A DNA stretch of 64,000 nt from an uncultured Spirochaetota bacterium. Lineage in GTDB: Bacteria; Spirochaetota; Spirochaetia; SZUA-6; Fen-1364. Positions 1-64,000 of this stretch are shown piece after piece (the first letter of the stretch is position 1; the number at the start of each line of letters is the position of its first letter). Made by a program: the position numbers and the translations under genes. The stretch lies in assembly GCA_963820525.1 (NCBI GenBank), contig CAWGAA010000001.1, forward strand, positions 96,001 to 160,000. The letters run 5' to 3'. The notes beneath the pieces are model-generated. The model saw nothing but the letters and a program-made list of their open reading frames with translations, did not search any database and had not been told where the DNA came from.

Positions 1-1
1 C

Positions 2-1622
2 TTCGCCGTCGACGTGGTTCCCGGCGATGTGAAGCCTTCCGAGCTCCCCGGGCTCTTTGCGCGCCTGTCCAAGGTGCTTTCCATCCCCGAATCGGAGATC
101 GGAAAGCGCATTCCACCGAAGAACTATTCGCTCTTCCAGCCGATCGAGGTGAAGGGGGGCGTGTCTCTCCAGATCATCTCGTTCCTCGCCGAGCACATCG
201 ACGAGTTCCACGGCGTGAGCTGGCACAACAAGCCGATTCGCAACTACCAGGAGGGAAGTACCCTGGCACACGTCATCGGCTACGTCGGGGACATAACCAA
301 GGAGGAGCTTCAGGTCCTGTACAATGAGGGTTATGCCCCGGACTCGGTGCTCGGCAAATCGGGAATCGAGAAGCAGTACGACCGGCTCCTTCGGGGGCAG
401 GACGGAACGAGGTACCGCGTCGTCGACGTGAGGGAGCGGAGGCTCGTCGGAGAAGAGGAGGAGGTCATCCCTCCCACCCCGGGCAAGGACGTGGTTCTCA
501 CCATAGACCGGCGGGTGCAGAAGCTCGCCGAGGAGGCTTTGGGGCAGAGGCGCGGGTCCGTCGTGGTGATGAAGCCCGCCACCGGCGAGATCCTGGCCCT
601 GGTCTCGTACCCATCATTCGACCCCAACAGGTTTTTCGCCTCCGACGCGGGGGACTACTTCTCGCAGCTTTCCGTTGACCCCTCGTCCCCGTTCCTCGAC
701 AGGGCCATCCAGTCGGTGTACCCTCCCGCGTCGGCCTTCAAGATCCTCATGACCACCGCGGTCATCGACGACGCGACGATCCCGACGGCGCGCGCCATCC
801 TGTGCACGGGGAAGCTGGAGTTCGGGGACCGTGTCTTCAACTGCTGGGTGAAGACGGGGCACGGATACGAGGACCTCTTCGGGGGCCTTGCTCAGTCCTG
901 TGACGTTTACTTTTTCACGGTGGGCAATGGAGCTCGGAGTGGAGAAGATCGATTCCTACGGCAGAGACTTCGGGCTGGGCGCCTTGACCGGAATCGACCT
1001 GCCCGAGGAGAGGAGCGGGCTCCTGCCCACTCCCGAATGGAAAGAGAAGACCCAGCACATGAAGTGGGTCGGCGGGGACACCCTCAACTTTTCGATCGGG
1101 CAGGGATTCGTCACCCTCTCGCCCCTGCAGATGGGGGACATGGTGGCCCTCATCGCAAACCAGGGCGTCATCTACAAGCCCCACCTCCTCAAGGAGACCC
1201 GGGACCCCACCACGGGCAAGATCATCTTCGAAAGCCGGCCCGAGATCCTCCATACATCGCACATTTCAAAGGAGACCTTCCAGATGGTCCAGGACGCCAT
1301 GCGGGGCGTGATCACGAAAGGAACCGCGGCGCCGGTCATCGACACCAAGGCGGTGGAGGTAGCGGGCAAGACGGGAACGAGCGAGGTGGGGATTGAGGGT
1401 CAATGGCATTCGTGGTTCGCCGCCTTCGCCCCGTACAAGACGGACCATCCCGAGGACAGGATCGTCGTGGTGGTCATGGTGGAGGCGTCGGAGAACTGGG
1501 AATGGTGGGCGCCCAAGGCGGCGAATCTCATTCTCCAGGGCTATTTCGCGGGCCAGACCTTCGATCAAGCGGTGGCGACTCTCAAGCCATGGTACATCAA
1601 GGTCAAGGGGAGGCAGGAGTGA
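2..1622 (+). CDS. mrdA: Penicillin-binding protein 2; 5'-partial, apparent +1 frameshift at ~929
   Basis: PBP dimerisation motifs (HVIGYVG, GKSGIEKQYD), SxxK (PPASAFK), SxD (QSCDVYF) in ORF 14..1396; the rest (ELGVEKI...GIDLPEE, KTGT) is in ORF 888..1622. Removing one G at 929-930 joins them. Lies upstream of rodA. Confidence 0.93.
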
Positions 1623-2926
1623 GACGCGTCTCGGCATTCTCTTTCGACCTCGTGCTCTTCGCCGCGGTGATGGCCCTGGTGATCATCGGAGTGCTGTTCA
1701 TCTACTCCAGCGGGGTAAACGCGAGCGGAGCGCTCGTGTCCTCCGAGTTCATCAAGCAGATGGTCTGGGCGATCACCGGCGTGGCCCTCCTGTTATTTTT
1801 CGCCTTCTTCAGCTATTCGGTGCTTCGCACCTATTCCCTGTACATCTATGCCGCCTCCCTCCTCCTTCTCCTTCTCACCCTTGTGATCGGGCGGGAAGTG
1901 AACGGGGCCCACTCGTGGATCGGCGTGTGGGAGCTGGGGATCCAGCCCTCCGAGTTCGCCAAGATTACGACCATCATGTTTCTCGCCATGTACTTCACCG
2001 GCATCGGAAACGGGATCCGCGAGCTGCCGCGGTTCCTTCTGGGGCTGCTTATCGTTCTCATCCCCGTCCTCCTCATCCTCCTTCAACCCGACATGGGCAC
2101 CGCGCTGGTTTTCTTTCCCATATTCCTCGTCATAGCCTATATCGCCGGGGCTCAGGTCAAGCACCTGATGTTCATCCTCTTGACGGGAGCTCTCATGGTG
2201 GCGTTCGCCGCGATGCCCAGCCTTTCGCGGCATTCCACGTCGGGAGCCAGGCTCCTCTCCCTGCTCTCCGACCCCGATTTCCTGAAGTACCTGCTGATCG
2301 CCATCCTCGCCGTCGTGGGCCTCTCCTATTTCGGGCTGCGCTCCTTCAAGCAGCGCTCCTTCTACTGGATACTCTACGCATCCTGCATTCTCCTGTTGTC
2401 CCTCTGCGCATCGCTTGCCCTGCGGATCGTGCTGAAGGACTACCAGATCATGCGGATGGTCATCTTTCTCAATCCCCAGCTGGATCCCCAGGGGGCGGGG
2501 TGGAACATCCTGCAGTCGATCACGGCGATCGGCTCCGGCGGTTTCTGGGGAAAGGGTTTTCTCCAGGGGACGCAGAGCCACTACCGCTTCCTCCCGCAGC
2601 AGAGCACCGATTTCATCTTCTCGATCCTGGCAGAGGAATGGGGGTTTTTGGGCGGGATTTTCATTTTCGCGCTCTTCCTGGCCATCCTCCTGCGCGGCAT
2701 GAGCATCATCTGGAGCTCGCATGACGACTACGCGATCCTGGTGGGAAGCGGAATCCTGTCCATGCTTTTCTTCCACGTCGTCGTAAACGCGGGGATGGCC
2801 ATGGGGATCATGCCCGTCACGGGCATTCCCCTCATGCTCCTGTCCTACGGCGGATCCTCCCTGTGGACTGCGATGAGCGGGGTCGGCATCCTCATGAACA
2901 TCTCCCAGCGGAGGATGCGGTACTGA
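1619..2926 (+). CDS. rodA: Rod shape-determining SEDS protein RodA
   Basis: QPSEFAK, LQPDMGTA, AIGSGG, TDFIFSILAEEWG, GIPLMLLSYGGSS motifs; multi-TM; GTG start overlaps mrdA stop. Confidence 0.95.
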   Translation: MRRVSAFSFDLVLFAAVMALVIIGVLFIYSSGVNASGALVSSEFIKQMVWAITGVALLLFFAFFSYSVLRTYSLYIYAASLLLLLLTLVIGREVNGAHSWIGVWELGIQPSEFAKITTIMFLAMYFTGIGNGIRELPRFLLGLLIVLIPVLLILLQPDMGTALVFFPIFLVIAYIAGAQVKHLMFILLTGALMVAFAAMPSLSRHSTSGARLLSLLSDPDFLKYLLIAILAVVGLSYFGLRSFKQRSFYWILYASCILLLSLCASLALRIVLKDYQIMRMVIFLNPQLDPQGAGWNILQSITAIGSGGFWGKGFLQGTQSHYRFLPQQSTDFIFSILAEEWGFLGGIFIFALFLAILLRGMSIIWSSHDDYAILVGSGILSMLFFHVVVNAGMAMGIMPVTGIPLMLLSYGGSSLWTAMSGVGILMNISQRRMRY

Positions 2927-2928
2927 CG

Positions 2929-5268
2929 ATGCGCCGCATCGACCCTGGGAAAGACCTCACCGACGTGCTCCGCCGCGTGGAACGGCCGGCTCGCTACGTC
3001 GGAGGGGAATACGGCTCCGTCGCCAAGGAAGGCTCCGGGCTTTTGCGAGTGGCAATCTCGTACCCCGATCTCTACGAGATCGGCATGTCCAACGCGGCAA
3101 TCAGGGTCCTCTACGGTATTTTGAACGGCATCGAAGGGGTTTCCTGCGAAAGGGTTTTCGCCGCCGCGCCCGATTTCGAGGCGGCCCTCCGGCAGCGTTC
3201 CGTCCCCCTGTATTCGCTTGAGACCGGGCGGGAGCTTCGCGGCTTCGATATCGTAGGTTTCTCACTCGGCTACGAGCTTACCCTCACCAATCTGCTGGCC
3301 ATCCTGGACCTCGGCGGTGTGACGCTGGAAGCCGCCCAGCGCGGCGAAGACGAGCCCATCGTGATTGCCGGCGGCCCCGCCTCCACCAATCCGGCACCCT
3401 GCGGCCTTTTCGTCGACTGCGTTTTCGTGGGAGAAGCGGAGGGCTGGGCGGAGGAGACCTTCGCGCGCCTCGCGTCGATGAAGCGCCGGGGGGCGGGCAG
3501 GGGAGACCTCCTGGCGCATCTGCGCTCCCTTCCATCGATCTGGTTCGCGGGAAAGCGGGAAACCACGCGGCGCGCCCTGTGGCGGGGCTTTTCAACCTCC
3601 GCGGCCCGATCCGGGTTTCCCGTGCCCAGCATGCGCACGGTGCAGGATCATGGGACGGTGGAGATCATGCGGGGCTGCCCCAATGCCTGCAGGTTCTGCC
3701 ACGCCACGTGCTTCTACAGGCCGGCGCGCCACAAGCTTGCCGAGGTGGTGGCGGAGGAGACGCGGGAGCTCGTCATCGGCTGCGGGTACAGGGAAATCAC
3801 TCTTTCTTCGCTTTCTTCCGGAGAGTTCCAGGACATCCGGGGCCTGGTGAGCAGGCTCAACTCCCTCTACGCCGAGGATCGCGTCTCCTTCTCCCTGCCG
3901 TCGCTGCACGTGGATTCCCTGGGTCTCGCGCTGCTCAAGGAGATATCGCAGGTGAGAAAGAGCGGGCTCACGTTCGCGGTAGAGACGCCGCGGCCGGAGT
4001 GGCAGGATGCGATAGGAAAGTCGGTGCCCCTGGATAAAACCGTCGAGATCCTCAGGGAAGCGAAGAGCCTGGGATGGAAGAGCGCCAAGTTCTACTTCAT
4101 GGTCGGGCTTCCCGCCTCCCTTCAGCTTGACGAATCCACGCCGATCGTGGAGTTCCTCCGCCAGGTGAGGGCCGCCACGGGAATGACGATCCACGCGAAC
4201 GTGGCCGCGTTCATCCCCAAGCCCCATACACCGTTGGAGCTCTCGCCCCAGCTCGGAGAGGAGCCGGCCCTCCAGCGGATCATGGCCGTGAAAAAAGGCC
4301 TCGCGGGAGACGGATTCAAGATCGGCTACCACGCCCCCTTTCTCTCGCTTCTGGAGGGGATCGTATCCCGGGGGGATGAACGGGCGGGGAGGCTCGTCCT
4401 GGATGCGTACGCGAGCGGAGCTCGCCTCGACGCATGGGAAGAGCACATCCGCGTCGATCTCTGGAGATCCGTCATCGCCAAGGCGGGATGGGATGTCGAA
4501 GGAGAGACGTGCAGGCCCCGCTCCGCTCAGGAAGCCTTGCCGTGGAGCTCCATCGCCCTGGGCGTCTCCCAGGCCGTCGTCTTCGACGCGCCGACGTCCA
4601 CGAGGGCGGCCCTCCCTCCAAGCGAACGGCGGGCCGGGGGCGTTCAGACTGCGGCGCGGATCCTCTTCAGCTTCGCCAAAACTGGCACGGCCGCTTTCAC
4701 CTCCCATCTGGATCTCCTGAATGTCTTCGAGAGGGCTTTCGCCAGGGCGGGCTACCGTGCTGTCTTTACCGAAGGGTTCAATCCCAAGCCACGCCTCGAG
4801 TTCGCCAGCCCCCTTGGACTGGGCATCGAGAGCGAAGAGGAGATCGCCAGCGCAGAGCTTTCGGATTTCGATTCGGAGCAGGAGCTCAAGAGAAGGCTCT
4901 CCGGAGCTCTTCCCGCGGGCCTCTTGGTCACCCGGGCGGCTCCAATGGCCAGGACACCGACGGGGAAGAAACCCTCCCTCATGGCCGCATACTGGGGGTC
5001 GGAGTACGCCCTCCATGTCGCCGGCCAGGAGCCCGGACCCGACGTCGCGGCTCGGGTGGAGGCGGCGGCCGCTGCCGGGATTGCGGTTTCTCCGCGCGAG
5101 GACGGCTGGGCGCTCCAGGTTCCCACCGGCGCCGCCGCAAAGGCGGCGCTCGCGGCGCTGCGCTCGACGTCGGGTGTCACGATCCGGCGGCTTCGCACAC
5201 TCGCCGGCGCCGAAGGCGGCGCGCCCGTCTCCTACTTCGACGCCTTCCGCTCTTCAGCCTTTATCTGA
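2929..5268 (+). CDS. TIGR03960-type radical SAM protein fused to TIGR03936/DUF2344 radical-SAM-linked domain
   Basis: PARYVGGE, YPDLYEIGMSN, CxxxCxxC (RGCPNACRFC); C-terminal FAKTG..SHLDL..FERAFARA..GFNPKPRLEFASPLGLG. Confidence 0.85.
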   Translation: MRRIDPGKDLTDVLRRVERPARYVGGEYGSVAKEGSGLLRVAISYPDLYEIGMSNAAIRVLYGILNGIEGVSCERVFAAAPDFEAALRQRSVPLYSLETGRELRGFDIVGFSLGYELTLTNLLAILDLGGVTLEAAQRGEDEPIVIAGGPASTNPAPCGLFVDCVFVGEAEGWAEETFARLASMKRRGAGRGDLLAHLRSLPSIWFAGKRETTRRALWRGFSTSAARSGFPVPSMRTVQDHGTVEIMRGCPNACRFCHATCFYRPARHKLAEVVAEETRELVIGCGYREITLSSLSSGEFQDIRGLVSRLNSLYAEDRVSFSLPSLHVDSLGLALLKEISQVRKSGLTFAVETPRPEWQDAIGKSVPLDKTVEILREAKSLGWKSAKFYFMVGLPASLQLDESTPIVEFLRQVRAATGMTIHANVAAFIPKPHTPLELSPQLGEEPALQRIMAVKKGLAGDGFKIGYHAPFLSLLEGIVSRGDERAGRLVLDAYASGARLDAWEEHIRVDLWRSVIAKAGWDVEGETCRPRSAQEALPWSSIALGVSQAVVFDAPTSTRAALPPSERRAGGVQTAARILFSFAKTGTAAFTSHLDLLNVFERAFARAGYRAVFTEGFNPKPRLEFASPLGLGIESEEEIASAELSDFDSEQELKRRLSGALPAGLLVTRAAPMARTPTGKKPSLMAAYWGSEYALHVAGQEPGPDVAARVEAAAAAGIAVSPREDGWALQVPTGAAAKAALAALRSTSGVTIRRLRTLAGAEGGAPVSYFDAFRSSAFI

Positions 5269-6035
5269 TTCCAGATCTCGTCCATCAGCTGGAGCCCCGC
5301 TTGCGAGGGCGTCGTTCCTTGCTCGTTGAGGCGCCTCTCCACCTCCCGGAACCTTGTGATGAACTTGTCGTTGGTGCCGTGGAGAGCGAGGCCGGGATCC
5401 ACGCCGAGGAGCCGGGAGAGGTTCACCACGGTGAAGAGGATGTCTCCGATCTCCTCCTCGATGCGGCGCGCATCTCCCGTGGAGCTTGCGTCCATGAGCT
5501 CGCCGATCTCCTCGCGAAGTTTCTCCCACACCGGCTCGGGGCTCTTCCAATCGAAGCCGACCTTGGAGACCTTCTGCTGGATCTGGTGAGCCCTCTCCAG
5601 GGGCGGCAGGGACTTGGGAAGGCTCTCCACCGTGGAGGGCTGTCCCCGGCCCTTTTTTTCTTCTGCCTTGATCTCGTCCCAACGGCTCACGATCTCCTCC
5701 ACGCTTTCGGTCTTACTATCGCCGAAGACGTGGGGATGCCTGCGGACGAGCTTTTCGCTGATGGTTTCCATCACCTGCTCCACGGAGAAGACGCCGTCCT
5801 GCTCCTTCATCCAGGAGATCATTGTCACCAGCATGTACAGATCTCCCAGTTCTTCGCGGAGGTTGTCGTCATCTGCGGCGCTCACGGCGCTCACGCACTC
5901 GTACGCCTCTTCGATGAGATTCTCGCGCAGGCTCTCCGGGGTCTGTTTTCTGTCCCACGCGCAGCCATCCGGCGCGCGGAGCCTCTTGATAATCGATAGA
6001 AGTCGGCCGAAAGCTGCCTCTGCGCTGTCCTTCAT
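5232..6035 (-). CDS. mazG: Nucleoside triphosphate pyrophosphohydrolase MazG
   Basis: LRAPDGCAWDRKQT, EEAYE, EELGD, KLVRRHPHVF, second EEEIGD domain. Confidence 0.95.
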   Translation of the reverse strand: MKDSAEAAFGRLLSIIKRLRAPDGCAWDRKQTPESLRENLIEEAYECVSAVSAADDDNLREELGDLYMLVTMISWMKEQDGVFSVEQVMETISEKLVRRHPHVFGDSKTESVEEIVSRWDEIKAEEKKGRGQPSTVESLPKSLPPLERAHQIQQKVSKVGFDWKSPEPVWEKLREEIGELMDASSTGDARRIEEEIGDILFTVVNLSRLLGVDPGLALHGTNDKFITRFREVERRLNEQGTTPSQAGLQLMDEIWNQIKAEERKASK

Positions 6036-6138
6036 GGGTTAGCAGTTAATAATGGGTGCCGTCCCCTGTCAATAAGTGGTATACTGGAACTAGCCGGGCC
6101 GCAGGATGGGGCTCGGCTCATGGTGGAAACTCAAGCGG

Positions 6139-6924
6139 ATGCAGGAAAGACCGCGCACGTATATTTTCCATATTTTTCGTGCCGATGGGAAATCGCTCGT
6201 TCTCCATCCCTTCCGCACCCCCGAGAAGCTGACGGCGGCCCTGGAGCAGACCGAGGTAGCCGGTAGGTACGGCGGAGATCCGCACGTGGATGAGCTGCAT
6301 CGGTTGCGAGCGGAGCTCTACGGCCTGATAGACTCCGCCGTGAAGCGACGGCTCGCCGATGTCCGCTTCATCCCGAAGTTCCTCATTTCCTCCGCCGTTT
6401 TTCTGGTTTCCTACTTTTTCTTTTCCTTTGTCGTTCAGGATCCGGTTCCCGTGGTGGATGAGCTCGTGATCTCCATCGCGCTCGCCGTGCTCGCCTATAT
6501 CATCCTGGGCAGGAGGGATGCGCGCTCGGAGGGGGCCGCTCACAGGCGCCTGGGACTCGTCGCGATCGTGGACGGCATTCTGTTCACGGAAAGCGAGTTC
6601 GTGAAGAGGGCGGAGGCCACTCTTCACGTGAACGAATCCCGTGGGATCGGCGAGATGCTGCGGGAGATCATCACCCCCTCCCTGCAGGAGCTGGGCGAGG
6701 AGGAGAGGGAAGAGGCCGTACAGTTCCTGGCGCTCCTGGAGGGAAGGTTCGATTCGCGGAGGCTCAAGCGCGAGGAGAGGCTGTTGAAGAGGCTCGCCGC
6801 AACGCCGGAGGCGCTTCCCGCCGGAGAGAAGCTCGCCAGCCGCGTGAAGCCGCGGGATTTCGATTTTCCCCTCTACGCGGTGTACAAGAGCCTCAAGCGC
6901 AGCGTCATGGACCGGAAATCTTAA
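6139..6924 (+). CDS. Hypothetical membrane protein (2 TM)
   Basis: Long ORF with hydrophobic hairpin around QDPVPVVDE; extended -10 TGgTATACT at 6077-6085; start uncertain (6106 or 6139). Confidence 0.7.
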   Translation: MQERPRTYIFHIFRADGKSLVLHPFRTPEKLTAALEQTEVAGRYGGDPHVDELHRLRAELYGLIDSAVKRRLADVRFIPKFLISSAVFLVSYFFFSFVVQDPVPVVDELVISIALAVLAYIILGRRDARSEGAAHRRLGLVAIVDGILFTESEFVKRAEATLHVNESRGIGEMLREIITPSLQELGEEEREEAVQFLALLEGRFDSRRLKREERLLKRLAATPEALPAGEKLASRVKPRDFDFPLYAVYKSLKRSVMDRKS

Positions 6925-8044
6925 GCGCGGAGCCCGCGAGACTTTTCAGGCGATCCGCGAGGGATTCCGGCGTGGCGGATGAGAGGGGCTGGTCGTTGAT
7001 GGTCACGTTCGGTGCCTGGGAGCACAATCCCATGCACGGGACGATCTCCAGCGAAAAAAGCCCGTCTGCCGTCGTCTCGCCGGGGCAGAGCTTGAGCACG
7101 CGCGAGATGGTCTCCAGCAGCTCCGCCGACCTTTTCTTTCCGCAGTTCTCGCCCGAGCAGACCTTGATGCGGAAGCGCGCCGGCGGTTCCAGGCGGAACA
7201 CGGGATAGAACGCGATGACCTCCGAGACATGATCTGGCGATACGCCGAGAAAATCGGCGATGTGCTCGATGGCGTCCCGGGGAATATAGCCGAAGCCGGC
7301 TTGAGTCTGCTCGAGGATGGGCACGAGGAGCTCCCGCTTGGGCGGGAAACGGTTGAAGACGTCAATAAGCTCTTGGGGAGGGCTCTTGGCTACGGCGGCG
7401 CCCCGCTCCTTTTCTTCGTGCTTCTGCTTCTTCACGTAATGGGAGAGTATGGCGAGCCCCATTGCGATGTTCTCGTTTCGCACCACCACTTCGGATGGCA
7501 CGGCGAGCTGCGTCGGAGAGAAGTTCCAGATCGCCGTGATGCCCAGGGACACGACCCGGCTCGCCACCTGCTGGGCCGCCTCCTTGGGGACGCAGAGGAT
7601 CGCGATTCCCACGTCGAAGCTGCGTACCACCCGCTGGAGGGATTCCATGGGAAGGATTGTGAAAGCCCCCAGGATGCTCCCCACCTTGGCCGGATCGTTG
7701 TCGAAGACGGCCACCAGGCGCAGGCCGTATTGAGCGAGGCCGGGGTACTGGCTGAGAGCCGAGCCGAGATGGCCCGCGCCGATCAGGATGGCGGTGTTTT
7801 CATAGTTGATGCCGAGGAACTCCTCGATGGCCTTCTTCAGGCCGAGGATCGAGTAGCCCGACTTCGGCTTGCCCTTATAGCCGATGAGAGAGACGTCCTT
7901 GCGCACCTGGGTGTCGTCGATCTGGAAGAATCGCGCCAGCTGCTTCGAGGAGACGTTGGATTCGCCGCGGGCCTGCATCTCGGCGAGGATCTGGTGGTAG
8001 AGGGGGATCCTTCGAAGCGTCTGCTCGGGGATCTGGTGCTCCAT
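6905..8044 (-). CDS. rex: Redox-sensing repressor Rex fused to a C-terminal NuoE/HndA-like [2Fe-2S] domain
   Basis: Rex: IPEQTLRRIPLY, QVRKDVS..G.KGKPKSGY, GAGHLG, IWNFSP. NuoE: GFGYIP, AFYPVF, CSGENC, CMGLCSQAP. Confidence 0.9.
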   Translation of the reverse strand: MEHQIPEQTLRRIPLYHQILAEMQARGESNVSSKQLARFFQIDDTQVRKDVSLIGYKGKPKSGYSILGLKKAIEEFLGINYENTAILIGAGHLGSALSQYPGLAQYGLRLVAVFDNDPAKVGSILGAFTILPMESLQRVVRSFDVGIAILCVPKEAAQQVASRVVSLGITAIWNFSPTQLAVPSEVVVRNENIAMGLAILSHYVKKQKHEEKERGAAVAKSPPQELIDVFNRFPPKRELLVPILEQTQAGFGYIPRDAIEHIADFLGVSPDHVSEVIAFYPVFRLEPPARFRIKVCSGENCGKKRSAELLETISRVLKLCPGETTADGLFSLEIVPCMGLCSQAPNVTINDQPLSSATPESLADRLKSLAGSALKISGP

Positions 8045-8078
8045 CTCACTGGACTTTTTGGATCGATCCGTTGTGCGC

Positions 8079-9317
8079 TTACTGGCTTCCACGGGATTCC
8101 ATCTCGCGCTGGAGGTCTATCGCCTGCTGCACCATGTCGATGCTCTCCCGTGCGGGTGTGTACTTGGGATCTAACGCCAGTACCTGCTTCCAGTATTCAA
8201 TGGCCTTTTCGTAGTGGCCCTGTGCGTATTCCTTCACGCCGGTCCGGTACAGCTCATCTGCCTGGTCCTGGGTTGCCTTCCTGCCGAAGTCTCCGAGGTC
8301 GAATTGGGCCTGCACGCTGAACTTGTCGACGGGGTTGAGCTCTCCGCTCAAGTCCAGATTGTAGTTGACGACGATGCTCATCGTGCCGAACTCCAGGGTG
8401 GTGCCCAGGGCGAGGCGGGGATTGTCCGCCTTGAGCAATATCCCGCTCTGGATGGAGAGGAAACTGGTGACATTGACGTTGGTGCCCACGGCCACATTCC
8501 ACTTCTCGGCGGGAGCGTTCACGGGATCGAAGCTGAAGGGATAGTTGAAGTCGCAGGCAAGCGTCCAGGGGCGCAGGGGGGAATAGGCGAGTCCCGCCGT
8601 GGCCATGAGGGGAAGCTGCTCTCCGGCCAGGCTGGACAGCCCGAGGTTCTTCAGCGTGGCTCCGAGACGGAAGTTGCCATCCAGGGAATGGTAGAACTTC
8701 AGAAAGGGGATGTTGAAGCTGGTCATGAGCCCCAGGTCGGTCATGAACGCCAGAGAGGACTGGTTGGCGGAGAAGACGGCGGGGATGCTCCGGTAGGCCA
8801 CCTTGAGATTTGTCCCCGCGGCCAGCCCGAAGAAATAATAGCTATGGAAGAAGTTATAGGAGATGTTCATGGTGGCGATCGATTCGGTTATATAGCCCTT
8901 CGCTCCCCGTTCGCCCCAGTCGTTGTACGCCGTGAAGGGAACATAGAGGAACTTGCCGCCGAATCCTATGCCCAGGTCATTGAAGCGGACCGTGTAGACG
9001 ACGCCTTCGAGGTTCGAGTCCGCGATCCAGTTGTGGTGGTAGAAAGCGAGCTCGGTCTGGCTCAGCAGAGAGCTGGCCGAGGGGTTGCTCTCGATGAACC
9101 CGCTGTCCAGCGCCATGGCCGTGTACGCGGTTCCCATCCCTTCGTACCTGCCGCCCATGGGGATGAGAAGGGTGGGGAAGATCGTCAGCCCGGTGTTTGG
9201 ATCGGCGAACTGGGAAAAGGCGCCCGACCAGCCCGAATACAGGTCATTATTGTCGGCCCAGACGGGGCCGCAGCCGATGAGAAGACAGAGCGCGATAAGA
9301 AACGCCTTGCCCTTCAT
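8079..9317 (-). CDS. UPF0164 family (FadL-like) outer-membrane protein with C-terminal TPR
   Basis: Signal peptide; DPNTGLTIFPTLLIPMGG..EGMGTAYTA, NPSASS, HHNWIADS; C-terminal TPR (YEKAIEYWKQVLALDP). Confidence 0.8.
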   Translation of the reverse strand: MKGKAFLIALCLLIGCGPVWADNNDLYSGWSGAFSQFADPNTGLTIFPTLLIPMGGRYEGMGTAYTAMALDSGFIESNPSASSLLSQTELAFYHHNWIADSNLEGVVYTVRFNDLGIGFGGKFLYVPFTAYNDWGERGAKGYITESIATMNISYNFFHSYYFFGLAAGTNLKVAYRSIPAVFSANQSSLAFMTDLGLMTSFNIPFLKFYHSLDGNFRLGATLKNLGLSSLAGEQLPLMATAGLAYSPLRPWTLACDFNYPFSFDPVNAPAEKWNVAVGTNVNVTSFLSIQSGILLKADNPRLALGTTLEFGTMSIVVNYNLDLSGELNPVDKFSVQAQFDLGDFGRKATQDQADELYRTGVKEYAQGHYEKAIEYWKQVLALDPKYTPARESIDMVQQAIDLQREMESRGSQ

Positions 9318-9427
9318 ACTACGCATATTATACAACCTTTTATCGGTTTATTCCATGGTATGCGCCGGGGCGCCGGTGACCAAACTCCACTTTTCGTCGA
9401 TAATAGAAGATGTGGGAGCACGCGACC

Positions 9428-12400
9428 ATGCGGCCGCTTAAGGGGGCCATAACCGCGCTCGTACTCTGTCTCGGCCTCATCGGGGCGGCGCCCTCCTTCG
9501 CTTCTGGAGCGCAGGAGAACCGGCTGGGAGAAGCCCGCCGCCTGATCCAGGAGAAGAGCTACGACGAGGCCCTGCTGCTCCTCGCCAATATCGAGGCGGC
9601 AAATCCCGATCTGCGGGACGAGACCCGTGCCCTCATTTTCCAGATCATGGACATACGGCGGCGGTACAACGCGGAGTACGAGAAGCTGATCGATGTGTTG
9701 AACCAGATGGACCTGGAAAAGGGCCTGGCGATCATCAATGAGCTGGAGGCTCTCGATCCCCATCCCAACCCCGCCATGATGAGCTCCATCGAACAGGCAA
9801 AGAGGGGCGCCGAAAACGTGTTCAATGCGATCCATTTCCGCGACATCATGGACTCGGCGTACAAGCTGATCGCGCAGAAGAAATACGCGGAAGCGCTCGC
9901 CGCCTACCTCCAGCCTATAGAGAACTTCAACACCATCGGCTTCAATCTGCACCGCGACACCTTCCTCGCGGCGGGCTATGGAGACATCACCGTGAAGAAC
10001 GTGCTCAATACGGTGGGAAGGATCTCCGAGCTTGCCCAGGGCGCCCGCGCGGCGGCGCAGGACGTCGTTTCGGCGGCCGCGGCCGCGGAGGCCCTGGCCG
10101 GGTCGAAGAGCGTCAGCGGGGACGAGGTGCCGCGATTCGAGGGCTCCCTCGCGGTGCTCCAGAACATGGTGGACCGGGAAGCGGGACTTCGAAGCGCGGT
10201 TTCCGCCCTGGACACGGCAGGAACGGCGATCCAGCAGAAATCCGCCGACAACCGCGGGGACCTCTACATCCAGTACATGATGCGGCTGAACGAAGGGCGC
10301 AAGGACAGGGAAGAGGGCATCGTGTACGCCGTTCACGCCATCTGGTACGATGCCGCGCAGAGCCTGGCCCGCGCAACGGCCGCGGATCTCTCCGCCGCAT
10401 TCGAAGGAGCCGCGAAGCTCCTGGACGGGGGCCAGTACGCCTTGGCCGTGACCGCCCTGGACGACATCCCCAACCGCAGCCTCCTGGCCGTGAAAGCGGC
10501 CTCGCTTCAGTCCGCCGCGCTTCGGCCGCAGGCGGGATGGCGGTTCACCCTCCAGGATGGAGCGACGCTCAAGGAGCTTGCCGGCGAGGCGGCTTCATTC
10601 CAGATGATGGCCGCTGAAAGCAGGGCGATGCAGATCCTCGCCCGGTATCGCATCGAGCTCGCGACGATTCCTCCCGCCGACGGCCTTTCCTACCGTCAGC
10701 TCCTCGATTTCCGCGCCGTCCTGAAGGCCCGATTCGAGGCCGCGGACTCTCTGCGCAGGGAGTGGCAGGCAGCCGGACAGAGCTATGGGCAGCAGGCCAG
10801 GTTCATCCTCTCTCTGGGCAGGCTCGTGAGCTCCGCACAGGACATGGCTGACCGATTCGCCTCATTTCTGAAAGACCTCCAGGGATTGGATCTGGGCTAT
10901 GCAGTGCGGATTGCACAACAGGACTCGGCAGGCTACCCCGCCAGGCTGGCCATGGCGAAAAACCTCCGCGTCCAGGCCTCGGATGACATGGAAGGCACGA
11001 AGAACGGCCTGCCCACGGGAGCGGAGATCATTTACAAGTATCCCTCCAAGGCCCTTCAGGTGCTTGACGCCGCGGACGGGTATCTGCGGCAGCTCACCGG
11101 GGACATTGACCAGTACCAGACGAGCTGGAAATCGGAGCAGCCGTATGTTTCGACGAGCCCCCGCGTCACCTCCCTCCTGGCGGCTGCGGCGGAGGTTTCC
11201 AAGCAGGCGGGGCAGGAGCGTGAGCTCGTCGCCGCCCTCGCCCGCAAGGCCCAGGACCAGCACACGAGGGCTCTGGAACAGAAGAAGCTCGGAGACCAGT
11301 CCTTCGCGAATGCCGTCTCCCTGAGCAAGACCGACCCGGAAAGAGCCGTGGATCTCCTCACCAAGGCGATAGACGCGTACGGCACATCGCTTCAGTTCGA
11401 GGAGGACGAGGCGATCAGAAAGCGCATCGAGACGAACGGAGAGATCGCCCGGCTGCAGACCCAGATCTCTCTCTCCCTCAACACCCGAATCGTCACCGAT
11501 GTGGAGCAGCTCATCACGGATGGGATCAAGCTTATCAGCTCCGGCGATTACCTGCGCGCGAACCAGAAGTTCACCCAGGCCGACGAGAGATGGAAGGAGA
11601 AACACCCGGGGGAAATGTACTCCAGCGTCTTAAGCTATTACCTCGACCTTTCCCGCTCGGCCCTCACCGTGAGCGGGAGCCGGGAAATCCTGCCTACGGA
11701 CCCGAGTTATGACGTGGTGAGCTCCTACATCAACCTGGCAAACCAGAGCTATTTGAGCGCCGCAGCCCTTCTGGCGGCGGGGCGGAAGGCGGACGCCGGC
11801 CAGGCGCTTGCCAATGCGAAACGCAATGTGGACGCGGTACTTTCCCTGTTCCCCAACTATCGCGTGGCGCGAATCCTTGCGCTGAAGATCCTCAATCGGA
11901 GCGACGAGAAAGCGTTCCCCGTTCAGCTTCAGGCCCAAATCGCGCAGTATACCCAGGAGATGAAGTCGGGAAAGATCAGTAAGCGCGAAGCATACCTCGG
12001 CTTGAAAGACATCCAGGAGTTCCGCCCCGACGACAGGGCGCTGGCAGCCACCCTCTCCCAGCTCGAGATCGATATCGGCCTCAGGGCCAAACCCATTTCC
12101 CCGGAGCAGATCCGGGAGTCCAACCAGGCCTATCAGCAGGCCGTGGACATGTACAGGGCCAACCAGCCGGAAACCTACCAGCCCGCCCTTCAGCTCCTTG
12201 ACAAGGCGCTGGATGCCAATCCCAATAACGAAAACGCGAGGAAGCAGCGCACGGCGATCCTCCTGCGCTCGGGCAGCCCCGTCCAGGGAGCCATTTCCAG
12301 CACGGCCCTGGCCGAATACCTGAAGGCAAAGGAGCTGCTCAACTCGGGATCCGTCGCCGAAGCGAAGGTCATCGTGGACCGCCTCAGGCAGGACCCGCGA

Positions 12401-12463
12401 AACGCGAACTATCCGCCCCTCGTGGACCTCGTGATAAAGATCAACAGGGCGCTGGGGATATGA
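9428..12463 (+). CDS. Large exported alpha-helical/TPR-like protein
   Basis: About 1000 aa with signal peptide and TPR-like repeats (ALQLLDKALDANPNNENA); stop overlaps next gene. Confidence 0.75.
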   Translation: MRPLKGAITALVLCLGLIGAAPSFASGAQENRLGEARRLIQEKSYDEALLLLANIEAANPDLRDETRALIFQIMDIRRRYNAEYEKLIDVLNQMDLEKGLAIINELEALDPHPNPAMMSSIEQAKRGAENVFNAIHFRDIMDSAYKLIAQKKYAEALAAYLQPIENFNTIGFNLHRDTFLAAGYGDITVKNVLNTVGRISELAQGARAAAQDVVSAAAAAEALAGSKSVSGDEVPRFEGSLAVLQNMVDREAGLRSAVSALDTAGTAIQQKSADNRGDLYIQYMMRLNEGRKDREEGIVYAVHAIWYDAAQSLARATAADLSAAFEGAAKLLDGGQYALAVTALDDIPNRSLLAVKAASLQSAALRPQAGWRFTLQDGATLKELAGEAASFQMMAAESRAMQILARYRIELATIPPADGLSYRQLLDFRAVLKARFEAADSLRREWQAAGQSYGQQARFILSLGRLVSSAQDMADRFASFLKDLQGLDLGYAVRIAQQDSAGYPARLAMAKNLRVQASDDMEGTKNGLPTGAEIIYKYPSKALQVLDAADGYLRQLTGDIDQYQTSWKSEQPYVSTSPRVTSLLAAAAEVSKQAGQERELVAALARKAQDQHTRALEQKKLGDQSFANAVSLSKTDPERAVDLLTKAIDAYGTSLQFEEDEAIRKRIETNGEIARLQTQISLSLNTRIVTDVEQLITDGIKLISSGDYLRANQKFTQADERWKEKHPGEMYSSVLSYYLDLSRSALTVSGSREILPTDPSYDVVSSYINLANQSYLSAAALLAAGRKADAGQALANAKRNVDAVLSLFPNYRVARILALKILNRSDEKAFPVQLQAQIAQYTQEMKSGKISKREAYLGLKDIQEFRPDDRALAATLSQLEIDIGLRAKPISPEQIRESNQAYQQAVDMYRANQPETYQPALQLLDKALDANPNNENARKQRTAILLRSGSPVQGAISSTALAEYLKAKELLNSGSVAEAKVIVDRLRQDPRNANYPPLVDLVIKINRALGI

Positions 12464-15400
12464 TGGGGAGAAATACGGGACGATTCCTTCTGCTGATGCT
12501 CATCACCGCCGCCGGCGCGGCGTACACCCAGGAGCTCTATTGGGAGAACCCGGAGGTGATCATGGCCCAGGGAGTGCGCTTCTCCCAGTCGGCAACGGGG
12601 GGAGGGCTGATCGTGGTGAGCTGGCAGGAGCTCGTCACCCGGGCCAATGGCCAGGGTGACATCTTCCTGTCGCTGGCAGTTTCCAGCGACGGCCAGAACT
12701 GGACCAGGCACGAACGGTTCTACGGCCCGGTTCCCTACAGCGAGCCGGATCCCACTCTCCACCCGCCGGTCTACTCCATGATCGTGGATTCCAAAAGACG
12801 GATCTCCATGGCGGTGGCGGTCGCGGAGAGGGTCACGGCGATCATTGTCTCCGATGACGACGGAAAGAGCTTCCGCGAGGTGGCGCGGCTGGAGTCCCAG
12901 TTTCCCACTGTCACTCCCGGCATCTTCGCCTCCGCGCGAGGCGGATACCTGCTCTTCGTCACCCAATCCCGGGCAAACCCGCAGGGGGCGGGGACCGCCG
13001 GAGAATACCTCTCCATCTACTCCAGCGTCTCGCGCGACGGGGAGAGCTGGTCCGCCTTCTCCCCCTTCATCTCGGAAGAGGAGCTTCGATACAACTTCTC
13101 CCCCCAGCATTCCGCCTTCCATGGAAAGGACTTCGTCGTCTTTCAGTCCCGAAGCGAAAAGGACACCTTCCAGCTCTACCTGAAGGTCAGCTCCGACGGG
13201 GGCAGGACCTGGGGAGCTGCCCGGACGGTCACGCGCCTGCCCGTCTTTGCCGAGCCGCAGGCGGGAAAAGCGCGGGATGCGGTGGAGTACACCAATCAGA
13301 GGCCGAGCCTGTATCCCGTGGGAGCCAGCCTGGGCCTGGTGTGGGAGCGAAACCTCCCGGGCTCCCGCGCCCAGCTCTACTACTGCGAGCTTGCAGACTC
13401 GGGCGACATCGCCCTTCCCCCGCAGAAGGTCGCCTCGACACCGGAGAGCATATACGGTCAGATACTGACCTACCGGGGCGCGCTGTACGTGCTGTACTCG
13501 GACGTCTCCCTGGCCGCTTCGCGCATCACCCTCGCGCACAAGGGGGCCATCTGGGACACGCAGCTGTTGAGCAGGGGCGTCACCGGCGCCTCCAGCAATC
13601 CCCATGCCGTGACGTTCGGCGACAAGATGCTGGTGTTCTGGGAAACCATCGGCGCTACCGGTTCCTCCCTCCTGGAGGTCCGCCCTGTCACCCATGTGGA
13701 TCCGCCGAAGCTCATTGCCGTGGACTTCGTCCCGGGAAAGAGGCTGAACCGCTCCGCCGTCTCGGTGAGGTGGGACGATCCCCCCGATCCCGCCGGCATC
13801 AAGACATACCACTATACATGGAGCGTCGACGGCGTGCCGAAGGTGCAGCAGGATGTGGCGCTGTCCAGACCGTTGGTGGCGCTGCCTTCCGCGATCGACG
13901 GCGCATGGGAGCTTTCGGTCACCGCGGAGGATTTCGCGGGAAACGTCTCACCAATGGCCAAAATCGGGTACGTGCGGGATACAACCCCGCCGGAGCCCGT
14001 TGCCATCGACCCTCCGGCCACCGATGCGAACGGGTTTCTCGCATCCAATACCTTCTCCCTTTCCTGGCGGCCTCCGGCAAAAGAGGAAATCACGGGCTAC
14101 CGCTACGGGATATCCTTCATCGGGGAGATCCCCCGGGAGGCGGCCGGAGAGCTGCCGTCCGCGCCCTCTGTCGTCCAGGGAAAGGAAACGGCGGCCCCCA
14201 CGGCGTCTTTCGACGATATCGACGACGGGGCCTGGGCCTTTTCAGTCTCCGCCGTGGACTCCGCGGGAAACATCGGCAAGCCCGCCACGGTCTTGCTCAA
14301 GCTGGACAAATTCGTTCCCTACACCGCTGTATACACGGTGGCAAAAAAGACCGACGAGTTCGGCAATGTCACCCTCTCCATCAGCGGGAGAGGCTTCGAC
14401 ACCGGGGGGACGGTCGAAAAGATCTTCCTCAGCGAGGACGGCAAGCCGCCCTACGAATACGAGTTCCTCCGCTCGCGCGGCGACTTCACCGTGATGAGCG
14501 ACAGGCTGATCACGGGGCCGCGGCTGACCTCCGAGACGAAGTCGGGCAACTACGTCCTGGCGCTTTTCCATCCCGTGCGGTTGACCACGGTCTGGAAGGG
14601 CGGCCTCATCAGCTTCGAGGCCCCCGGCACCATCAAGATCGGGAACTTCAGCATCCGCTACCTGCCGGGCTGGGTGGCGGACAGGGTGCCTCTCTACACG
14701 ATCCCCGCCAGCCAGGTGGTGGTGGTGGTCGTCGTTCTGTTCATCGCCGTGCTTATCGTGCTGTCCGCCCGCAAAATGGTCGTGCTCCTGGGCGAGGGGG
14801 CGATGCTGCGCGAAGAGGTCACGGCTCTCATCGAAGGAAGGCCCTCCTCCAGGTGGGAGGAAAGGAACCGGAAAATGCATGAATTGCAGAGACGGGGAGC
14901 GGGTCTGCGCCTCAAGTACACCCTCCTCATGATCGTGCTCGTCATCCTCATCGTCCTCATCGTGTCGGTGCCTCTGAGCTTCCAGATGATCGGGCAGCAG
15001 AGGACCACCCTCGCCAACGGCCTCCGGCAGCGTTCCGAGATCCTCGTCGGGAGCCTCGCCTCCAGCGCGGAGAACCTCCTGCGTCTGGCAACGCCAGCCT
15101 ACGAGGACATGCGCCTGGTTCCGAACAACACGAGGGCCATGGCGGATGCGCTCTGGGCAACGGTCACCGGCCCGGGAGATACTGACAAGGCATTCAAGGA
15201 CTACGTGTGGGCTACAAACGACCCCCAGTGGATCAAGACCCATCCCGGCTACAACCCCGCAACGGAGAAGGCTTCCGACGACATCGGCGGCATCATCCCT
15301 GCGATCGTGGAGAGCCTCGAGGCGGACGGCCGACGCCAGATCGAGCCCCTTATCAAGGCAAACGACGCGTTCCTCCTTCGCTATAACGATCTTTCACAGA

Positions 15401-17124
15401 AGACGGACAAGAAATCCGCGGAAGATGCGCTGGCCGCCTTGAACGTGTACACCAGGGGACAGAGGGAGATCGACACCCAGTTTAAAACGAACGAGTCCTT
15501 CGCATGGGTTCACTCGAGCCCCGATTTCAGGACGGAGTCCCTCCCGCCCACCTTCGTCTTCTACAAGCCCATCGTGTACTTCAGCCGGGCCAAGGACGCC
15601 CAGGGCAAGTTCCTCAAGGACGATACGGGCAGCTATATCTACTCCTACTTCCAGGGAATGGTGCGCCTGGCGGTTTCCACCAAGCTCATCAACCTCCAGA
15701 TCCTGGAGGCACGCAACACCCTCATCCGGATCACGGGATTGATCTCGCTGCTCGCCATTGCCCTGGGAGTGCTCGGCGCGATCCTCCTGGCGAGCATCAC
15801 GGTCACTCCGATAAAGAAGCTGGCCGCAGGAGTGGCGATCATCAGGGACACGGAGGACAAGGAGGAGCTGAAGAGCCACACCATCGAGGTGCGCACGAGA
15901 GACGAGATCGGCATGCTCGCCGACACGGTGAACGACATGACCAAGGGTCTCGTGAAAGCGGCCATCGCGAACAAGGAGCTGATGGTGGGCAAGGACGTCC
16001 AGAAGATGTTCCTTCCCCTGGAGAAGGACAGCACGACGGGAGGCGAGGAGACGGCGCTCCTGGAAATCTATGGGTATTACGAGGGGCAAAAGGGGGTTTC
16101 AGGGGATTATTTCGACTTTAAGAAGCTCGACGATACACACTACGCCATCATCAAGTGCGACGTAGCAGGGCATGGAGTCCCGGCAGCCCTCATCATGGTG
16201 GAGGTCGCCACGCTGTTCATAAGCTATTTCCGCGACTGGGTGAAGAGGAAGGACGCCCTCGCCCACGTGAAGGATCCCACCGAACGCCTGAGGCTGCAAA
16301 AGGAGTTGGAGAGGGTCGACACACTGGTGTACACGATCAACGATATGATCGAGGAGCGGGGCTTCAAAGGGCGGTTCGCCGCGCTTACGATCTGCCTTTT
16401 CAACGCCGAGACGGGCGCCGCCACTGTCTGCAATGCGGGTGACCGCCTCATGCACATTTACGACGCCGACCAGCGCAAGATGGTCAATATAGAGCTCCCC
16501 GACGCTCCCGCCGCCGGTGTCTTCCCCTCGATGCTGTTCGATATGAAAAGAGGTTTCCGGCAGATCACCCAGAAGCTCGATCCTGGGGACGTGATTTTCC
16601 TGTACACCGACGGTTTCGATGAGGCAAAGCGCTTTTTCAGAAACGAAAGCTACGAGATCGTGAGCTGCGACGAGCCGGGCTTGAAGGAGGGAGAAATTCA
16701 CCTTGGGACGCACTCCAAGGGACAGAACAGTGAGGAGTTCGGCAGTCCACGAATGGAAAGCGTGATCGATGCAGTTTTCAACAGCGGCCGCTACAGCCTC
16801 GTCAGGCATCATTCGCCTACGCCGAGCGAAGAGCTCGTCTTCGACTTCTCAACCTGCCAGGGCACGGTGAAAGAGGCCGTGCTGGCTCTGGTGGCCGTGG
16901 AAAGGGTCTTCCGCGCGTATCGAGATCCCGCGGCCGATGCCAACAGCAGGATAATCGTCGATTCGAATGTGGATGCTTTCCTCAAGGACCACTTCCTCCA
17001 GTATTCCGCGTACTTTACCCACCGTCTGGATGGACAGGGGGTTGGAAGCGCGATCACGTTCACTCACCTGCACGAGGACGAGCAGTCCGACGATCTCACG
17101 ATGCTGGTGCTCAGGAAGAAGTGA
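12460..17124 (+). CDS. Membrane sensor phosphatase: Asp-box propeller + Fn3/Ig domains, 3 TM, HAMP, SpoIIE/PP2C (TP0854-like)
   Basis: Asp boxes SSDGQNW, SDDDGKSF, SRDGESW, SSDGGRTW; HAMP RDEIGMLADTVNDM; PP2C motifs VSGDYFD, CDVAGHGVPAAL, LYTDG, DDLTML. Confidence 0.88.
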   Translation: MMGRNTGRFLLLMLITAAGAAYTQELYWENPEVIMAQGVRFSQSATGGGLIVVSWQELVTRANGQGDIFLSLAVSSDGQNWTRHERFYGPVPYSEPDPTLHPPVYSMIVDSKRRISMAVAVAERVTAIIVSDDDGKSFREVARLESQFPTVTPGIFASARGGYLLFVTQSRANPQGAGTAGEYLSIYSSVSRDGESWSAFSPFISEEELRYNFSPQHSAFHGKDFVVFQSRSEKDTFQLYLKVSSDGGRTWGAARTVTRLPVFAEPQAGKARDAVEYTNQRPSLYPVGASLGLVWERNLPGSRAQLYYCELADSGDIALPPQKVASTPESIYGQILTYRGALYVLYSDVSLAASRITLAHKGAIWDTQLLSRGVTGASSNPHAVTFGDKMLVFWETIGATGSSLLEVRPVTHVDPPKLIAVDFVPGKRLNRSAVSVRWDDPPDPAGIKTYHYTWSVDGVPKVQQDVALSRPLVALPSAIDGAWELSVTAEDFAGNVSPMAKIGYVRDTTPPEPVAIDPPATDANGFLASNTFSLSWRPPAKEEITGYRYGISFIGEIPREAAGELPSAPSVVQGKETAAPTASFDDIDDGAWAFSVSAVDSAGNIGKPATVLLKLDKFVPYTAVYTVAKKTDEFGNVTLSISGRGFDTGGTVEKIFLSEDGKPPYEYEFLRSRGDFTVMSDRLITGPRLTSETKSGNYVLALFHPVRLTTVWKGGLISFEAPGTIKIGNFSIRYLPGWVADRVPLYTIPASQVVVVVVVLFIAVLIVLSARKMVVLLGEGAMLREEVTALIEGRPSSRWEERNRKMHELQRRGAGLRLKYTLLMIVLVILIVLIVSVPLSFQMIGQQRTTLANGLRQRSEILVGSLASSAENLLRLATPAYEDMRLVPNNTRAMADALWATVTGPGDTDKAFKDYVWATNDPQWIKTHPGYNPATEKASDDIGGIIPAIVESLEADGRRQIEPLIKANDAFLLRYNDLSQKTDKKSAEDALAALNVYTRGQREIDTQFKTNESFAWVHSSPDFRTESLPPTFVFYKPIVYFSRAKDAQGKFLKDDTGSYIYSYFQGMVRLAVSTKLINLQILEARNTLIRITGLISLLAIALGVLGAILLASITVTPIKKLAAGVAIIRDTEDKEELKSHTIEVRTRDEIGMLADTVNDMTKGLVKAAIANKELMVGKDVQKMFLPLEKDSTTGGEETALLEIYGYYEGQKGVSGDYFDFKKLDDTHYAIIKCDVAGHGVPAALIMVEVATLFISYFRDWVKRKDALAHVKDPTERLRLQKELERVDTLVYTINDMIEERGFKGRFAALTICLFNAETGAATVCNAGDRLMHIYDADQRKMVNIELPDAPAAGVFPSMLFDMKRGFRQITQKLDPGDVIFLYTDGFDEAKRFFRNESYEIVSCDEPGLKEGEIHLGTHSKGQNSEEFGSPRMESVIDAVFNSGRYSLVRHHSPTPSEELVFDFSTCQGTVKEAVLALVAVERVFRAYRDPAADANSRIIVDSNVDAFLKDHFLQYSAYFTHRLDGQGVGSAITFTHLHEDEQSDDLTMLVLRKK

Positions 17125-17164
17125 GGCCGTGGGAATTATATGCCGAGGTGTCGATATACGAAGT

Positions 17165-18268
17165 ATGAGAAGAATGCTGCCGATTGTCGCCGCGCTCCTC
17201 CTGGCCGGAAACGCTTTCGGCCAGAACACCGCGGTGACGCTCCAGAACCAGGAGAGCTCCTGGTTCTATTTCGTCCTCGATCCGGCGGAGCTCGCGGGGC
17301 TCACCCCCTCCAGCCCCCTCCTGGCGGCGAAGCTCACCACGTACTTCTCCAGGGAGACCGAGGATTTTCCTTTCACGGCCCTCAAGCCCCGCACGGGGAT
17401 CACCCTCGAAGGGCTCCCCGAGGGCAGCCACCTCCTGATCGGATTCTTCGTCATTGAAGAGGAGAGGGAGTTTCCCGTACGCGTGATATCGCTCCTCGTA
17501 GACAGGAGGCTCGGCCAGCGGCTCTATGAGATCTACAGCGACCCCGCGCTCCTCACCCTCGCGCGGGGCGTGGGCAAGCTGGCGCGCTTTGGAGGGGTTC
17601 CCCAGGTCGCCGCGACTTCCCAGCCTCCGGCTGCCCAGACGCCTCCCGCCACGACGGCGCAGGCGCAAAAGCCTCCGGTTGCTCAGCCGGCCCCAAAGAC
17701 GGTGTCCCCGGCGGCCCCTGCGGGCGGCGTTACCCTGGCGAGCTTCGGCTCCTCCTTCAGCCCGGTTGTATTCACCCGCGAGACCGAGGGGGACTTCTCG
17801 GTCCACCCGATGGCCGAATCACTTTTCTGGAACCGCGACGGCACCAGGATCGTGTCGGTTTCAGCAAGCCGGGCGGACTCGTCGCTTACCCTCGATATCG
17901 CTTCGGCCTCCGGCTTCTCACGGGACGTTTCCTACTACTTCTATTTGTTCTCCGCCCGGAGGCTCGGGCAGGAAAACTCGTTTACAGTTGAGGTCAAGCC
18001 GGTCGTGGCCGGCCAGACGGCGGGGCTCGCCATTCTCTGGGAGAGGGGAAGGCAGCTCCCCCTCCCCGTAGGCACGGTGAATGTCCAGGGGAACACCTGC
18101 CGCGTCACGGCGCGGCTGGCGGACCTTCCCCCGGAGGCGGTTTCCGGGCTCGGGGGAGACCCGTCGGCGGATCTCACGGCGTGCTATTTCGACGCGGCTT
18201 CGGCAACCTACGAGGAGTTCTACTATACGACCCTGACTTTGGCCGAGCTTCCCGCCTCTACACGTTGA
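17165..18268 (+). CDS. Exported two-domain hypothetical protein with Pro/Ala/Gln linker
   Basis: Signal peptide MRRMLPIVAALLLAGNAFG; low-complexity linker at ~17600-17720. Confidence 0.7.
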   Translation: MRRMLPIVAALLLAGNAFGQNTAVTLQNQESSWFYFVLDPAELAGLTPSSPLLAAKLTTYFSRETEDFPFTALKPRTGITLEGLPEGSHLLIGFFVIEEEREFPVRVISLLVDRRLGQRLYEIYSDPALLTLARGVGKLARFGGVPQVAATSQPPAAQTPPATTAQAQKPPVAQPAPKTVSPAAPAGGVTLASFGSSFSPVVFTRETEGDFSVHPMAESLFWNRDGTRIVSVSASRADSSLTLDIASASGFSRDVSYYFYLFSARRLGQENSFTVEVKPVVAGQTAGLAILWERGRQLPLPVGTVNVQGNTCRVTARLADLPPEAVSGLGGDPSADLTACYFDAASATYEEFYYTTLTLAELPASTR

Positions 18269-19310
18269 AGCGGATCAGAAGGCAGTCGCCGTCCCTGACC
18301 ACGTAATCCTTTCCCTCGAGGCGCGCCTTTCCCAGCTTTTTCGCTTCCTGCGAGCCACCGCTTTCCAGGAGGTCGGCCCAGGGGATCACCTCCGCGCGGA
18401 TGAAGCCCTTCTCCAGATCAGTGTGGATTACTCCCGCCGCCTTCAAAGCGGTGGTGCCCTCACGGATGCTCCAGGCTCTCACCTCGTTCTCTCCGGTCGT
18501 GAAGAAGCTCTCCAGGTGCAGAGTCGCGTACACCGTGCGGAGGAACCTGTTCTTCGCCGGCTCCTCGATTCCCAGGTCCGCCAGGAATCCTTTCTGGTCA
18601 TACGGGGCAAGCTGGGCGATCTCCATCTCCATGTCTCCCCTGATGGGGAACACGGACAGCCCTTTCTCTCGGGTCTCCTTCTCCATCTGCGTTGAATCCG
18701 CCGACCTGTCTCCCGTATTCGCGACAACGAACAGGGGCTTCGTCGTCAGGAAGTCGAACCCGGCGAACGTCCTTGCATCCTCCGCGCCGAGGAAATCGAC
18801 GCCGAGGAGCAGGCCCGAGCCGAGGCGCTCCGCGATCTTGGAGAGAACGTGGTACTCCCGCCCGTCCCGCTTTCCTTCCTTGTCCAGCCGCGCGATGCGC
18901 TTTTCAGCCACCTCGTAATCCGCGAATATCAGGGCGTCGAGGATGCGTCTCATGTCGCGAAGGGGATCGAGGGAGATGAGGGGATGGGGCACCACCTCGC
19001 TTTCGAACCCGCGAACCACCAGGGCAATGGCGTCCGCCCTCCTGACTTCGGAGAGGCTTGCCGGGGAGATCGAGGCATCCTGGCCGTACTCGAGGGGCTG
19101 ATCCCGGAAAAGCACCGAGGCGTAGGTGGTCTTTTTGGGCTTGAAAAGGGCGGAAAGCTTGTCTATTCGCGGATCCGGAACCGCGACGTCCGCCAGGTGG
19201 GGCTGTTTCTTGCCGGCGGAGAAGTCTCCCGTCGGCAGTGCCTGTCCGGTGAGCGCATTGAATATCGTCGTCTTGCCCGAAGAGGCAAGGCCGATGATCA
19301 CGGTTTCCAT
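18258..19310 (-). CDS. ychF: YchF/Obg-like ATPase (divergent)
   Basis: GLASSGKTTIFNALT, VAVPDPRIDKLS, FFTTGENEVRAW, AGVIHTDLEKGFIRAEV, EGKDYVVRDGD..RFNV. Confidence 0.85.
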   Translation of the reverse strand: METVIIGLASSGKTTIFNALTGQALPTGDFSAGKKQPHLADVAVPDPRIDKLSALFKPKKTTYASVLFRDQPLEYGQDASISPASLSEVRRADAIALVVRGFESEVVPHPLISLDPLRDMRRILDALIFADYEVAEKRIARLDKEGKRDGREYHVLSKIAERLGSGLLLGVDFLGAEDARTFAGFDFLTTKPLFVVANTGDRSADSTQMEKETREKGLSVFPIRGDMEMEIAQLAPYDQKGFLADLGIEEPAKNRFLRTVYATLHLESFFTTGENEVRAWSIREGTTALKAAGVIHTDLEKGFIRAEVIPWADLLESGGSQEAKKLGKARLEGKDYVVRDGDCLLIRFNV

Positions 19311-19375
19311 GGAAGCTCCTTGCTTAAGTGATGTCCGTCGCAGTATAAACAAGGACCGTGGGGCAGTGCAATCCA

Positions 19376-19447
19376 GCGGCGGCTTCATTGCGCGAAGCGT
19401 GCGGAAACGCCGCTGCGGCGGCTTCATTGCGCGAAGCGTGCGGAAAC
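19376..19447. repeat. Two exact 33-bp direct repeats (period 39 bp)
   Basis: GCGGCGGCTTCATTGCGCGAAGCGTGCGGAAAC at 19376-19408 and 19415-19447. Confidence 0.95.
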
Positions 19448-19470
19448 TGCGCCGCGCCGGCGGGCAAGGC

Positions 19471-19806
19471 GTGAAAGCGCATTTTTACTGCGCGAACTGC
19501 GGCACCGAGGTCGCACCCAAGGCCGAGCGCTGCCCCGCATGCGGCAAGTTCTTCACGGCCGTCACCTGCCCGGCATGCGGCTTCGAGGCTGACGTGGACT
19601 CGTTTCTCAAGGGCTGCCCCGCGTGCGGCTACCTGGTGGATACGGCGAAGGAAAAGGCGCGCCGGGTCGGGCGCCGTGAGCGATCGGGCGGCTTCCGCTC
19701 GCGAAAATCGGGCTCGCTTCCCCCTCTTTTCTATCGGATTGTCGGGATCGCGCTCGGCGCAGCCCTCGTGGCCCTCCTGGTGATCCTGCTCCTCCTCAGT
19801 AGATGA
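19471..19806 (+). CDS. Double zinc-ribbon protein with C-terminal TM anchor
   Basis: CANC, CPAC, CPAC, CPAC; basic linker; hydrophobic C-terminus; GTG start. Confidence 0.8.
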   Translation: MKAHFYCANCGTEVAPKAERCPACGKFFTAVTCPACGFEADVDSFLKGCPACGYLVDTAKEKARRVGRRERSGGFRSRKSGSLPPLFYRIVGIALGAALVALLVILLLLSR

Positions 19807-21448
19807 CTCCCAGCCCGCCGCCACCCATGATGTAAAAGTTGGCAGCGTCCTCGAATTCGCCGAGAACGGCTGCCGAAACGACGATGTGGGTTCCCGGGAT
19901 CAGCCAATGGGCCTCGGCCCCGGCCTGGAAGGGAAGGCCGATCGAAAAGACGCCGTCGGTGAGGGGCTGGGTCCGCGCGGCAATGGAGATTCCGCCGCTG
20001 AGCTCGCCAAGATCCAGGAGTATGCCTCCCCGCAGGTACAGCCACGATGCGAACCCGAGTGACGGGGGGACTCCATCGTCGTAGGGGCGCCACAGGGTGG
20101 CGAGGATCTCCGTGTCGGCGAGCAGGCTCACGGGGCCCAGCACAAGCTGCAGGGGAACGCCCAGCGAGATTCCCGTGAAGTCGGAGAAGGTGTCGGTCGT
20201 CAGGACTCCGACCGCGGGGCTGTACTGGAATGAAGCCTTTCCCTGGAGCGAAACGCCGAACCCCACGGGCGGCGCGGGGTGGAGGAAGGGGTAGCGCACC
20301 GCCACGCTCCCGCCGAACGGAGCGGCAACGGTGGAGAAGATCGCGGCCGCCTGTCCGTCGATTTCCAGAAAGCCGCCGATCCCGATTCGCGCCGAAAGCC
20401 CCAGGGGAGCGCGCACCAGCGAGCCGGAGGCGCTCGCGGCGCCGAGGAAGGAGAGCTGGAACCCTCCGTCGGGCAGGATATCGGTGCTGGGAGCGTAGAG
20501 GAGACCCGAAGCGCCGCTCCATCCGCTTCGCACAGCTTCCCGGACGCTCCTGTCGATCGTTACCGTGATCTCCCTGCTGTCGCCGGACCCCTCGTCCTTT
20601 CCAATCCCCTCGAGGATGAAGCGGTAGTCGCCGTCAGGCAGCTCCTTTCCCGATGAGTCGCGAAGCCGCCAGGTGTAGGTGTAGTCCCACGTGGTGAACT
20701 CGGGGAGGGTGTCGTGGAAAACCGTCTGGGACTGGCCGTCGAAAACGGTGACCTCTCCCGTGCCCGGCCCCGAAACCTCGAAGGAGATGAAGAGCATGCC
20801 CAGGACGCCGGGGTTCTCGGGATTGAGGACCTTCTTGGCGGGCACGGCGGAGAGGAAGCTGAATGGAGCGGGAGAGAGGCTGACGTCGACGCTCGTTACC
20901 TCTTTTTCCGAGATGACGATCGACTGGCGGAAATCAGCGTAGCCGAAGGACCGGACCACGAGCTGGAAGGTTCCCACGGGAAGCTCGACAAGCCCGGGAG
21001 CGACCGCGTCTCCCCCGACCGTCGCCGTGCTGTCCTGGGGCGACACGGTGAGGCGGAGAAATCCCGTGATTCGGGCAAGGTCGGTCTGGAAAAGCATGTA
21101 GTCGCCGGAGAAATTGACCAGCGTTGTGATGGCGTAATAGCCGTCCTTGCGAAGCTCCAGGCGATAGCTGCCCTGGCCGAGGTTGCCGACCACGAGGGGA
21201 GTCCGCCCCTGGTAGACTCCGTTGATGTAGACCTCGGCGCCATCGGGATTCGTGATGATGGAGAGGCCCTTGGTGACGGGGATTCCCGTAGGCTGGTAGC
21301 TCTGTCCCGACTGCTCCGTCGGTCCCTTTCCGCCGCTTTCGATGGAGGCGGCCTTTGAAAGGGTGCCTCCGGAGGTCGTGGCGCACGAGGTGACGATGAC
21401 GGCGAGAAGGAATGCCGGCGCGGCGCGGCGCACACGTTTATCGCTCAT
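19796..21448 (-). CDS. PEGA-domain lipoprotein with FlgD-Ig-like domain and beta-rich C-terminus
   Basis: Lipobox IVTSC; PEGA TNPDGAEVYING..GRTPL; W.LRDSSGKELPDGDY. Confidence 0.8.
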   Translation of the reverse strand: MSDKRVRRAAPAFLLAVIVTSCATTSGGTLSKAASIESGGKGPTEQSGQSYQPTGIPVTKGLSIITNPDGAEVYINGVYQGRTPLVVGNLGQGSYRLELRKDGYYAITTLVNFSGDYMLFQTDLARITGFLRLTVSPQDSTATVGGDAVAPGLVELPVGTFQLVVRSFGYADFRQSIVISEKEVTSVDVSLSPAPFSFLSAVPAKKVLNPENPGVLGMLFISFEVSGPGTGEVTVFDGQSQTVFHDTLPEFTTWDYTYTWRLRDSSGKELPDGDYRFILEGIGKDEGSGDSREITVTIDRSVREAVRSGWSGASGLLYAPSTDILPDGGFQLSFLGAASASGSLVRAPLGLSARIGIGGFLEIDGQAAAIFSTVAAPFGGSVAVRYPFLHPAPPVGFGVSLQGKASFQYSPAVGVLTTDTFSDFTGISLGVPLQLVLGPVSLLADTEILATLWRPYDDGVPPSLGFASWLYLRGGILLDLGELSGGISIAARTQPLTDGVFSIGLPFQAGAEAHWLIPGTHIVVSAAVLGEFEDAANFYIMGGGGLGVIY

Positions 21449-21570
21449 GCATCCGATTCTACTCCCCCCTGGAGAGGGATTTCAAGTTTCGCCGCTGCGC
21501 TCCGCTTTCCTCAGGCGCTCCCCCCTTTTCCAAGTCGCCGGGATGGCCGATACTAAAGATCAGGAAAGCC

Positions 21571-22812
21571 ATGAGAAGCTCCGTTTCGGAAGGGAAATCC
21601 TCGGGGAGGGTGCGTTCGGCGCTGGCGGCATTCGCGCGCGGCGTCGGCGTGCTGTATGGGGATCTGAAGCGGGAAAACCTCTTTCGAATAATCTTCGGGA
21701 TCGTCCTGCTGCTCCTGACGAGCGCGCTGCTCGTGTTCCTGGTCGAGTCGCGGAACAACAGGGCGATGTATGGCGCGTTTTTCGACGCGATATGGTGGGC
21801 GGTCGTCACATGGGCGACCGTCGGCTATGGGGACAAGTTCCCCCTGAGCGTCATCGGCAAGGTATTCGGGATCGTCCTCATCTTCTCGAGCGTGGCGGTT
21901 TCCTCCATCCTCTCCGGGACGATCGCGAGCATCTTTGTGGACAGGAAAATCCGGGAGGGCAAGGGCTTGCAGGAAGTCACGTTCAAGAACCACATCGTGA
22001 TTTGCGGATGGAACGCGAACACGGAAAAGATCGTCGCGGGCCTCGCCCGGATCTTCTCGCGGAAAAAGGCCAAGGTGGCCCTGGTCAACGAGATGGATCC
22101 GGAAGCCTTCCAGAGCCTGGCGGCCCGCTTCAAGGGAATGGAGATCCGCTTCGTGCGCGGAGACTTCACCCGTGAGGAGGTCATCCGGCGCGCCTCGATG
22201 CGCAGCGCCGTGGCAGCCATCATCGTTTCCGACATATCGGGCTCCAACACGCTGGAAAAGGCGGACGAAAGGACGATTCTGGCGACACTCGCCATCAAGC
22301 ACATCAACCCCGGCATCATGACGAGCGCCGAGATCCTCAACCCCGAGAATGAAGGCCACCTGCGCCGCGCGGAGGTGGACGATATCATCGTCAATGGCGA
22401 GTTCAACGGCTTCCTCCTGGCCAGCTCCACCATGGCTTCCGGCATCCCCCGTGTGGCCAAGGAGATTCTCTCCTTCGAGGGAAAGAACATCGTGAAGCAG
22501 GTCGAGGTTCCCCCCGCTTTCGCCGGAAAGCGCTTCGCCGAGCTTTCCGATCATTTCATGAAAAGCGGCGCGGGGGTCCTCATCGGCGTGCTCTCCGAAG
22601 AGAAGAAGATGTCGCTGGACGACATCCTGGCGGGGGATTCTTCGGCCATCGACGATTTCATCAAGCGGAAGTTCGCCGAAGCGGACGTCGATTACCTGGA
22701 ACAGGAGAAAAAGGCGGAAAACGTCAGGCTCAATCCCGGGCCCGACTACACGATCAAGGGCTCCGACAAGGCATTCCTGATCGGGCAGCCCCAAGGGGAG
22801 AGGGAAGCCTGA
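21571..22812 (+). CDS. 2-TM potassium channel with RCK (TrkA-N) domain
   Basis: Selectivity filter WWAVVTWATVGYGD; RCK NHIVICGWN, FVRGDFT. Confidence 0.9.
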   Translation: MRSSVSEGKSSGRVRSALAAFARGVGVLYGDLKRENLFRIIFGIVLLLLTSALLVFLVESRNNRAMYGAFFDAIWWAVVTWATVGYGDKFPLSVIGKVFGIVLIFSSVAVSSILSGTIASIFVDRKIREGKGLQEVTFKNHIVICGWNANTEKIVAGLARIFSRKKAKVALVNEMDPEAFQSLAARFKGMEIRFVRGDFTREEVIRRASMRSAVAAIIVSDISGSNTLEKADERTILATLAIKHINPGIMTSAEILNPENEGHLRRAEVDDIIVNGEFNGFLLASSTMASGIPRVAKEILSFEGKNIVKQVEVPPAFAGKRFAELSDHFMKSGAGVLIGVLSEEKKMSLDDILAGDSSAIDDFIKRKFAEADVDYLEQEKKAENVRLNPGPDYTIKGSDKAFLIGQPQGEREA

Positions 22813-23324
22813 TGGCACGAGCGAGAGAGAAGGATTTTCTCAAGAGCGTCGGCATCCTCTCGGATCTCACCGCCGAAGAACAGGACCGCCTCTGGCAGAT
22901 CGTCAAGCGCGTCAACGTCCCCAAGGGCGTCGTCATCATGCGGGAGGGAGAGCTGGGGGACACGATGTACCTGCTGGCGGATGGAGAGGTTGAGGTCACG
23001 CAGAAGCTCACTCTCAAGCTGGGCCGGCAGGGCTTCGGGCAAGCCGAGAAATCGGTCGTCAAGCTCAACGCGCGCACCGTTTCCTTCTTCGGCGACATGG
23101 CCCTGTTCGAGAACGAGCCCCGGAGCGCGACCATCACCGCCTCCACGGACTGTCTCCTGTACGAGATCTCACGCGACGGCTTCGAGAAGCTGAGCGAGAG
23201 CTACCCCAAGCTCGGATGCAAGATCATCAGAAGGATTGCCACGGTGCTCTGCCAGAGGGTCAGGCGGGGAAACCAGGACGTCCTCAAGCTCACGACGGCC
23301 TTGAGCCTGGCGCTTTCAAAGTGA
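22812..23324 (+). CDS. Stand-alone cyclic-nucleotide-binding domain protein
   Basis: IMREGELGDTMYLLADGEVEV, FFGDMALFENEPRSATITA; no HTH. Confidence 0.88.
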   Translation: MARAREKDFLKSVGILSDLTAEEQDRLWQIVKRVNVPKGVVIMREGELGDTMYLLADGEVEVTQKLTLKLGRQGFGQAEKSVVKLNARTVSFFGDMALFENEPRSATITASTDCLLYEISRDGFEKLSESYPKLGCKIIRRIATVLCQRVRRGNQDVLKLTTALSLALSK

Positions 23325-23331
23325 GGATTTC

Positions 23332-23886
23332 GTGCGCGTTTCAGAGCTGAAGCTCGTCGCATGTCTGGGAATCCTCTTATCGATCGCGTTCCCGATCTCC
23401 TCGCAGACCGCGGACGTGGGCTCGCGGCAGCCCACCAGCTTCCACGGAATTTCGCTGGGAATGGACATCGCCGTTGTAAAGGAGAAGCTCTCCTCCGACC
23501 CGCTTTTCGCCTACCGCGGCGAGCCCGACGTGAGCCTCGTGCCCCAGACGGATCAGACCCTCATCGAGTGCGCGGGCACCACGTTCATCAGGCGCGCGTA
23601 CTTCCAGTTCGAGCAGGGGAGCCTCCTCATCATGATCCTCACCCTCGACACGGAAAGGCTCGACTACTACGGGATGTTCACGGCCCTTTCCCGAAAATAC
23701 GGAGATCCGGCGAGCCTCAATCCGAACGAGAGCGTATGGCTCTTCGATTCCGTGCGCTTCTCCCTCGAGCGTCCCCTGACGGTAAAGTACGTGGAAAGAA
23801 AGACCTTCGAAGCCCTGCTCAAGAAGGGCTCCGCTCAGGCGGACCTGGAACAGCTCTCGCGGGAAAAGTTCATTGAGCAGTTCTAG
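23332..23886 (+). CDS. Exported hypothetical protein
   Basis: Signal peptide; sits within the operon. Confidence 0.65.
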   Translation: MRVSELKLVACLGILLSIAFPISSQTADVGSRQPTSFHGISLGMDIAVVKEKLSSDPLFAYRGEPDVSLVPQTDQTLIECAGTTFIRRAYFQFEQGSLLIMILTLDTERLDYYGMFTALSRKYGDPASLNPNESVWLFDSVRFSLERPLTVKYVERKTFEALLKKGSAQADLEQLSREKFIEQF

Positions 23887-25063
23887 CGCGACACGCGCAG
23901 CGGTAACGCTCAAGCACGGGAGGGAAGCGACCCTTCGACGCCGCCACCATCCCTGGATTTACAGCCAGGCGGTGGAGAAAGTGCTCGGAGAGCCGGGGGA
24001 TGGGGAGCTCCTGCCCATCGTCTGCTTTGACGGGAGCCCCCTCGGTTGGGGTTACTACTCTCCCCGGAGCCTCATTGCCGTGCGTTTGGTCGGATTCGGG
24101 AGCGAGCCGCCCGGCGAAAAATGGATCGAGGACAGGATGGCTGCGGCGCTCTCCATGCGGCGGGGACTCCCCCTCGACTCGGATGCGTTTCGCATGGTGA
24201 ACGCTGAGGGCGATTTCATTCCCGGGCTCATCGTCGACGTTTACGGCGACACGGCCGTTGTTTCCATTCACATCCGGGGAATAGAGGTGCTCATGGACAG
24301 GATAGCGGCGTGCCTCGCCGCGCTCCTTCCGGGAACGCGAGTTTTCCTCAAGCGCGATGAGCACTATGCCCGGGTGGAGAACCTGAGCCTCGCCTCCGGA
24401 TATCTCTCCGGACAGGGGGACGGAACGAGCGTCATCCGGGAGGGAAAACTCCAGATCCTCGTCGATATCGCCCATGGGCAGAAGACCGGCTTCTACCTCG
24501 ATCAGAGGGAGAACAGGTACCTGGTCGGCGCTTACTCCATGGGGAAGAGCCTCCTCAATCTCTTTTCCTACACCGGGGCGTTTTCCCTGCACGCCGTGGC
24601 GGCAGGGGCGGTGAGGGCCGTCTCCGTTGAAAGCTCGCGGCTGGCGATCGCCATTTCTCAGCGGAACGTGGAGCTGAACCCCGCACTTGATGCGTCGGCG
24701 TTCGAATGGCGGCAGGAGGATGTCTTCTCGTTCCTCGAGCAGGATGGGAAATACGACATCATTGTCGTGGATCCGCCGCCGTTCGCGCGCAGGCGGACGG
24801 AGGTGGAGGGCGCCATCAGGGGCTACCTCAGCCTGAACCAGCAGGCGGTGAAGAAGCTTTCCCCCGGCGGCTATGCCTTCACCTTTTCCTGTTCGGGGGC
24901 GGTGGATCGGGATACCTTCCGGCAGGTGGTCGTCGAGGCTGCCATGCGTTCGGGAAGGACGGTCCGTCTGCTGCGGGAGCTGCACGCGGGAGCGGACCAT
25001 CCCGTGTCCGCGGCGCATCCAGAAGGAGAATACCTCAAGGGGTGGCTGATCCATGCTCAGTAG
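23873..25063 (+). CDS. rlmI: 23S rRNA m5C1962-type SAM methyltransferase (RlmI family)
   Basis: PUA HPWIYS, NAEGDFIPGLIVD, GQKTGFYLDQRENR, LNLFSYTGAF, DPPPF, FSCSG, EGEYLKG. Confidence 0.88.
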   Translation: MSSSSATRAAVTLKHGREATLRRRHHPWIYSQAVEKVLGEPGDGELLPIVCFDGSPLGWGYYSPRSLIAVRLVGFGSEPPGEKWIEDRMAAALSMRRGLPLDSDAFRMVNAEGDFIPGLIVDVYGDTAVVSIHIRGIEVLMDRIAACLAALLPGTRVFLKRDEHYARVENLSLASGYLSGQGDGTSVIREGKLQILVDIAHGQKTGFYLDQRENRYLVGAYSMGKSLLNLFSYTGAFSLHAVAAGAVRAVSVESSRLAIAISQRNVELNPALDASAFEWRQEDVFSFLEQDGKYDIIVVDPPPFARRRTEVEGAIRGYLSLNQQAVKKLSPGGYAFTFSCSGAVDRDTFRQVVVEAAMRSGRTVRLLRELHAGADHPVSAAHPEGEYLKGWLIHAQ

Positions 25064-25481
25064 GGTTTGCGGGGCCGCGGCGCTCCTTGTCGTGCTGACG
25101 TCGTGCACGCCCGGGCTTCCGAGGATCGGGCTCTCGATAAAGGGAGTCGCGTTCTCCGTGGAAGTCGCGCGCTCGGAGGCCGAGCGTGAGAGGGGCCTGA
25201 TGTTTCGAAAAACGATTTCAAAGCGGGAGGGGATGCTGTTCGTCTTCGACGCCGATCAGCATCTCGACTTCTGGATGAAGGACACGCCGGTCCCCCTCTC
25301 CATCGGATTCATCTCCGCGGACGGCAGGATCCTCGAGATCGAAGACATGCAGCCGTTCTCGCTTGCGACGATCCGCTCCCGCTCCTCCTGCCGCTACGCC
25401 CTGGAGCTTGCCCAGGGAACGTTCCGCGATATCGGGGCGGCGGAAGGGGACAGCGTGGTTTTCCCTCCCGGCTTCAAATAA
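25053..25481 (+). CDS. DUF192 family (lipo)protein
   Basis: VEVA..ERERGLMFR, GMLFVF, FWMKDTPVPLSIGF, YALEL; lipobox LTSC. Confidence 0.88.
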   Translation: MLSRVCGAAALLVVLTSCTPGLPRIGLSIKGVAFSVEVARSEAERERGLMFRKTISKREGMLFVFDADQHLDFWMKDTPVPLSIGFISADGRILEIEDMQPFSLATIRSRSSCRYALELAQGTFRDIGAAEGDSVVFPPGFK

Positions 25482-25502
25482 CGCGCGGGGGCGAGCCCGC
25501 CG

Positions 25503-25754
25503 CTATTCCTTGTCCTCCTCGGAGAGCTCCGGGAACAGGGAGAGGGCAGGCTCGCCCTCGGCGGATTCGGGCTCGCGGGTGAGTATCTCCACCCTGCGCT
25601 CCACGCGGCTCAAATCCTTCTCCAGAGACTTGGAAAGCTTCACGCCCTCCTCGAATACCGAGACGGCCTCCTCCAGAGGGAGCTTGCCCTCCTTGAGCTT
25701 CTGGGCAAGCTCCTCCAATCTCTTCAGCCTTTCCTCAAAGTTTTTCCCCGGCAT
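25503..25754 (-). CDS. xseB: Exodeoxyribonuclease VII small subunit
   Basis: NFEERLKRLEE..LPLEEAVSVFEEGVKL; follows xseA. Confidence 0.93.
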   Translation of the reverse strand: MPGKNFEERLKRLEELAQKLKEGKLPLEEAVSVFEEGVKLSKSLEKDLSRVERRVEILTREPESAEGEPALSLFPELSEEDKE

Positions 25755-26958
25755 ACGTCTCCTTCACGGCGGCCCGAAGACCTCCGCGTGCCAGCCGCAC
25801 GCGAACGAAATCCTCTGTTTTGACCATTTCAGATGAGAGGAGCACGGCCCCCGACTTCTCGTCGCTGACCACCGCGTAGCCCCGCCGCAGGATGTCCAGG
25901 GGAGAGCAGGATGCCAGCTCCCGGGAAGCGAGGTCGAGCCTGTGGCGAAGGCCGGTCAGGGTCCGGCCAAACTCGTCGAAGAGTGATTGCTTGGCATCAT
26001 CGAAACGCAGGGTGACGGGACCGGAGAAGATGCGGAAACTGCGCAGCAGGGTGTCCGGCTCGAACCGCGCCATGAGCAGCCGGACCCTTTCCAGTCTCTG
26101 GCGCAGGAGGCTCTCCATTGACGCGGAGAGCTGGACGACACGGTGGAGCAGCTCGACCCGGGAAGCGGATACCATCTCGGCGGCAGCCGACGGGGTGGGC
26201 GCGCGGATGTCGGCCGCCAGGTCGGAGAGGGTGAAGTCGGTCTCGTGTCCGACGGCTGAGATGACGGGGATTCGTGAGGCCGCGATGGCGCGCACGACAA
26301 CCTCGGAAGAGAAGGGGAGAAGGCCCTCCAGCGACCCTCCTCCGCGGCCCACGATGACAACCTCCCCGAGGGAATAGGCGTTGGCGATCTCGATCTGGCG
26401 GGCTATCCGCTCGTCGGCGCCCTCGCCCTGAACCGGAGTGGGAAGGATGACGACATCGATTCCCGCGCTCCTGCGCTTGAGGATCCTCAATATATCGCGG
26501 ATGGCAGCCCCGGTCGGGGATGTGACCACGGCAATGCGGGAGGGGAAAAGCGGCAGGGGCTTCTTTCGGGATTGATCGAAGAGCCCTTCGGCCGCCAGCT
26601 TTCGCTTGCGTTCCTCCAGGAGCGCAAGGATGTCGCCTTCCCCCGCGCGCTTGAGGCTCTCGCATATCAGCTGGTAGCTCCCCCTCCGCGGGTAGACCGA
26701 GATCCCCCCCCGGGCCCTCACCAGCATGCCGTCGGCGGGCTGGAAGCGGAGCGTCTCGATCCTGTTCCTGAACATGACGATGGAGATGATTGCATCCAGG
26801 TCTTTGAGGCTAAAGTAGTAGTGGCCCGTGCTGGAGGGGCGGAAGTTCGAGATCTCCCCCTGGACCGTCACATCGGGAAACCCGTCCTCAAGGGTGCCTT
26901 TGATGAGCTGGGTGATCTCCGATACGGTAAACGGCCGCGCTTCGGGGGCTTCGCTCAT
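25735..26958 (-). CDS. xseA: Exodeoxyribonuclease VII large subunit
   Basis: VQGEISNF..GHYYFSLKD, VVTSPTGAAIRD, GRGGGS, SAVGHETD, RAPTPSAAAE. Confidence 0.95.
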   Translation of the reverse strand: MSEAPEARPFTVSEITQLIKGTLEDGFPDVTVQGEISNFRPSSTGHYYFSLKDLDAIISIVMFRNRIETLRFQPADGMLVRARGGISVYPRRGSYQLICESLKRAGEGDILALLEERKRKLAAEGLFDQSRKKPLPLFPSRIAVVTSPTGAAIRDILRILKRRSAGIDVVILPTPVQGEGADERIARQIEIANAYSLGEVVIVGRGGGSLEGLLPFSSEVVVRAIAASRIPVISAVGHETDFTLSDLAADIRAPTPSAAAEMVSASRVELLHRVVQLSASMESLLRQRLERVRLLMARFEPDTLLRSFRIFSGPVTLRFDDAKQSLFDEFGRTLTGLRHRLDLASRELASCSPLDILRRGYAVVSDEKSGAVLLSSEMVKTEDFVRVRLARGGLRAAVKETYAGEKL

Positions 26959-27062
26959 TGAGGGGAGGGTACATCTTTGCACGGCGAATGGCAATTGGAG
27001 AACGTTCTCACCGAGGCGGTGAATTGCATTGAGGGCTATTTGTCGATAATCTGTTGGGAACA

Positions 27063-28550
27063 ATGAAGAACATCGCGATCATCAACGCCATTGCCTCAAG
27101 CGATGTGGCCCTGCGCCCCATTTTCGGAGATCGCTCGTCCCTGGAGCGGGCGATCTCCGCCGGCCGCGTCATGCCCGACGTGGAGGAAGTAATTGTCCTT
27201 TGCTCACGGCCGCCCGCGGGGGTTTCCGGGGTGAGACTGGAAGAGCGGGACACATGGTCCGTGGGCGACCTCATCGCCTCTCTGATGAAGCATGGGCGCG
27301 GGCACTCCGACATATTCTATTTCTTCGCGGACTGCCCCCTGGTGGATGCATCGATCACGGCGCGGATGCACGAAAATCACCGGAAGTACTACGCCGACTA
27401 TACCTTCGCGGACGGCTACCCCTACGGTCTCACGCCCGAAATCATGCGCGTGGAAACCGCCTCCCGGCTGCCGGCATTTTCGGAGCGGGGCCCCTTGCTG
27501 GGCCGCGAGACCGTCTTCGAGCTGATCAAGCAGGACATCAACTCCTTCGATATCGAGACCGAGCTGGCCCCGAAGGACCAGCGTCTCCTCCGCGTCTCTC
27601 TCACCGCGGACACGGAAAGGAACTTCCTCCTTCTCTCGCGGCTGGCCGCTTTGGGCGCTTCCGACGCCTCTTCCGTAACCCGTGTTCTCGACGAGCACCC
27701 CGAGATCGCCAGGACGCTTCCCGTCTTTTTCCCCATCCAAATCGTGGAAAGGTGCCCCCAGGCATGCACGTACTGCCCCTACCCGCGCTTCGGCGGCGAC
27801 ATCCTGAAAAAGAACGGGGCCATGGAAGTGGAGGATTTCAGATCTCTGGTCGGAAAGATCGTGCGCTTCTGCGGGGACGCCGTGATCGATGTCTCCCTCT
27901 GGGGAGATCCCAGCATGCATCCGCGGTTTTTCGACATCGCAAAGGCCGCCCTGGAGCGCCCGGGGATCGATCTGGTGATCGAGACGTCGGGAGTCGGCTG
28001 GGACGCTTCGACGCTCAGGAAGCTCGCCTCTGAGCTTCCCCGCCGGCCAACCTGGATCGTCTCCCTGGACGCCGCCTCCCAGAATGTCTACGCGAGCCTG
28101 CGGGGTCCCGGATTCGAGGAGTCGCGTGCCACGGCGCAGCTTCTCTTCGAGCTTTTCCCGCAATCCGTCTACGCCCAGGCCGTCAGGATGAAAGAAAATG
28201 AAGAGGACCTGGAAACCTTCTTCAAGGAATGGAAAGGAAAAACTGAAAAGCTCATCATCCAGAAATACGATCATTTCTGCGGTTTTCTCCCCGAGAGGAA
28301 GGTGGCGGACCTCTCTCCGCTGAAGCGCTTCCCCTGCTGGCACATCAAGCGCGATCTCGCGGTTCTCATCGATGGGACGGTCTGCCTGTGCCGCGAAGAC
28401 CTCGGCCGCGCGCACGTGCTGGGAAACGCCTCAAGCGAGGAGCTGTCGGCCGTCTGGGCCAGAGGGGAGGCTTTCCACGGCAGGCATGTCTCGGGGGATT
28501 ACCCCAGCCTCTGCACCTCCTGCGATGAGTGGTATACCTATAACTTCTAA
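27063..28550 (+). CDS. Spiro-SPASM radical SAM protein (TIGR04321-like)
   Basis: N-terminal nucleotidyltransferase-like part (ADYTFADGYPYGLTPE, KQDINSFDIET), CPQACTYC, SPASM PCWH..VCLCRED..CTSCDEWYTYNF. Confidence 0.85.
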   Translation: MKNIAIINAIASSDVALRPIFGDRSSLERAISAGRVMPDVEEVIVLCSRPPAGVSGVRLEERDTWSVGDLIASLMKHGRGHSDIFYFFADCPLVDASITARMHENHRKYYADYTFADGYPYGLTPEIMRVETASRLPAFSERGPLLGRETVFELIKQDINSFDIETELAPKDQRLLRVSLTADTERNFLLLSRLAALGASDASSVTRVLDEHPEIARTLPVFFPIQIVERCPQACTYCPYPRFGGDILKKNGAMEVEDFRSLVGKIVRFCGDAVIDVSLWGDPSMHPRFFDIAKAALERPGIDLVIETSGVGWDASTLRKLASELPRRPTWIVSLDAASQNVYASLRGPGFEESRATAQLLFELFPQSVYAQAVRMKENEEDLETFFKEWKGKTEKLIIQKYDHFCGFLPERKVADLSPLKRFPCWHIKRDLAVLIDGTVCLCREDLGRAHVLGNASSEELSAVWARGEAFHGRHVSGDYPSLCTSCDEWYTYNF

Positions 28551-28557
28551 GCCGACG

Positions 28558-29481
28558 ATGGTCCCCTATACCGTGATGGGCGGCGTCCGCCGTGACTGGA
28601 TGCGAAAGTATCCTTACCGGCTCACCATCCTCGTCATGAGCAGGGGCGACAGGCTGTTCCGCTCGGAGCTCCTGGGGCAGCTGGAAGCCTTCGCGCTCGG
28701 CGAGATCATCTGGGTGGAGGGGCCCGCGGTCTCGTTCGATATCGAAACCCTCTCGCGCGATTTTCCCGGGGTCCGTTTTCTCCTCATCAAGGAAGACGTG
28801 TCGATCGGTCAGATGATCGACATCGGCATATCTGAATCCCGGGCACCGTACGTGCTGTGCATGTGGAGCGACGCGCGGATTGCCAGCCTCTCCCCATCCC
28901 TGCTCGATTCGATCGAGAAGGCGCATTCCGTCTGCGTCATCCCCCTGATCAGGAACGCCCGCTCAGAGGTCGTGCCGTCCTTCCAGGCCCCCGTGTGGAG
29001 GAAAGGCACCCTCTCCCTTCAGTTTCGAACGCCGAGCAGGGATGGAGAGAAGGTCCTTTTTCCATTCGATTACTGCGGGATCTACGATTCGAGGAGATTC
29101 GCGCAGAGCGGCGGCTACGACCCGGCGATCTCCAACCCCTACTGGCAGAAGCTCGACTTCGGCTTTCGCTGTCACCTCTGGGGTGAAAAGATCAGCGGCA
29201 CGACGGCGATCACGCTCGCCTACGCGAGCCCGCCGCCGTCGGAAGACTCCACCCCTGACGAAAGCTACAAGGCCTTCTATTTGAAGAACCTGGCGGTTCG
29301 CTTCAAGAGGGAGATGGGGGTCCTTCCGCCGTGGAGGATGCTGGAGTACATCCTGCGCTCGAACACGGGGCCATTCCTCGCGGCGCGGGAGTTCCGCCGC
29401 ATGCGAGCGTGGGTCTCTCTCCACCGATCCCGCTTCCGACGGGATCCGCGGGAGCTCATGGAGAAATGGGGGAGCCAGTAG
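28558..29481 (+). CDS. Glycosyltransferase family 2-like protein
   Basis: FPFDYCGIY, GGYDPAISNPYWQKLDFGFRCHLWG resemble the GT2 C-terminal motif; operon context. Confidence 0.55.
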   Translation: MVPYTVMGGVRRDWMRKYPYRLTILVMSRGDRLFRSELLGQLEAFALGEIIWVEGPAVSFDIETLSRDFPGVRFLLIKEDVSIGQMIDIGISESRAPYVLCMWSDARIASLSPSLLDSIEKAHSVCVIPLIRNARSEVVPSFQAPVWRKGTLSLQFRTPSRDGEKVLFPFDYCGIYDSRRFAQSGGYDPAISNPYWQKLDFGFRCHLWGEKISGTTAITLAYASPPPSEDSTPDESYKAFYLKNLAVRFKREMGVLPPWRMLEYILRSNTGPFLAAREFRRMRAWVSLHRSRFRRDPRELMEKWGSQ

Positions 29482-29482
29482 G

Positions 29483-30169
29483 GTGCGCACGGGCGTCTTT
29501 ATCCAGGTGCGGCTGGGCTCCACGAGGCTGCCGGCAAAGGCCGTTCTTCCCATTGACGGGGTGAGCCTGATCCGCCACGCGATGCGCGCCCTGCGCGGAG
29601 TCCCCGCAGAAGTTCACGCGCTGCTCTCGGACCACCCGAGCGCGGCGCGGCTGGCCGAGGAGGCGGCGGCCGAAGGGTTCGAGCTTTTCGTCGGTCCGGA
29701 TCTTGATGTCCTGGCCCGTTTCTGCCAGGCATGCAGGAAGTTCTCCGTTTCCCGGCTTATCAGGGCCACGGGTGACAATCCCCTGGTGTCGGCTGCCCTG
29801 GCGAGATCGATCATGGAAATCCACGGCGAGAGAGGGGCGGATCTGAGCCATTACCTCGGCTGCCCGTGGGGCTCGGGAGTCGAGCTGGTGGAGGCGCGGG
29901 CCTTGTTCGCCGCGGAGAAGGAGGCGGAGGACTCCGTCGAGCGTGAACATATCACCACGTTCCTCTACCGCCATCCCGAGCGCTTCATCATCCTGGAGCC
30001 GCAGGCGCCGGACGGCATGAACGATCCGGATGCACGGGTGACGGTGGATACGCCCGAGGACTTCGCGCGCGTGCAGAGCATATTCCACGACCTCTATCGG
30101 GGTGCTCCCATCGAAGCTGACGAGATCGTTTCCTGGTTCAGGCGTTCGAGAGGCGGAAGCGATGCATGA
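29483..30169 (+). CDS. spsF: SpsF/NeuA-like cytidylyltransferase
   Basis: QVRLGSTRLPAKAV, DVLARF, IRATGDNPL, REHIT, RVTVDTPED. Confidence 0.85.
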   Translation: MRTGVFIQVRLGSTRLPAKAVLPIDGVSLIRHAMRALRGVPAEVHALLSDHPSAARLAEEAAAEGFELFVGPDLDVLARFCQACRKFSVSRLIRATGDNPLVSAALARSIMEIHGERGADLSHYLGCPWGSGVELVEARALFAAEKEAEDSVEREHITTFLYRHPERFIILEPQAPDGMNDPDARVTVDTPEDFARVQSIFHDLYRGAPIEADEIVSWFRRSRGGSDA

Positions 30170-31940
30170 AGGGCGCAAGAGCTTCCTCCTCGTCCCCGCG
30201 GGAGGCAACGGAGAGGGCGTCGGCCACCTGATGCGCTGTCTTTCTCTGGCGGAGAAGCTTTCCGGCAATTGCACGCTTCTCACCGCTTCGCTGTCGGAGG
30301 ATGCGCGGGCAATTCTGCGAAACCGGGAGGTCTCGGGGGGATACATTCCTCCCCGCGTCGATGCGCTTTCGGACGGGGATCGATTCGATATCGTGCTTCT
30401 GGACAAGAGGCGCACCACATCCGGTGAAGAGGCCTTTTTCTCCCGGTTCGGGACCGTGGTCTGCCTCGATGAGGGAGGTGAAGCGAGGCGTCGCGCTTCG
30501 TATCTCATCGCGGCTCTTCCCGCTCCCCCGGCAGCGGTGAGCGACAACATCGCCTCCCTCGCCTTCCTCGATCTTCCCCCGCGGAGGCGAAAAGTCGAGC
30601 TGCCCATCCGCCGCATCCTCGTGAGCTTCGGGGGCGAGGACTCAAGCGATCTCAGCGGCGCCTTCCTGGACGCCGTTCTCTCCCGAGGGATTTTCCCCGC
30701 GGAGGCGATCACGGTGGTGGAAGGGCCCTTGTTCGGGAGAAAGATCTGGCCGCAGGGCGTGAAGGTGGTCCAGGGCGCCTGGCGGCTGACCGATCTTTTG
30801 TGCGAGCACGATCTTGTTGTAACGCACTTCGGGATGACGGCGCTGGAGGCTCTGGCGCTCGGCGTCCCCGTGGCCCTGCTCAGCCCCACCAGGTACCACG
30901 GCTCGCTTTCCTCGGTCATCCAGGCGCCCACCATCGGCGTGGGCAAGCCCGACATGGGGGCGATGCGCAGCCTGCTCGGCCGTCAACGGACCCTGGTGGA
31001 AGCTGTCGAGCGTTTCCAGCTCAGGCTCCAGGCGGAGCGGGGAACAAGCCTCGCGGGATACCTGTCGCGGCTTTCCGCCGGAAGCGGCCGCCGTTGTCCC
31101 GTCTGCCGCTCGGATGGAAATAACGTCATCGCCCGGTTCGCCGAGCGCACGTATCGAGCCTGCCCCGCCTGCCGCCTGACATATCTGGAGAGCTTTGCCG
31201 CAGAATCGCCGCGCTATGACGGAGAGTACTTCGGCGAGGAGTACCGCCGCCGCTACGGCAGGACGTATCTCGAGGATTTTCCTTCCATCAAGGAGACGGG
31301 AAAAGCGCGGATGAGAGTTCTTCGCCGGCTCCTTGGTGGGGATGCCTTGGGCACGCTGCTCGACATCGGCTGTGCATTCGGTCCCTTTCTGGATGCGGCC
31401 CGGGAATCGGGTTTTTCCCCCTTCGGCGTGGATGTATCCGAGGAAGCGGTCGCTTATGTGCGCCAGCGGCTGGGCATTCCCGCTCTCTGCGGCAGCTTCG
31501 AAGAGCTCCGAATGGATGACCTCCCTCCCGGGCCGATCCGAGCCGTCACTCTCTGGTACGTGATCGAGCACTTTCAAGACCTTGGCGGCTGCCTGAAAAA
31601 GGCCGCCTCTCTTCTTCAGCCGGGCGGAGTGCTCGCGTTCTCTACCCCCAACGGCCGCGGAATCTCGGCGCGTAAGGACATGCGCGAATTCCTCCTGAAA
31701 AGCCCCGCGGATCACTACTCCATTCTTTCGCCTCGCGGCCTCTCCCGCATTCTTGCCCGCTTCGGCTTCGACCTTGCCTTTGTCCGGGTAACGGGGCACC
31801 ATCCCGAGAGGTTTCCCTCCCCGCTCGGAGGCCTCGCGACGAGAGGCGGCGCCTTGGCCGGCGTGCTCGCCGCTGTGAGCGGGATTCTGGGCCTCGGGGA
31901 TACCTTCGAAGCATACGCGGTCAAAAGGAACGCGGCGTGA
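30162..31940 (+). CDS. PseG/SpsG-like GT-B domain fused to zinc-finger class I SAM methyltransferase
   Basis: GVGHLMRCLSLA, ILVSFGGED; CPVC..CPAC; LLDIGCAFG, VIEHF, LLQPGGVL. Confidence 0.75.
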   Translation: MHEGRKSFLLVPAGGNGEGVGHLMRCLSLAEKLSGNCTLLTASLSEDARAILRNREVSGGYIPPRVDALSDGDRFDIVLLDKRRTTSGEEAFFSRFGTVVCLDEGGEARRRASYLIAALPAPPAAVSDNIASLAFLDLPPRRRKVELPIRRILVSFGGEDSSDLSGAFLDAVLSRGIFPAEAITVVEGPLFGRKIWPQGVKVVQGAWRLTDLLCEHDLVVTHFGMTALEALALGVPVALLSPTRYHGSLSSVIQAPTIGVGKPDMGAMRSLLGRQRTLVEAVERFQLRLQAERGTSLAGYLSRLSAGSGRRCPVCRSDGNNVIARFAERTYRACPACRLTYLESFAAESPRYDGEYFGEEYRRRYGRTYLEDFPSIKETGKARMRVLRRLLGGDALGTLLDIGCAFGPFLDAARESGFSPFGVDVSEEAVAYVRQRLGIPALCGSFEELRMDDLPPGPIRAVTLWYVIEHFQDLGGCLKKAASLLQPGGVLAFSTPNGRGISARKDMREFLLKSPADHYSILSPRGLSRILARFGFDLAFVRVTGHHPERFPSPLGGLATRGGALAGVLAAVSGILGLGDTFEAYAVKRNAA

Positions 31941-33559
31941 AAACAGTGCTCATTCTGGGCGGCGGAATCATGCAGGTTCCGGCTGTGCGGATAGCCAGGC
32001 AAAAAGGCTGGCGCGTCGTGGTGGCAGACGGAAACGAGAACGTCGTTGCGCGGGCAATGTGCGATTCTTTCGAGCGCGTAGACCTCAAGGACAAGGAAGG
32101 GATGCTCCAGCTTGCCCGCCGGCTGTCAGCCGGGGGAGGGCTCGACGGGGTGTTTACGGCCGGCACCGATTTTTCGGCAACCGTGGCCTGGGTGTGCGAG
32201 AGGCTCGGCCTGCCGGGCATATCCTACCAGACTGCCCAAAGGGCGACCGACAAGTTTCTCATGCGCACGGCCTTCCAGGCCGCCGGGGTCCCCATCCCGC
32301 GCTTCATGGGCGTGTCGGTAGAAGACGATCTTTCGCGCCTAGCCCCCGCTTTCCCGTTTCCCGTGGTCGTGAAGCCGGTGGACAACATGGGAGCCCGGGG
32401 GGTGCGCCGCATCGATTCACTCGAACAGTTAGCGGCGGCCTTAAGGGCAGCTGTGGCCCTGTCCCGGAGCGGCAGGGCGATCGTCGAGGAGTTCATGGAC
32501 GGGCCCGAGCTGAGCCTCGACGCTATCGTGTACCGCGGGCGGATCACCATCTGCGGCGTTGCCGACAGGCATATCAGATTCCCTCCCTACTTCGTCGAGA
32601 TGGGCCACACGATGCCCACGGCCCTGGAGACGGAGCAGGTGGAGGCTGCCGAGCGCGTCTTTTCCGAGGGGATACGGGCGCTCGAGATAGACAACGGCGC
32701 GGCCAAGGGGGATATAAAGCTCTCCAGCTCCGGCCCGATGGTGGGAGAGATCGCCGCGAGGCTCTCGGGCGGCTACATGTCGGGCTGGACATTCCCGCTC
32801 TCGAGCGGCGTGGAGGTGACCTCCGCCGCGCTCGACATCGCCGTCGGGCTTGCTCCGGACGGCACCGCGCCCCGATGGAAGAAAACCTCCGCCGAACGCG
32901 CCTTCATCTCGATCCCCGGAACGATCAGAGGGATCGAAGGCGTCGAGCAGGCACGGACGGAGAAGGGTGTGCGGGAGATCTTCCTGCGGGTTGAGCCGGG
33001 GAGCAAGGTCACGTTCCCGACCAATAATGTCGAAAAGTGCGGGAACGTGATCAGCTGCCTGGATTCTCGCGCCGAGGCCGTTGCCGCGGCAGAGAAGGCC
33101 GCCTCCCGGATCCTTCTGCGGCTGTCACCCGAGAACAGCGAAACCGACGGCTTCCTTTTTTCAGCCCAGCTTCTTCCCGATGGGTGGGATGCATTCACCT
33201 TGAGCGATTCTTCGAACAGGGAAGCTCTCCAGGCCATGGCCCCGTTTCAGGGAGAGCCTGATGCGCTGTCTGCCGAGGGACCGATCAGAATCTGCCTGAT
33301 TCCTTCGGTTGACGGAGAGCAGGGGCGTGACTGGCACGGTCTCCCCCTTGTGGAGGCAATACGCCGTATCGGCGAGTTGTGCCGCACTGTTTTCCAGACG
33401 GACATGGGGCGGGGTGATGTTTTCGTCCTGGGGAGTGTCTTCTGGCGCGCAATTCTCCGCGGGGGCGTCCAGGGGGCCGTCTACCTCCTGGACAGCATCC
33501 GGGAAGCTTCGAAGCGGGGCGAGGCAGCGGGCATGCTGGGGAGAATATGCGGGGCTTGA
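31937..33559 (+). CDS. ATP-grasp domain ligase
   Basis: LGGGIMQ, DKFLMR, VVVKPVDNMGARGV, VEEFMDGPE, GEIAARLSGG. Confidence 0.85.
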   Translation: MKTVLILGGGIMQVPAVRIARQKGWRVVVADGNENVVARAMCDSFERVDLKDKEGMLQLARRLSAGGGLDGVFTAGTDFSATVAWVCERLGLPGISYQTAQRATDKFLMRTAFQAAGVPIPRFMGVSVEDDLSRLAPAFPFPVVVKPVDNMGARGVRRIDSLEQLAAALRAAVALSRSGRAIVEEFMDGPELSLDAIVYRGRITICGVADRHIRFPPYFVEMGHTMPTALETEQVEAAERVFSEGIRALEIDNGAAKGDIKLSSSGPMVGEIAARLSGGYMSGWTFPLSSGVEVTSAALDIAVGLAPDGTAPRWKKTSAERAFISIPGTIRGIEGVEQARTEKGVREIFLRVEPGSKVTFPTNNVEKCGNVISCLDSRAEAVAAAEKAASRILLRLSPENSETDGFLFSAQLLPDGWDAFTLSDSSNREALQAMAPFQGEPDALSAEGPIRICLIPSVDGEQGRDWHGLPLVEAIRRIGELCRTVFQTDMGRGDVFVLGSVFWRAILRGGVQGAVYLLDSIREASKRGEAAGMLGRICGA

Positions 33560-34590
33560 GAGCGCTCGCGATCCTTCTTCTGATTCTCCCGGCAGTCGTC
33601 TGTCTTTCCGAGGACCGCGAGATTTCCTCGGTCCTGGATGAGCTGGACGCGACCCTTGAATGGAACCCCCTGCGGGAGATCGGCGTGATTCTCATTGGCG
33701 GTGACCGTGTCGCGTTCAAGGTGGGCTTCCCCCTGGCCCTGGTGAACTACGACCAGAAGGTCGACATCGACGCTCCGCTCAGGCGCGACGGCGGGATCAC
33801 TTTCACGGCGGACGCCGTACGCGTCATCAAGGAAGCCCTCATCAGGAGCAGGTTCCAGCGCACGAAAGAGGGCTTCCGGGTTTCCACGATCCTCATCGAC
33901 CCCGGCCACGGGGGGACGAACCCCGGCTCCGTGGATGAGATCGTGCGCTCAGGAAAGAAGATCCAGATCCGGGAGAAGGATGTGGTCCTCTCCATTTCCC
34001 AGGAGCTCTCCGGAAGGCTCGAGGGACAGTACCCGGACAAAAAGATCCTCTTCACGCGGTCCACTGACGAGTACGTCTCCCTGGAGAAGAGGACCGATAT
34101 GGCGAACGCGCTCCTGGCAAAGACGCCCGACGTGATCCTCTACGTATCCATTCACGCCAACCGCACGGCGTTCAATGCGAAGGCATCCGGTTTCGAGGTT
34201 TGGTATCTGCCTCCCGAATACAAGCGGACCCTTCTCGACGAAAAGAGCACGGGCAAGGAGAACCTGGACATCCTGCCCATCCTCAACAGCATGTTGGAGG
34301 AAGAGATCTCGGTGGAGAGCATCATCCTGGGCCGCGCGATACTCGAGGGCATCGACGCCAAGGTCGGAAAGCTCACCGCCAACCGCGGCTTGAAGGAGGA
34401 GTCCTGGTACGTGGTTCGAAACGCCAACATGCCCGCAGTCCTCGTGGAGGTGGGTTTCCTCTCGAACCCCGAGGAGGCGGGGCGGCTGTCGGATCCCGCG
34501 TACTTGAAAGACATCGCCGAGGGCATATACAATGGGATCCGGTCCTTCATTTCAAACTTCGAAGCAACCGGGAGTCCAGGTGCTCGATAA
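33547..34590 (+). CDS. N-acetylmuramoyl-L-alanine amidase (Amidase_3)
   Basis: IDPGHGG, REKD, SLEKRT..AN, VSIHAN, MPAVLVEVGFLSN. Confidence 0.92.
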   Translation: MRGLRALAILLLILPAVVCLSEDREISSVLDELDATLEWNPLREIGVILIGGDRVAFKVGFPLALVNYDQKVDIDAPLRRDGGITFTADAVRVIKEALIRSRFQRTKEGFRVSTILIDPGHGGTNPGSVDEIVRSGKKIQIREKDVVLSISQELSGRLEGQYPDKKILFTRSTDEYVSLEKRTDMANALLAKTPDVILYVSIHANRTAFNAKASGFEVWYLPPEYKRTLLDEKSTGKENLDILPILNSMLEEEISVESIILGRAILEGIDAKVGKLTANRGLKEESWYVVRNANMPAVLVEVGFLSNPEEAGRLSDPAYLKDIAEGIYNGIRSFISNFEATGSPGAR

Positions 34591-35086
34591 ACTGATCCTG
34601 CTCAGCCGCATCCGGCTCGGCCGTGGAGCGGCAATAGCCGGGGCGTCTCTTCTGGGAGTGCTCGCCCTCTCCCTGCTCGTGTTCCTCATTGCTGGCAACG
34701 GCCGGGTGAAGCGGGTGCTCTTTTTCCCGTTGGACGGCTCGGGGAGGCTCGTCGCCGAGGAGAGGTTCCTCACCAATCGGCATGAACTGGAGGGCGACAT
34801 GCGGGAGCTCGTCGAGGAGGAAATCCTCGGGCCCGTGAGGCATGACGCGGGCCTGCTCATGCCCCGGGACGTGACCGTACGCTCCATCTTCGTCAGGAGC
34901 AGGGTCGTCTACCTCGATCTCTCGGCCGATTTCCTGCGCGCCGGGCCGGAGTATCCCGTTCACGGACGGGAAGCCCTTTCCGCCCTGGAAAAGGCCATCG
35001 GCTTCAACTTCCCCGGCGTGCGGGAAGTCTTCATCACCATCGGCGGCCAGTCGCCCCGCTTCGGGGACGAAAAGAAAATTCGTTGA
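34580..35086 (+). CDS. GerMN-domain membrane-anchored protein
   Basis: N-terminal TM; VLFFP, ELVEEEILGP, VVYLDLS, V.ITIGG. Confidence 0.7.
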   Translation: MLDKLILLSRIRLGRGAAIAGASLLGVLALSLLVFLIAGNGRVKRVLFFPLDGSGRLVAEERFLTNRHELEGDMRELVEEEILGPVRHDAGLLMPRDVTVRSIFVRSRVVYLDLSADFLRAGPEYPVHGREALSALEKAIGFNFPGVREVFITIGGQSPRFGDEKKIR

Positions 35087-35110
35087 CAAACAATACCGGC
35101 TCGCTATAAT
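35083..35110 (+). promoter_or_regulatory. Consensus sigma70 promoter of flaA
   Basis: TTGACA(35083)-16 bp-TATAAT(35105); second TATAAT at 35119; RBS AAGGAG before ATG 35154. Confidence 0.85.
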
Positions 35111-35153
35111 TGAATCTGTATAATAACGGGAATTTATTCGAAAGGAGCATCGA

Positions 35154-36176
35154 ATGAAACGGCTGTTCATTATGATCGTCCTTGGGCTCTTCCTTGCCGC
35201 ACTCGCCTCATTCGCGGATGAATCTGTGCTCATCGACTTCACGAAACTCTCCGCCGACGCAACGATCGGCAAGGCTTCCGCACCCAACGAGAATGGAGCC
35301 ACTCTCGTGGACTTCAGCACGGTGGCCGGCGCGAGCTTCACCGATGAGGAGAAGGCAGCAATGAAGACATCCCTCGCTCTGGGGAACTGGGACGTCGTGC
35401 TCGCCTCCTCGTCGCGGACCGTCGCCAACCAGGCCTTCTCCTTCACGAAAGAGGCCGCCATGAAGCCCACGGCCAAACCCTTCAACGGGGAGGAGATGGC
35501 CAACAAGAAGGTGATGGGAATCCGCATCCACTTTCCCGTCGAGACCTTCAATTCCTGGGCCATGATTCAGCCGCCCTTCGATATTCCGGCCTACGCGGAC
35601 AAGGACCAGCTTCAGGGCGACAAAATCGTGATTCCCGACGCCGAGAAAGGCCTCGGACACAAGTTCGAGGACGGGTATGGTGTGATCAAGAACGTGGGGA
35701 TCGTCAAGTCCATCAGCGCCACCGTCTACGGCTCGAACTTCCCCAACGGCTTCGGCATCAGGCTCCTCGATCAGGACGGAAACGAGCAGATGATCTTCAT
35801 GGACTACCTCCAGTTCGACGGGTGGAGGACCCTCACCTGGGACAACCCCAACTACATCACGGACGTTCGAAACAGGGAGATGAAGAAGTTCCCCCTCTAC
35901 CCCAAGAGCGAGCCCTACGTGAAGCTGGGCGGCGTCGTCATCTATCGCGACTCGACCCAGGAGGGAGGTGACTTCGTGTCCTATTTCAAGGATATCAAGG
36001 TCACCTACGACAAAGCCGTCCTCAGCACGGAACGCGACATCAACGACGAGGCGATCTGGGGAATCCTGCAGGCCCGCACGGAGGCGAGAAGACTCGCCGA
36101 GCTCAAGCGGGTGGGGAACCTCCAGGTGCTGCGCTACATAGAGAAGCTGAAGATGGATCAGGGCAAGGCCCCATAA
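35154..36176 (+). CDS. flaA: Flagellar filament outer layer (sheath) protein FlaA
   Basis: Signal peptide, ESVLIDFTKL, WDVVLASSSR, MGIRIHFP..NSWAMIQPPFDIPAY, GVIKNVG, FDGWRTLTWDNPNYI. Confidence 0.95.
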   Translation: MKRLFIMIVLGLFLAALASFADESVLIDFTKLSADATIGKASAPNENGATLVDFSTVAGASFTDEEKAAMKTSLALGNWDVVLASSSRTVANQAFSFTKEAAMKPTAKPFNGEEMANKKVMGIRIHFPVETFNSWAMIQPPFDIPAYADKDQLQGDKIVIPDAEKGLGHKFEDGYGVIKNVGIVKSISATVYGSNFPNGFGIRLLDQDGNEQMIFMDYLQFDGWRTLTWDNPNYITDVRNREMKKFPLYPKSEPYVKLGGVVIYRDSTQEGGDFVSYFKDIKVTYDKAVLSTERDINDEAIWGILQARTEARRLAELKRVGNLQVLRYIEKLKMDQGKAP

Positions 36177-36202
36177 GGGAAGCCCACTCATTGCTGCTCA
36201 TG

Positions 36203-36232
36203 AGAAAGGCCCCCGAAAGGGGGCCTTTCTTT
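36203..36232. terminator. Bidirectional intrinsic terminator
   Basis: AGAAAGGCCCCC-GAAA-GGGGGCCTTTCT hairpin between convergent genes. Confidence 0.9.
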
Positions 36233-36289
36233 ATCGCTGGAATGCCGCCTACGAACGGCGGCTCTCTTTGCCCTGTCTTCGCGCGGCCT

Positions 36290-37483
36290 TTAGAACTGCG
36301 CTATCACCGCCAGCTCACCGGCGAAATCCTTGGGGGCGAGGGGCCACTCCATGGTGACGTCGACCTTGAAGTTCCATTCGATCCCCATGGTGACGAAGCT
36401 GATGTAGGGGGATTCCATGAGGGCGAAGCTCCCGCTCTCCGAGACGAAACGGAAATTGCTCTCCACGCCGCCCCGAAGCCCGTATTTTGTCAGGTCCCCC
36501 AGGGAAAGGTCGAGATTCACGTCAAAAGACCCGGTCTGATTCGTCGGCTGCTGGTCGTAGTAGCCGGGATGCCAGAAGAAGGTGGGAACGATCGAAAAGA
36601 TCCCGAGGTGAAGGCGCGGCTCGAAGAGGAGGTAGAACAGGTTGATCGAGAAGGATACATCACGGGAAGGGTCGAAGTTGGGGACACCGATCTGGGCCAT
36701 GAACTCCACGTTTTCGCCGCCCGAAGCGTAGAAGAGAACTCCTCCTCGGTAGATGCCGTCTGGGGTCTTCCCTGAAGGACCGAATGTCGCGCCAACAAAG
36801 CTTTCCAGCTTCACGCTGCCGAGGTCGGCCAGGGCCCGAAGGTCCCCGGAGTAGAACCCGGGAAAAAGAACGCTCATGCTGTTGAAAGGCGGTGGAAGCG
36901 GAAGCGGAAACACCTCTACGAAATTCGTATCCTCGTACGCATAGAGGGAGAAAAGAAGAGCCTCCTTGGCCGGCGTGAAGTCCAGCCGCCCGCCGGTGCC
37001 CTTGATCTGGTGAATCCCGTCGTACTGGGGTCCCTGCGGGAAATACAGGTAGCCCTTGTAGCGAGTCGAGATTTCCGGAGAGCCGAACACGGCGGCAAAC
37101 TCGTCTCCTTCGCAGAGGTAGTCGTTCACCCCGACGAACCAGGAGAAGGAGAGGGGAAGGGAGAAAAGCTCGTTTGCCGTAATGCTCAAGCCCTTGAAGG
37201 CCAGGCTCCCCGGGGAAGGCTGCTCGAGGAAGGAATTGAGGTAGGTAAATGTCACGCGGCCGCCGAACTTCACGCCCCCGTCAAAGGCCAGGTCCATCTG
37301 TCCCCACGTGGTGATGGCGAAGACGTCTCCCAGGCCCAGGCTGGAGTAATCCTGCATGCTCCCCCGCGTCACGACATCGAAAGTGGAAACGATGACGTTC
37401 GCCGCCCGCGCGGCCGCAGGAACGAAGAGGAGCAGAGCGAGCGCGATCAGGCCGCCCGTCGCCCCCTTTGCGCATCTGGCCAT
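36290..37483 (-). CDS. Putative outer-membrane beta-barrel protein
   Basis: Signal peptide (AAARA), alternating aromatic/Gly beta pattern, C-terminal Phe; RBS AAGGAGG. Confidence 0.6.
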   Translation of the reverse strand: MARCAKGATGGLIALALLLFVPAAARAANVIVSTFDVVTRGSMQDYSSLGLGDVFAITTWGQMDLAFDGGVKFGGRVTFTYLNSFLEQPSPGSLAFKGLSITANELFSLPLSFSWFVGVNDYLCEGDEFAAVFGSPEISTRYKGYLYFPQGPQYDGIHQIKGTGGRLDFTPAKEALLFSLYAYEDTNFVEVFPLPLPPPFNSMSVLFPGFYSGDLRALADLGSVKLESFVGATFGPSGKTPDGIYRGGVLFYASGGENVEFMAQIGVPNFDPSRDVSFSINLFYLLFEPRLHLGIFSIVPTFFWHPGYYDQQPTNQTGSFDVNLDLSLGDLTKYGLRGGVESNFRFVSESGSFALMESPYISFVTMGIEWNFKVDVTMEWPLAPKDFAGELAVIAQF

Positions 37484-37500
37484 GGGCGTCCCTCCTTTTC

Positions 37501-38214
37501 CTATGATGAGATCCGCTTGAAAATATAGCGCTCGAGGGCCGTCTTATCCGCGGCACCGAGAGTCTCGAAGCGCAGGGCGAGCACGTTGGCCTTGAAGAGC
37601 ACAATGATGGCGCTCGGAGAAAGCTCGCGGGGGCCGAGGGAAAACTGAAGGCGCGACACCCTCGTTCCCCCCGTAAGCGTTTCGGCCGGGGGCGGGTTGA
37701 GCAGCTCGACGGCTATTCCGCCGAGGCTGATGTCCAGAATCTTTCCGGAGACGAGCTGGGAGTGGACGGGCAGACGGAAATGCACGCGGATCATCTCCTG
37801 GGGATCAGGCTTCACGCGGATGTGCTTTCTCTGGGTATTGTGCTCCGCCAGCTTGTCGAGAATGCTCGCGAGCTTCGCGCGCGCTGCATCCTCGTGGAAG
37901 GGCTTCAGCAGATAGCCCGTCACGCCGGCCTCGATCATCTTCACCACGAAGTCCTTGCTCGCCTGCACCGTATGCACGATGATGGGGAGGTTCTTTACGG
38001 CATCCCTCTCCTTCATCTCCGTGATGAGCCGCATGCCCTCGACTTCCTGATTGTCGATGTCGACGATCGCTCCCTGGATGTCTTTTTCAGACTGAAGAAT
38101 CTCCCAGGCGGCGGCCCTCGTCGCCACCGGTCTTCCCTTTATCCCGAAGGAGAGCAGCACGTAGCAGAGAGCTTCCCGTACCGATAGTGAGCCCTCGACG
38201 ACGAGAAAACTCAA
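37501..38214 (-). CDS. Response regulator with REC and PilZ domains
   Basis: REC: IVDID (phospho-Asp), IIVHT, YLLKPF; PilZ: RKHIR, DISLGG. TTG start after GGAGGT (alternative GTG at 38223). Confidence 0.85.
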   Translation of the reverse strand: MSFLVVEGSLSVREALCYVLLSFGIKGRPVATRAAAWEILQSEKDIQGAIVDIDNQEVEGMRLITEMKERDAVKNLPIIVHTVQASKDFVVKMIEAGVTGYLLKPFHEDAARAKLASILDKLAEHNTQRKHIRVKPDPQEMIRVHFRLPVHSQLVSGKILDISLGGIAVELLNPPPAETLTGGTRVSRLQFSLGPRELSPSAIIVLFKANVLALRFETLGAADKTALERYIFKRISS

Positions 38215-38238
38215 AACCTGCACCTCCGTTTTCGGGAC

Positions 38239-38326
38239 ATAGTATATGTTGGGCGGTGAGGAGTCAACACTATCGCGGCTCTTCCATCGAGGCCTCGCTT
38301 GACTTTAGCAATGAGATAGCTAAAAT
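38239..38326. promoter_or_regulatory. Back-to-back sigma70 promoters (REC-PilZ and che operon)
   Basis: Minus: TTGACT(38267-62)-17-TACTAT(38244-39). Plus: TTGACT(38299)-16-TAAAAT(38321). Confidence 0.65.
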
Positions 38327-38336
38327 GTTCTTTAGA

Positions 38337-40799
38337 ATGAGCGATTACCTCGATCCACGCAACGAGGAGCTCCTGAAGGATTTCTTCGAGGAGGCTCAGA
38401 CCCAGGTCGAGCTCCTCGAGGGCAACGTTCTCGTTCTCGAGACGGAACCCGAAAATCGGGACGCGGTGGACGAGATCTTCCGCGCCGCCCACACCCTCAA
38501 GGGGGGCGCCGCGACGGTGGACATGAAGGAGCTTGCCGAGTTCACCCATCTCGTGGAGGACGTTCTCGACGTGATCCGCTCGGGAGAACTCCGCGTGGAC
38601 GGCTCGATCGTGGACGACCTTCTGGCCGCAATCGACGTCGTCAAGCGGATGCTCGATGAACGACGCGCCGGCCGCGTGGACGCAGAGGATACTTCACCGC
38701 TCGTCTCCTCGCTTCGGGCACGGCTCGGCGGCGGCAGGCGGGTTTCCGCGGCCGCCAAACAGGCAGGCACCGGGGCCGATCAAGCGCGAAAGGGGAAGCC
38801 CGGCGCGGTGAAGGCCTCCGCGGCTGCCTCCCGCCCCTCCGCCGCCGTTGAAGATGAGGCCGGCGGACGCGCTCACGGGGGCTTGAGCGAATACGAAGTT
38901 CTCGAGCTTGCCCAGGCCGCGGGGGGCGCGGGGGCAATCTATCGCGTGACTGTCAGCTTCGATGAAAACAATCCGATGAACACGGTCGGGGGCGTCCAGG
39001 TCTTCGCCGCCTTGAAGGACGTGGGCAAGGTGCTCAGGAGCGTTCCCGACTTCGATTCGCTCTGCGGCGACGATTTCTATCCCATCGTCGACTACTATGT
39101 CGCCACCCGTGAAAGCGCCGAGCAGTTGCGATCGCTGTGCACGATTGCAGACGTTACCCTCTCGGCGACGGTTTCAGCCGTGAGGGCTTCCGCCTCCACC
39201 GTTTCGGCTCAAGCGCGGAGAGCCGATACCGCACGGCCCGCGCGCGCGGCGTCGTCTCGAAAAACTCTTGCGGAAACCAAAGCTGAGGAGGAGCCGGCTT
39301 CTGCGGCGCTGGAGGACGGGTCGGGGGCAGGTGAATCCCCCGCCGCCGTCGAGCAGGCGCAGGAGGGGCCCGCGGAAGCGCGGGAGCAGAAAACGTTCAA
39401 GGCCGCGCAGGGCTCGGTTCTGCGCGTCGACAGCCGGCGGATAGACGACCTGTTGAACCTCGTGAGCGAAGCGGTCATCTCCAAGGCGAGCTTCAACCAG
39501 ATCTCACTCCAGTACTCCCAGTCCCTTCTCGAGCTTCAGGGGGTGAACACGCGCTATCGGGAAAAGCTGAAGGAGCTTTTCGAGGCTTTGCCCCAGTACC
39601 TCCAGTCGATGAAGGAGGGAACGCCCGAAGCCATCGTGACGCGGGAGATCACGCAGCGCTTCGGCTCGCTGTCAGGCCTCGTGGAAGGCTTCGAGAAGCA
39701 GCTCAAGTCCGCGGTCGGCCGCTTCAGGAACTCCTCGCAGAACCTCGCCCGGATCATCGGGGAGCTGCAGGAAGCGGTGATGCGCATCCGCATGGTTCCC
39801 ATCGCGCACGTGTTCTCCCGCTTTCCCCGGCTCGTTCGCGACCTCTCCAAGAACCTGGGCAAGAGCGTGGAGCTCGTCATCCAGGGCGAGGAGACGGAGC
39901 TGGACAAGTCGGTCATCGAGGATCTCATCGATCCCCTGATCCACTGCGTGCGAAACTCCCTCGACCACGGCCTCGAGCCGCCGGAAGACCGGGTGGACGC
40001 GGGAAAGACCGCGGAAGGCCATATTACCCTTCGGGCCAGGAACGAGGGCAACATGATCGTCATCGAGGTGAGCGATGACGGCAAGGGCATTGACCTTGAA
40101 GCAATTCGAAAGAAGGCCGTGGAGCGGGGGATCATCCATCCCAGCAAGAACCTGACGAACACCGAGGCGCACAAGCTGATATTCGAGCCCGGTTTTTCGA
40201 CGGCCCTGACCGTTACCGCGATCTCGGGTCGGGGGGTGGGGCTCGACGTCGTGAAGAGGCAGGTGGAGAAGCTGAGCGGCACCGTGGACGTGCATTCCGA
40301 AAAAGGCAAAGGAACCACCTTCACGATCCGCCTCCCCCTCACCCTCGCGATCATCCAGGGGCTGCTGGTGCGCGTCGGCACCGAGGTCTACGCCATCCCC
40401 GTCACCTCCGTGATCGAAAGCGTCCGCCTGAAGCCCGCCGAGGTCAAGCTGATAGACACCTACGAGGTGTTCAACCTCCGCGAGGACGTCCTGTCCCTCC
40501 TGCGGCTCAACAGGCTCTTCCGCATCCCGGTTGACGAGAACAAGACGATGTATTTCATCGTGATCGTGGGAACGCAGGACAAGAAGGTGGGGCTGCTCGT
40601 CGATTCGCTGATCGGCGAGGAAGACCTCGTTATAAAGCCCCTGAAGGGACACTACACGGCCTCCCCGGGGATCGCGGGGGCCACCATCCTGGGAGACGGG
40701 ACTGTCTCCCTGATCCTCGACGTGAGCAGGCTGCTCGAGTTCAGCGTGCAGCGGGAAGCGGACGAGCGCAAGCAGCGGACCGGAGTCGCGACGGAGTGA
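38337..40799 (+). CDS. cheA: Chemotaxis histidine kinase CheA
   Basis: HPt IFRAAHTLKG, LRVDSRRIDDLLNLVSE, RNSLDHGLE, DDGKG, FEPGFSTA, GRGVGLDVV, CheW-like tail. Confidence 0.97.
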   Translation: MSDYLDPRNEELLKDFFEEAQTQVELLEGNVLVLETEPENRDAVDEIFRAAHTLKGGAATVDMKELAEFTHLVEDVLDVIRSGELRVDGSIVDDLLAAIDVVKRMLDERRAGRVDAEDTSPLVSSLRARLGGGRRVSAAAKQAGTGADQARKGKPGAVKASAAASRPSAAVEDEAGGRAHGGLSEYEVLELAQAAGGAGAIYRVTVSFDENNPMNTVGGVQVFAALKDVGKVLRSVPDFDSLCGDDFYPIVDYYVATRESAEQLRSLCTIADVTLSATVSAVRASASTVSAQARRADTARPARAASSRKTLAETKAEEEPASAALEDGSGAGESPAAVEQAQEGPAEAREQKTFKAAQGSVLRVDSRRIDDLLNLVSEAVISKASFNQISLQYSQSLLELQGVNTRYREKLKELFEALPQYLQSMKEGTPEAIVTREITQRFGSLSGLVEGFEKQLKSAVGRFRNSSQNLARIIGELQEAVMRIRMVPIAHVFSRFPRLVRDLSKNLGKSVELVIQGEETELDKSVIEDLIDPLIHCVRNSLDHGLEPPEDRVDAGKTAEGHITLRARNEGNMIVIEVSDDGKGIDLEAIRKKAVERGIIHPSKNLTNTEAHKLIFEPGFSTALTVTAISGRGVGLDVVKRQVEKLSGTVDVHSEKGKGTTFTIRLPLTLAIIQGLLVRVGTEVYAIPVTSVIESVRLKPAEVKLIDTYEVFNLREDVLSLLRLNRLFRIPVDENKTMYFIVIVGTQDKKVGLLVDSLIGEEDLVIKPLKGHYTASPGIAGATILGDGTVSLILDVSRLLEFSVQREADERKQRTGVATE

Positions 40800-40807
40800 G
40801 GGAGAGG

Positions 40808-42168
40808 ATGGAACCGACGCTGGAAAAGATCGAGGGCACCGCCGAGACGACGAATCCCGAAGGGGGTGAGGCCGGCGCCGGGGCGGAAACCCTGGCCGCG
40901 CCGGTCCAGACGAAGGCGGAGTACCGCATGATCGCCTTCTCCCTCGCAGGCCGCGACTACGGCATCGACATCATGAAGGTGAAGGAGATCTCCCACGAGG
41001 GGAAATTCACCTACGTGCCGAATACGGCGCCCTTCGTGCTGGGCGTCCACAACCTTCGGGGCGAGATCATCCCGATCATCGACATGAGGCGGATGTTCAA
41101 CCTCGCCGTGGAACGGGCGAACGAAGGCGTGACGCAGAACGTTCTGATCCTCAAGCTGGAAAAGCTCGTCCTGGGGATGGTGGTGGATTCCATCGATGGG
41201 GTGATGAGCGCACCGGCGGACAGCGTCCAGCCCCCCCATCCCTTGTTCAGCGACATCAACCTCCAGTACATTAGCGGGGTCGTGGAGAGAGAGGGAAAGC
41301 TCTACGTCATCCTCGACGTCGAGAGAATATTCGCCGAGACGACCCAGGCCCCGAAAGCGCCGGTCAAGGCAGAGATCGCTCCGGTGGCGGCCCCCGTGGC
41401 TGCCCCGGGGGGGACCAGGACCTGCGCTTCGTCTGCGAGGGCCTTGCTACCTTTGCGTCGTTCTTCGTAACGCCGATGAACCTGTCGTGGGTGGAACGGC
41501 GGTTCGAGGAGTGGCGAAAGCTGCGGAAAAAGCAGGGCGTGAGCGTTCAGCTGGGGGGAGCCGACGATGCGCGCGAGTTTCTCTCGAGCTTCTCCTCTCC
41601 GCCGCGCGGCCAGCTGTGGGCGGATGCCCAGAGGAAGGCCCTGACGGCCCTTTTGCCCGGGCGTCCCGCGGGCACATACGTCGTCTGGAATCACGGCTGC
41701 GGAAGAGGGTTCGACGCTTACTCGGTGGTCTGCGCATTGAAATCGGCGTATCCGTCCCTCGCGGTGAAGACCTGGGCGAATGACGGCAATCTCGTTGAAA
41801 TCGCATCGGCCCCGACCCTCACCCTTCCCAAGGAACGGGTGCCTGAGTTCTATATCGCAGGGGGCTTCATGCGCGAGACGGAGGCGGGCTGCCAGTTCAC
41901 CCCGGCCGTTCGGGAGAGCGTGATTTTCGAATACACCGAGTCGCTGGCGCGCACGGAGGGCCTGGAGGCGGATCTCATCGTCTCCCGTGACGTTCTGTCC
42001 TTCATGAAGCCGGAGACTCAGAAGACCGTTCTCGAAGCGTTTGCCCAGAGACTGAAGCCGGGAGGGCTCCTTGTTTTGGGCGCGAATGAGCAGGTTGCCG
42101 GGGAAGGCTGGCGGAGCGTGGAGAAGGGCGGAATGCGCGCGTTCGTGCGAGAAATCCCAAAGGAGTAG
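40808..42168 (+). CDS. cheW: CheW fused to CheR-like domain; apparent frameshift in G7 run 41407-41413
   Basis: CheW (YGIDIMKVKEI, GVHNLRGEIIPIID) in ORF 40796..41470. CheR-like part (VWNHGCGRG, DLIVSRDVLSF, LKPGGLLVLG) is open from 41413 in another frame; one extra G fuses them. Confidence 0.85.
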
Positions 42169-42171
42169 GCA

Positions 42172-42636
42172 ATGAGAGTCGAGTACATCAACCCGTTCGT
42201 CGAGTCCGCGTTCAACGTGCTCAAGGAGGTGCTCAACACGGAGCTGACCCGCGGGGAGCTGTTTTTGAAATCCTCCTCCCAGCCCGTTCTGGGAGTTGCC
42301 GCCATCATCGGGCTCACCGGCGACGTACAGGGGCGGATCCTCTTCGACATGGACGAGAAGACGGCCCTCGCCATATCCTCCGCAATGAACGGCGAGCGCA
42401 TCACCGCGATGGACGATCTGGCCAAGGCCACGATCACGGAGCTGGCCAACATGATAACCGCCCGCGCGGTGACCAAGCTTTCAGAGATGGGTTTTCAGTT
42501 CGACATCACCCCCCCGGCGATTTTCACGGGCAAGGACATGGAAGTTACGAACACGCAGATCGAATCGCTGATCGTTCCGATCCAGATGCCGTTGGGCAAA
42601 CTCGAGATCAATGTCGCCGTCCGCGAGAAAATTTGA
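42172..42636 (+). CDS. cheX: Chemotaxis phosphatase CheX
   Basis: MRVEYINPF, IIGLTGDVQG, ELANMIT, DITPP. Confidence 0.95.
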   Translation: MRVEYINPFVESAFNVLKEVLNTELTRGELFLKSSSQPVLGVAAIIGLTGDVQGRILFDMDEKTALAISSAMNGERITAMDDLAKATITELANMITARAVTKLSEMGFQFDITPPAIFTGKDMEVTNTQIESLIVPIQMPLGKLEINVAVREKI

Positions 42637-42648
42637 GGGAGATTCAGC

Positions 42649-43089
42649 ATGAAGACGAAAACCGATTTTCCCAACATCAACGAGCGCAAGCCCGAAGGAT
42701 TGAAGGAAGACGGATCCCCGTTTCGGGTCCTCATCGTCGACGATTCGATGTTCGTCGCCAAGCAGATCGGCCAGATCCTGACCTCCGAAGGATTCGACAT
42801 CGTCGGAACGGCTGCCGATGGCGAGGAAGGCGTGGAGAAGTACAAGGAGCTTTCTCCCAACGTTGACCTCGTCACCATGGACATAACGATGCCGAAGATG
42901 GACGGCGTTACGGCGCTGCTGAAGATCGTTGAGTTCGACAAGAACGCGAAGGTGATCATGATCAGCGCGCTCGGCAAGCAGGACCTCGTGAAAAAGTCCC
43001 TGCTGGCCGGGGCCAAGAACTACATCGTCAAGCCGCTGGACAGGAAGAAGGTTCTAGAGCGGGTGGTCGGCGTTCTGAAAAAGCAATAG
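42649..43089 (+). CDS. cheY: Chemotaxis response regulator CheY (spirochaete N-terminal extension)
   Basis: VLIVDDS, MDITMPKMDG, MISAL, YIVKP. Confidence 0.95.
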   Translation: MKTKTDFPNINERKPEGLKEDGSPFRVLIVDDSMFVAKQIGQILTSEGFDIVGTAADGEEGVEKYKELSPNVDLVTMDITMPKMDGVTALLKIVEFDKNAKVIMISALGKQDLVKKSLLAGAKNYIVKPLDRKKVLERVVGVLKKQ

Positions 43090-43141
43090 AAAAGCCGCGC
43101 CACCCGCGCTATACTGTCGGGAAACGAGGAGGGAGTGGAAA

Positions 43142-43531
43142 ATGCGAAAGTACGCGTTGGCACTTGCCGCTTGCGCGCTCGCCCTGGCGCTGGCCTCTTG
43201 CGCGACGGTCTATTCCCGCGCATGGAAGGTTAACACGCAAGACCTCACTGACAGCCTCACGGTCTCGGGAGATTCGTTCAAGCTCTCCAGGACAGGGCAG
43301 GGCGGGACTTCGGTATTCGAGGGGAAGCTCGAAGACCATGGCGAGCAGTGGATCTTCCTGATCGCTTCGTGGAAGCCGGCCAATGCAACCGCCAAGCATT
43401 TCGACCCGCCGGTACGCTATATCTACAAGGTCAAGAAGTTCGAAAACGGGGTGTCCTTCCTGACGCTTGTAGACGTCGTAGGAACATCGACGTTCCAGTT
43501 CATCCAGAAGGGCGACTACAGCCTCAGGTAG
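43142..43531 (+). CDS. Hypothetical lipoprotein
   Basis: Lipobox LALASC; GGAG RBS; TATACT upstream. Confidence 0.7.
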   Translation: MRKYALALAACALALALASCATVYSRAWKVNTQDLTDSLTVSGDSFKLSRTGQGGTSVFEGKLEDHGEQWIFLIASWKPANATAKHFDPPVRYIYKVKKFENGVSFLTLVDVVGTSTFQFIQKGDYSLR

Positions 43532-43649
43532 CTCTGCGTGATGCTCCGCCGCGCGAGCATGGCACGGGGCGCGGGTTCGGCTGAGGCCGCGGTGCTCTTT
43601 GAGCGGGGGCGCGTTGAGCGCGCCGTAGCGGCGGCGTGCACCAATTGTA

Positions 43650-43679
43650 TTGACACAAACGGCGCCCGTCGGCTAAGGT
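43650..43679 (+). promoter_or_regulatory. Probable tRNA promoter
   Basis: TTGACA(43650)-18-TAAGGT(43674), followed by a GC-rich discriminator. Confidence 0.55.
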
Positions 43680-43710
43680 ACGGCGCAGGCGCGGCGAAAA
43701 GCCGCTCCAT

Positions 43711-43785
43711 GGGCGGCTAGCTCAGTCTGGTTAGAGCACCAGCTCGACACGCTGGGGGTCACAAGTTCAACTCTTGTGCCGCCCA
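43711..43785 (+). tRNA. tRNA-Val(GAC), CCA not encoded
   Basis: Acceptor GGGCGGC/GCCGCCC, D arm GCTC..GAGC, anticodon arm CCAGC-TCGACAC-GCTGG, T arm ACAAG-TTCAACT-CTTGT. Confidence 0.96.
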
Positions 43786-46700
43786 TCTTAGTTCTTGAGG
43801 GACAATGATTTACGACGCGGCTTAGCAAGCCGCACAATCCAAATGGTGATGCCTGTTTTGATTACTTCCGCCTATCGAACATAAATGTAAAGGAATAAAC
43901 CAGGATCACTATCAGATTACCCCGACCCTTCCACTCCTGCAGTTTCCGAGGCGAAGAAGGCGGTAGTGTGTTAGAATGAATGCGAGATGGCTTTTTTGAA
44001 GCCGCAATTATTAATTACGAAAAACCACCTGCCGCAACTGCCGCTAAACTTGGTGGCGCGTCCACGCCTCTCTCGGAAGCTGAATGAAGCCATGCGCCAT
44101 CGAGTGGCGCTGCTATCGGCCCCAGCCGGATACGGCAAGACCACACTCCTCACCGAAACCCTGCGCGAAAGCAAGAAACCGGTGGGCTGGGTCTCATTGG
44201 ATACCGGCGATAACAATCCCGGCAGTTTCTGGACGTACGTCATCGGTGCGCTTCAGAATGTTGAACCCGGGATGTGCCAGCCCATCCTCAATGCTCTGCA
44301 GTCGCCCGATCCGCCACCGACCAACTGGCTGTTGGCTGCGCTTATCAACTCAATCAGCAGCCATGAAGATGACTTTGCACTTATACTGGACGATTACCAT
44401 GCCATTGAGTCTCAAACTATCCATGAAGGCGTGAGCTTTGTCGTCGAACACCTGCCGCCGCAGGTTCACCTGGTTATTGCGAGCCGTGTCGATCCCCCGC
44501 TGCCGTTAGCCCGATGGCGGGCGAGGGGAGAGATCGCTGAGATTCGCGCAAATGACCTGGGTTTTTCCATTGAAGAGGCAGCGGCTTTTTTCAAGAAGAT
44601 AGCGGGAATAGCTCTTAACGAGCAGGACCTGGCAACGCTGGAAAGCCGCACGGAAGGCTGGATTGCCGGACTCAAAATGGCTGCCTTTTCTCTAGCAGGC
44701 AAGAAAGACATTTCAGGCAGCATCAAAGCCTTCTCCGGCAGCAACCGCTACATTCTGGACTACTTCGCCGATGAGGTGCTCAACCGGCAGCCGCCGCACG
44801 TCAGGCAATTCCTCGTGGAAACCTCGATCCTCGAGCGCCTCAGCGGTCCGTTGTGTGACGCCGTGACCGAGCGCAGCGACAGCCAATCGATGCTGGTTCA
44901 ATTGGAATCAGCCAATCTTTTCATCTCCCCCCTGGATGACGAGCGAAGCTGGTATCGCTATCATCAGCTCTTCGCCGCCATTCTGCGGAGTCTGTTGGCC
45001 AAATCCGCGTCCGAACTGGTACGGGAACTCCACCGCCGGGCCAGCACATGGTACGAGAAAGAGGGTCTCACCGAAGAAGCCATCGACCATTCCCTGCTCG
45101 GCAGCGATGCTGAGCGAGTCATCGGCCTTCTAGAGAACGCAGCCCCTTTCATGCTCGGCCAGGGCCAGGCAGCCAAACTATTGGACTATCTTGCTCGCAT
45201 CCCTGAGCCGCTCATCAAGAGGAGTCCCTGGCTATGTGTCGGCTTCGCCTGGGCGGCAATTATGGCCAACAAGCAAGATGTTTTATTGCCCATGCTTTCC
45301 CGGGCTATCGAATCATTTTCGGAGAGTCCGGACAGACTGTCACCCGGCAGCCGCGCCAATGTCCAGCGCATCAAAGGCCACACGCTCTCCATCCAGAGCT
45401 TGATAGCCCAGTCCAAGGACGACTTCCCCCGTGCCATCCAGCTTTCCGAGGAAGCCAACCGGGAGCTCCCTGGCGATGACATCGGCGATTTGCTTGCCCG
45501 TGCCGTCAACTCGCTGAACCTGGCCGCCTGTTATCAAAAGACCGGTGACATTGCCAAAGCCATTCCCTTCCTCGAAGAGCTGATCGCGGCTGGCCGGGAG
45601 ACCGGCTTTTCATACGCCGCTCTGGCCGCTCAAGGAAGTCTGGCCGAAATTGAGATGCAGCTTTCCCGGTTGGACCGGGTTGCCGAGATATGCAGGAAAG
45701 TTATCGAGCAGGGGACGCCATGGGGCGGCGCCTACCCTTTGCCGGGAGCTGCTCTTGCTTACATAGTACACGGGCACCTTGACTATGAGCGCAATAATCT
45801 GGATGGGGCTGTTACTCATTTAGCGAAGGGAATCGAGCTCGGGGAAATCAGCGCTCACTTGGAGCCAGTTCTCAAGGGCTATCTGTATATGGCTGAGCTG
45901 GCGCAGGCACAGGGCAACCAGGAGTCCGCCATTGAGCATATCCGGCGAGCCGAGAATGTGGGGCCATGGGTGGTCGTACCTCCCGAATTTCACCAGATAC
46001 CCGCATGGAAGGCCAGGCTGGCGCTGCGTCGAAGTGATAGTACAGCAGCCTCGGACTGGGCCCGGCAGCAAGAGATTTCCCTTCCACTCTCTCAGCTGCC
46101 CGGTTACCAGAAAGAGTACGACTATCTGACCCTGGTCAGGCTGAAGATCGCCACAGGTGAGTGCCGCGGCCTGCCGGTCTATCTCGATGAGTTCATTCGA
46201 AACGCCGAACATCAAGGGCGGAGCGCCGCCGTTATCGAGGCGCTTGTCTTGAAGGCATTGGCCCTGGGCTGCATTGGTGAATCTGCTGAAGCAGTAATAA
46301 CTCTTGATCGCGCCCTGACGCTGGCCGAGCCGGCCGGGTATGTGCGCGTCTTCGTCGACGAGGGATCCCCAATGGCAGAATTGCTCCGGAACTGCGCCTC
46401 CGGGAGCATGCACGCCGATTACGCCTCGAAATTGCTCGGTATGATGATATTTCAATCGCAGGGCCAGTCTGGCGGCCGGGCGAAGACCCCGGGTCTGATC
46501 GAAGCCCTGAGTGAACGCGAACTCGAGGTCCTTAAGCTCATTTCTTTGGGGAAGTCCAACAAAGAAATCGCCTTCGAGCTCTTTTTGGCTGTCGGCACGG
46601 TCAAAAAGCATACCAGCAATATCTTTGGCAAGCTGGGTGTGGAGAGCCGCACCCAGGCCATTGCTCGCGCCCGCGAACTGGGTATTGTTTAGTACGTCGA

Positions 46701-47030
46701 GGGTGACTCATGATCAGAAACCAATGGTACGTGGTTCTGGAAAGCAGGCAGGTGCCAAAAGGCAAGCCGGTCGGCTTCAGGCGGCTGGGGGAAAACCTCG
46801 TTTTCTGGCGCGACGCTTCGGGGAAGCTCAGCTGCGCGTCCGATATATGCGCACATCGCGGAGCCTCCCTTTCTCATGGGAAGATCGTGGGGGACTTTGT
46901 CCAGTGTCCATTCCACGGCCTCAAATTCGACGGTACGGGCAGGTGCCGCCTGATCCCCGCCAATGGCCGGGCAGCCGCCGTCCCCGGAAATTTCAAGGTC
47001 TTCGCCTATCCCGTAAGCGAATCCAACGGC
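43786..47030. mobile_element. Probable horizontally acquired islet remnant at tRNA-Val
   Basis: Visibly more AT-rich with more A/T-ending codons; starts at the tRNA 3' end and ends in a truncated gene; no integrase or attR seen. Confidence 0.45.
43987..46692 (+). CDS. MalT-like STAND ATPase/TPR/LuxR transcriptional regulator
   Basis: APAGYGKTTL, LILDDYH, TEGWIAGL, WYRYHQLF, LSERELEVL..SNKEIA..TVKKH..KLGVESRTQA. Confidence 0.92.
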   Translation: MAFLKPQLLITKNHLPQLPLNLVARPRLSRKLNEAMRHRVALLSAPAGYGKTTLLTETLRESKKPVGWVSLDTGDNNPGSFWTYVIGALQNVEPGMCQPILNALQSPDPPPTNWLLAALINSISSHEDDFALILDDYHAIESQTIHEGVSFVVEHLPPQVHLVIASRVDPPLPLARWRARGEIAEIRANDLGFSIEEAAAFFKKIAGIALNEQDLATLESRTEGWIAGLKMAAFSLAGKKDISGSIKAFSGSNRYILDYFADEVLNRQPPHVRQFLVETSILERLSGPLCDAVTERSDSQSMLVQLESANLFISPLDDERSWYRYHQLFAAILRSLLAKSASELVRELHRRASTWYEKEGLTEEAIDHSLLGSDAERVIGLLENAAPFMLGQGQAAKLLDYLARIPEPLIKRSPWLCVGFAWAAIMANKQDVLLPMLSRAIESFSESPDRLSPGSRANVQRIKGHTLSIQSLIAQSKDDFPRAIQLSEEANRELPGDDIGDLLARAVNSLNLAACYQKTGDIAKAIPFLEELIAAGRETGFSYAALAAQGSLAEIEMQLSRLDRVAEICRKVIEQGTPWGGAYPLPGAALAYIVHGHLDYERNNLDGAVTHLAKGIELGEISAHLEPVLKGYLYMAELAQAQGNQESAIEHIRRAENVGPWVVVPPEFHQIPAWKARLALRRSDSTAASDWARQQEISLPLSQLPGYQKEYDYLTLVRLKIATGECRGLPVYLDEFIRNAEHQGRSAAVIEALVLKALALGCIGESAEAVITLDRALTLAEPAGYVRVFVDEGSPMAELLRNCASGSMHADYASKLLGMMIFQSQGQSGGRAKTPGLIEALSERELEVLKLISLGKSNKEIAFELFLAVGTVKKHTSNIFGKLGVESRTQAIARARELGIV

Positions 47031-47060
47031 GCCGGCCTGTTCATGGGCTCCCCACCGTGA
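46710..47060 (+). pseudogene. Truncated Rieske oxygenase alpha subunit (Rieske domain only)
   Basis: MIRNQWYVV, CAHRGASLS, CPFHG; similarity stops after YPVSESNG and the ORF runs into the convergent gene. Confidence 0.65.
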
Positions 47061-48066
47061 GAACAACCTTCCCGAAGCTCTTACGGCTTTGAATGTAGCG
47101 ATGGGCTTCGCGCACTTTTTCGAAGGCGAACTGAGCTCCGACTATGGGTTTCACCTTTCCCTCGGCGCACAATTCCATCACTCGTTCCATGGCGCTTCTC
47201 AGCCGTGCTGTTTCTCCCCAGAGGTGCCCCATGTTCAGCCCGAGGATTCCTCGATTCGAGTTCATCAGGGAGATGGGGTGATAGAGCGGTGTGCGAAGAA
47301 TCGCGGCAATCGCGGCCAGGATCCGGCGCCTGCGGCCTGGTGCGATGGATGAAACTCCATAGGCAACTATCCTCCCCAAGGGGGCCAGGATGCGGCCGTC
47401 CTCGCGCAGGGTTCCGCCGCCCACTGGATTCAGGCACACGTCTACTCCGTTGCCTCCCGTAAGCGAGAGAACGCGGGAAACAAAATCAGGCGATCGGGGC
47501 GGGATCGTCATCTGAACGCCCAGGCGGGAGAGGATCTCGTTCTTGGCATCCGAGGCTACGCCGATCACGCGCGCTCCGTGCGCCGCGGCAAGCTGAACCG
47601 CGATCGTTCCGACTCCTCCTCCTGCCGAACGAACGAGGACGGTCTCCCCGGGCTTCAGCCCGCCAAGGGTGAAGAGAGCGAGCCAGGCCGTAACGGAGTT
47701 GACAGGGATCGCGGCTCCCTCGGAAAAAGACATCTCGGTCGGAAGGGGCCAGCACTGCGCTGCTGGGACGCACAGCTTGGTGGCATACCCCCCAAAGTGA
47801 GTCAGAGCAATGACCCGCGCTCCGGGGGTAAAATCGGCAACCGCCGGTCCCACGGTTTCGATAACGCCGCACGCTTCGTAGCCCACCACGAAAGGCGGCT
47901 TTGGGGCATCGGGGTAGAGACCCATCCTCCCCATGATGTCGGCAAAGCAAATGCCGATGGCCTTCACGGAAACGAGGACCTCTCCCTCCCGCGGGATCGG
48001 CTCGGGAGCTTCGCGGATAGCCAAAGCATTCTCCGAGCCGTGACGGAGAACCCAGATCTGCCTCAT
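47041..48066 (-). CDS. MDR-family NADPH:quinone oxidoreductase (VAT-1-like)
   Basis: GICFADIMGRMGLYP, VGYEACG, SAGGGVG, AHRYIQSRKSFGKVVL. Confidence 0.88.
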   Translation of the reverse strand: MRQIWVLRHGSENALAIREAPEPIPREGEVLVSVKAIGICFADIMGRMGLYPDAPKPPFVVGYEACGVIETVGPAVADFTPGARVIALTHFGGYATKLCVPAAQCWPLPTEMSFSEGAAIPVNSVTAWLALFTLGGLKPGETVLVRSAGGGVGTIAVQLAAAHGARVIGVASDAKNEILSRLGVQMTIPPRSPDFVSRVLSLTGGNGVDVCLNPVGGGTLREDGRILAPLGRIVAYGVSSIAPGRRRRILAAIAAILRTPLYHPISLMNSNRGILGLNMGHLWGETARLRSAMERVMELCAEGKVKPIVGAQFAFEKVREAHRYIQSRKSFGKVVLTVGSP

Positions 48067-48232
48067 GGCAAGACGGGTCCTCTCGAACGGTTTCTGCTCT
48101 TTTCCCGACGGCGTGTCATAGCTCGAAATGTACGGCGGGCGCTATCCAACGGTCAAACCGCGGCCAAGGAGCCTGGGCTGTGCAGCCCAGAAGAGCGCTT
48201 TCCTACTGAGAGAGGGCTCTCATTGAACAGCC

Positions 48233-49462
48233 CTATCGTGATCGACTTCCTTCCAGATCCGGGAGCAGTGCCGTTGCCAGCCCGAGAAGGGGGAGGAACG
48301 CGCAGACACTGAAAACGAACTCAATGCTGGTATGGTCCGCCAGCTTTCCAAGGGCCGCGGAGCCGATACCGCCCATCCCGAATGCGAAGCCGAAGAACAG
48401 GCCGGAGATCATCCCTACCTTCCCCGGGAAAAGCTCCTGGGCATAGACGAGGATGGACGGGAAAGCGGAAGAGAGAATCACCCCGATAAAAAGCGAAATC
48501 ACGGTTGTCCAGATCAGGTTGGCGTGCGGCAGGAGGAGGGTGAAAGGCGCAGCCCCGAGGATCGAGATCCAGATCACGTACTTTCGCCCGATTCGGTCGC
48601 CGATGGGACCGCCGATCAGGGTCCCCGCCGCCACGGCGAATTGAAAGAGAAAGAGGTGGAACTGGGAGCTTTGAACCGACAGGGAGAACTTATCCATCAG
48701 GTAGAAGGTGTAGTAGTTGTTCATCCCTGCCAGGTAGAAGAACTTGGAGAAGATGAGAAGCAGAAGGATAACGACAGCAAACACCGTCCTGTTTCTGGAG
48801 ACCGGCGCAAGAACGACGCCATGGCCTATTCCGCTTCTGCCTTCGATTCGATGCGTGTTCTTCGCGTACCAGCGACCGACCTGAGAGAGAAGGATTATTC
48901 CCGCGAGCGCTAGGATAGTGAACCAGAGCACCTGCTGTCTGCCGCGCGTCGAGATGATCAGCGCGGCCAAAAGCGGACCCAGCGATGAGCCGGTGTTCCC
49001 GCCGACCTGGAAGAATGACTGGGCGAAGCCTCTGCGGTTTCCCGCCGCCATGTGGGCTACCCGAGAGGATTCGGGATGGAATATCGATGAGCCCATTCCG
49101 ACAAATGCCACGGAGACGAGCAGCGCGCCGAAGCTGCCGGCTGTCGCCAGGAGGACAAGCCCCGCGAGGGTGAAGCTCATGCCCACGGCCAGCGAATAGG
49201 GCTGATGCCTTCGATCCGTGTATGCCCCGACAACGGGCTGGAGAAGCGATGCGGTGAGCTGGAATGTGAAGGTGATGAGGCCGATCTGGGAAAAGCTCAA
49301 GCCAAAGGAGCTTTTCACCAGCGGGTACATTGCCGGGATAAGTGACTGAAGGCTGTCATTGAGCAAGTGAGAGAGGCTGATGGCAATGAGGATGGGAAAG
49401 ACCGTTGTCGCAGCAGCCGGCCTTGTTTCATTTGCCGTGTCTTCTGGCAGGTTCGTGCTCAT
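48233..49462 (-). CDS. fsr: MFS transporter, fosmidomycin-resistance (Fsr) family
   Basis: SHLLNDSLQS, QLTASLLQP, SIFHPESSR, AQSFFQVGGN, GGPIGDRIGRK, YAQELFPGKVG. Confidence 0.88.
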   Translation of the reverse strand: MSTNLPEDTANETRPAAATTVFPILIAISLSHLLNDSLQSLIPAMYPLVKSSFGLSFSQIGLITFTFQLTASLLQPVVGAYTDRRHQPYSLAVGMSFTLAGLVLLATAGSFGALLVSVAFVGMGSSIFHPESSRVAHMAAGNRRGFAQSFFQVGGNTGSSLGPLLAALIISTRGRQQVLWFTILALAGIILLSQVGRWYAKNTHRIEGRSGIGHGVVLAPVSRNRTVFAVVILLLLIFSKFFYLAGMNNYYTFYLMDKFSLSVQSSQFHLFLFQFAVAAGTLIGGPIGDRIGRKYVIWISILGAAPFTLLLPHANLIWTTVISLFIGVILSSAFPSILVYAQELFPGKVGMISGLFFGFAFGMGGIGSAALGKLADHTSIEFVFSVCAFLPLLGLATALLPDLEGSRSR

Positions 49463-50396
49463 CCCTCGCTCCTTTTCGAGACGACGCGTCCGCGCTCCAG
49501 GTGGAGAACATGGGTGACGCACGAGGGGATATCTTCAGGCTCATGGGTCACGAAGAGGATCGAATGAGCCGGGGTCCCGCACAGCCCGTCGATAGCCTCG
49601 CGCAAGTGCGCGCGGTTGTCATCGTCCAGCCCCTGGAATGACTCGTCGAAGACCAGGAGGCGCGGCTGCTTCACCAGCGCGCGGGCGATCAGCGCCAGCC
49701 GTTTCTGCCCTTCGGATACCTCCGCAAACGGTTTATCGAGGACATCCTGCAGACCAAGCCCTTCCGCCAGGGCGCGGGCCTTTTTCATCCGGCCGGGCGG
49801 GCAGGCCTTCTGGAGGCGAAGGCTGTCGAAGAAGCCCGTGCAAATCGCCTCGCAGACGGTAGCCTCAGCCGCAAAGTGGATCTGCATTTCGGGTGAAACG
49901 TGGCCGATCCGCCTCTTTATCTCCCAGATGCTCACGCCGTCTCCCCGGCGATGGCTGAAGACCCGCACATCGTTCGCGTAGGCTTGCGGATTGTCGGCAA
50001 GGACCAGGCTCAGGAGGGTAGTCTTTCCAGCGCCATTCGGGCCGACAAGCGCCCAGTTCTCCCCCTGTTTGACGGTCCAGCTCACCCCGTCCAGCACCGT
50101 GACTCCGCCGTAGCGGACCGTGACGTCCCGTAGCTCGACGAGACTCCGGCCCGCCTGCCGCCTGTGGGAGAGATCTGATCCGAGGGTCCGCGAAAGGGGG
50201 CTTTCGAGCGGGACTCCGCGCGGAGATGCACCGCCCCCTCTCGCCTGGCGCGTTATTCTTCCATCCTCAACGCGCATCATGTTCTCGATCCAGGCCGGGA
50301 CTTCGCTCTCGGCATGATCGCCCACGAGAGCCGTGGGAAATCTTTATCACCGGTCAGGGGAATGACAGCGTCTTCGAGCTCGACAATGGGAAGCAC
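49459..50396 (-). pseudogene. modF: ModF-like tandem ABC ATPase with most of the first ATPase domain deleted
   Basis: GTG 50396 encodes LPIVELEDAVIPLTGDKDFPRLSWAIMP, then at ~50310 jumps out of frame to ESEVPAWIENMMRVEDGRI. Second domain intact (GPNGAGKTT, ADNPQAYAN, SIWEIKRRIG). Confidence 0.7.
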
Positions 50397-50464
50397 AATT
50401 CATATATACGATTTTTCGGCCGCCTTCTGCAACGTGGGAGGCGGTGCCGGCGCCGGGCCGGGAG

Positions 50465-51208
50465 TCACCAGACACCGAGATCTTCCAGGGCGCGAAGTGC
50501 CCGCGCCCCCCAGTCCCGGTTTGCCTGCGGATTGGCTGGGCTGGGGTGGTGAATACCCGCCGTCTTCACCGTACTGAGCCCGGCTGACTCGGCAAGCGTT
50601 CTCACCCGGGCCTCGGCGAAGCGCCCGATCCCGACAATCCACTGGGGCTGTAGGGCCTCGATAATCGAGAGAAGGTGCTCGTCCAAGAGGGGAAAGAGAA
50701 GCTCCCGGTCTTTCCGTTTCAGCTTGTCCGGCGTCAGGTTTCTTCCTGCCTCATCAAGAAAGAGGAGGGGGCAGTAGTTGGTGACGAACTGGTCTCGAAA
50801 GAACCGATCCGCCGTGTCGAAGCGCTCCCGGAAAAGAGCCCACAACCGCCTTCCGCTCACCTCGCTTCGATGACAGTCAAAGCCCAGAACAGGAAGCCGC
50901 TGATGCGTACCAACCGGTGTGTCTACCCGGCCGCTTATCTTGAGCCAACCACGAACCGTCTCCACCTCGCCGAAGGGCACGCCTGTCTGGGCCATTCCCC
51001 AGGGCCCCGGGTTCATGCCGATGAACACGACCCGCTTGCGGCCGTTTGCATACTTGCTCACGTATGCCTCATACGTACGGCGCGCGTACAAGAGCGGGTT
51101 GTAGGCATGGCGTACGGGCGGGCTGAAGCTGAGCGCGCTCAACCGCCTGGCGAGCCGTCGGGATGCGGAGATGAGAGGTGCGCTTGGGGGGGGAAAACCG
51201 CTGGCCAT
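50465..51208 (-). CDS. SMUG1-type (family 3) uracil-DNA glycosylase
   Basis: YNPLLYA, GMNPGPWGMAQTGVPFG, RSEVSGRRLW, NYCPLLF, HPSPAN. Confidence 0.9.
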   Translation of the reverse strand: MASGFPPPSAPLISASRRLARRLSALSFSPPVRHAYNPLLYARRTYEAYVSKYANGRKRVVFIGMNPGPWGMAQTGVPFGEVETVRGWLKISGRVDTPVGTHQRLPVLGFDCHRSEVSGRRLWALFRERFDTADRFFRDQFVTNYCPLLFLDEAGRNLTPDKLKRKDRELLFPLLDEHLLSIIEALQPQWIVGIGRFAEARVRTLAESAGLSTVKTAGIHHPSPANPQANRDWGARALRALEDLGVW

Positions 51209-51289
51209 GGCCTCATGATAGCGGCCGGAGGGTTGACAGGGAAGAAGATAATCTGGATAAAGGTCTTTCGGTACGTCAGGAGGAGAAGC

Positions 51290-51385
51290 ATGGCCAAGGT
51301 GAGCTGGAACAAGACCTGGAGCTTGAAGATGAGAAAGCGGAACAAGAAAAGGAAGGGAAAGAACAGAAGCTCCAAGAAGAAATGA
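51290..51385 (+). CDS. 31-aa Lys/Arg-rich small protein (candidate bS22-like ribosomal protein)
   Basis: MAKVSWNKTWSLKMRKRNKKRKGKNRSSKKK; RBS AGGAGGAG; TTGACA at 51233; ATGA overlap with next gene. Confidence 0.65.
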   Translation: MAKVSWNKTWSLKMRKRNKKRKGKNRSSKKK

Positions 51386-52602
51386 GCCTCGAAACCGCGC
51401 GATACCGGCTTTCGTCCCTCGGTGTCCTCGCAATCCTCTCCTTACTCTCGGCATCCTCGCCTCTGTTTGCGGAAGAGCTTTCCGGGGTCGTTCTTCCGCC
51501 CGGCGGCAAGCTGTCACTCATCGAAAAGTCCGACCTTCGCCGCTACGAGGGCGGGAAGTTCGTCGGCCTCGAGTACCGGGAGGTGAGAGGCGTCCTCGAT
51601 TGGCGGCAGAGCGAAGACGGCAGTCTGGTTCAGGGCACGTTCTACGTGCTCGAGCAGCTCAGCCACGATGGCGCCCATACCGCGCGGAAGATCGACGAAG
51701 CTGTTCCCGCCGCCTTCATAATCCGCCCCGACGGCACCTATATCGTGGAGGGAAAAGGGGCATATCCAACCCTTCGCGGTTTCCCGGTGCTTCCGGCAAA
51801 GGACCTCGCAACCGGAGATACCTGGAAAGCCCCCGGGACCAGGCTTGTCGACCCCTTCAATGAAGGAAAGTTCACGAGGATCGGGATTTATTCAGCCTAC
51901 CGCTATGAGGGCGAAAAGGACATCGGCGGAGCGCCTTCACGCATCATAAGCGCGAAATATGCGCTTCGCTACAAGAAGGGCGACGACGCCGACGGAGATG
52001 AACACCTGGCCAGCGTGTCAGGAAGCCACACGGTTTCCATTCAGCTCGCCGGCGCTTCGGGCGCCCTTTCCTTCATGCGCGACAGGGTCGAGGAAACGTA
52101 CCAGCTCGATGACGGGCGTTCCCTGACGTACAAGGGATTCATCCTGACCTGGTTCAACGCCGCCGCGCCGCTGGACCGAGACAAGATTGCGGGAAGGATC
52201 GCCCAGACGCTCAAGGATTCCGGGGCCCAGGACGTGGAGGTCAGGCAGAAGAAAGAGGGCGTGAGCGTATCCCTGAACAAGATCCATTTCATCGCGGAGC
52301 AAGCCTCGGTTCTCCCCGAAGAGCTGCCCCGGCTTCAAGCTGTCGCGGACGCCCTCAAGCAGATTCCCGGCCGTACCTTCCGCGTGGTCGGTCACACCGC
52401 CAGGGTCGGTACGGAAAAGAGCCAGCAAGAGCTTTCCGTGCGCAGGGCAAAGGCAATCGTTGATTACCTGGTTTCAGAGGGGATACCGGCGGATCGTTTC
52501 CTCTACGAGGGGAGGGGAGGTACCGAGCCCGTGGCCCCCAACGACACGGAAGAGAACATGGCCAAGAACAGGCGGGTTGAAATCGTCATCCTCGAAGACT
52601 AG
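51382..52602 (+). CDS. Exported OmpA-family peptidoglycan-binding protein
   Basis: Signal peptide from 51382; IHF, VVGHTA, LSVRRAKAIVDYL, GRGGTEP..KNRRVEI. Confidence 0.88.
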   Translation: MSLETARYRLSSLGVLAILSLLSASSPLFAEELSGVVLPPGGKLSLIEKSDLRRYEGGKFVGLEYREVRGVLDWRQSEDGSLVQGTFYVLEQLSHDGAHTARKIDEAVPAAFIIRPDGTYIVEGKGAYPTLRGFPVLPAKDLATGDTWKAPGTRLVDPFNEGKFTRIGIYSAYRYEGEKDIGGAPSRIISAKYALRYKKGDDADGDEHLASVSGSHTVSIQLAGASGALSFMRDRVEETYQLDDGRSLTYKGFILTWFNAAAPLDRDKIAGRIAQTLKDSGAQDVEVRQKKEGVSVSLNKIHFIAEQASVLPEELPRLQAVADALKQIPGRTFRVVGHTARVGTEKSQQELSVRRAKAIVDYLVSEGIPADRFLYEGRGGTEPVAPNDTEENMAKNRRVEIVILED

Positions 52603-52659
52603 GCAGGCGCTTCACCCATGCCCCTCCCCGAGGTTTCCAAGCCTTCCCGCTGAGCCTTT

Positions 52660-54204
52660 TTAATTGCGCTGGGGCAGCGCATAGACGGTCAGGGCCCCCG
52701 TCTCATCCGTGAGTGAGAGCCTGGCGTCTGCCACGATCGGGCTTTCCCAGTGGATACGCCCGATGTCCTTGCTCTCCCAGAGGGTCGAGCCGTCCGTCGG
52801 CTTCAGGGCGCTCAGGTGGAAGCTTCCGGCATAGAAGAGCACTCCTCCGGCGACGATCGGGGACGTCCCTCCTTCGCGGCTTTTCCACCTCGGCTCGAGC
52901 CTCGGCCTGCCCGGTTTTCCCGCCATCAGCCTTATGCCGGAGATGCCATTCCCATTGGAGACGAAGATCCAGACACCGCCGTCCGTGGGATTGACCCACA
53001 CCGCGGGGGCCGTCAGGACTTCCCCTCCCTGGGGAACGGGAATGATTTCGAGCTCTCCCCCAAGGTTGCCCGGTCCGCCTCTCGCGCTCAGGTTCGCGAG
53101 GTCGATAAGACGCAGCTTCCCGTCCTTCCCTGCCTGGACGGCGAGGTGGCGCATGCCGGTCAGTGCCGACACGGGGATGATCGCGGGGGCCGTGCTCCCA
53201 AGGTCGGCGTCGGTGTCGTCAAGGAGCTGATACTCGGGGGGAGTGTAGCTGTCGAGAGGCCCCCCTGGGGCTCCGGACCCGTCGGGGTGCAGGGAAAGGA
53301 CGCTGTCGCCCCAATTATGGCGGGAGGGATCGAAGCTGCCGTTGCCCGTGGCGAAGAAGATCCTGTCCAGAGCGGAATCATAGACGACACCGGCCCGCGC
53401 CCACACGGCGGTCTGAACTGCAGGGCAATCGGGGGTTGCGGGGCGCTGCTTGAAGTGGGTTTGAATATCGCTGCAGTCGGCATTGAAGACCCTCTGCTCG
53501 CCGTCGGAAAGGCGGATGATGGTGAGGTGTCCCTGATAATCCCCGCGGTCTCCGGGATATCCGGCATGAGCCATGTACAGGTATGAAACACCTGCTCGAT
53601 CCGTGGCGATGCAGAGGTTGGACGACCCTTTCTCATTGAAGGGTTTCAGGGTTGTGAGGGCGGGCCAGTTTTCTCCCGTGATCTCGCTGCCGTTTGCAAT
53701 CGAGTACTTGTGCACGTATCCGTCCAGGCCATAGCTGTAGACGAAACGCTTCTGCGGGTCTACGGCGGGTGAGGCGGTTGTGTAGCAGGGAAGGAAGCCA
53801 TTGTTCACCCGGCAGCCGTTTGCCGCGTACTGCTTCACCCATACCAGCGCGCCTGAGGCGGCGTTTACCGCGACGATGTGGCCCGCGCGGGTGGTCAGGA
53901 AGAGCATGTCCCTGGGGCCGCCCAACATTTCCACACCGCTTGCATATGCGGGCGCCCCATCGGCCACGTCCGGGAGCTTCACCTTGAAAAGCACGGTCAG
54001 GCGGCCGACGTTCGCCGTGGTGATGGCCCTTTCGGCTGGGTTGGAGCCGCTGTGTCCAGCGTCCCCATTGAACTGCAGCCAGTCGTCGGCAGAAGAGCGC
54101 GGGGCGGCGGCCGGGAGGAGGCTGAGGACCGAAATCAGAAAAAGAACCTGTGAGACGGGTGACCGGGCCTTACGGCATCCCCTGGGAGTTTTCATTTCTT
54201 CCAT
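52660..54204 (-). CDS. Exported PQQ-like beta-propeller protein
   Basis: DWLQFNGDAGHSG, AVNAASGALVW, FATGNG, DADLGS, QAGKDG, LKPTDGSTLW. Confidence 0.78.
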   Translation of the reverse strand: MEEMKTPRGCRKARSPVSQVLFLISVLSLLPAAAPRSSADDWLQFNGDAGHSGSNPAERAITTANVGRLTVLFKVKLPDVADGAPAYASGVEMLGGPRDMLFLTTRAGHIVAVNAASGALVWVKQYAANGCRVNNGFLPCYTTASPAVDPQKRFVYSYGLDGYVHKYSIANGSEITGENWPALTTLKPFNEKGSSNLCIATDRAGVSYLYMAHAGYPGDRGDYQGHLTIIRLSDGEQRVFNADCSDIQTHFKQRPATPDCPAVQTAVWARAGVVYDSALDRIFFATGNGSFDPSRHNWGDSVLSLHPDGSGAPGGPLDSYTPPEYQLLDDTDADLGSTAPAIIPVSALTGMRHLAVQAGKDGKLRLIDLANLSARGGPGNLGGELEIIPVPQGGEVLTAPAVWVNPTDGGVWIFVSNGNGISGIRLMAGKPGRPRLEPRWKSREGGTSPIVAGGVLFYAGSFHLSALKPTDGSTLWESKDIGRIHWESPIVADARLSLTDETGALTVYALPQRN

Positions 54205-54302
54205 CCTCAATTATACCCTGGCGGGGCAGGGCCGGTCAAAGATCCGTGGCGCTCCGCAGGTCCTGTAGCCGCGGCCGCGATTTTTCTTTATAGTGATTGC
54301 GG

Positions 54303-54677
54303 TTGCGCGGTGTGAGATTTCGCGTTCTCGACTTGGCTTCTATCCTTCTTTCGATCCTGGTGATCGCGGCTTTCTCCGCAGTCGCCTACGGCGGCAATGG
54401 AAAAGGCTCGGATGTGATCATCGAGGCGTCGGGAAAGCAGTGGATCTATCCCCTGGACCAGAATCGCGTCATCCCGGTGGCAGGACCCCTGGGCACCACG
54501 CTCGTCGTGATCAGGGACGGGAAATCCTTTGTGCAGGACTCGCCCTGCCCGGACAAGCTGTGCGTGCTCGCGGGATCGGTCTCGAAGCCCGGTCAGTGGA
54601 TTGCATGCCTTCCCAACAAGGTGATGGTGCGCATCGGGGGAAAGAGTGCCGAAAGAATCGACGACGTTTCTTTCTAA
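54303..54677 (+). CDS. NusG domain II-containing exported protein (EetA-like)
   Basis: GPLGTTLVVIRDG, DSPCPDKLCV, WIACLPNKV; N-terminal TM; start uncertain (54297-54312). Confidence 0.85.
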   Translation: MRGVRFRVLDLASILLSILVIAAFSAVAYGGNGKGSDVIIEASGKQWIYPLDQNRVIPVAGPLGTTLVVIRDGKSFVQDSPCPDKLCVLAGSVSKPGQWIACLPNKVMVRIGGKSAERIDDVSF

Positions 54678-55182
54678 ACGCCTCGATCTGGTCGCCTTCC
54701 TCGGCGGACTGTGCCTCTTTTTCTCGACTGTCGAATACCTCATCCCCAAGCCCATCCCTTTTCTTCGCGTCGGTATCGCGAACCTTCCCATCCTCATCGG
54801 CCTGGAGATTCTCTCGCCGGGGGAGCTTTTCCTGCTCATTGTCTTGAAGGTGATCGGCCAGGGGCTCGTCGGCGGGACCCTCGTTTCGTACGTCTTTCTC
54901 TTTTCAGCCGTCGGCTCATTTGCAAGCGGCGCCTCGATGCTCGCCCTTTACCGCCTGGCAGGCAGGCGGGTGTCCTACCTCGGGGTGAGCGTCTTCGGCG
55001 CACTGGTGAGCAATACAGCCCAGATCGCGCTCGCGCGGCTGCTCATTTTCGGTCCCGGGGCATGGCTTATCGCTCCGCCGTTCATCGCCCTGGGCGCCGT
55101 CACTTCCGCCCTGCTGGGGCTTTTCACGGATCGATTTTCCGCCATGTCGAAGTGGATGGCTTTCGCGAGGGGCCTGAAATGA
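54646..55182 (+). CDS. Gx transporter family / 'heptaprenyl diphosphate synthase component I' (EetB-like ECF S unit)
   Basis: EYLIPKPIPFLRVGIANL, LFSAVGS, GVSVFGALVSNTAQ. Confidence 0.85.
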   Translation: MPKESTTFLSKRLDLVAFLGGLCLFFSTVEYLIPKPIPFLRVGIANLPILIGLEILSPGELFLLIVLKVIGQGLVGGTLVSYVFLFSAVGSFASGASMLALYRLAGRRVSYLGVSVFGALVSNTAQIALARLLIFGPGAWLIAPPFIALGAVTSALLGLFTDRFSAMSKWMAFARGLK

Positions 55183-55838
55183 CGCCACGGGCGGGGCCGC
55201 TGGCTGGTTTCATTGCGAACAATCTGGGCCCCCGCACCCTCTTCCTTGCCGGCGCGCTCCTCTTTCCCGCCTTCCTGTTTCAAAACGACCTGGGTCTCCG
55301 CTCCCTGGAGATTCTGCTCTTCTTCCTCCTCAACGCCCTTTCGGGGAGAAGGGTCAGATGGGTGCAGACGCTGGTGGTCGGCTCGGGAATCGTGGCCTTC
55401 AATCTCGTGATCCCCACGGGCCGGGTTCTCGTGTCCATCATGGGCGTTCCCCTGACAGAGGAAGCCCTCCGCTCGGGCCTTGCCAAGGCGACAGCCGTCA
55501 TAGGCATGATCGCCCTCTCTCAGCTCTCGATCAGTCCGGACCTGAGCTTTCCCGGCCGCCTCGGAGGCCTCATCGGCCGGACCCTCTTTTATTTCGAGCG
55601 GATCATTGCGGAGCGAAAGCGCCTGCGGCGCGGGCGGATACTCGAGCAGATCGACGGGCTCCTGCTGGAGATCCACGCAATGTGCCGCACGGATGCTGTC
55701 GGCGAGGGGAACGAGCGGAGATCCACCGGCCGGCGGACAACCCTCGCGGGGTACGCCTTTCTCGGGATGCTGGTAGCCGTGACCTGGGGCCTGTTGGTGC
55801 TTGCCATTGTCAGCCCCGGCATCATCTGGGCGCGTTGA
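55179..55838 (+). CDS. Membrane protein, degenerate EcfT-like
   Basis: Multi-TM; FNLVIPTGRVL..G.PLTEEALRSG resembles EcfT; overlaps Gx gene stop. Confidence 0.55.
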   Translation: MTPRAGPLAGFIANNLGPRTLFLAGALLFPAFLFQNDLGLRSLEILLFFLLNALSGRRVRWVQTLVVGSGIVAFNLVIPTGRVLVSIMGVPLTEEALRSGLAKATAVIGMIALSQLSISPDLSFPGRLGGLIGRTLFYFERIIAERKRLRRGRILEQIDGLLLEIHAMCRTDAVGEGNERRSTGRRTTLAGYAFLGMLVAVTWGLLVLAIVSPGIIWAR

Positions 55839-55915
55839 AACGGAAGGCCGAAGCGGTTGGGGTGGCGCGGGGCGCTGCGGTCAAATCTGCGGCTCTCTTC
55901 GATCGGGATCTGCGC

Positions 55916-55945
55916 TTGACAGCGCTCGCGGCGAGAGATTACTGT
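55916..55945 (+). promoter_or_regulatory. sigma70 promoter of FMN-binding protein gene
   Basis: TTGACA(55916)-18-TACTGT(55940); RBS AAGGAG. Confidence 0.55.
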
Positions 55946-55978
55946 ATCGCCGCTCGACTTCGACAAGGAGAGGCGGGA

Positions 55979-56722
55979 ATGCGCAAGATAACAATGGCCT
56001 TTGCGTGCCTTCTCATGGCGGCCGCCGCTTTCGCCGCGAGCAGCGCTTACAAGGACGGAAACTACAGCGGCACGTATGACGCGATGGATGGCCACGGCTG
56101 GAAGCCGCAGATGACGGTCGCCGTTCGGGGTGGAAGGATAAGCGCCGTCGCCTTCGACTCCGTCAACAAGGTGGGACAGCTCAAGACCAAGGACGCGGCC
56201 TATAGCAAGGCAATGAAGGGGCAAACGGGAACAAGCCCCGACCGTGCCTACCCAGAGCTCGCCAGGCGGCTGGTCGCGAAGCAGGAAGCCGGAGTGGACG
56301 CGGTAAGCGGAGCCACCGGCTCCAGCGACAATTTCAATGCCCTCGCGGCAGCGATACTTCAAAAGGCAAAGAAGGGGGATGCCTCACCGACCGTCCTGCC
56401 GATGAACGACGCCTACAAGGCCGAGGATAAAATCGACACGTTCGGCTACAAGGGAGTCATCTCCATCAGCTTCCAGGACGGGAAGATCGTGAAGGTTGTC
56501 TACGACGAGGTGGACAAGAACGGCAAGTCCAAGAAAACCAACGCGGACTATGCGAAAAACATGAAGGCCCAGTCAAAGGTGACCCCCGAGGAGGCCATGG
56601 ACAAGCTCGCCCAATCCCTGCTTGCCAAACAGGATCCGGCCGAGGTCGACGCGGTGAGCGGCGCCACCTCGATGTCGCATCGATTCGTCGCCCTGGTTGA
56701 GCTGGTCCTTGCGATGCGGTGA
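55979..56722 (+). CDS. Periplasmic protein with two FMN-binding (flavinylation) domains, PplA-like
   Basis: YKDGNY; two VDAVSGAT motifs; Sec signal peptide with no Cys at the predicted cleavage site. Confidence 0.9.
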   Translation: MRKITMAFACLLMAAAAFAASSAYKDGNYSGTYDAMDGHGWKPQMTVAVRGGRISAVAFDSVNKVGQLKTKDAAYSKAMKGQTGTSPDRAYPELARRLVAKQEAGVDAVSGATGSSDNFNALAAAILQKAKKGDASPTVLPMNDAYKAEDKIDTFGYKGVISISFQDGKIVKVVYDEVDKNGKSKKTNADYAKNMKAQSKVTPEEAMDKLAQSLLAKQDPAEVDAVSGATSMSHRFVALVELVLAMR

Positions 56723-56779
56723 TCCGGGACCCCGGCGCCTCCTCAGGCCGGCGTGAAGCCGCCGGCTTGGTGCAGGCTG

Positions 56780-57811
56780 TCACCATCCAGCCAGGGTGAA
56801 GCGGGAGCTTGTCAAGCGGAAGATGCCTTTGATGCCGGGAGTGACGTACACCTTGTGAGCGTCCGTCACGAATACCGCATTGACTGCCCCGCCCGACTTC
56901 TCCACGAGCTTGCGGCCTTTCTCCAGACCCAGAGTGAAGACAAGGGTGGAATAGCCATCCGCCACCATGGACGGCAAAGCGACAATGGAGACAGCGAGGA
57001 GGCCGTTTCGAACGGGGTATCCGCTCTTTGTGTCGAGGATGTGGTGATAGCGGATCCCTTCCTTGATGAAGTACCGCTCGTAGACTCCGGAAGTGACCAC
57101 GGACATCTGGGGTACCTCGATGATACCGAGATAGTTGCCCCGCGGCTCCTCGGGGTCCTGGATTCCGATCCGCCACACGCTGCCGTCCGGCTTCCTGCCG
57201 AGCGTCAGGATGTTGCCGCCGAGGTCGATGAGGGCATGGCGTACTCCGCGGGAGGCGAGCACCCTTGCCGCTTCGTCGGCCGCATATCCCTTGGCAATGG
57301 CTCCCAAGTCCATCGCCATTCCCTTCTTTTTGAGCTCCACCGTCTCCCGAGCGGGATCCAGCGAGACGGCACGGTAATCAATGAAGGCGAGAGCCTTTCG
57401 GATCTCGGATTCCGCCGGAATGTGCGCCCTTTCTGTTCCGATTCCCCACAGCTTCACGAGGGGTCCGACCGTTATATCGAAAGCCCCATCGCCGAGCCGG
57501 GATACCTCCAGGCCTTCCTTGATGACGGCGAAAGTGTCCGCGGACACTTTCGAGGGGCGGAGGCCCGCCGCCTCGTTCACCCGGATCACCTCGCTGTCCT
57601 TGCGGTCAACCGTCATGTTGTCCTCGATCTCGCCGATGCGCCGGAAAGCGGCGTCGAGGTCGGCTTCCGTTCCGCCGCCGTAGAGTGTGACCGTGCAGAC
57701 GGTTCCAAGGAGGTTGACCTCGGTGCGGGTGACATTCCCGCCATTCGCGCAGCCGCAGAGGACGGCAAGCGCGATGAGGCAGGCGGCGGAAACGAGAGAG
57801 CAATGACGCAT
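56780..57811 (-). CDS. apbE: FAD:protein FMN transferase (ApbE/Ftp/FmnB) lipoprotein
   Basis: Lipobox LCGC; FDITVGPLVKLWG, DLGAIAKGYAAD, DLGGN, TSGVYERY, YHHILD, ADGYST. Confidence 0.93.
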   Translation of the reverse strand: MRHCSLVSAACLIALAVLCGCANGGNVTRTEVNLLGTVCTVTLYGGGTEADLDAAFRRIGEIEDNMTVDRKDSEVIRVNEAAGLRPSKVSADTFAVIKEGLEVSRLGDGAFDITVGPLVKLWGIGTERAHIPAESEIRKALAFIDYRAVSLDPARETVELKKKGMAMDLGAIAKGYAADEAARVLASRGVRHALIDLGGNILTLGRKPDGSVWRIGIQDPEEPRGNYLGIIEVPQMSVVTSGVYERYFIKEGIRYHHILDTKSGYPVRNGLLAVSIVALPSMVADGYSTLVFTLGLEKGRKLVEKSGGAVNAVFVTDAHKVYVTPGIKGIFRLTSSRFTLAGW

Positions 57812-57940
57812 GGGCCCGTTTATATCACGGCGCAGTCAGCCTTGGCAAAGGGTCCGACGGACCACCGAGAGCGCCGCCGTTCGCCTTCTTTCACGCGCAT
57901 CTCAGGATGTGTGTTCGGCGGGAATGTTTCGCGCAATCGC

Positions 57941-57970
57941 TTGACTTCCTGTGCTGCAGGAAGGTACTTT
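57941..57970 (+). promoter_or_regulatory. Promoter with dyad in spacer
   Basis: TTGACT-18-TACTTT; CTTCCTG-N5-CAGGAAG at 57945-57963. Confidence 0.5.
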
Positions 57971-58010
57971 TGCCAGTGTATAGGTCGAAATCAAAGATGG
58001 GGAGGTATCA

Positions 58011-58568
58011 ATGACGAAGAAAATCATTGCAGCAGTCCTCGTTCTCATGGTGTTCGCCGCCCTCGGAGCGTTCGCATTCGAACAGAAGAGCAAGACATTT
58101 CCCTGGATGGCGTCGTTCAATAAGAACAGCCAGATAAACCTGAGCGCGGCAGTCGGGTTCTACGGATACGGAATCGACATCACCGCCGGACCGGAGTATA
58201 TCATCACCAACTTCGACATCTCCGGGATTCCCCTGGAGTTCGGGGTCGCGGTTCGGGGAATGGCGGGATTCGCAAGCTTCCTCGGAGTCAGCTGGGTAGA
58301 CTGGGGAGTCGCGCCCCTGGCCACGCTTCACTGGGGCGTGGATTTCGGCGCGCCCTGGAAATTCGACTGGTACATCGGGCTCGGTCTCGGGATCGCGGGC
58401 GCGAGCGGGGGCTACGCGGGGTATTCCTTCGGAACAGGGATCGGATTCGGGTTTGCCTCCTTCGACGGGGTGGCGTGGCACTTCTCGGACAACCTCGCCA
58501 TCATATCGGAGTACGGATTTACCGGATTCAACTCCGTATGGGGAATCGGAGTGCAGCTGAGCCTCTAG
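58011..58568 (+). CDS. Small (about 8-stranded) outer-membrane beta-barrel protein
   Basis: Signal peptide; Gly/aromatic amphipathic strands (FDWYIGLGLG, WGIGVQLSL); RBS GGAGGT. Confidence 0.72.
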   Translation: MTKKIIAAVLVLMVFAALGAFAFEQKSKTFPWMASFNKNSQINLSAAVGFYGYGIDITAGPEYIITNFDISGIPLEFGVAVRGMAGFASFLGVSWVDWGVAPLATLHWGVDFGAPWKFDWYIGLGLGIAGASGGYAGYSFGTGIGFGFASFDGVAWHFSDNLAIISEYGFTGFNSVWGIGVQLSL

Positions 58569-58587
58569 CATCGTCTTTTGCCATGAG

Positions 58588-58615
58588 AGCCCCGGCGCAA
58601 CCGGGGCTTTTTTTT
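58588..58615 (+). terminator. Intrinsic terminator
   Basis: AGCCCCGG-CGCAA-CCGGGGCT followed by a T run. Confidence 0.9.
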
Positions 58616-58674
58616 CGGGCGATCGCGGCGCTTGGTTGATCCGCCGGAGCAAAGTCTGTATCCTTGAAGACCGT

Positions 58675-58830
58675 ATGAGTCCATTGTTTTTCAAGATTGT
58701 GATCGTCGGGGTTCCCTTTGGTTTTTCCCTCATGTGGTTTGTCTACTGGGTAGTGAAGATCTACAAGGAAAAGAGGCGGCTGGAGGCGAGAAAAGCGGGG
58801 AAGAAGGCCCGCACCGCCTCGCGCCGATAG
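58675..58830 (+). CDS. Small single-TM protein with basic tail
   Basis: 51 aa; TTGATC-17-TATCCT promoter just upstream. Confidence 0.5.
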   Translation: MSPLFFKIVIVGVPFGFSLMWFVYWVVKIYKEKRRLEARKAGKKARTASRR

Positions 58831-58847
58831 TTTCGCCAGCTCGACCC

Positions 58848-60347
58848 ATGAATGGAACAGGGCTCTCCCTGGAGAACGTCTCTTTCCGCTATCCCTCGTA
58901 TGGAGAAAAGCAGGAGCAGTCCCTGCTCGAAGGTCTTCACTTTTCGCTGTCCCTGGGAGAGTGGGGCGCAGTTTTCGCGGGAGCCGACGCGGGAAAGTCG
59001 ACCCTGGCACGGATCATTGCCGGTCTCGTCCCCCGGTTCACGGGGGGGAGGCTATCGGGTTCCCTGGGCTTTCGGGGGATCGATCTCGCCGTATCCAAGC
59101 CCTACGAGCTCACCGAGCTTGTCGGCCTGGTGTTCCAGGACTCGGATGAGCAGCTGCTCACCACGCGGTGCGACACCGAGGTGGCATTCGCCCTGGAGTC
59201 CGAGGGAGTCCCTCGGGCGGAGATGACGGTCAGGGTCGAGGCCGCGATCGCCTTGATGGGGCTTTCGGATTTCAGCTCCCGAAACCCGGCAACGCTTTCG
59301 GGCGGAGAGAAGAAGCGCCTCCTCCTCGCCTGCCTCGCCGCAATCGATCCCGAGCTCTGGATCCTCGATGAAGCCTTTGAAGAGCTCGATCAATCGTGGA
59401 AAACGCGGATCGTCGATCACCTGCGGGGCAGGGGGAAAACAGTCCTCTTTCTCGATTCCCGCTGGTCTTCCCAGTACGCGGCGAACTGCTCGAGATTTGC
59501 CCTGCTCGAGGGTGGAAAGATCTCTCCCTTCGGCCCCGCCGAGCTGGCGCCGCTTGCCGCAGCTCTGGAGGAATCGGGTCTCGTGATTCCACGGGGGCTC
59601 GCCTCCCGGGAGTGCGCGCCTGTTGGGGAAAAAAAGGACGGCGGATTCTCACTGGTGATCGACAGGCTGGCGTTTCACTTTCCCGCTGAAGGGGCTTTCT
59701 CCATTCGCGTGGAGGGCCTCACCCTCCGCAAGGGGACCGTCTACGCTCTGGTCGGCAAAAACGGTTCGGGAAAGTCCACCATGGGGAAAATCCTCTGCGG
59801 ACTCCTGGCTCCCGACTCGGGTTCCATCGAGCTTGAGGAGGAGGGCAGAGCACGGCGGCGCGCGGTGCCTGAAGAGCTCAAGCGGCGCGTCGGCTACATG
59901 TTCCAGAATCCCGACTACCAGATCTTCCTCCCGACGGTCCGGGAGGAGCTCGCCCTTGGCCTTCGCGCCGCAGGCTTGCCGCGCGATGAGCTTGGGAAAA
60001 AAATCGAGCAAACCATCAGGCTCTTCCGGCTCCCTGCGGGAGATGCCCCACCGACCCTGATGAGCTACGGGGCGCGAAAGCGCCTCCAGGCCGCCACGTA
60101 CCACCTGCTGGGAAGGGATATCCTCATTCTCGACGAGATAGATTCCGGGCTTTCCTATGGGGAGTTTCTTCCCCTCCTGGAGGCTTTGCGCTCCAGCGGC
60201 GCCGGCATCGTAGTCGTCACCCACGACATGGATCTGGCGCGCGCGGTCTGCCAGCGCATCATCTTCCTTGAGGGGGGACGGGTCATTCGCGAGATCCCCG
60301 CGACGGACCTCGATGCCTCCGAGGCGCCGCAGGGGGCGGGGAGGTAG
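58848..60347 (+). CDS. ECF transporter fused double ATPase (A-A')
   Basis: ADAGKST, VGLVFQD, LSGGEKKR, LDEAF; GKNGSGKST, MFQNPDYQIF, LDEID, VTHD. Confidence 0.9.
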   Translation: MNGTGLSLENVSFRYPSYGEKQEQSLLEGLHFSLSLGEWGAVFAGADAGKSTLARIIAGLVPRFTGGRLSGSLGFRGIDLAVSKPYELTELVGLVFQDSDEQLLTTRCDTEVAFALESEGVPRAEMTVRVEAAIALMGLSDFSSRNPATLSGGEKKRLLLACLAAIDPELWILDEAFEELDQSWKTRIVDHLRGRGKTVLFLDSRWSSQYAANCSRFALLEGGKISPFGPAELAPLAAALEESGLVIPRGLASRECAPVGEKKDGGFSLVIDRLAFHFPAEGAFSIRVEGLTLRKGTVYALVGKNGSGKSTMGKILCGLLAPDSGSIELEEEGRARRRAVPEELKRRVGYMFQNPDYQIFLPTVREELALGLRAAGLPRDELGKKIEQTIRLFRLPAGDAPPTLMSYGARKRLQAATYHLLGRDILILDEIDSGLSYGEFLPLLEALRSSGAGIVVVTHDMDLARAVCQRIIFLEGGRVIREIPATDLDASEAPQGAGR

Positions 60348-60357
60348 GGCGGTGGCC

Positions 60358-61113
60358 ATGGACTTCTTTTCGCCCGGCTCGTCTCTCCTTCATCGCTTCG
60401 ATCCCCGCGCCAAGCTTCTCCTGCTGGTCGCCGTGACGGCCTGTTTCTTTCTTCCCCTGCCCCTGGAGGTGCTCGCCGCGTATGTCGGAGCCCTGGCGGC
60501 CCTGGTCGGGTTTTCTCTCGGCGCGCGGCAGCTCGGGAAGTCCCTCCTCACCATCGCGCCGCTCCTCCTCGTCATCTGCCTCTTCACTCCCCTATTCCGG
60601 GCGGGCGGCAGGGTCATCTGGGCCCCTTTCGGGCTCGCATACCTCACGTTGGAAGGCGCATCGGCGACGGCACGCCTGCTTGCGCGCTTCGCCGGCATCA
60701 CTCTGGGATTCTTCGCGGCTTTCAGAACGATAGAGCTGAACGAGCTGATCCTGACGCTCCGCTGGTACGGGCTTCCCTATCGCTCCACCCTCATCCTCAC
60801 CATCGCATTGCGATTCATACCGTCGCTGGCCGAAATGTACGCGAACGTCCGCGATGCCCATACGCTTCGGCGCGGAGTCGAGAGCGGGAAAAGGCCATTC
60901 GAGAGGCTCATCCCCGTGCTCACCTCGATGATCATCCAGGCGGTGCGCGGGATACCGACGCTCGCCATGGTCCTGGAGCTGCGCGGCTTCGGGCGCGCCA
61001 ACCGCCGCACCGAATACAGGACCCTCGGCAGCGCACAACGGCTTGCCCGCCATCTTGCTGTCGGCGCCCTGCTCGCCGCGGTCCTGTTCGCTCCCCTGGC
61101 TCTGCCGCGCTGA
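60358..61113 (+). CDS. ECF transporter T component
   Basis: SLLHRFDPRAKL, IALRFIP, TLRRG, ELRGF. Confidence 0.9.
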   Translation: MDFFSPGSSLLHRFDPRAKLLLLVAVTACFFLPLPLEVLAAYVGALAALVGFSLGARQLGKSLLTIAPLLLVICLFTPLFRAGGRVIWAPFGLAYLTLEGASATARLLARFAGITLGFFAAFRTIELNELILTLRWYGLPYRSTLILTIALRFIPSLAEMYANVRDAHTLRRGVESGKRPFERLIPVLTSMIIQAVRGIPTLAMVLELRGFGRANRRTEYRTLGSAQRLARHLAVGALLAAVLFAPLALPR

Positions 61114-61167
61114 CTTCACTCTCTGGCTCGTCTCATATATACTTTCAAGGAAAGCAGGAGGCGTCCA

Positions 61168-61707
61168 ATGAACGATCGATCCGTCCCCGTCCCTTCGAGC
61201 CTTCGCATCGCGGCAGTCGCGGTCCTCACCGCGGTCACGTTCGTGATCGGCTATTTCGTGAGGCTTCCCCTTCCCGCCACGCAGGGCATCTTCACGCTTG
61301 CGGACCTTGCCATCTTTTTCGCCGCCTTCGCCTTCGGTCCCTACTCGGCCGCCATTGCGGGAGGAGCCGGGACGGCTTTGATCGATATAATCGGCGGCAC
61401 TGCCCAGTACGCGCCGATCTCGCTTCTCGTGCACGGCCTCGAGGGCCTTGTGGCGGGGGCGATCGCGGCCGCGGGAAAGAAGGGCCCGCGCGAGATCGTG
61501 CTGTGGATCGTCGCAGGAACGGCCGGCATCGTCCTCGTGGCGGGCGGCTACTTCCTTGCCGAGGTTGTTTTCTTCGGCGGCCCGGCGACGGCCGTCACCG
61601 AGGTGCTTCCCAACATCGCTCAGGCCGCGATCGGCGCGGTGGGGGGCGCGCTCCTCACCGCCGCGGTGCGCCGCGCGTATCCTCCGGTCCAGGGATTGCG
61701 GTGGTAG
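61168..61707 (+). CDS. ECF transporter S component (HmpT/PdxU-like)
   Basis: PATQGIFTLAD..FGP, GTALID..YAPISLLVHGLEG, PNIAQ; own TATACT and AGGAGG. Confidence 0.82.
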   Translation: MNDRSVPVPSSLRIAAVAVLTAVTFVIGYFVRLPLPATQGIFTLADLAIFFAAFAFGPYSAAIAGGAGTALIDIIGGTAQYAPISLLVHGLEGLVAGAIAAAGKKGPREIVLWIVAGTAGIVLVAGGYFLAEVVFFGGPATAVTEVLPNIAQAAIGAVGGALLTAAVRRAYPPVQGLRW

Positions 61708-62405
61708 TGGAAGAGCAGCGCCTCGAGCTTCGACGAAGGCTCGATGAGGTCCGCCAGCGCATCGCGCTGTCCGCGGCAAGGTCCGGCAGGAAGGCGGATG
61801 CCGTCCGGCTCATGGCTGTCACCAAGACCGTGCCGCGAGAGGCCGTTGAGAACGCCGTCGAGGCGGGGGTGGATCTCTTCGGTGAGAACAGGGTTCAGGA
61901 AGCCGGCCGGAAGTACGAGGGACTCGCGGGAAAGCTGGAGCTGCACCTGATCGGGCATCTGCAACGGAACAAAGCGGGCCTTGCCGCCGGGATATTCAGC
62001 TGCGTTCAATCCATAGACAAGCTCGAGACGGCGCAAGCCCTGAGCGGGCACTGCTCCTCCCGGGGAAAAGCCATGGACCTCCTGCTGGAAGTCAACACGA
62101 GCGGCGAGGAGTCGAAATCGGGTTTCCGCACGCGGGAGGAGCTCCTGCGGTGTCTGGATCCAATCTTCGAGCTTCCTTCCCTCAGGGTGAGGGGGCTGAT
62201 GACGGTCGGGCCGCTGGTCCAGGATCGCGAAGCCGTCCGGCGTGCCTTTTCAACACTTTTTTCCATTTTTGCCGAGCTTGCCGCTCGCGGGCTTCCCGAT
62301 TTCGAAATCCTCTCCATGGGGATGTCTTCGGACTACGAGATTGCGATCGAGGAAGGGTCCACGATGGTTCGCCTGGGCACGGCCCTTTTCGGGCCGAGGG
62401 CGTGA
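61707..62405 (+). CDS. yggS: PLP homeostasis protein YggS
   Basis: LMAVTKT, FGENRVQE, HLIGHLQRNK, EVNTSGEESKSG, LSMGMSSD, GSTMVRLGTALFG. Confidence 0.95.
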   Translation: MEEQRLELRRRLDEVRQRIALSAARSGRKADAVRLMAVTKTVPREAVENAVEAGVDLFGENRVQEAGRKYEGLAGKLELHLIGHLQRNKAGLAAGIFSCVQSIDKLETAQALSGHCSSRGKAMDLLLEVNTSGEESKSGFRTREELLRCLDPIFELPSLRVRGLMTVGPLVQDREAVRRAFSTLFSIFAELAARGLPDFEILSMGMSSDYEIAIEEGSTMVRLGTALFGPRA

Positions 62406-62407
62406 TA

Positions 62408-62995
62408 ATGCGCCGCTCCATTCGTTTCGTTGTCGCCGCGGCCGTCCTCTTCTTGCTTGTCTGCCTTGGAGCTGCGGGGCAATCAGTCTCGGACACCGAT
62501 CCGTCGGGAGACGGCTCTTTGAACATCGGGCTGTCTCTTTACGGACTGCCCCCATCCCTGGATCCTTTTTATCAGCTTCTCGATACCCAGCCGCCCGCGG
62601 ATCAGCCCCCCGCGGATCAAGCGCCGGGCGGGCAAACCCCGCCCGCCGGCCAGCCGCCGGGACAGACCCCCCCGCCGGGAGACAAGACACCGGAGCCGTA
62701 TACGAAGGACGAGTTCGCGCCATGGCTTCAAGACCTCTGGAGGGCGGAGGTCATCTTCGTCGGGTCCCTTCCCTTCACGCTGTTCTTCTCCCTCGAAGGC
62801 TACGACTTCTACCGCTACGCCTCCTCCGGCTTTTCTCCGGCCCAGGCGCCCTGGCCTCTCCGTCCCGGCGCGCAGATCCAATACAGCGGGCAGGAGCAGT
62901 TCTGGCTCCTCATTTCCACGGTAACTCTTTCGGCTCTCGTGTCCGCGACAGACTACCTCATCGGAGCCCTGTCGAAGCCTCATGAAAACCGCTGA
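62408..62995 (+). CDS. Hypothetical membrane protein with Pro/Gln repeat linker
   Basis: Signal/TM, QPPADQPPADQ linker, PEPYTKDEFAPWLQDLWRAEVIFVGSLPF, two TMs. Confidence 0.7.
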   Translation: MRRSIRFVVAAAVLFLLVCLGAAGQSVSDTDPSGDGSLNIGLSLYGLPPSLDPFYQLLDTQPPADQPPADQAPGGQTPPAGQPPGQTPPPGDKTPEPYTKDEFAPWLQDLWRAEVIFVGSLPFTLFFSLEGYDFYRYASSGFSPAQAPWPLRPGAQIQYSGQEQFWLLISTVTLSALVSATDYLIGALSKPHENR

Positions 62996-63944
62996 CGCCC
63001 GGGTGGAAGATCCCGCGCATTGGGGAGCGCGGCTCGACGTCTTCATCTCGGAAGGCATGGGGCTCTTCTCCCGCAGCCAGGCGAAGGCCCGGGTCTTGGC
63101 AGCGCGCGTAAACGGAAAGAACGCCCGGCTCGCCAGGAGGGTGAAGCCCGGGGACCTGGTTTCCGTCGATTACACGGATGCCCCGCCGCTGGAGGCGGCG
63201 CCCCAGGATATCCCGCTGGACATCCTCTTCGAGAACGAGGATGCCATCGTCATCAACAAGCCGCAGGGCATGGTGGTGCACCCGGGAAGCGGCAACCGGG
63301 AGGGCACCCTCGTGAATGCGCTGCTCTTCCACTGCGCGGGGTTGGCCGGCGCCTTCGGCGGAGAGGACTCGAGGCCGGGAATCGTGCACAGGCTCGACAA
63401 GGACACCTCCGGGGTCATCATCGCGGCGAAGAACCCCCGCGCACACGAGTTTCTCGCCTCGCAGTTCAAGGCGCGCCGGGTGCGCAAGAGCTACCTCGCG
63501 GTGGTCATGGGCCTGCCGAAGGAGAGTCACGGCAGGGTGGAGACGGGAATCCTTCGCGATCCTTCCCACAGGAAGAGATTCATCTGCGTCTCCGGCCGGG
63601 GCAGAGCGGCCGTGACATACTACAAGGTGCTGCGCTCCTATCGGATGCCTGCCGGCGCGGGGCTCCCACGCTCTCCCGCCGTCTACGGCTTTCTCTCCCT
63701 GGCGCCGCGCACGGGGCGGACACATCAGCTGCGTGTCCATATGCGCCATCTGTCGACTCCCATCCTCGGCGATCCGCTCTACGGAAAGTCGGATGCCCGC
63801 TTTCCCGACGCCTCTCTCATGCTCCACGCCCACCGCCTTTCCATTCTCCTGCCGGGCGAGGAAATACCGAGGATTTTCGCCGCCCCCCTTCCTGAGCGGC
63901 TGCGGTCGACGCTCCGCCGGCTTCACAGCCTTTCGCCCAGGTAA
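62982..63944 (+). CDS. rluD: RluA/RluD family pseudouridine synthase
   Basis: S4 domain RLDVF, NKPQGMVVHP, GIVHRLDKDTSG, TGRTHQLRVH, PILGDPLYG, LHAHRL. Confidence 0.92.
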   Translation: MKTADARVEDPAHWGARLDVFISEGMGLFSRSQAKARVLAARVNGKNARLARRVKPGDLVSVDYTDAPPLEAAPQDIPLDILFENEDAIVINKPQGMVVHPGSGNREGTLVNALLFHCAGLAGAFGGEDSRPGIVHRLDKDTSGVIIAAKNPRAHEFLASQFKARRVRKSYLAVVMGLPKESHGRVETGILRDPSHRKRFICVSGRGRAAVTYYKVLRSYRMPAGAGLPRSPAVYGFLSLAPRTGRTHQLRVHMRHLSTPILGDPLYGKSDARFPDASLMLHAHRLSILLPGEEIPRIFAAPLPERLRSTLRRLHSLSPR

Positions 63945-64000
63945 GGGTTGAAGGCCCTCTCTATCCCGATCTTCGATGGGGGTCCGTGTCCCGGAAAAAC
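63923..64000 (-). CDS. 3' end of an MBL-fold metallo-hydrolase (partial, not in ORF track)
   Basis: Reverse strand reads VFPGHGPPSKIGIERAFNPYLGERL*, a typical glyoxalase II/YcbL C-terminus. Confidence 0.75.
   Translation of the reverse strand, partial: VFPGHGPPSKIGIERAFNPYLGERL

Follow-up and report, generated by a model that had tools for sequence, protein, structure and literature searches.

A conserved fusion of the Rex repressor with a NuoE/HydC-like [2Fe-2S] module in spirochaetes

The textbook example of an NADH/NAD+ sensor in anaerobes is Rex, and to our knowledge all studied forms respond to a single input. We take as its solved references the structures from Thermus aquaticus (1xcb/3ikt), B. 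subtilis (2vt2), T. maritima (5zz5/7wb3), and Thermoanaerobacter RSP (3wg9). Modules of the NuoE/HydC family normally function docked on a NuoF/HydB flavoprotein; for the HydC/NuoE/NfnC/HoxE group, 7p5h_C, 8a6t_C, 6hl2_A, and 9n5u_C serve as reference structures. In SoxR, IscR, NsrR, and FNR, the regulator carries a cluster through which redox state, oxygen, or the state of the cluster itself alters DNA binding. Here, we describe a spirochaete gene that joins a Rex repressor to a module of the NuoE/HydC type. The initial annotation had supposed this architecture to be uncharacterised, and no publication describing a Rex-NuoE or Rex-HydC fusion emerged from our literature search, which covered few subscription journals.

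The fused gene and its domains

The gene lies in a window of 64,000 nt, which is the whole stretch of DNA that was analysed (C1:96001-160000 on the contig scale). It had been read as a single open frame with a full Rex, a linker, and a whole NuoE-like module, and the Pfam and NCBIfam matches agree with this reading (Table 1). The full ORF on the minus strand spans 6905..8092 and stops with TGA at 6905-6907; a GTG at 8092 as alternative start would add 16 residues, giving 395 aa, and would overlap the upstream gene. The database contains a protein identical to the 379-aa form (P0001). The UPF0164-family gene upstream keeps its place next to rex in conserved synteny across fused and unfused relatives (loci L046, L047, and L049), and in the Rex-only relatives rex is followed by convergent genes of 259-267 aa.

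Table 1. Features of the fusion locus, and matches to the Complex1_51K profile in the genome
Feature	Position	Strand	Basis and remarks
Rex-NuoE/HydC-like fusion CDS	6905..8044	minus	379 aa from ATG 8044; ORF, Pfam and NCBIfam matches
Rex winged-helix DNA-binding domain, residues 4-52	7889..8035	minus	Pfam PF06971, E 2.1e-16; alignment to 1xcb
Rex Rossmann NAD(H)-binding domain, residues 82-177	7514..7801	minus	Pfam PF02629; alignment to 1xcb
Rex C-terminal helix, residues 193-208	7421..7468	minus	AF2 helix; alignment of C-termini
Lys/Glu/Ala-rich linker, residues 209-228	7361..7420	minus	About 20 residues; pLDDT <50 for 205-219
NuoE/HydC-type thioredoxin-like [2Fe-2S] module, residues 229-369	6938..7360	minus	PF01257, PDB matches, Foldseek
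UPF0164-family protein with TPR tail	8079..9335	minus	Pfam; upstream neighbour, 35 nt from rex ATG
Convergent downstream ORF, 272 aa, without Pfam family	6106..6924	plus	Overlaps 3' end of fusion by 20 nt
Complex1_51K matches	C1:428854, 472182, 839645, 1749197; C3:776698, 776850, 1054495		Profile search

In the Rex part, Put_DNA-bind_N (PF06971) scored 60.2 bits over residues 4-52 (cut-off 27), CoA_binding (PF02629) 57.2 bits over residues 82-177 (cut-off 22.3), and the NCBIfam Rex equivalog NF003994 245.1 bits (cut-off 130). The alignment to 1xcb places the recognition-helix motif QVRKD in both the fusion and Thermus Rex. The GxGxxG motif is GAGHLG (residues 89-94, at 7780-7763), and F114 and D115 of FDxDP are invariant across 36 fusions; after the Rex structure papers, we take these to be NAD(H)-binding residues. 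Helix 193-208, which we take to be the domain-swapped helix of solved Rex dimers, is followed in Rex-only orthologues by only 5-13 further residues. Judged by these motifs and alignments, the DNA-binding domain, the NAD(H) site, and the C-terminal helix are all intact in the fused Rex. The PF06971 profile gave one match in the whole genome (96.7% complete), and the fusion is the sole Rex-family repressor of this genome.

The module, an N-terminal helical bundle followed by a thioredoxin-like fold, matches 2Fe-2S_thioredx (PF01257) over profile positions 4-144 of 145 (E 2.7e-38, 131.5 bits, cut-off 24.8). Its sequence matches in the PDB are NfnC, NuoE, and HydC, and Foldseek retrieved 9n5u_C and 7p5h_C (TMt around 0.6). 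All four cluster cysteines claimed in the initial annotation, with codons at 7159, 7144, 7036, and 7024, are present in a C-x4-C-x35-C-x3-C arrangement: C296 (7157-7159), C301 (7142-7144), C337 (7034-7036), and C341 (7022-7024). Among 140 sequences, C296 and C301 are found in every one, C337 in 137, and C341 in 134; the set is complete in 131, and the remaining 9 have Ser or His at one ligand. The score with TIGR01958 (complex I NuoE) was 108.6 bits, below the cut-off of 142.4, and every score with the NCBIfam NuoE, HoxE, and FdsG equivalogs was under its cut-off. In the domain tree, the fused NuoE domains weakly group (82/68) with HydC of [FeFe] HydABC and not with respiratory NuoE.

We compared the module with 38 positions that are conserved in HydC, free and operon-embedded, using an HMM alignment in which 13 of the 26 group-B rows entered and the numbering runs one below that of the protein; 25 positions are kept and 13 are changed. 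Near the cluster, C-x-G-T-A-C-H-V becomes C-x-G-E-x-C-x-[RK]. Median dN/dS values, from 68-91 pairs of 14 sequences of the family that includes most fusion loci (f1), were 0.031 for Rex, 0.192 for NuoE, and 0.286 for the linker, and are approximate because dS is near saturation (1.1-1.35). These comparisons indicate that the module is under purifying selection yet evolves faster than Rex, and that it is strongly diverged from working HydC subunits. In the AF2 model (pLDDT 79.7, pTM 0.39), both domains are predicted with confidence, the linker is disordered, and the domains make no fixed contact. A complex prediction with two copies of the fusion gave no answer (scores 0.06 and 0.11).

Distribution and origin of the fusion

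The linker (conservation 0.65) contains AAGGAG at 7411-7406, which had been taken as a hint that two adjacent genes had fused. It is indeed not followed by any in-frame ATG, GTG, or TTG. The hexamer, however, reads as the Lys-Glu codons AAG GAG, it occurs in 6/20 spirochaete fusion linkers, the other five at another offset, and other strains carry AGGGAG; we therefore do not retain it as a Shine-Dalgarno relic. When the region 7380-7450 was checked, contigs of 4 public runs, one of which may be the source sample, spanned it with no indel or stop. They contain a single variant, 7410 T>C, by which Lys is replaced with Arg and AAGGAG becomes AGGGAG.

A check of domain architecture showed that the best 120 database clusters, 69-100% identical to the fusion, all carry PF02629 and PF01257, and 119 of them PF06971 too. 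An order-level search of 92 genomes recovered full-length fusion loci from family f1 (15) and from a second family, f63 (4), and other genomes contribute 19 loci with an uninterrupted frame. We conclude that this is a genuine architecture, conserved and maintained by selection. In the Rex tree, the fused domains group as a single clade (SH-aLRT 97) nested in spirochaete Rex-only proteins (99), and the fused NuoE domains also form one clade (100/99), with a stem length of 1.27. According to these trees, the fusion has a single origin, in an ancestor shared by two families within one spirochaete order. Three loci of the Rex-only family f60 share the gene order of the fusion genomes (large protein, UPF0164, rex, convergent ORF), and downstream of their rex there is no nuoE gene. 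The module was thus added to a resident rex, with the junction where the native Rex protein ends. As its source, a recently duplicated paralogue from the same genome was considered and rejected, as the identity to the four paralogues is only 28-37%.

Separate Rex-HydC fusions exist in Candidatus Wallbacteria and in sporadic metagenome lineages. In both domain trees, the Wallbacteria-type fusions fall in other clades than the spirochaete ones, so that their origin is independent and the architecture recurs in at least three lineages. In Wallbacteria, the fusion opens a hydC-hydB-hydA operon: HydB is encoded 63-163 nt downstream in 7/7 Wallbacteria-type loci and HydA in 6/6, while no separate hydC was found among the called ORFs of loci L056, L058, L060, and L061. 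The fused module there is apparently the operon's own HydC. The junction retains GGAGG and an in-frame ATG in 7/7 loci, so that free HydC may also be made. In 80 metagenome loci, rex and hydC are adjacent in 72 and fused in frame in 2, which rules out that all 80 are fusions; counts of hydB downstream over these loci refer to rex with hydC and then hydB, not to fusions. The independent fusions derive from this common rex|hydC adjacency. The suggestion in the initial annotation that adjacent genes had fused is therefore supported elsewhere but not here, where the Rex-only sisters lack nuoE downstream.

Rex boxes and flavoprotein genes

The link between Rex and hydrogenase-type operons that the initial annotation named is visible in close relatives. 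In g128 relatives, a predicted box lies 28-66 nt upstream of a separate hydC-hydB-hydA operon in 8/8 loci, all chosen because they contain a Rex-box match; this operon has its own HydC and coexists with the fusion. The operator of the relatives is the canonical TTGTGAA-N4-TTCACAA, and the box at their hydC promoter is TTGTGAATTAGTTCACAA. The genome analysed here has no canonical Rex box within 1 mismatch, and because of this we infer DNA binding by the protein from its relatives. With 2 mismatches allowed, we obtained 9 matches (7 distinct sequences), which is within our rough chance estimate of about 16. A list of boxes with 4 mismatches filtered by local G+C yielded noise only. The palindrome ATGGCAATGGTTTGCCAT, upstream of the NuoE/HydB-like operon of locus L051, was rejected as a Rex site despite its 7-4-7 geometry, as the genome has no second exact copy of it. 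The site TAGTGATCTATTTCACTA at C1:1901187 has 3 mismatches and precedes an ABC ATPase gene. In C. bescii, Rex represses the [FeFe] hydrogenase genes (PMC6391272).

The absence of a nuoF/hydB partner nearby, pointed out earlier, was reproduced: the Complex1_51K (PF01512) profile has no match in the window. Genome-wide there are 7 matches, and those at C3:776698 and C3:776850 are two frames of one gene. The genome carries four NuoF-type modules, of the Bfu-like, Hox, and complex I types, and every NuoF-like gene has its own NuoE, adjacent or fused, except two of RnfC type. The [FeFe] hydrogenase profile (PF02906) has no match in this genome (G000) or in the fusion-bearing genomes G388, G389, and G391, so the module does not need HydABC. 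Encoding beside hydB and hydA, the mark of a HydC, was thus found neither for the first (no PF01512 in the window) nor for the second (no PF02906 in the genome). The Hox operon of this genome lacks a separate HoxE. We rejected the fused module as its HoxE, since HoxF orthologues also occur in the Rex-only family f60 and many f1 genomes have no orthologue-level match.

Possible roles and comparison with known systems

Our best guess, to which we give somewhat less than an even chance, is a dimeric Rex with a tethered [2Fe-2S] module as second redox input. The fusion would bind Rex boxes as a dimer and release DNA when NADH rises, as other Rex proteins do, and the tethered module would act as a second, intramolecular input reporting a low-potential, ferredoxin-level pool, or oxygen or Fe-S status. 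The two C-terminal modules would follow directly on the helix through which NADH binding leads to DNA release, and their seating against the Rex dimer would change with redox or cluster state. Derepression of NADH-plus-ferredoxin enzymes would then depend on both reductants. In this genome the hydrogenase target has been lost. A more specific form, which we consider rather unlikely, is a two-input logic gate that reads NADH/NAD+ through the Rossmann domain and the ferredoxin-level pool through the cluster; genes of dual-reductant enzymes would be released only with both pools reduced, and the Wallbacteria repressor would be a subunit of the very hydrogenase it controls. Candidate target enzymes of such a gate are confurcating hydrogenases and other Bfu-type enzymes.

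The module could instead still bind a NuoF/HydB-type flavoprotein, here Bfu-like, Hox, or complex I, so that Rex would be tethered to, titrated by, or fed electrons from the enzyme; repression would then track enzyme amount or state and not a free-standing cluster signal. The full NuoE/HydC fold including the N-terminal helical bundle, the weak grouping with [FeFe] HydABC HydC rather than respiratory NuoE, and the four NuoF-type modules of the genome are consistent with docking. So are the Wallbacteria-type loci, with HydB and HydA behind the fusion and no separate hydC in four of them; since the HydC of these operons is apparently the fused module itself, they favour this alternative, although the internal GGAGG and ATG may supply a free HydC. 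In this genome, the NuoF-like genes are already paired with a NuoE or are of RnfC type. Four fusion-bearing genomes lack an [FeFe] hydrogenase match, the HoxF orthologues do not follow the fusion, 13/38 family-conserved positions have changed, and the stem branch is long. On balance we regard docking as somewhat unlikely.

We find it improbable that the module is a passenger that folds, and perhaps binds a cluster, with no regulatory role. It would then be a tolerated remnant of a lost stop codon or of 3'-end capture, and would persist because Rex is destabilised without it, or because it serves as a small electron carrier produced in parallel with Rex. Fusion is easy from the rex|hydC adjacency, the module evolves around 6 times faster than Rex, 9/140 sequences have replaced one ligand, and AF2 predicts no contact between the domains. 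Against this, the module is kept in two families despite saturated synonymous divergence (dN/dS 0.19), its ligands are intact in 131/140 sequences with no truncated lineage seen, it is retained where hydCBA was lost, and the fusion recurred independently in at least three lineages. A pseudogene, or an artefact of assembly or sequencing that joined two genes, is refuted: the AAGGAG of the linker is the only hint and nothing was found in favour, whereas the contigs of 4 runs agree over the linker, the same frame is present in the 19 other loci and the best 120 database clusters, and selection is purifying.

With a second redox input as the preferred reading, two redox pools of the cell may be sensed by a single regulator through the fusion. 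Rex here bears a metal-cluster-type module from the very enzyme class that it regulates, retained under selection, and the fusion offers a direct experimental way into the coordination of NADH and ferredoxin pools around electron-bifurcating enzymes. It has recurred in at least three lineages, each time in connection with the rex-hydC neighbourhood, and this suggests that Rex and the HydC/HydB module are linked functionally or physically. If the domain is inert, the case still documents operon neighbours that fuse and then drift apart.

Compared with known Rex, fusion residues 4-212 align end to end with the Thermus protein (E 4e-35), Foldseek matches to Rex cover about 205 columns, and the winged helix with QVRKD, GxGxxG, FDxDP, and the C-terminal helix are shared. 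The canonical operator is carried by the relatives' genomes but not, within 1 mismatch, by this one. Solved and studied Rex end after the C-terminal helix, at around 205-225 aa, whereas the fusion adds 170 residues of linker and Fe-S module. That module resembles HydC, NuoE, NfnC, and HoxE in its full-length PF01257 match, cysteine spacing, fold, and placement among HydC-type sequences; unlike them, it is neither a separate subunit nor beside a NuoF/HydB gene, it scores below the NCBIfam NuoE cut-off, 13 of its family-conserved positions are changed, and it sits on a long stem. The Wallbacteria-type fusions have the same three-domain order and a similar length (379-397 aa), but in their HydC part they differ little from free HydC, and they stand first in their operon with GGAGG and ATG kept. 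SoxR, IscR, NsrR, and FNR would resemble the fusion in their working principle, but they share no homology with it and have the cluster in the regulator's own fold, whereas the fusion appends a whole enzyme-subunit module to a regulator already equipped with a nucleotide sensor.

A true fusion with the organism's only Rex

The window encodes a true fusion, under selection and of single origin, which joins the organism's only Rex to a diverged HydC-type cluster module. The cysteine codons and the linker AAGGAG had all been placed correctly in the initial annotation, as our re-check showed.

Features of the fusion gene and protein
Feature	Position	Strand	Detail
Rex-NuoE/HydC-like fusion ORF	6905..8092	minus	395 aa from GTG, 379 aa from ATG at 8044
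Rex N-terminal DNA-binding domain	residues 4-52	minus	Pfam
Rossmann CoA_binding domain	residues 82-177	minus	Pfam
2Fe-2S_thioredx domain, full length	residues 229-369	minus	Pfam E 2.7e-38, profile positions 4-144 of 145
Cluster cysteines Cys296, Cys301, Cys337, Cys341	codons start 7159, 7144, 7036, 7024	minus	
AAGGAG in fusion linker	7411-7406	minus	no in-frame start codon behind

According to our in silico analysis, the first 211 residues match the Rex equivalog NF003994 (NCBIfam; 245 bits, cut-off 130), and the tail is matched by the NuoE, HoxE and FdsG models, all below cut-off (TIGR01958, 108.6 vs 142.4). Residues 231–371 align with NfnC (9n5u), Aquifex NuoE (6hl2) and HydC (8a6t, 7p5h). 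The AlphaFold2 model, computed from an alignment of 36 fusion sequences, has a mean pLDDT of 79.7 and a pTM of 0.39, with pLDDT below 50 at residues 205–219; it predicts two well-folded halves on a floppy linker, without fixed mutual orientation. In Foldseek, each half found matches of its own: Rex structures over ~205 columns for one, NfnC/HydC/NuoE chains over ~146–156 columns for the other.

The best 120 database clusters listed (69–100% identity, mostly 380–410 aa) all hold CoA_binding (PF02629) and 2Fe-2S_thioredx (PF01257), and 119 of them also Put_DNA-bind_N (PF06971). The databases already hold these fusions as plain "Rex", the named entries reading "Rex [Spirochaetia bacterium]". Contigs of 4 public runs, one of which may be the source sample, span the linker region with 0 insertions, deletions or stops, bearing out the uninterrupted frame; their one variant, 7410 T>C, turns the Lys codon from AAG into AGG. 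We found no paper describing or studying the architecture in full-text searching, a coverage that leaves out most subscription journals.

AAGGAG had also been taken as a sign that two adjacent genes had fused, a view that gained no support. The motif occurs in the linker DNA of 6/20 spirochaete fusions, every time as the codon pair AAG GAG (Lys-Glu), at an offset of 33 in the window vs 24 in the other five, and AGGGAG replaces it in other strains of the window's species. None of the 20 fusions has a Met at the domain junction. These linkers lend no support to a Shine-Dalgarno relic in the spirochaete fusion lineage.

Origin in the order and in other lineages

A phylum-wide sample of 300 other genomes, which have plain Rex, gave no full-length fusion match. 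A search of the order's 92 genomes, the window's own (G000) included, gave matches at E <= 1e-40 in 21/24 other genomes of the window's family, f1 (15 full-length loci), and 4 full-length fusion matches from 5 genomes of family f63 (61–63% identity). In families f60, f58 and f59, Rex stands by itself (57–71% identity over residues 4–210); nothing matched in f57 or f62 at 1e-40. Two f1 matches are odd: G350:C15:646375-647505 (47% identity over residues 2–374) lies within a 946-aa frame with one TGA, and G373:C186:30247-30900 matches residues 1–219 only, within a 522-aa frame; variant architecture or faulty assembly may lie behind them.

The Rex-domain tree unites the spirochaete fusions in one clade (SH-aLRT 97), nested in another (99) that otherwise consists of Rex-only proteins from the same order. 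Since the fused NuoE-like domains are likewise united in a single clade of their own tree (100/99), the phylogenies indicate a single spirochaete fusion event. The window and 3 Rex-only f60 loci have a common gene order (large protein, UPF0164, rex, convergent ORF of ~260–270 aa), and no nuoE gene follows rex in these three loci. Rex-only C-termini fall 5–13 residues past SHYLKKRK, exactly where the fusion linker begins. By this synteny and junction, the module was joined to the resident rex gene at the native Rex C-terminus. Divergent from the UPF0164-rex pair, a 1017-aa protein without Pfam family precedes a 1554-aa protein (window 12460-17124, +) with BNR-like, Ig-like, HAMP and SpoIIE (PP2C phosphatase) domains.

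We scanned 1.84 billion cluster representatives. Outside the window's clade, the best 150 matches listed include a single, distant full fusion at 37% identity (P0125), a Rex from Omnitrophota that carries part of the module (P0157) and four further long matches that are tandem Rex-Rex proteins. The latter (P0123, P0126, P0132 and P0193; 394–443 aa, each with two stretches of PF06971 and two of PF02629) would amount to covalently linked Rex 'dimers'. A search with P0125 returned 18 three-domain clusters including itself (65–100% identity), the named ones from Candidatus Wallbacteria, then four more divergent clusters: P0296 and P0297 belong with f63, and P0298 and P0299 are a third fusion lineage, whose cluster has a Lentisphaerae-labelled member. 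Both domain trees require at least 3 state changes on well-supported branches.

At Wallbacteria-type loci (L056:8001-13231, L058, L060 and L061), the fusion opens a hydC-hydB-hydA-response-regulator operon. HydB starts 63–163 nt past the fusion in 7/7 loci with enough downstream sequence, and HydA is next in 6/6. GGAGG stands 7–10 nt before an in-frame ATG at the junction in 7/7 loci; this looks like the old hydC start and may still be used, so that fusion and free HydC might both be made. The Wallbacteria-type fusion arose independently of the spirochaete one. Downstream of hydA, a 667-aa protein (L060:13453-15453, L061:10495-12495) with Fe_hyd_lg_C ([FeFe]-hydrogenase-like), HisKA and HATPase_c domains adjoins a hybrid kinase and a response regulator; it would be a hydrogenase-like histidine kinase.

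Among 80 metagenome loci found with P0298, rex and hydC are separate and adjacent in 72 and fused in frame in 2, the other 6 lacking rex or being cut. Given enough downstream sequence, hydB comes directly after in 45/46, and hydA lies within 5 kb in 25/25. Rex/hydC/hydB/hydA is thus a common gene order; fusions stem from it via stop codon loss and have become fixed in some lineages.

Rex boxes and redox enzymes

G000 (5.05 Mb, 4 contigs, 96.7% complete) has one Rex domain, that of the fusion gene, five PF01257 genes and seven matches to Complex1_51K (PF01512; NuoF/HydB). Pfam analysis of surrounding ORFs assigned these to a complete nuo (complex I) operon, a Hox-type [NiFe] hydrogenase, two Bfu-like modules of NuoE and NuoF, and two Rnf complexes; HoxF of the hydrogenase itself carries a NuoE-like domain at its N-terminus. 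No NuoF-type gene without NuoE was found in this genome. In the Bfu-like module that adjoins a 1186-aa GltD-like iron-sulfur flavoprotein, the NuoF-like gene (C3:776698-777212; L050 ~6988-8467) matches the FMN-domain profile in two frames; the gene could be frameshifted or broken, or the sequence in error. The nuo operon (C1:465000-481000, L052) adjoins UbiE-type methyltransferase and polyprenyl synthase genes, which points to a quinone-linked respiratory chain beside the Hox-type hydrogenase and Rnf. On the same contig, ~683000-825000 holds many low-G+C stretches (0.23–0.45 vs 0.60 for the genome) and sequences repeated several times, and looks like an AT-rich, repeat-bearing island.

Published reports give the Rex operator consensus for Caldicellulosiruptor bescii, where Rex represses [FeFe] and [NiFe] hydrogenase genes (PMC6391272), and for S. 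aureus (PMC2883068). Scanning the order's 92 genomes for TTGTGAA-N4-TTCACAA, one mismatch being allowed, gave boxes in 46 by tally, the reversed-pattern control giving far fewer; G000 has none. In genus g128 of f1, the canonical box, e.g. TTGTGAATTAGTTCACAA, stands 28–66 nt upstream of hydC-hydB-hydA in 8/8 loci, a count that tells its position and not its prevalence because the loci were picked for holding it. A second HydA-like gene follows this operon, and these organisms have both the fusion, at the rex locus, and an ordinary HydC encoded separately within the target operon.

All 24 other f1 genomes possess [FeFe] hydrogenase; a whole-genome search detected none in G000, nor was any detected in the fusion-bearing f63 genomes G388 (95% complete), G389 (87%) and G391 (94%). 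The module has thus outlasted hydCBA, and its retention is independent of HydABC. Hox was rejected as a specific partner: HoxF orthologues also occur in Rex-only f60, and many f1 genomes gave no orthologue-level match. The conserved f60 box lies between cytochrome-c-like/RnfC-like genes and an uncharacterised gene.

We also observed in G000 a perfect 7-4-7 palindrome, ATGGCAATGGTTTGCCAT (C1:1748057; L051:7058-7075), the sole exact copy, upstream of a NuoE/HydB-like operon and directly after a promoter-like TTGACA...TATGGTAAT. A Rex-box-like palindrome with 3 mismatches and correct spacing, TAGTGATCTATTTCACTA (C1:1901187; L163:4188-4205), immediately precedes the gene of an ABC-transporter ATPase and is divergent from that of an RluA-like pseudouridine synthase.

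State and possible role of the added module

The fused module shares only 28–37% identity with the four other NuoE-type sequences of G000 and 36–39% with free HydC of f1 relatives, and its stem in the NuoE-domain tree measures 1.27 substitutions per site. It clusters weakly (82/68) with Wallbacteria fused HydC and spirochaete free HydC, apart from the group (96/96) of G000's complex I NuoE and two Bfu-type NuoE. Free NuoE/HydC and operon-embedded fused HydC have 38 conserved positions in common (13/26 operon-type rows counted; residue numbers one below protein numbering); the module keeps 25 and differs at 13, several bordering the first cysteine pair, where, for example, C-x-G-T-A-C-H-V becomes C-x-G-E-x-C-x-[RK].

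Among 140 fusions, Cys296 and Cys301 are invariant, Cys337 is kept in 137 (3 Ser) and Cys341 in 134 (4 His, 2 Ser); 131 have the complete set. Column conservation, the mean share of the commonest residue, is 0.93–0.955 for the Rex region, 0.65 for the linker and 0.73 for the module. Median dN/dS over 68–91 pairs among 14 f1 sequences is 0.031, 0.286 and 0.192, respectively, ratios that are rough because dS (1.1–1.35) is near saturation. The module is under constraint, about six times weaker than for Rex, and that it is a passenger seems improbable to us. Docking on a NuoF/HydB-type flavoprotein is made plausible by the Wallbacteria arrangement, with the fusion leading hydBA, but less so by G000, where each NuoF-like gene has its own NuoE; we regard it as rather unlikely. 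Tentatively, we favour a module that would serve as a second redox input, placed directly behind the C-terminal helix and influencing the Rex dimer via the linker.

The Rex half itself aligns end to end with Thermus Rex 1xcb (residues 4–212, E 4e-35). Both have QVRKD in the recognition helix, whereas GMGRLG and FDVDP of the Thermus protein are replaced in the fusion by GAGHLG and FDNDP.
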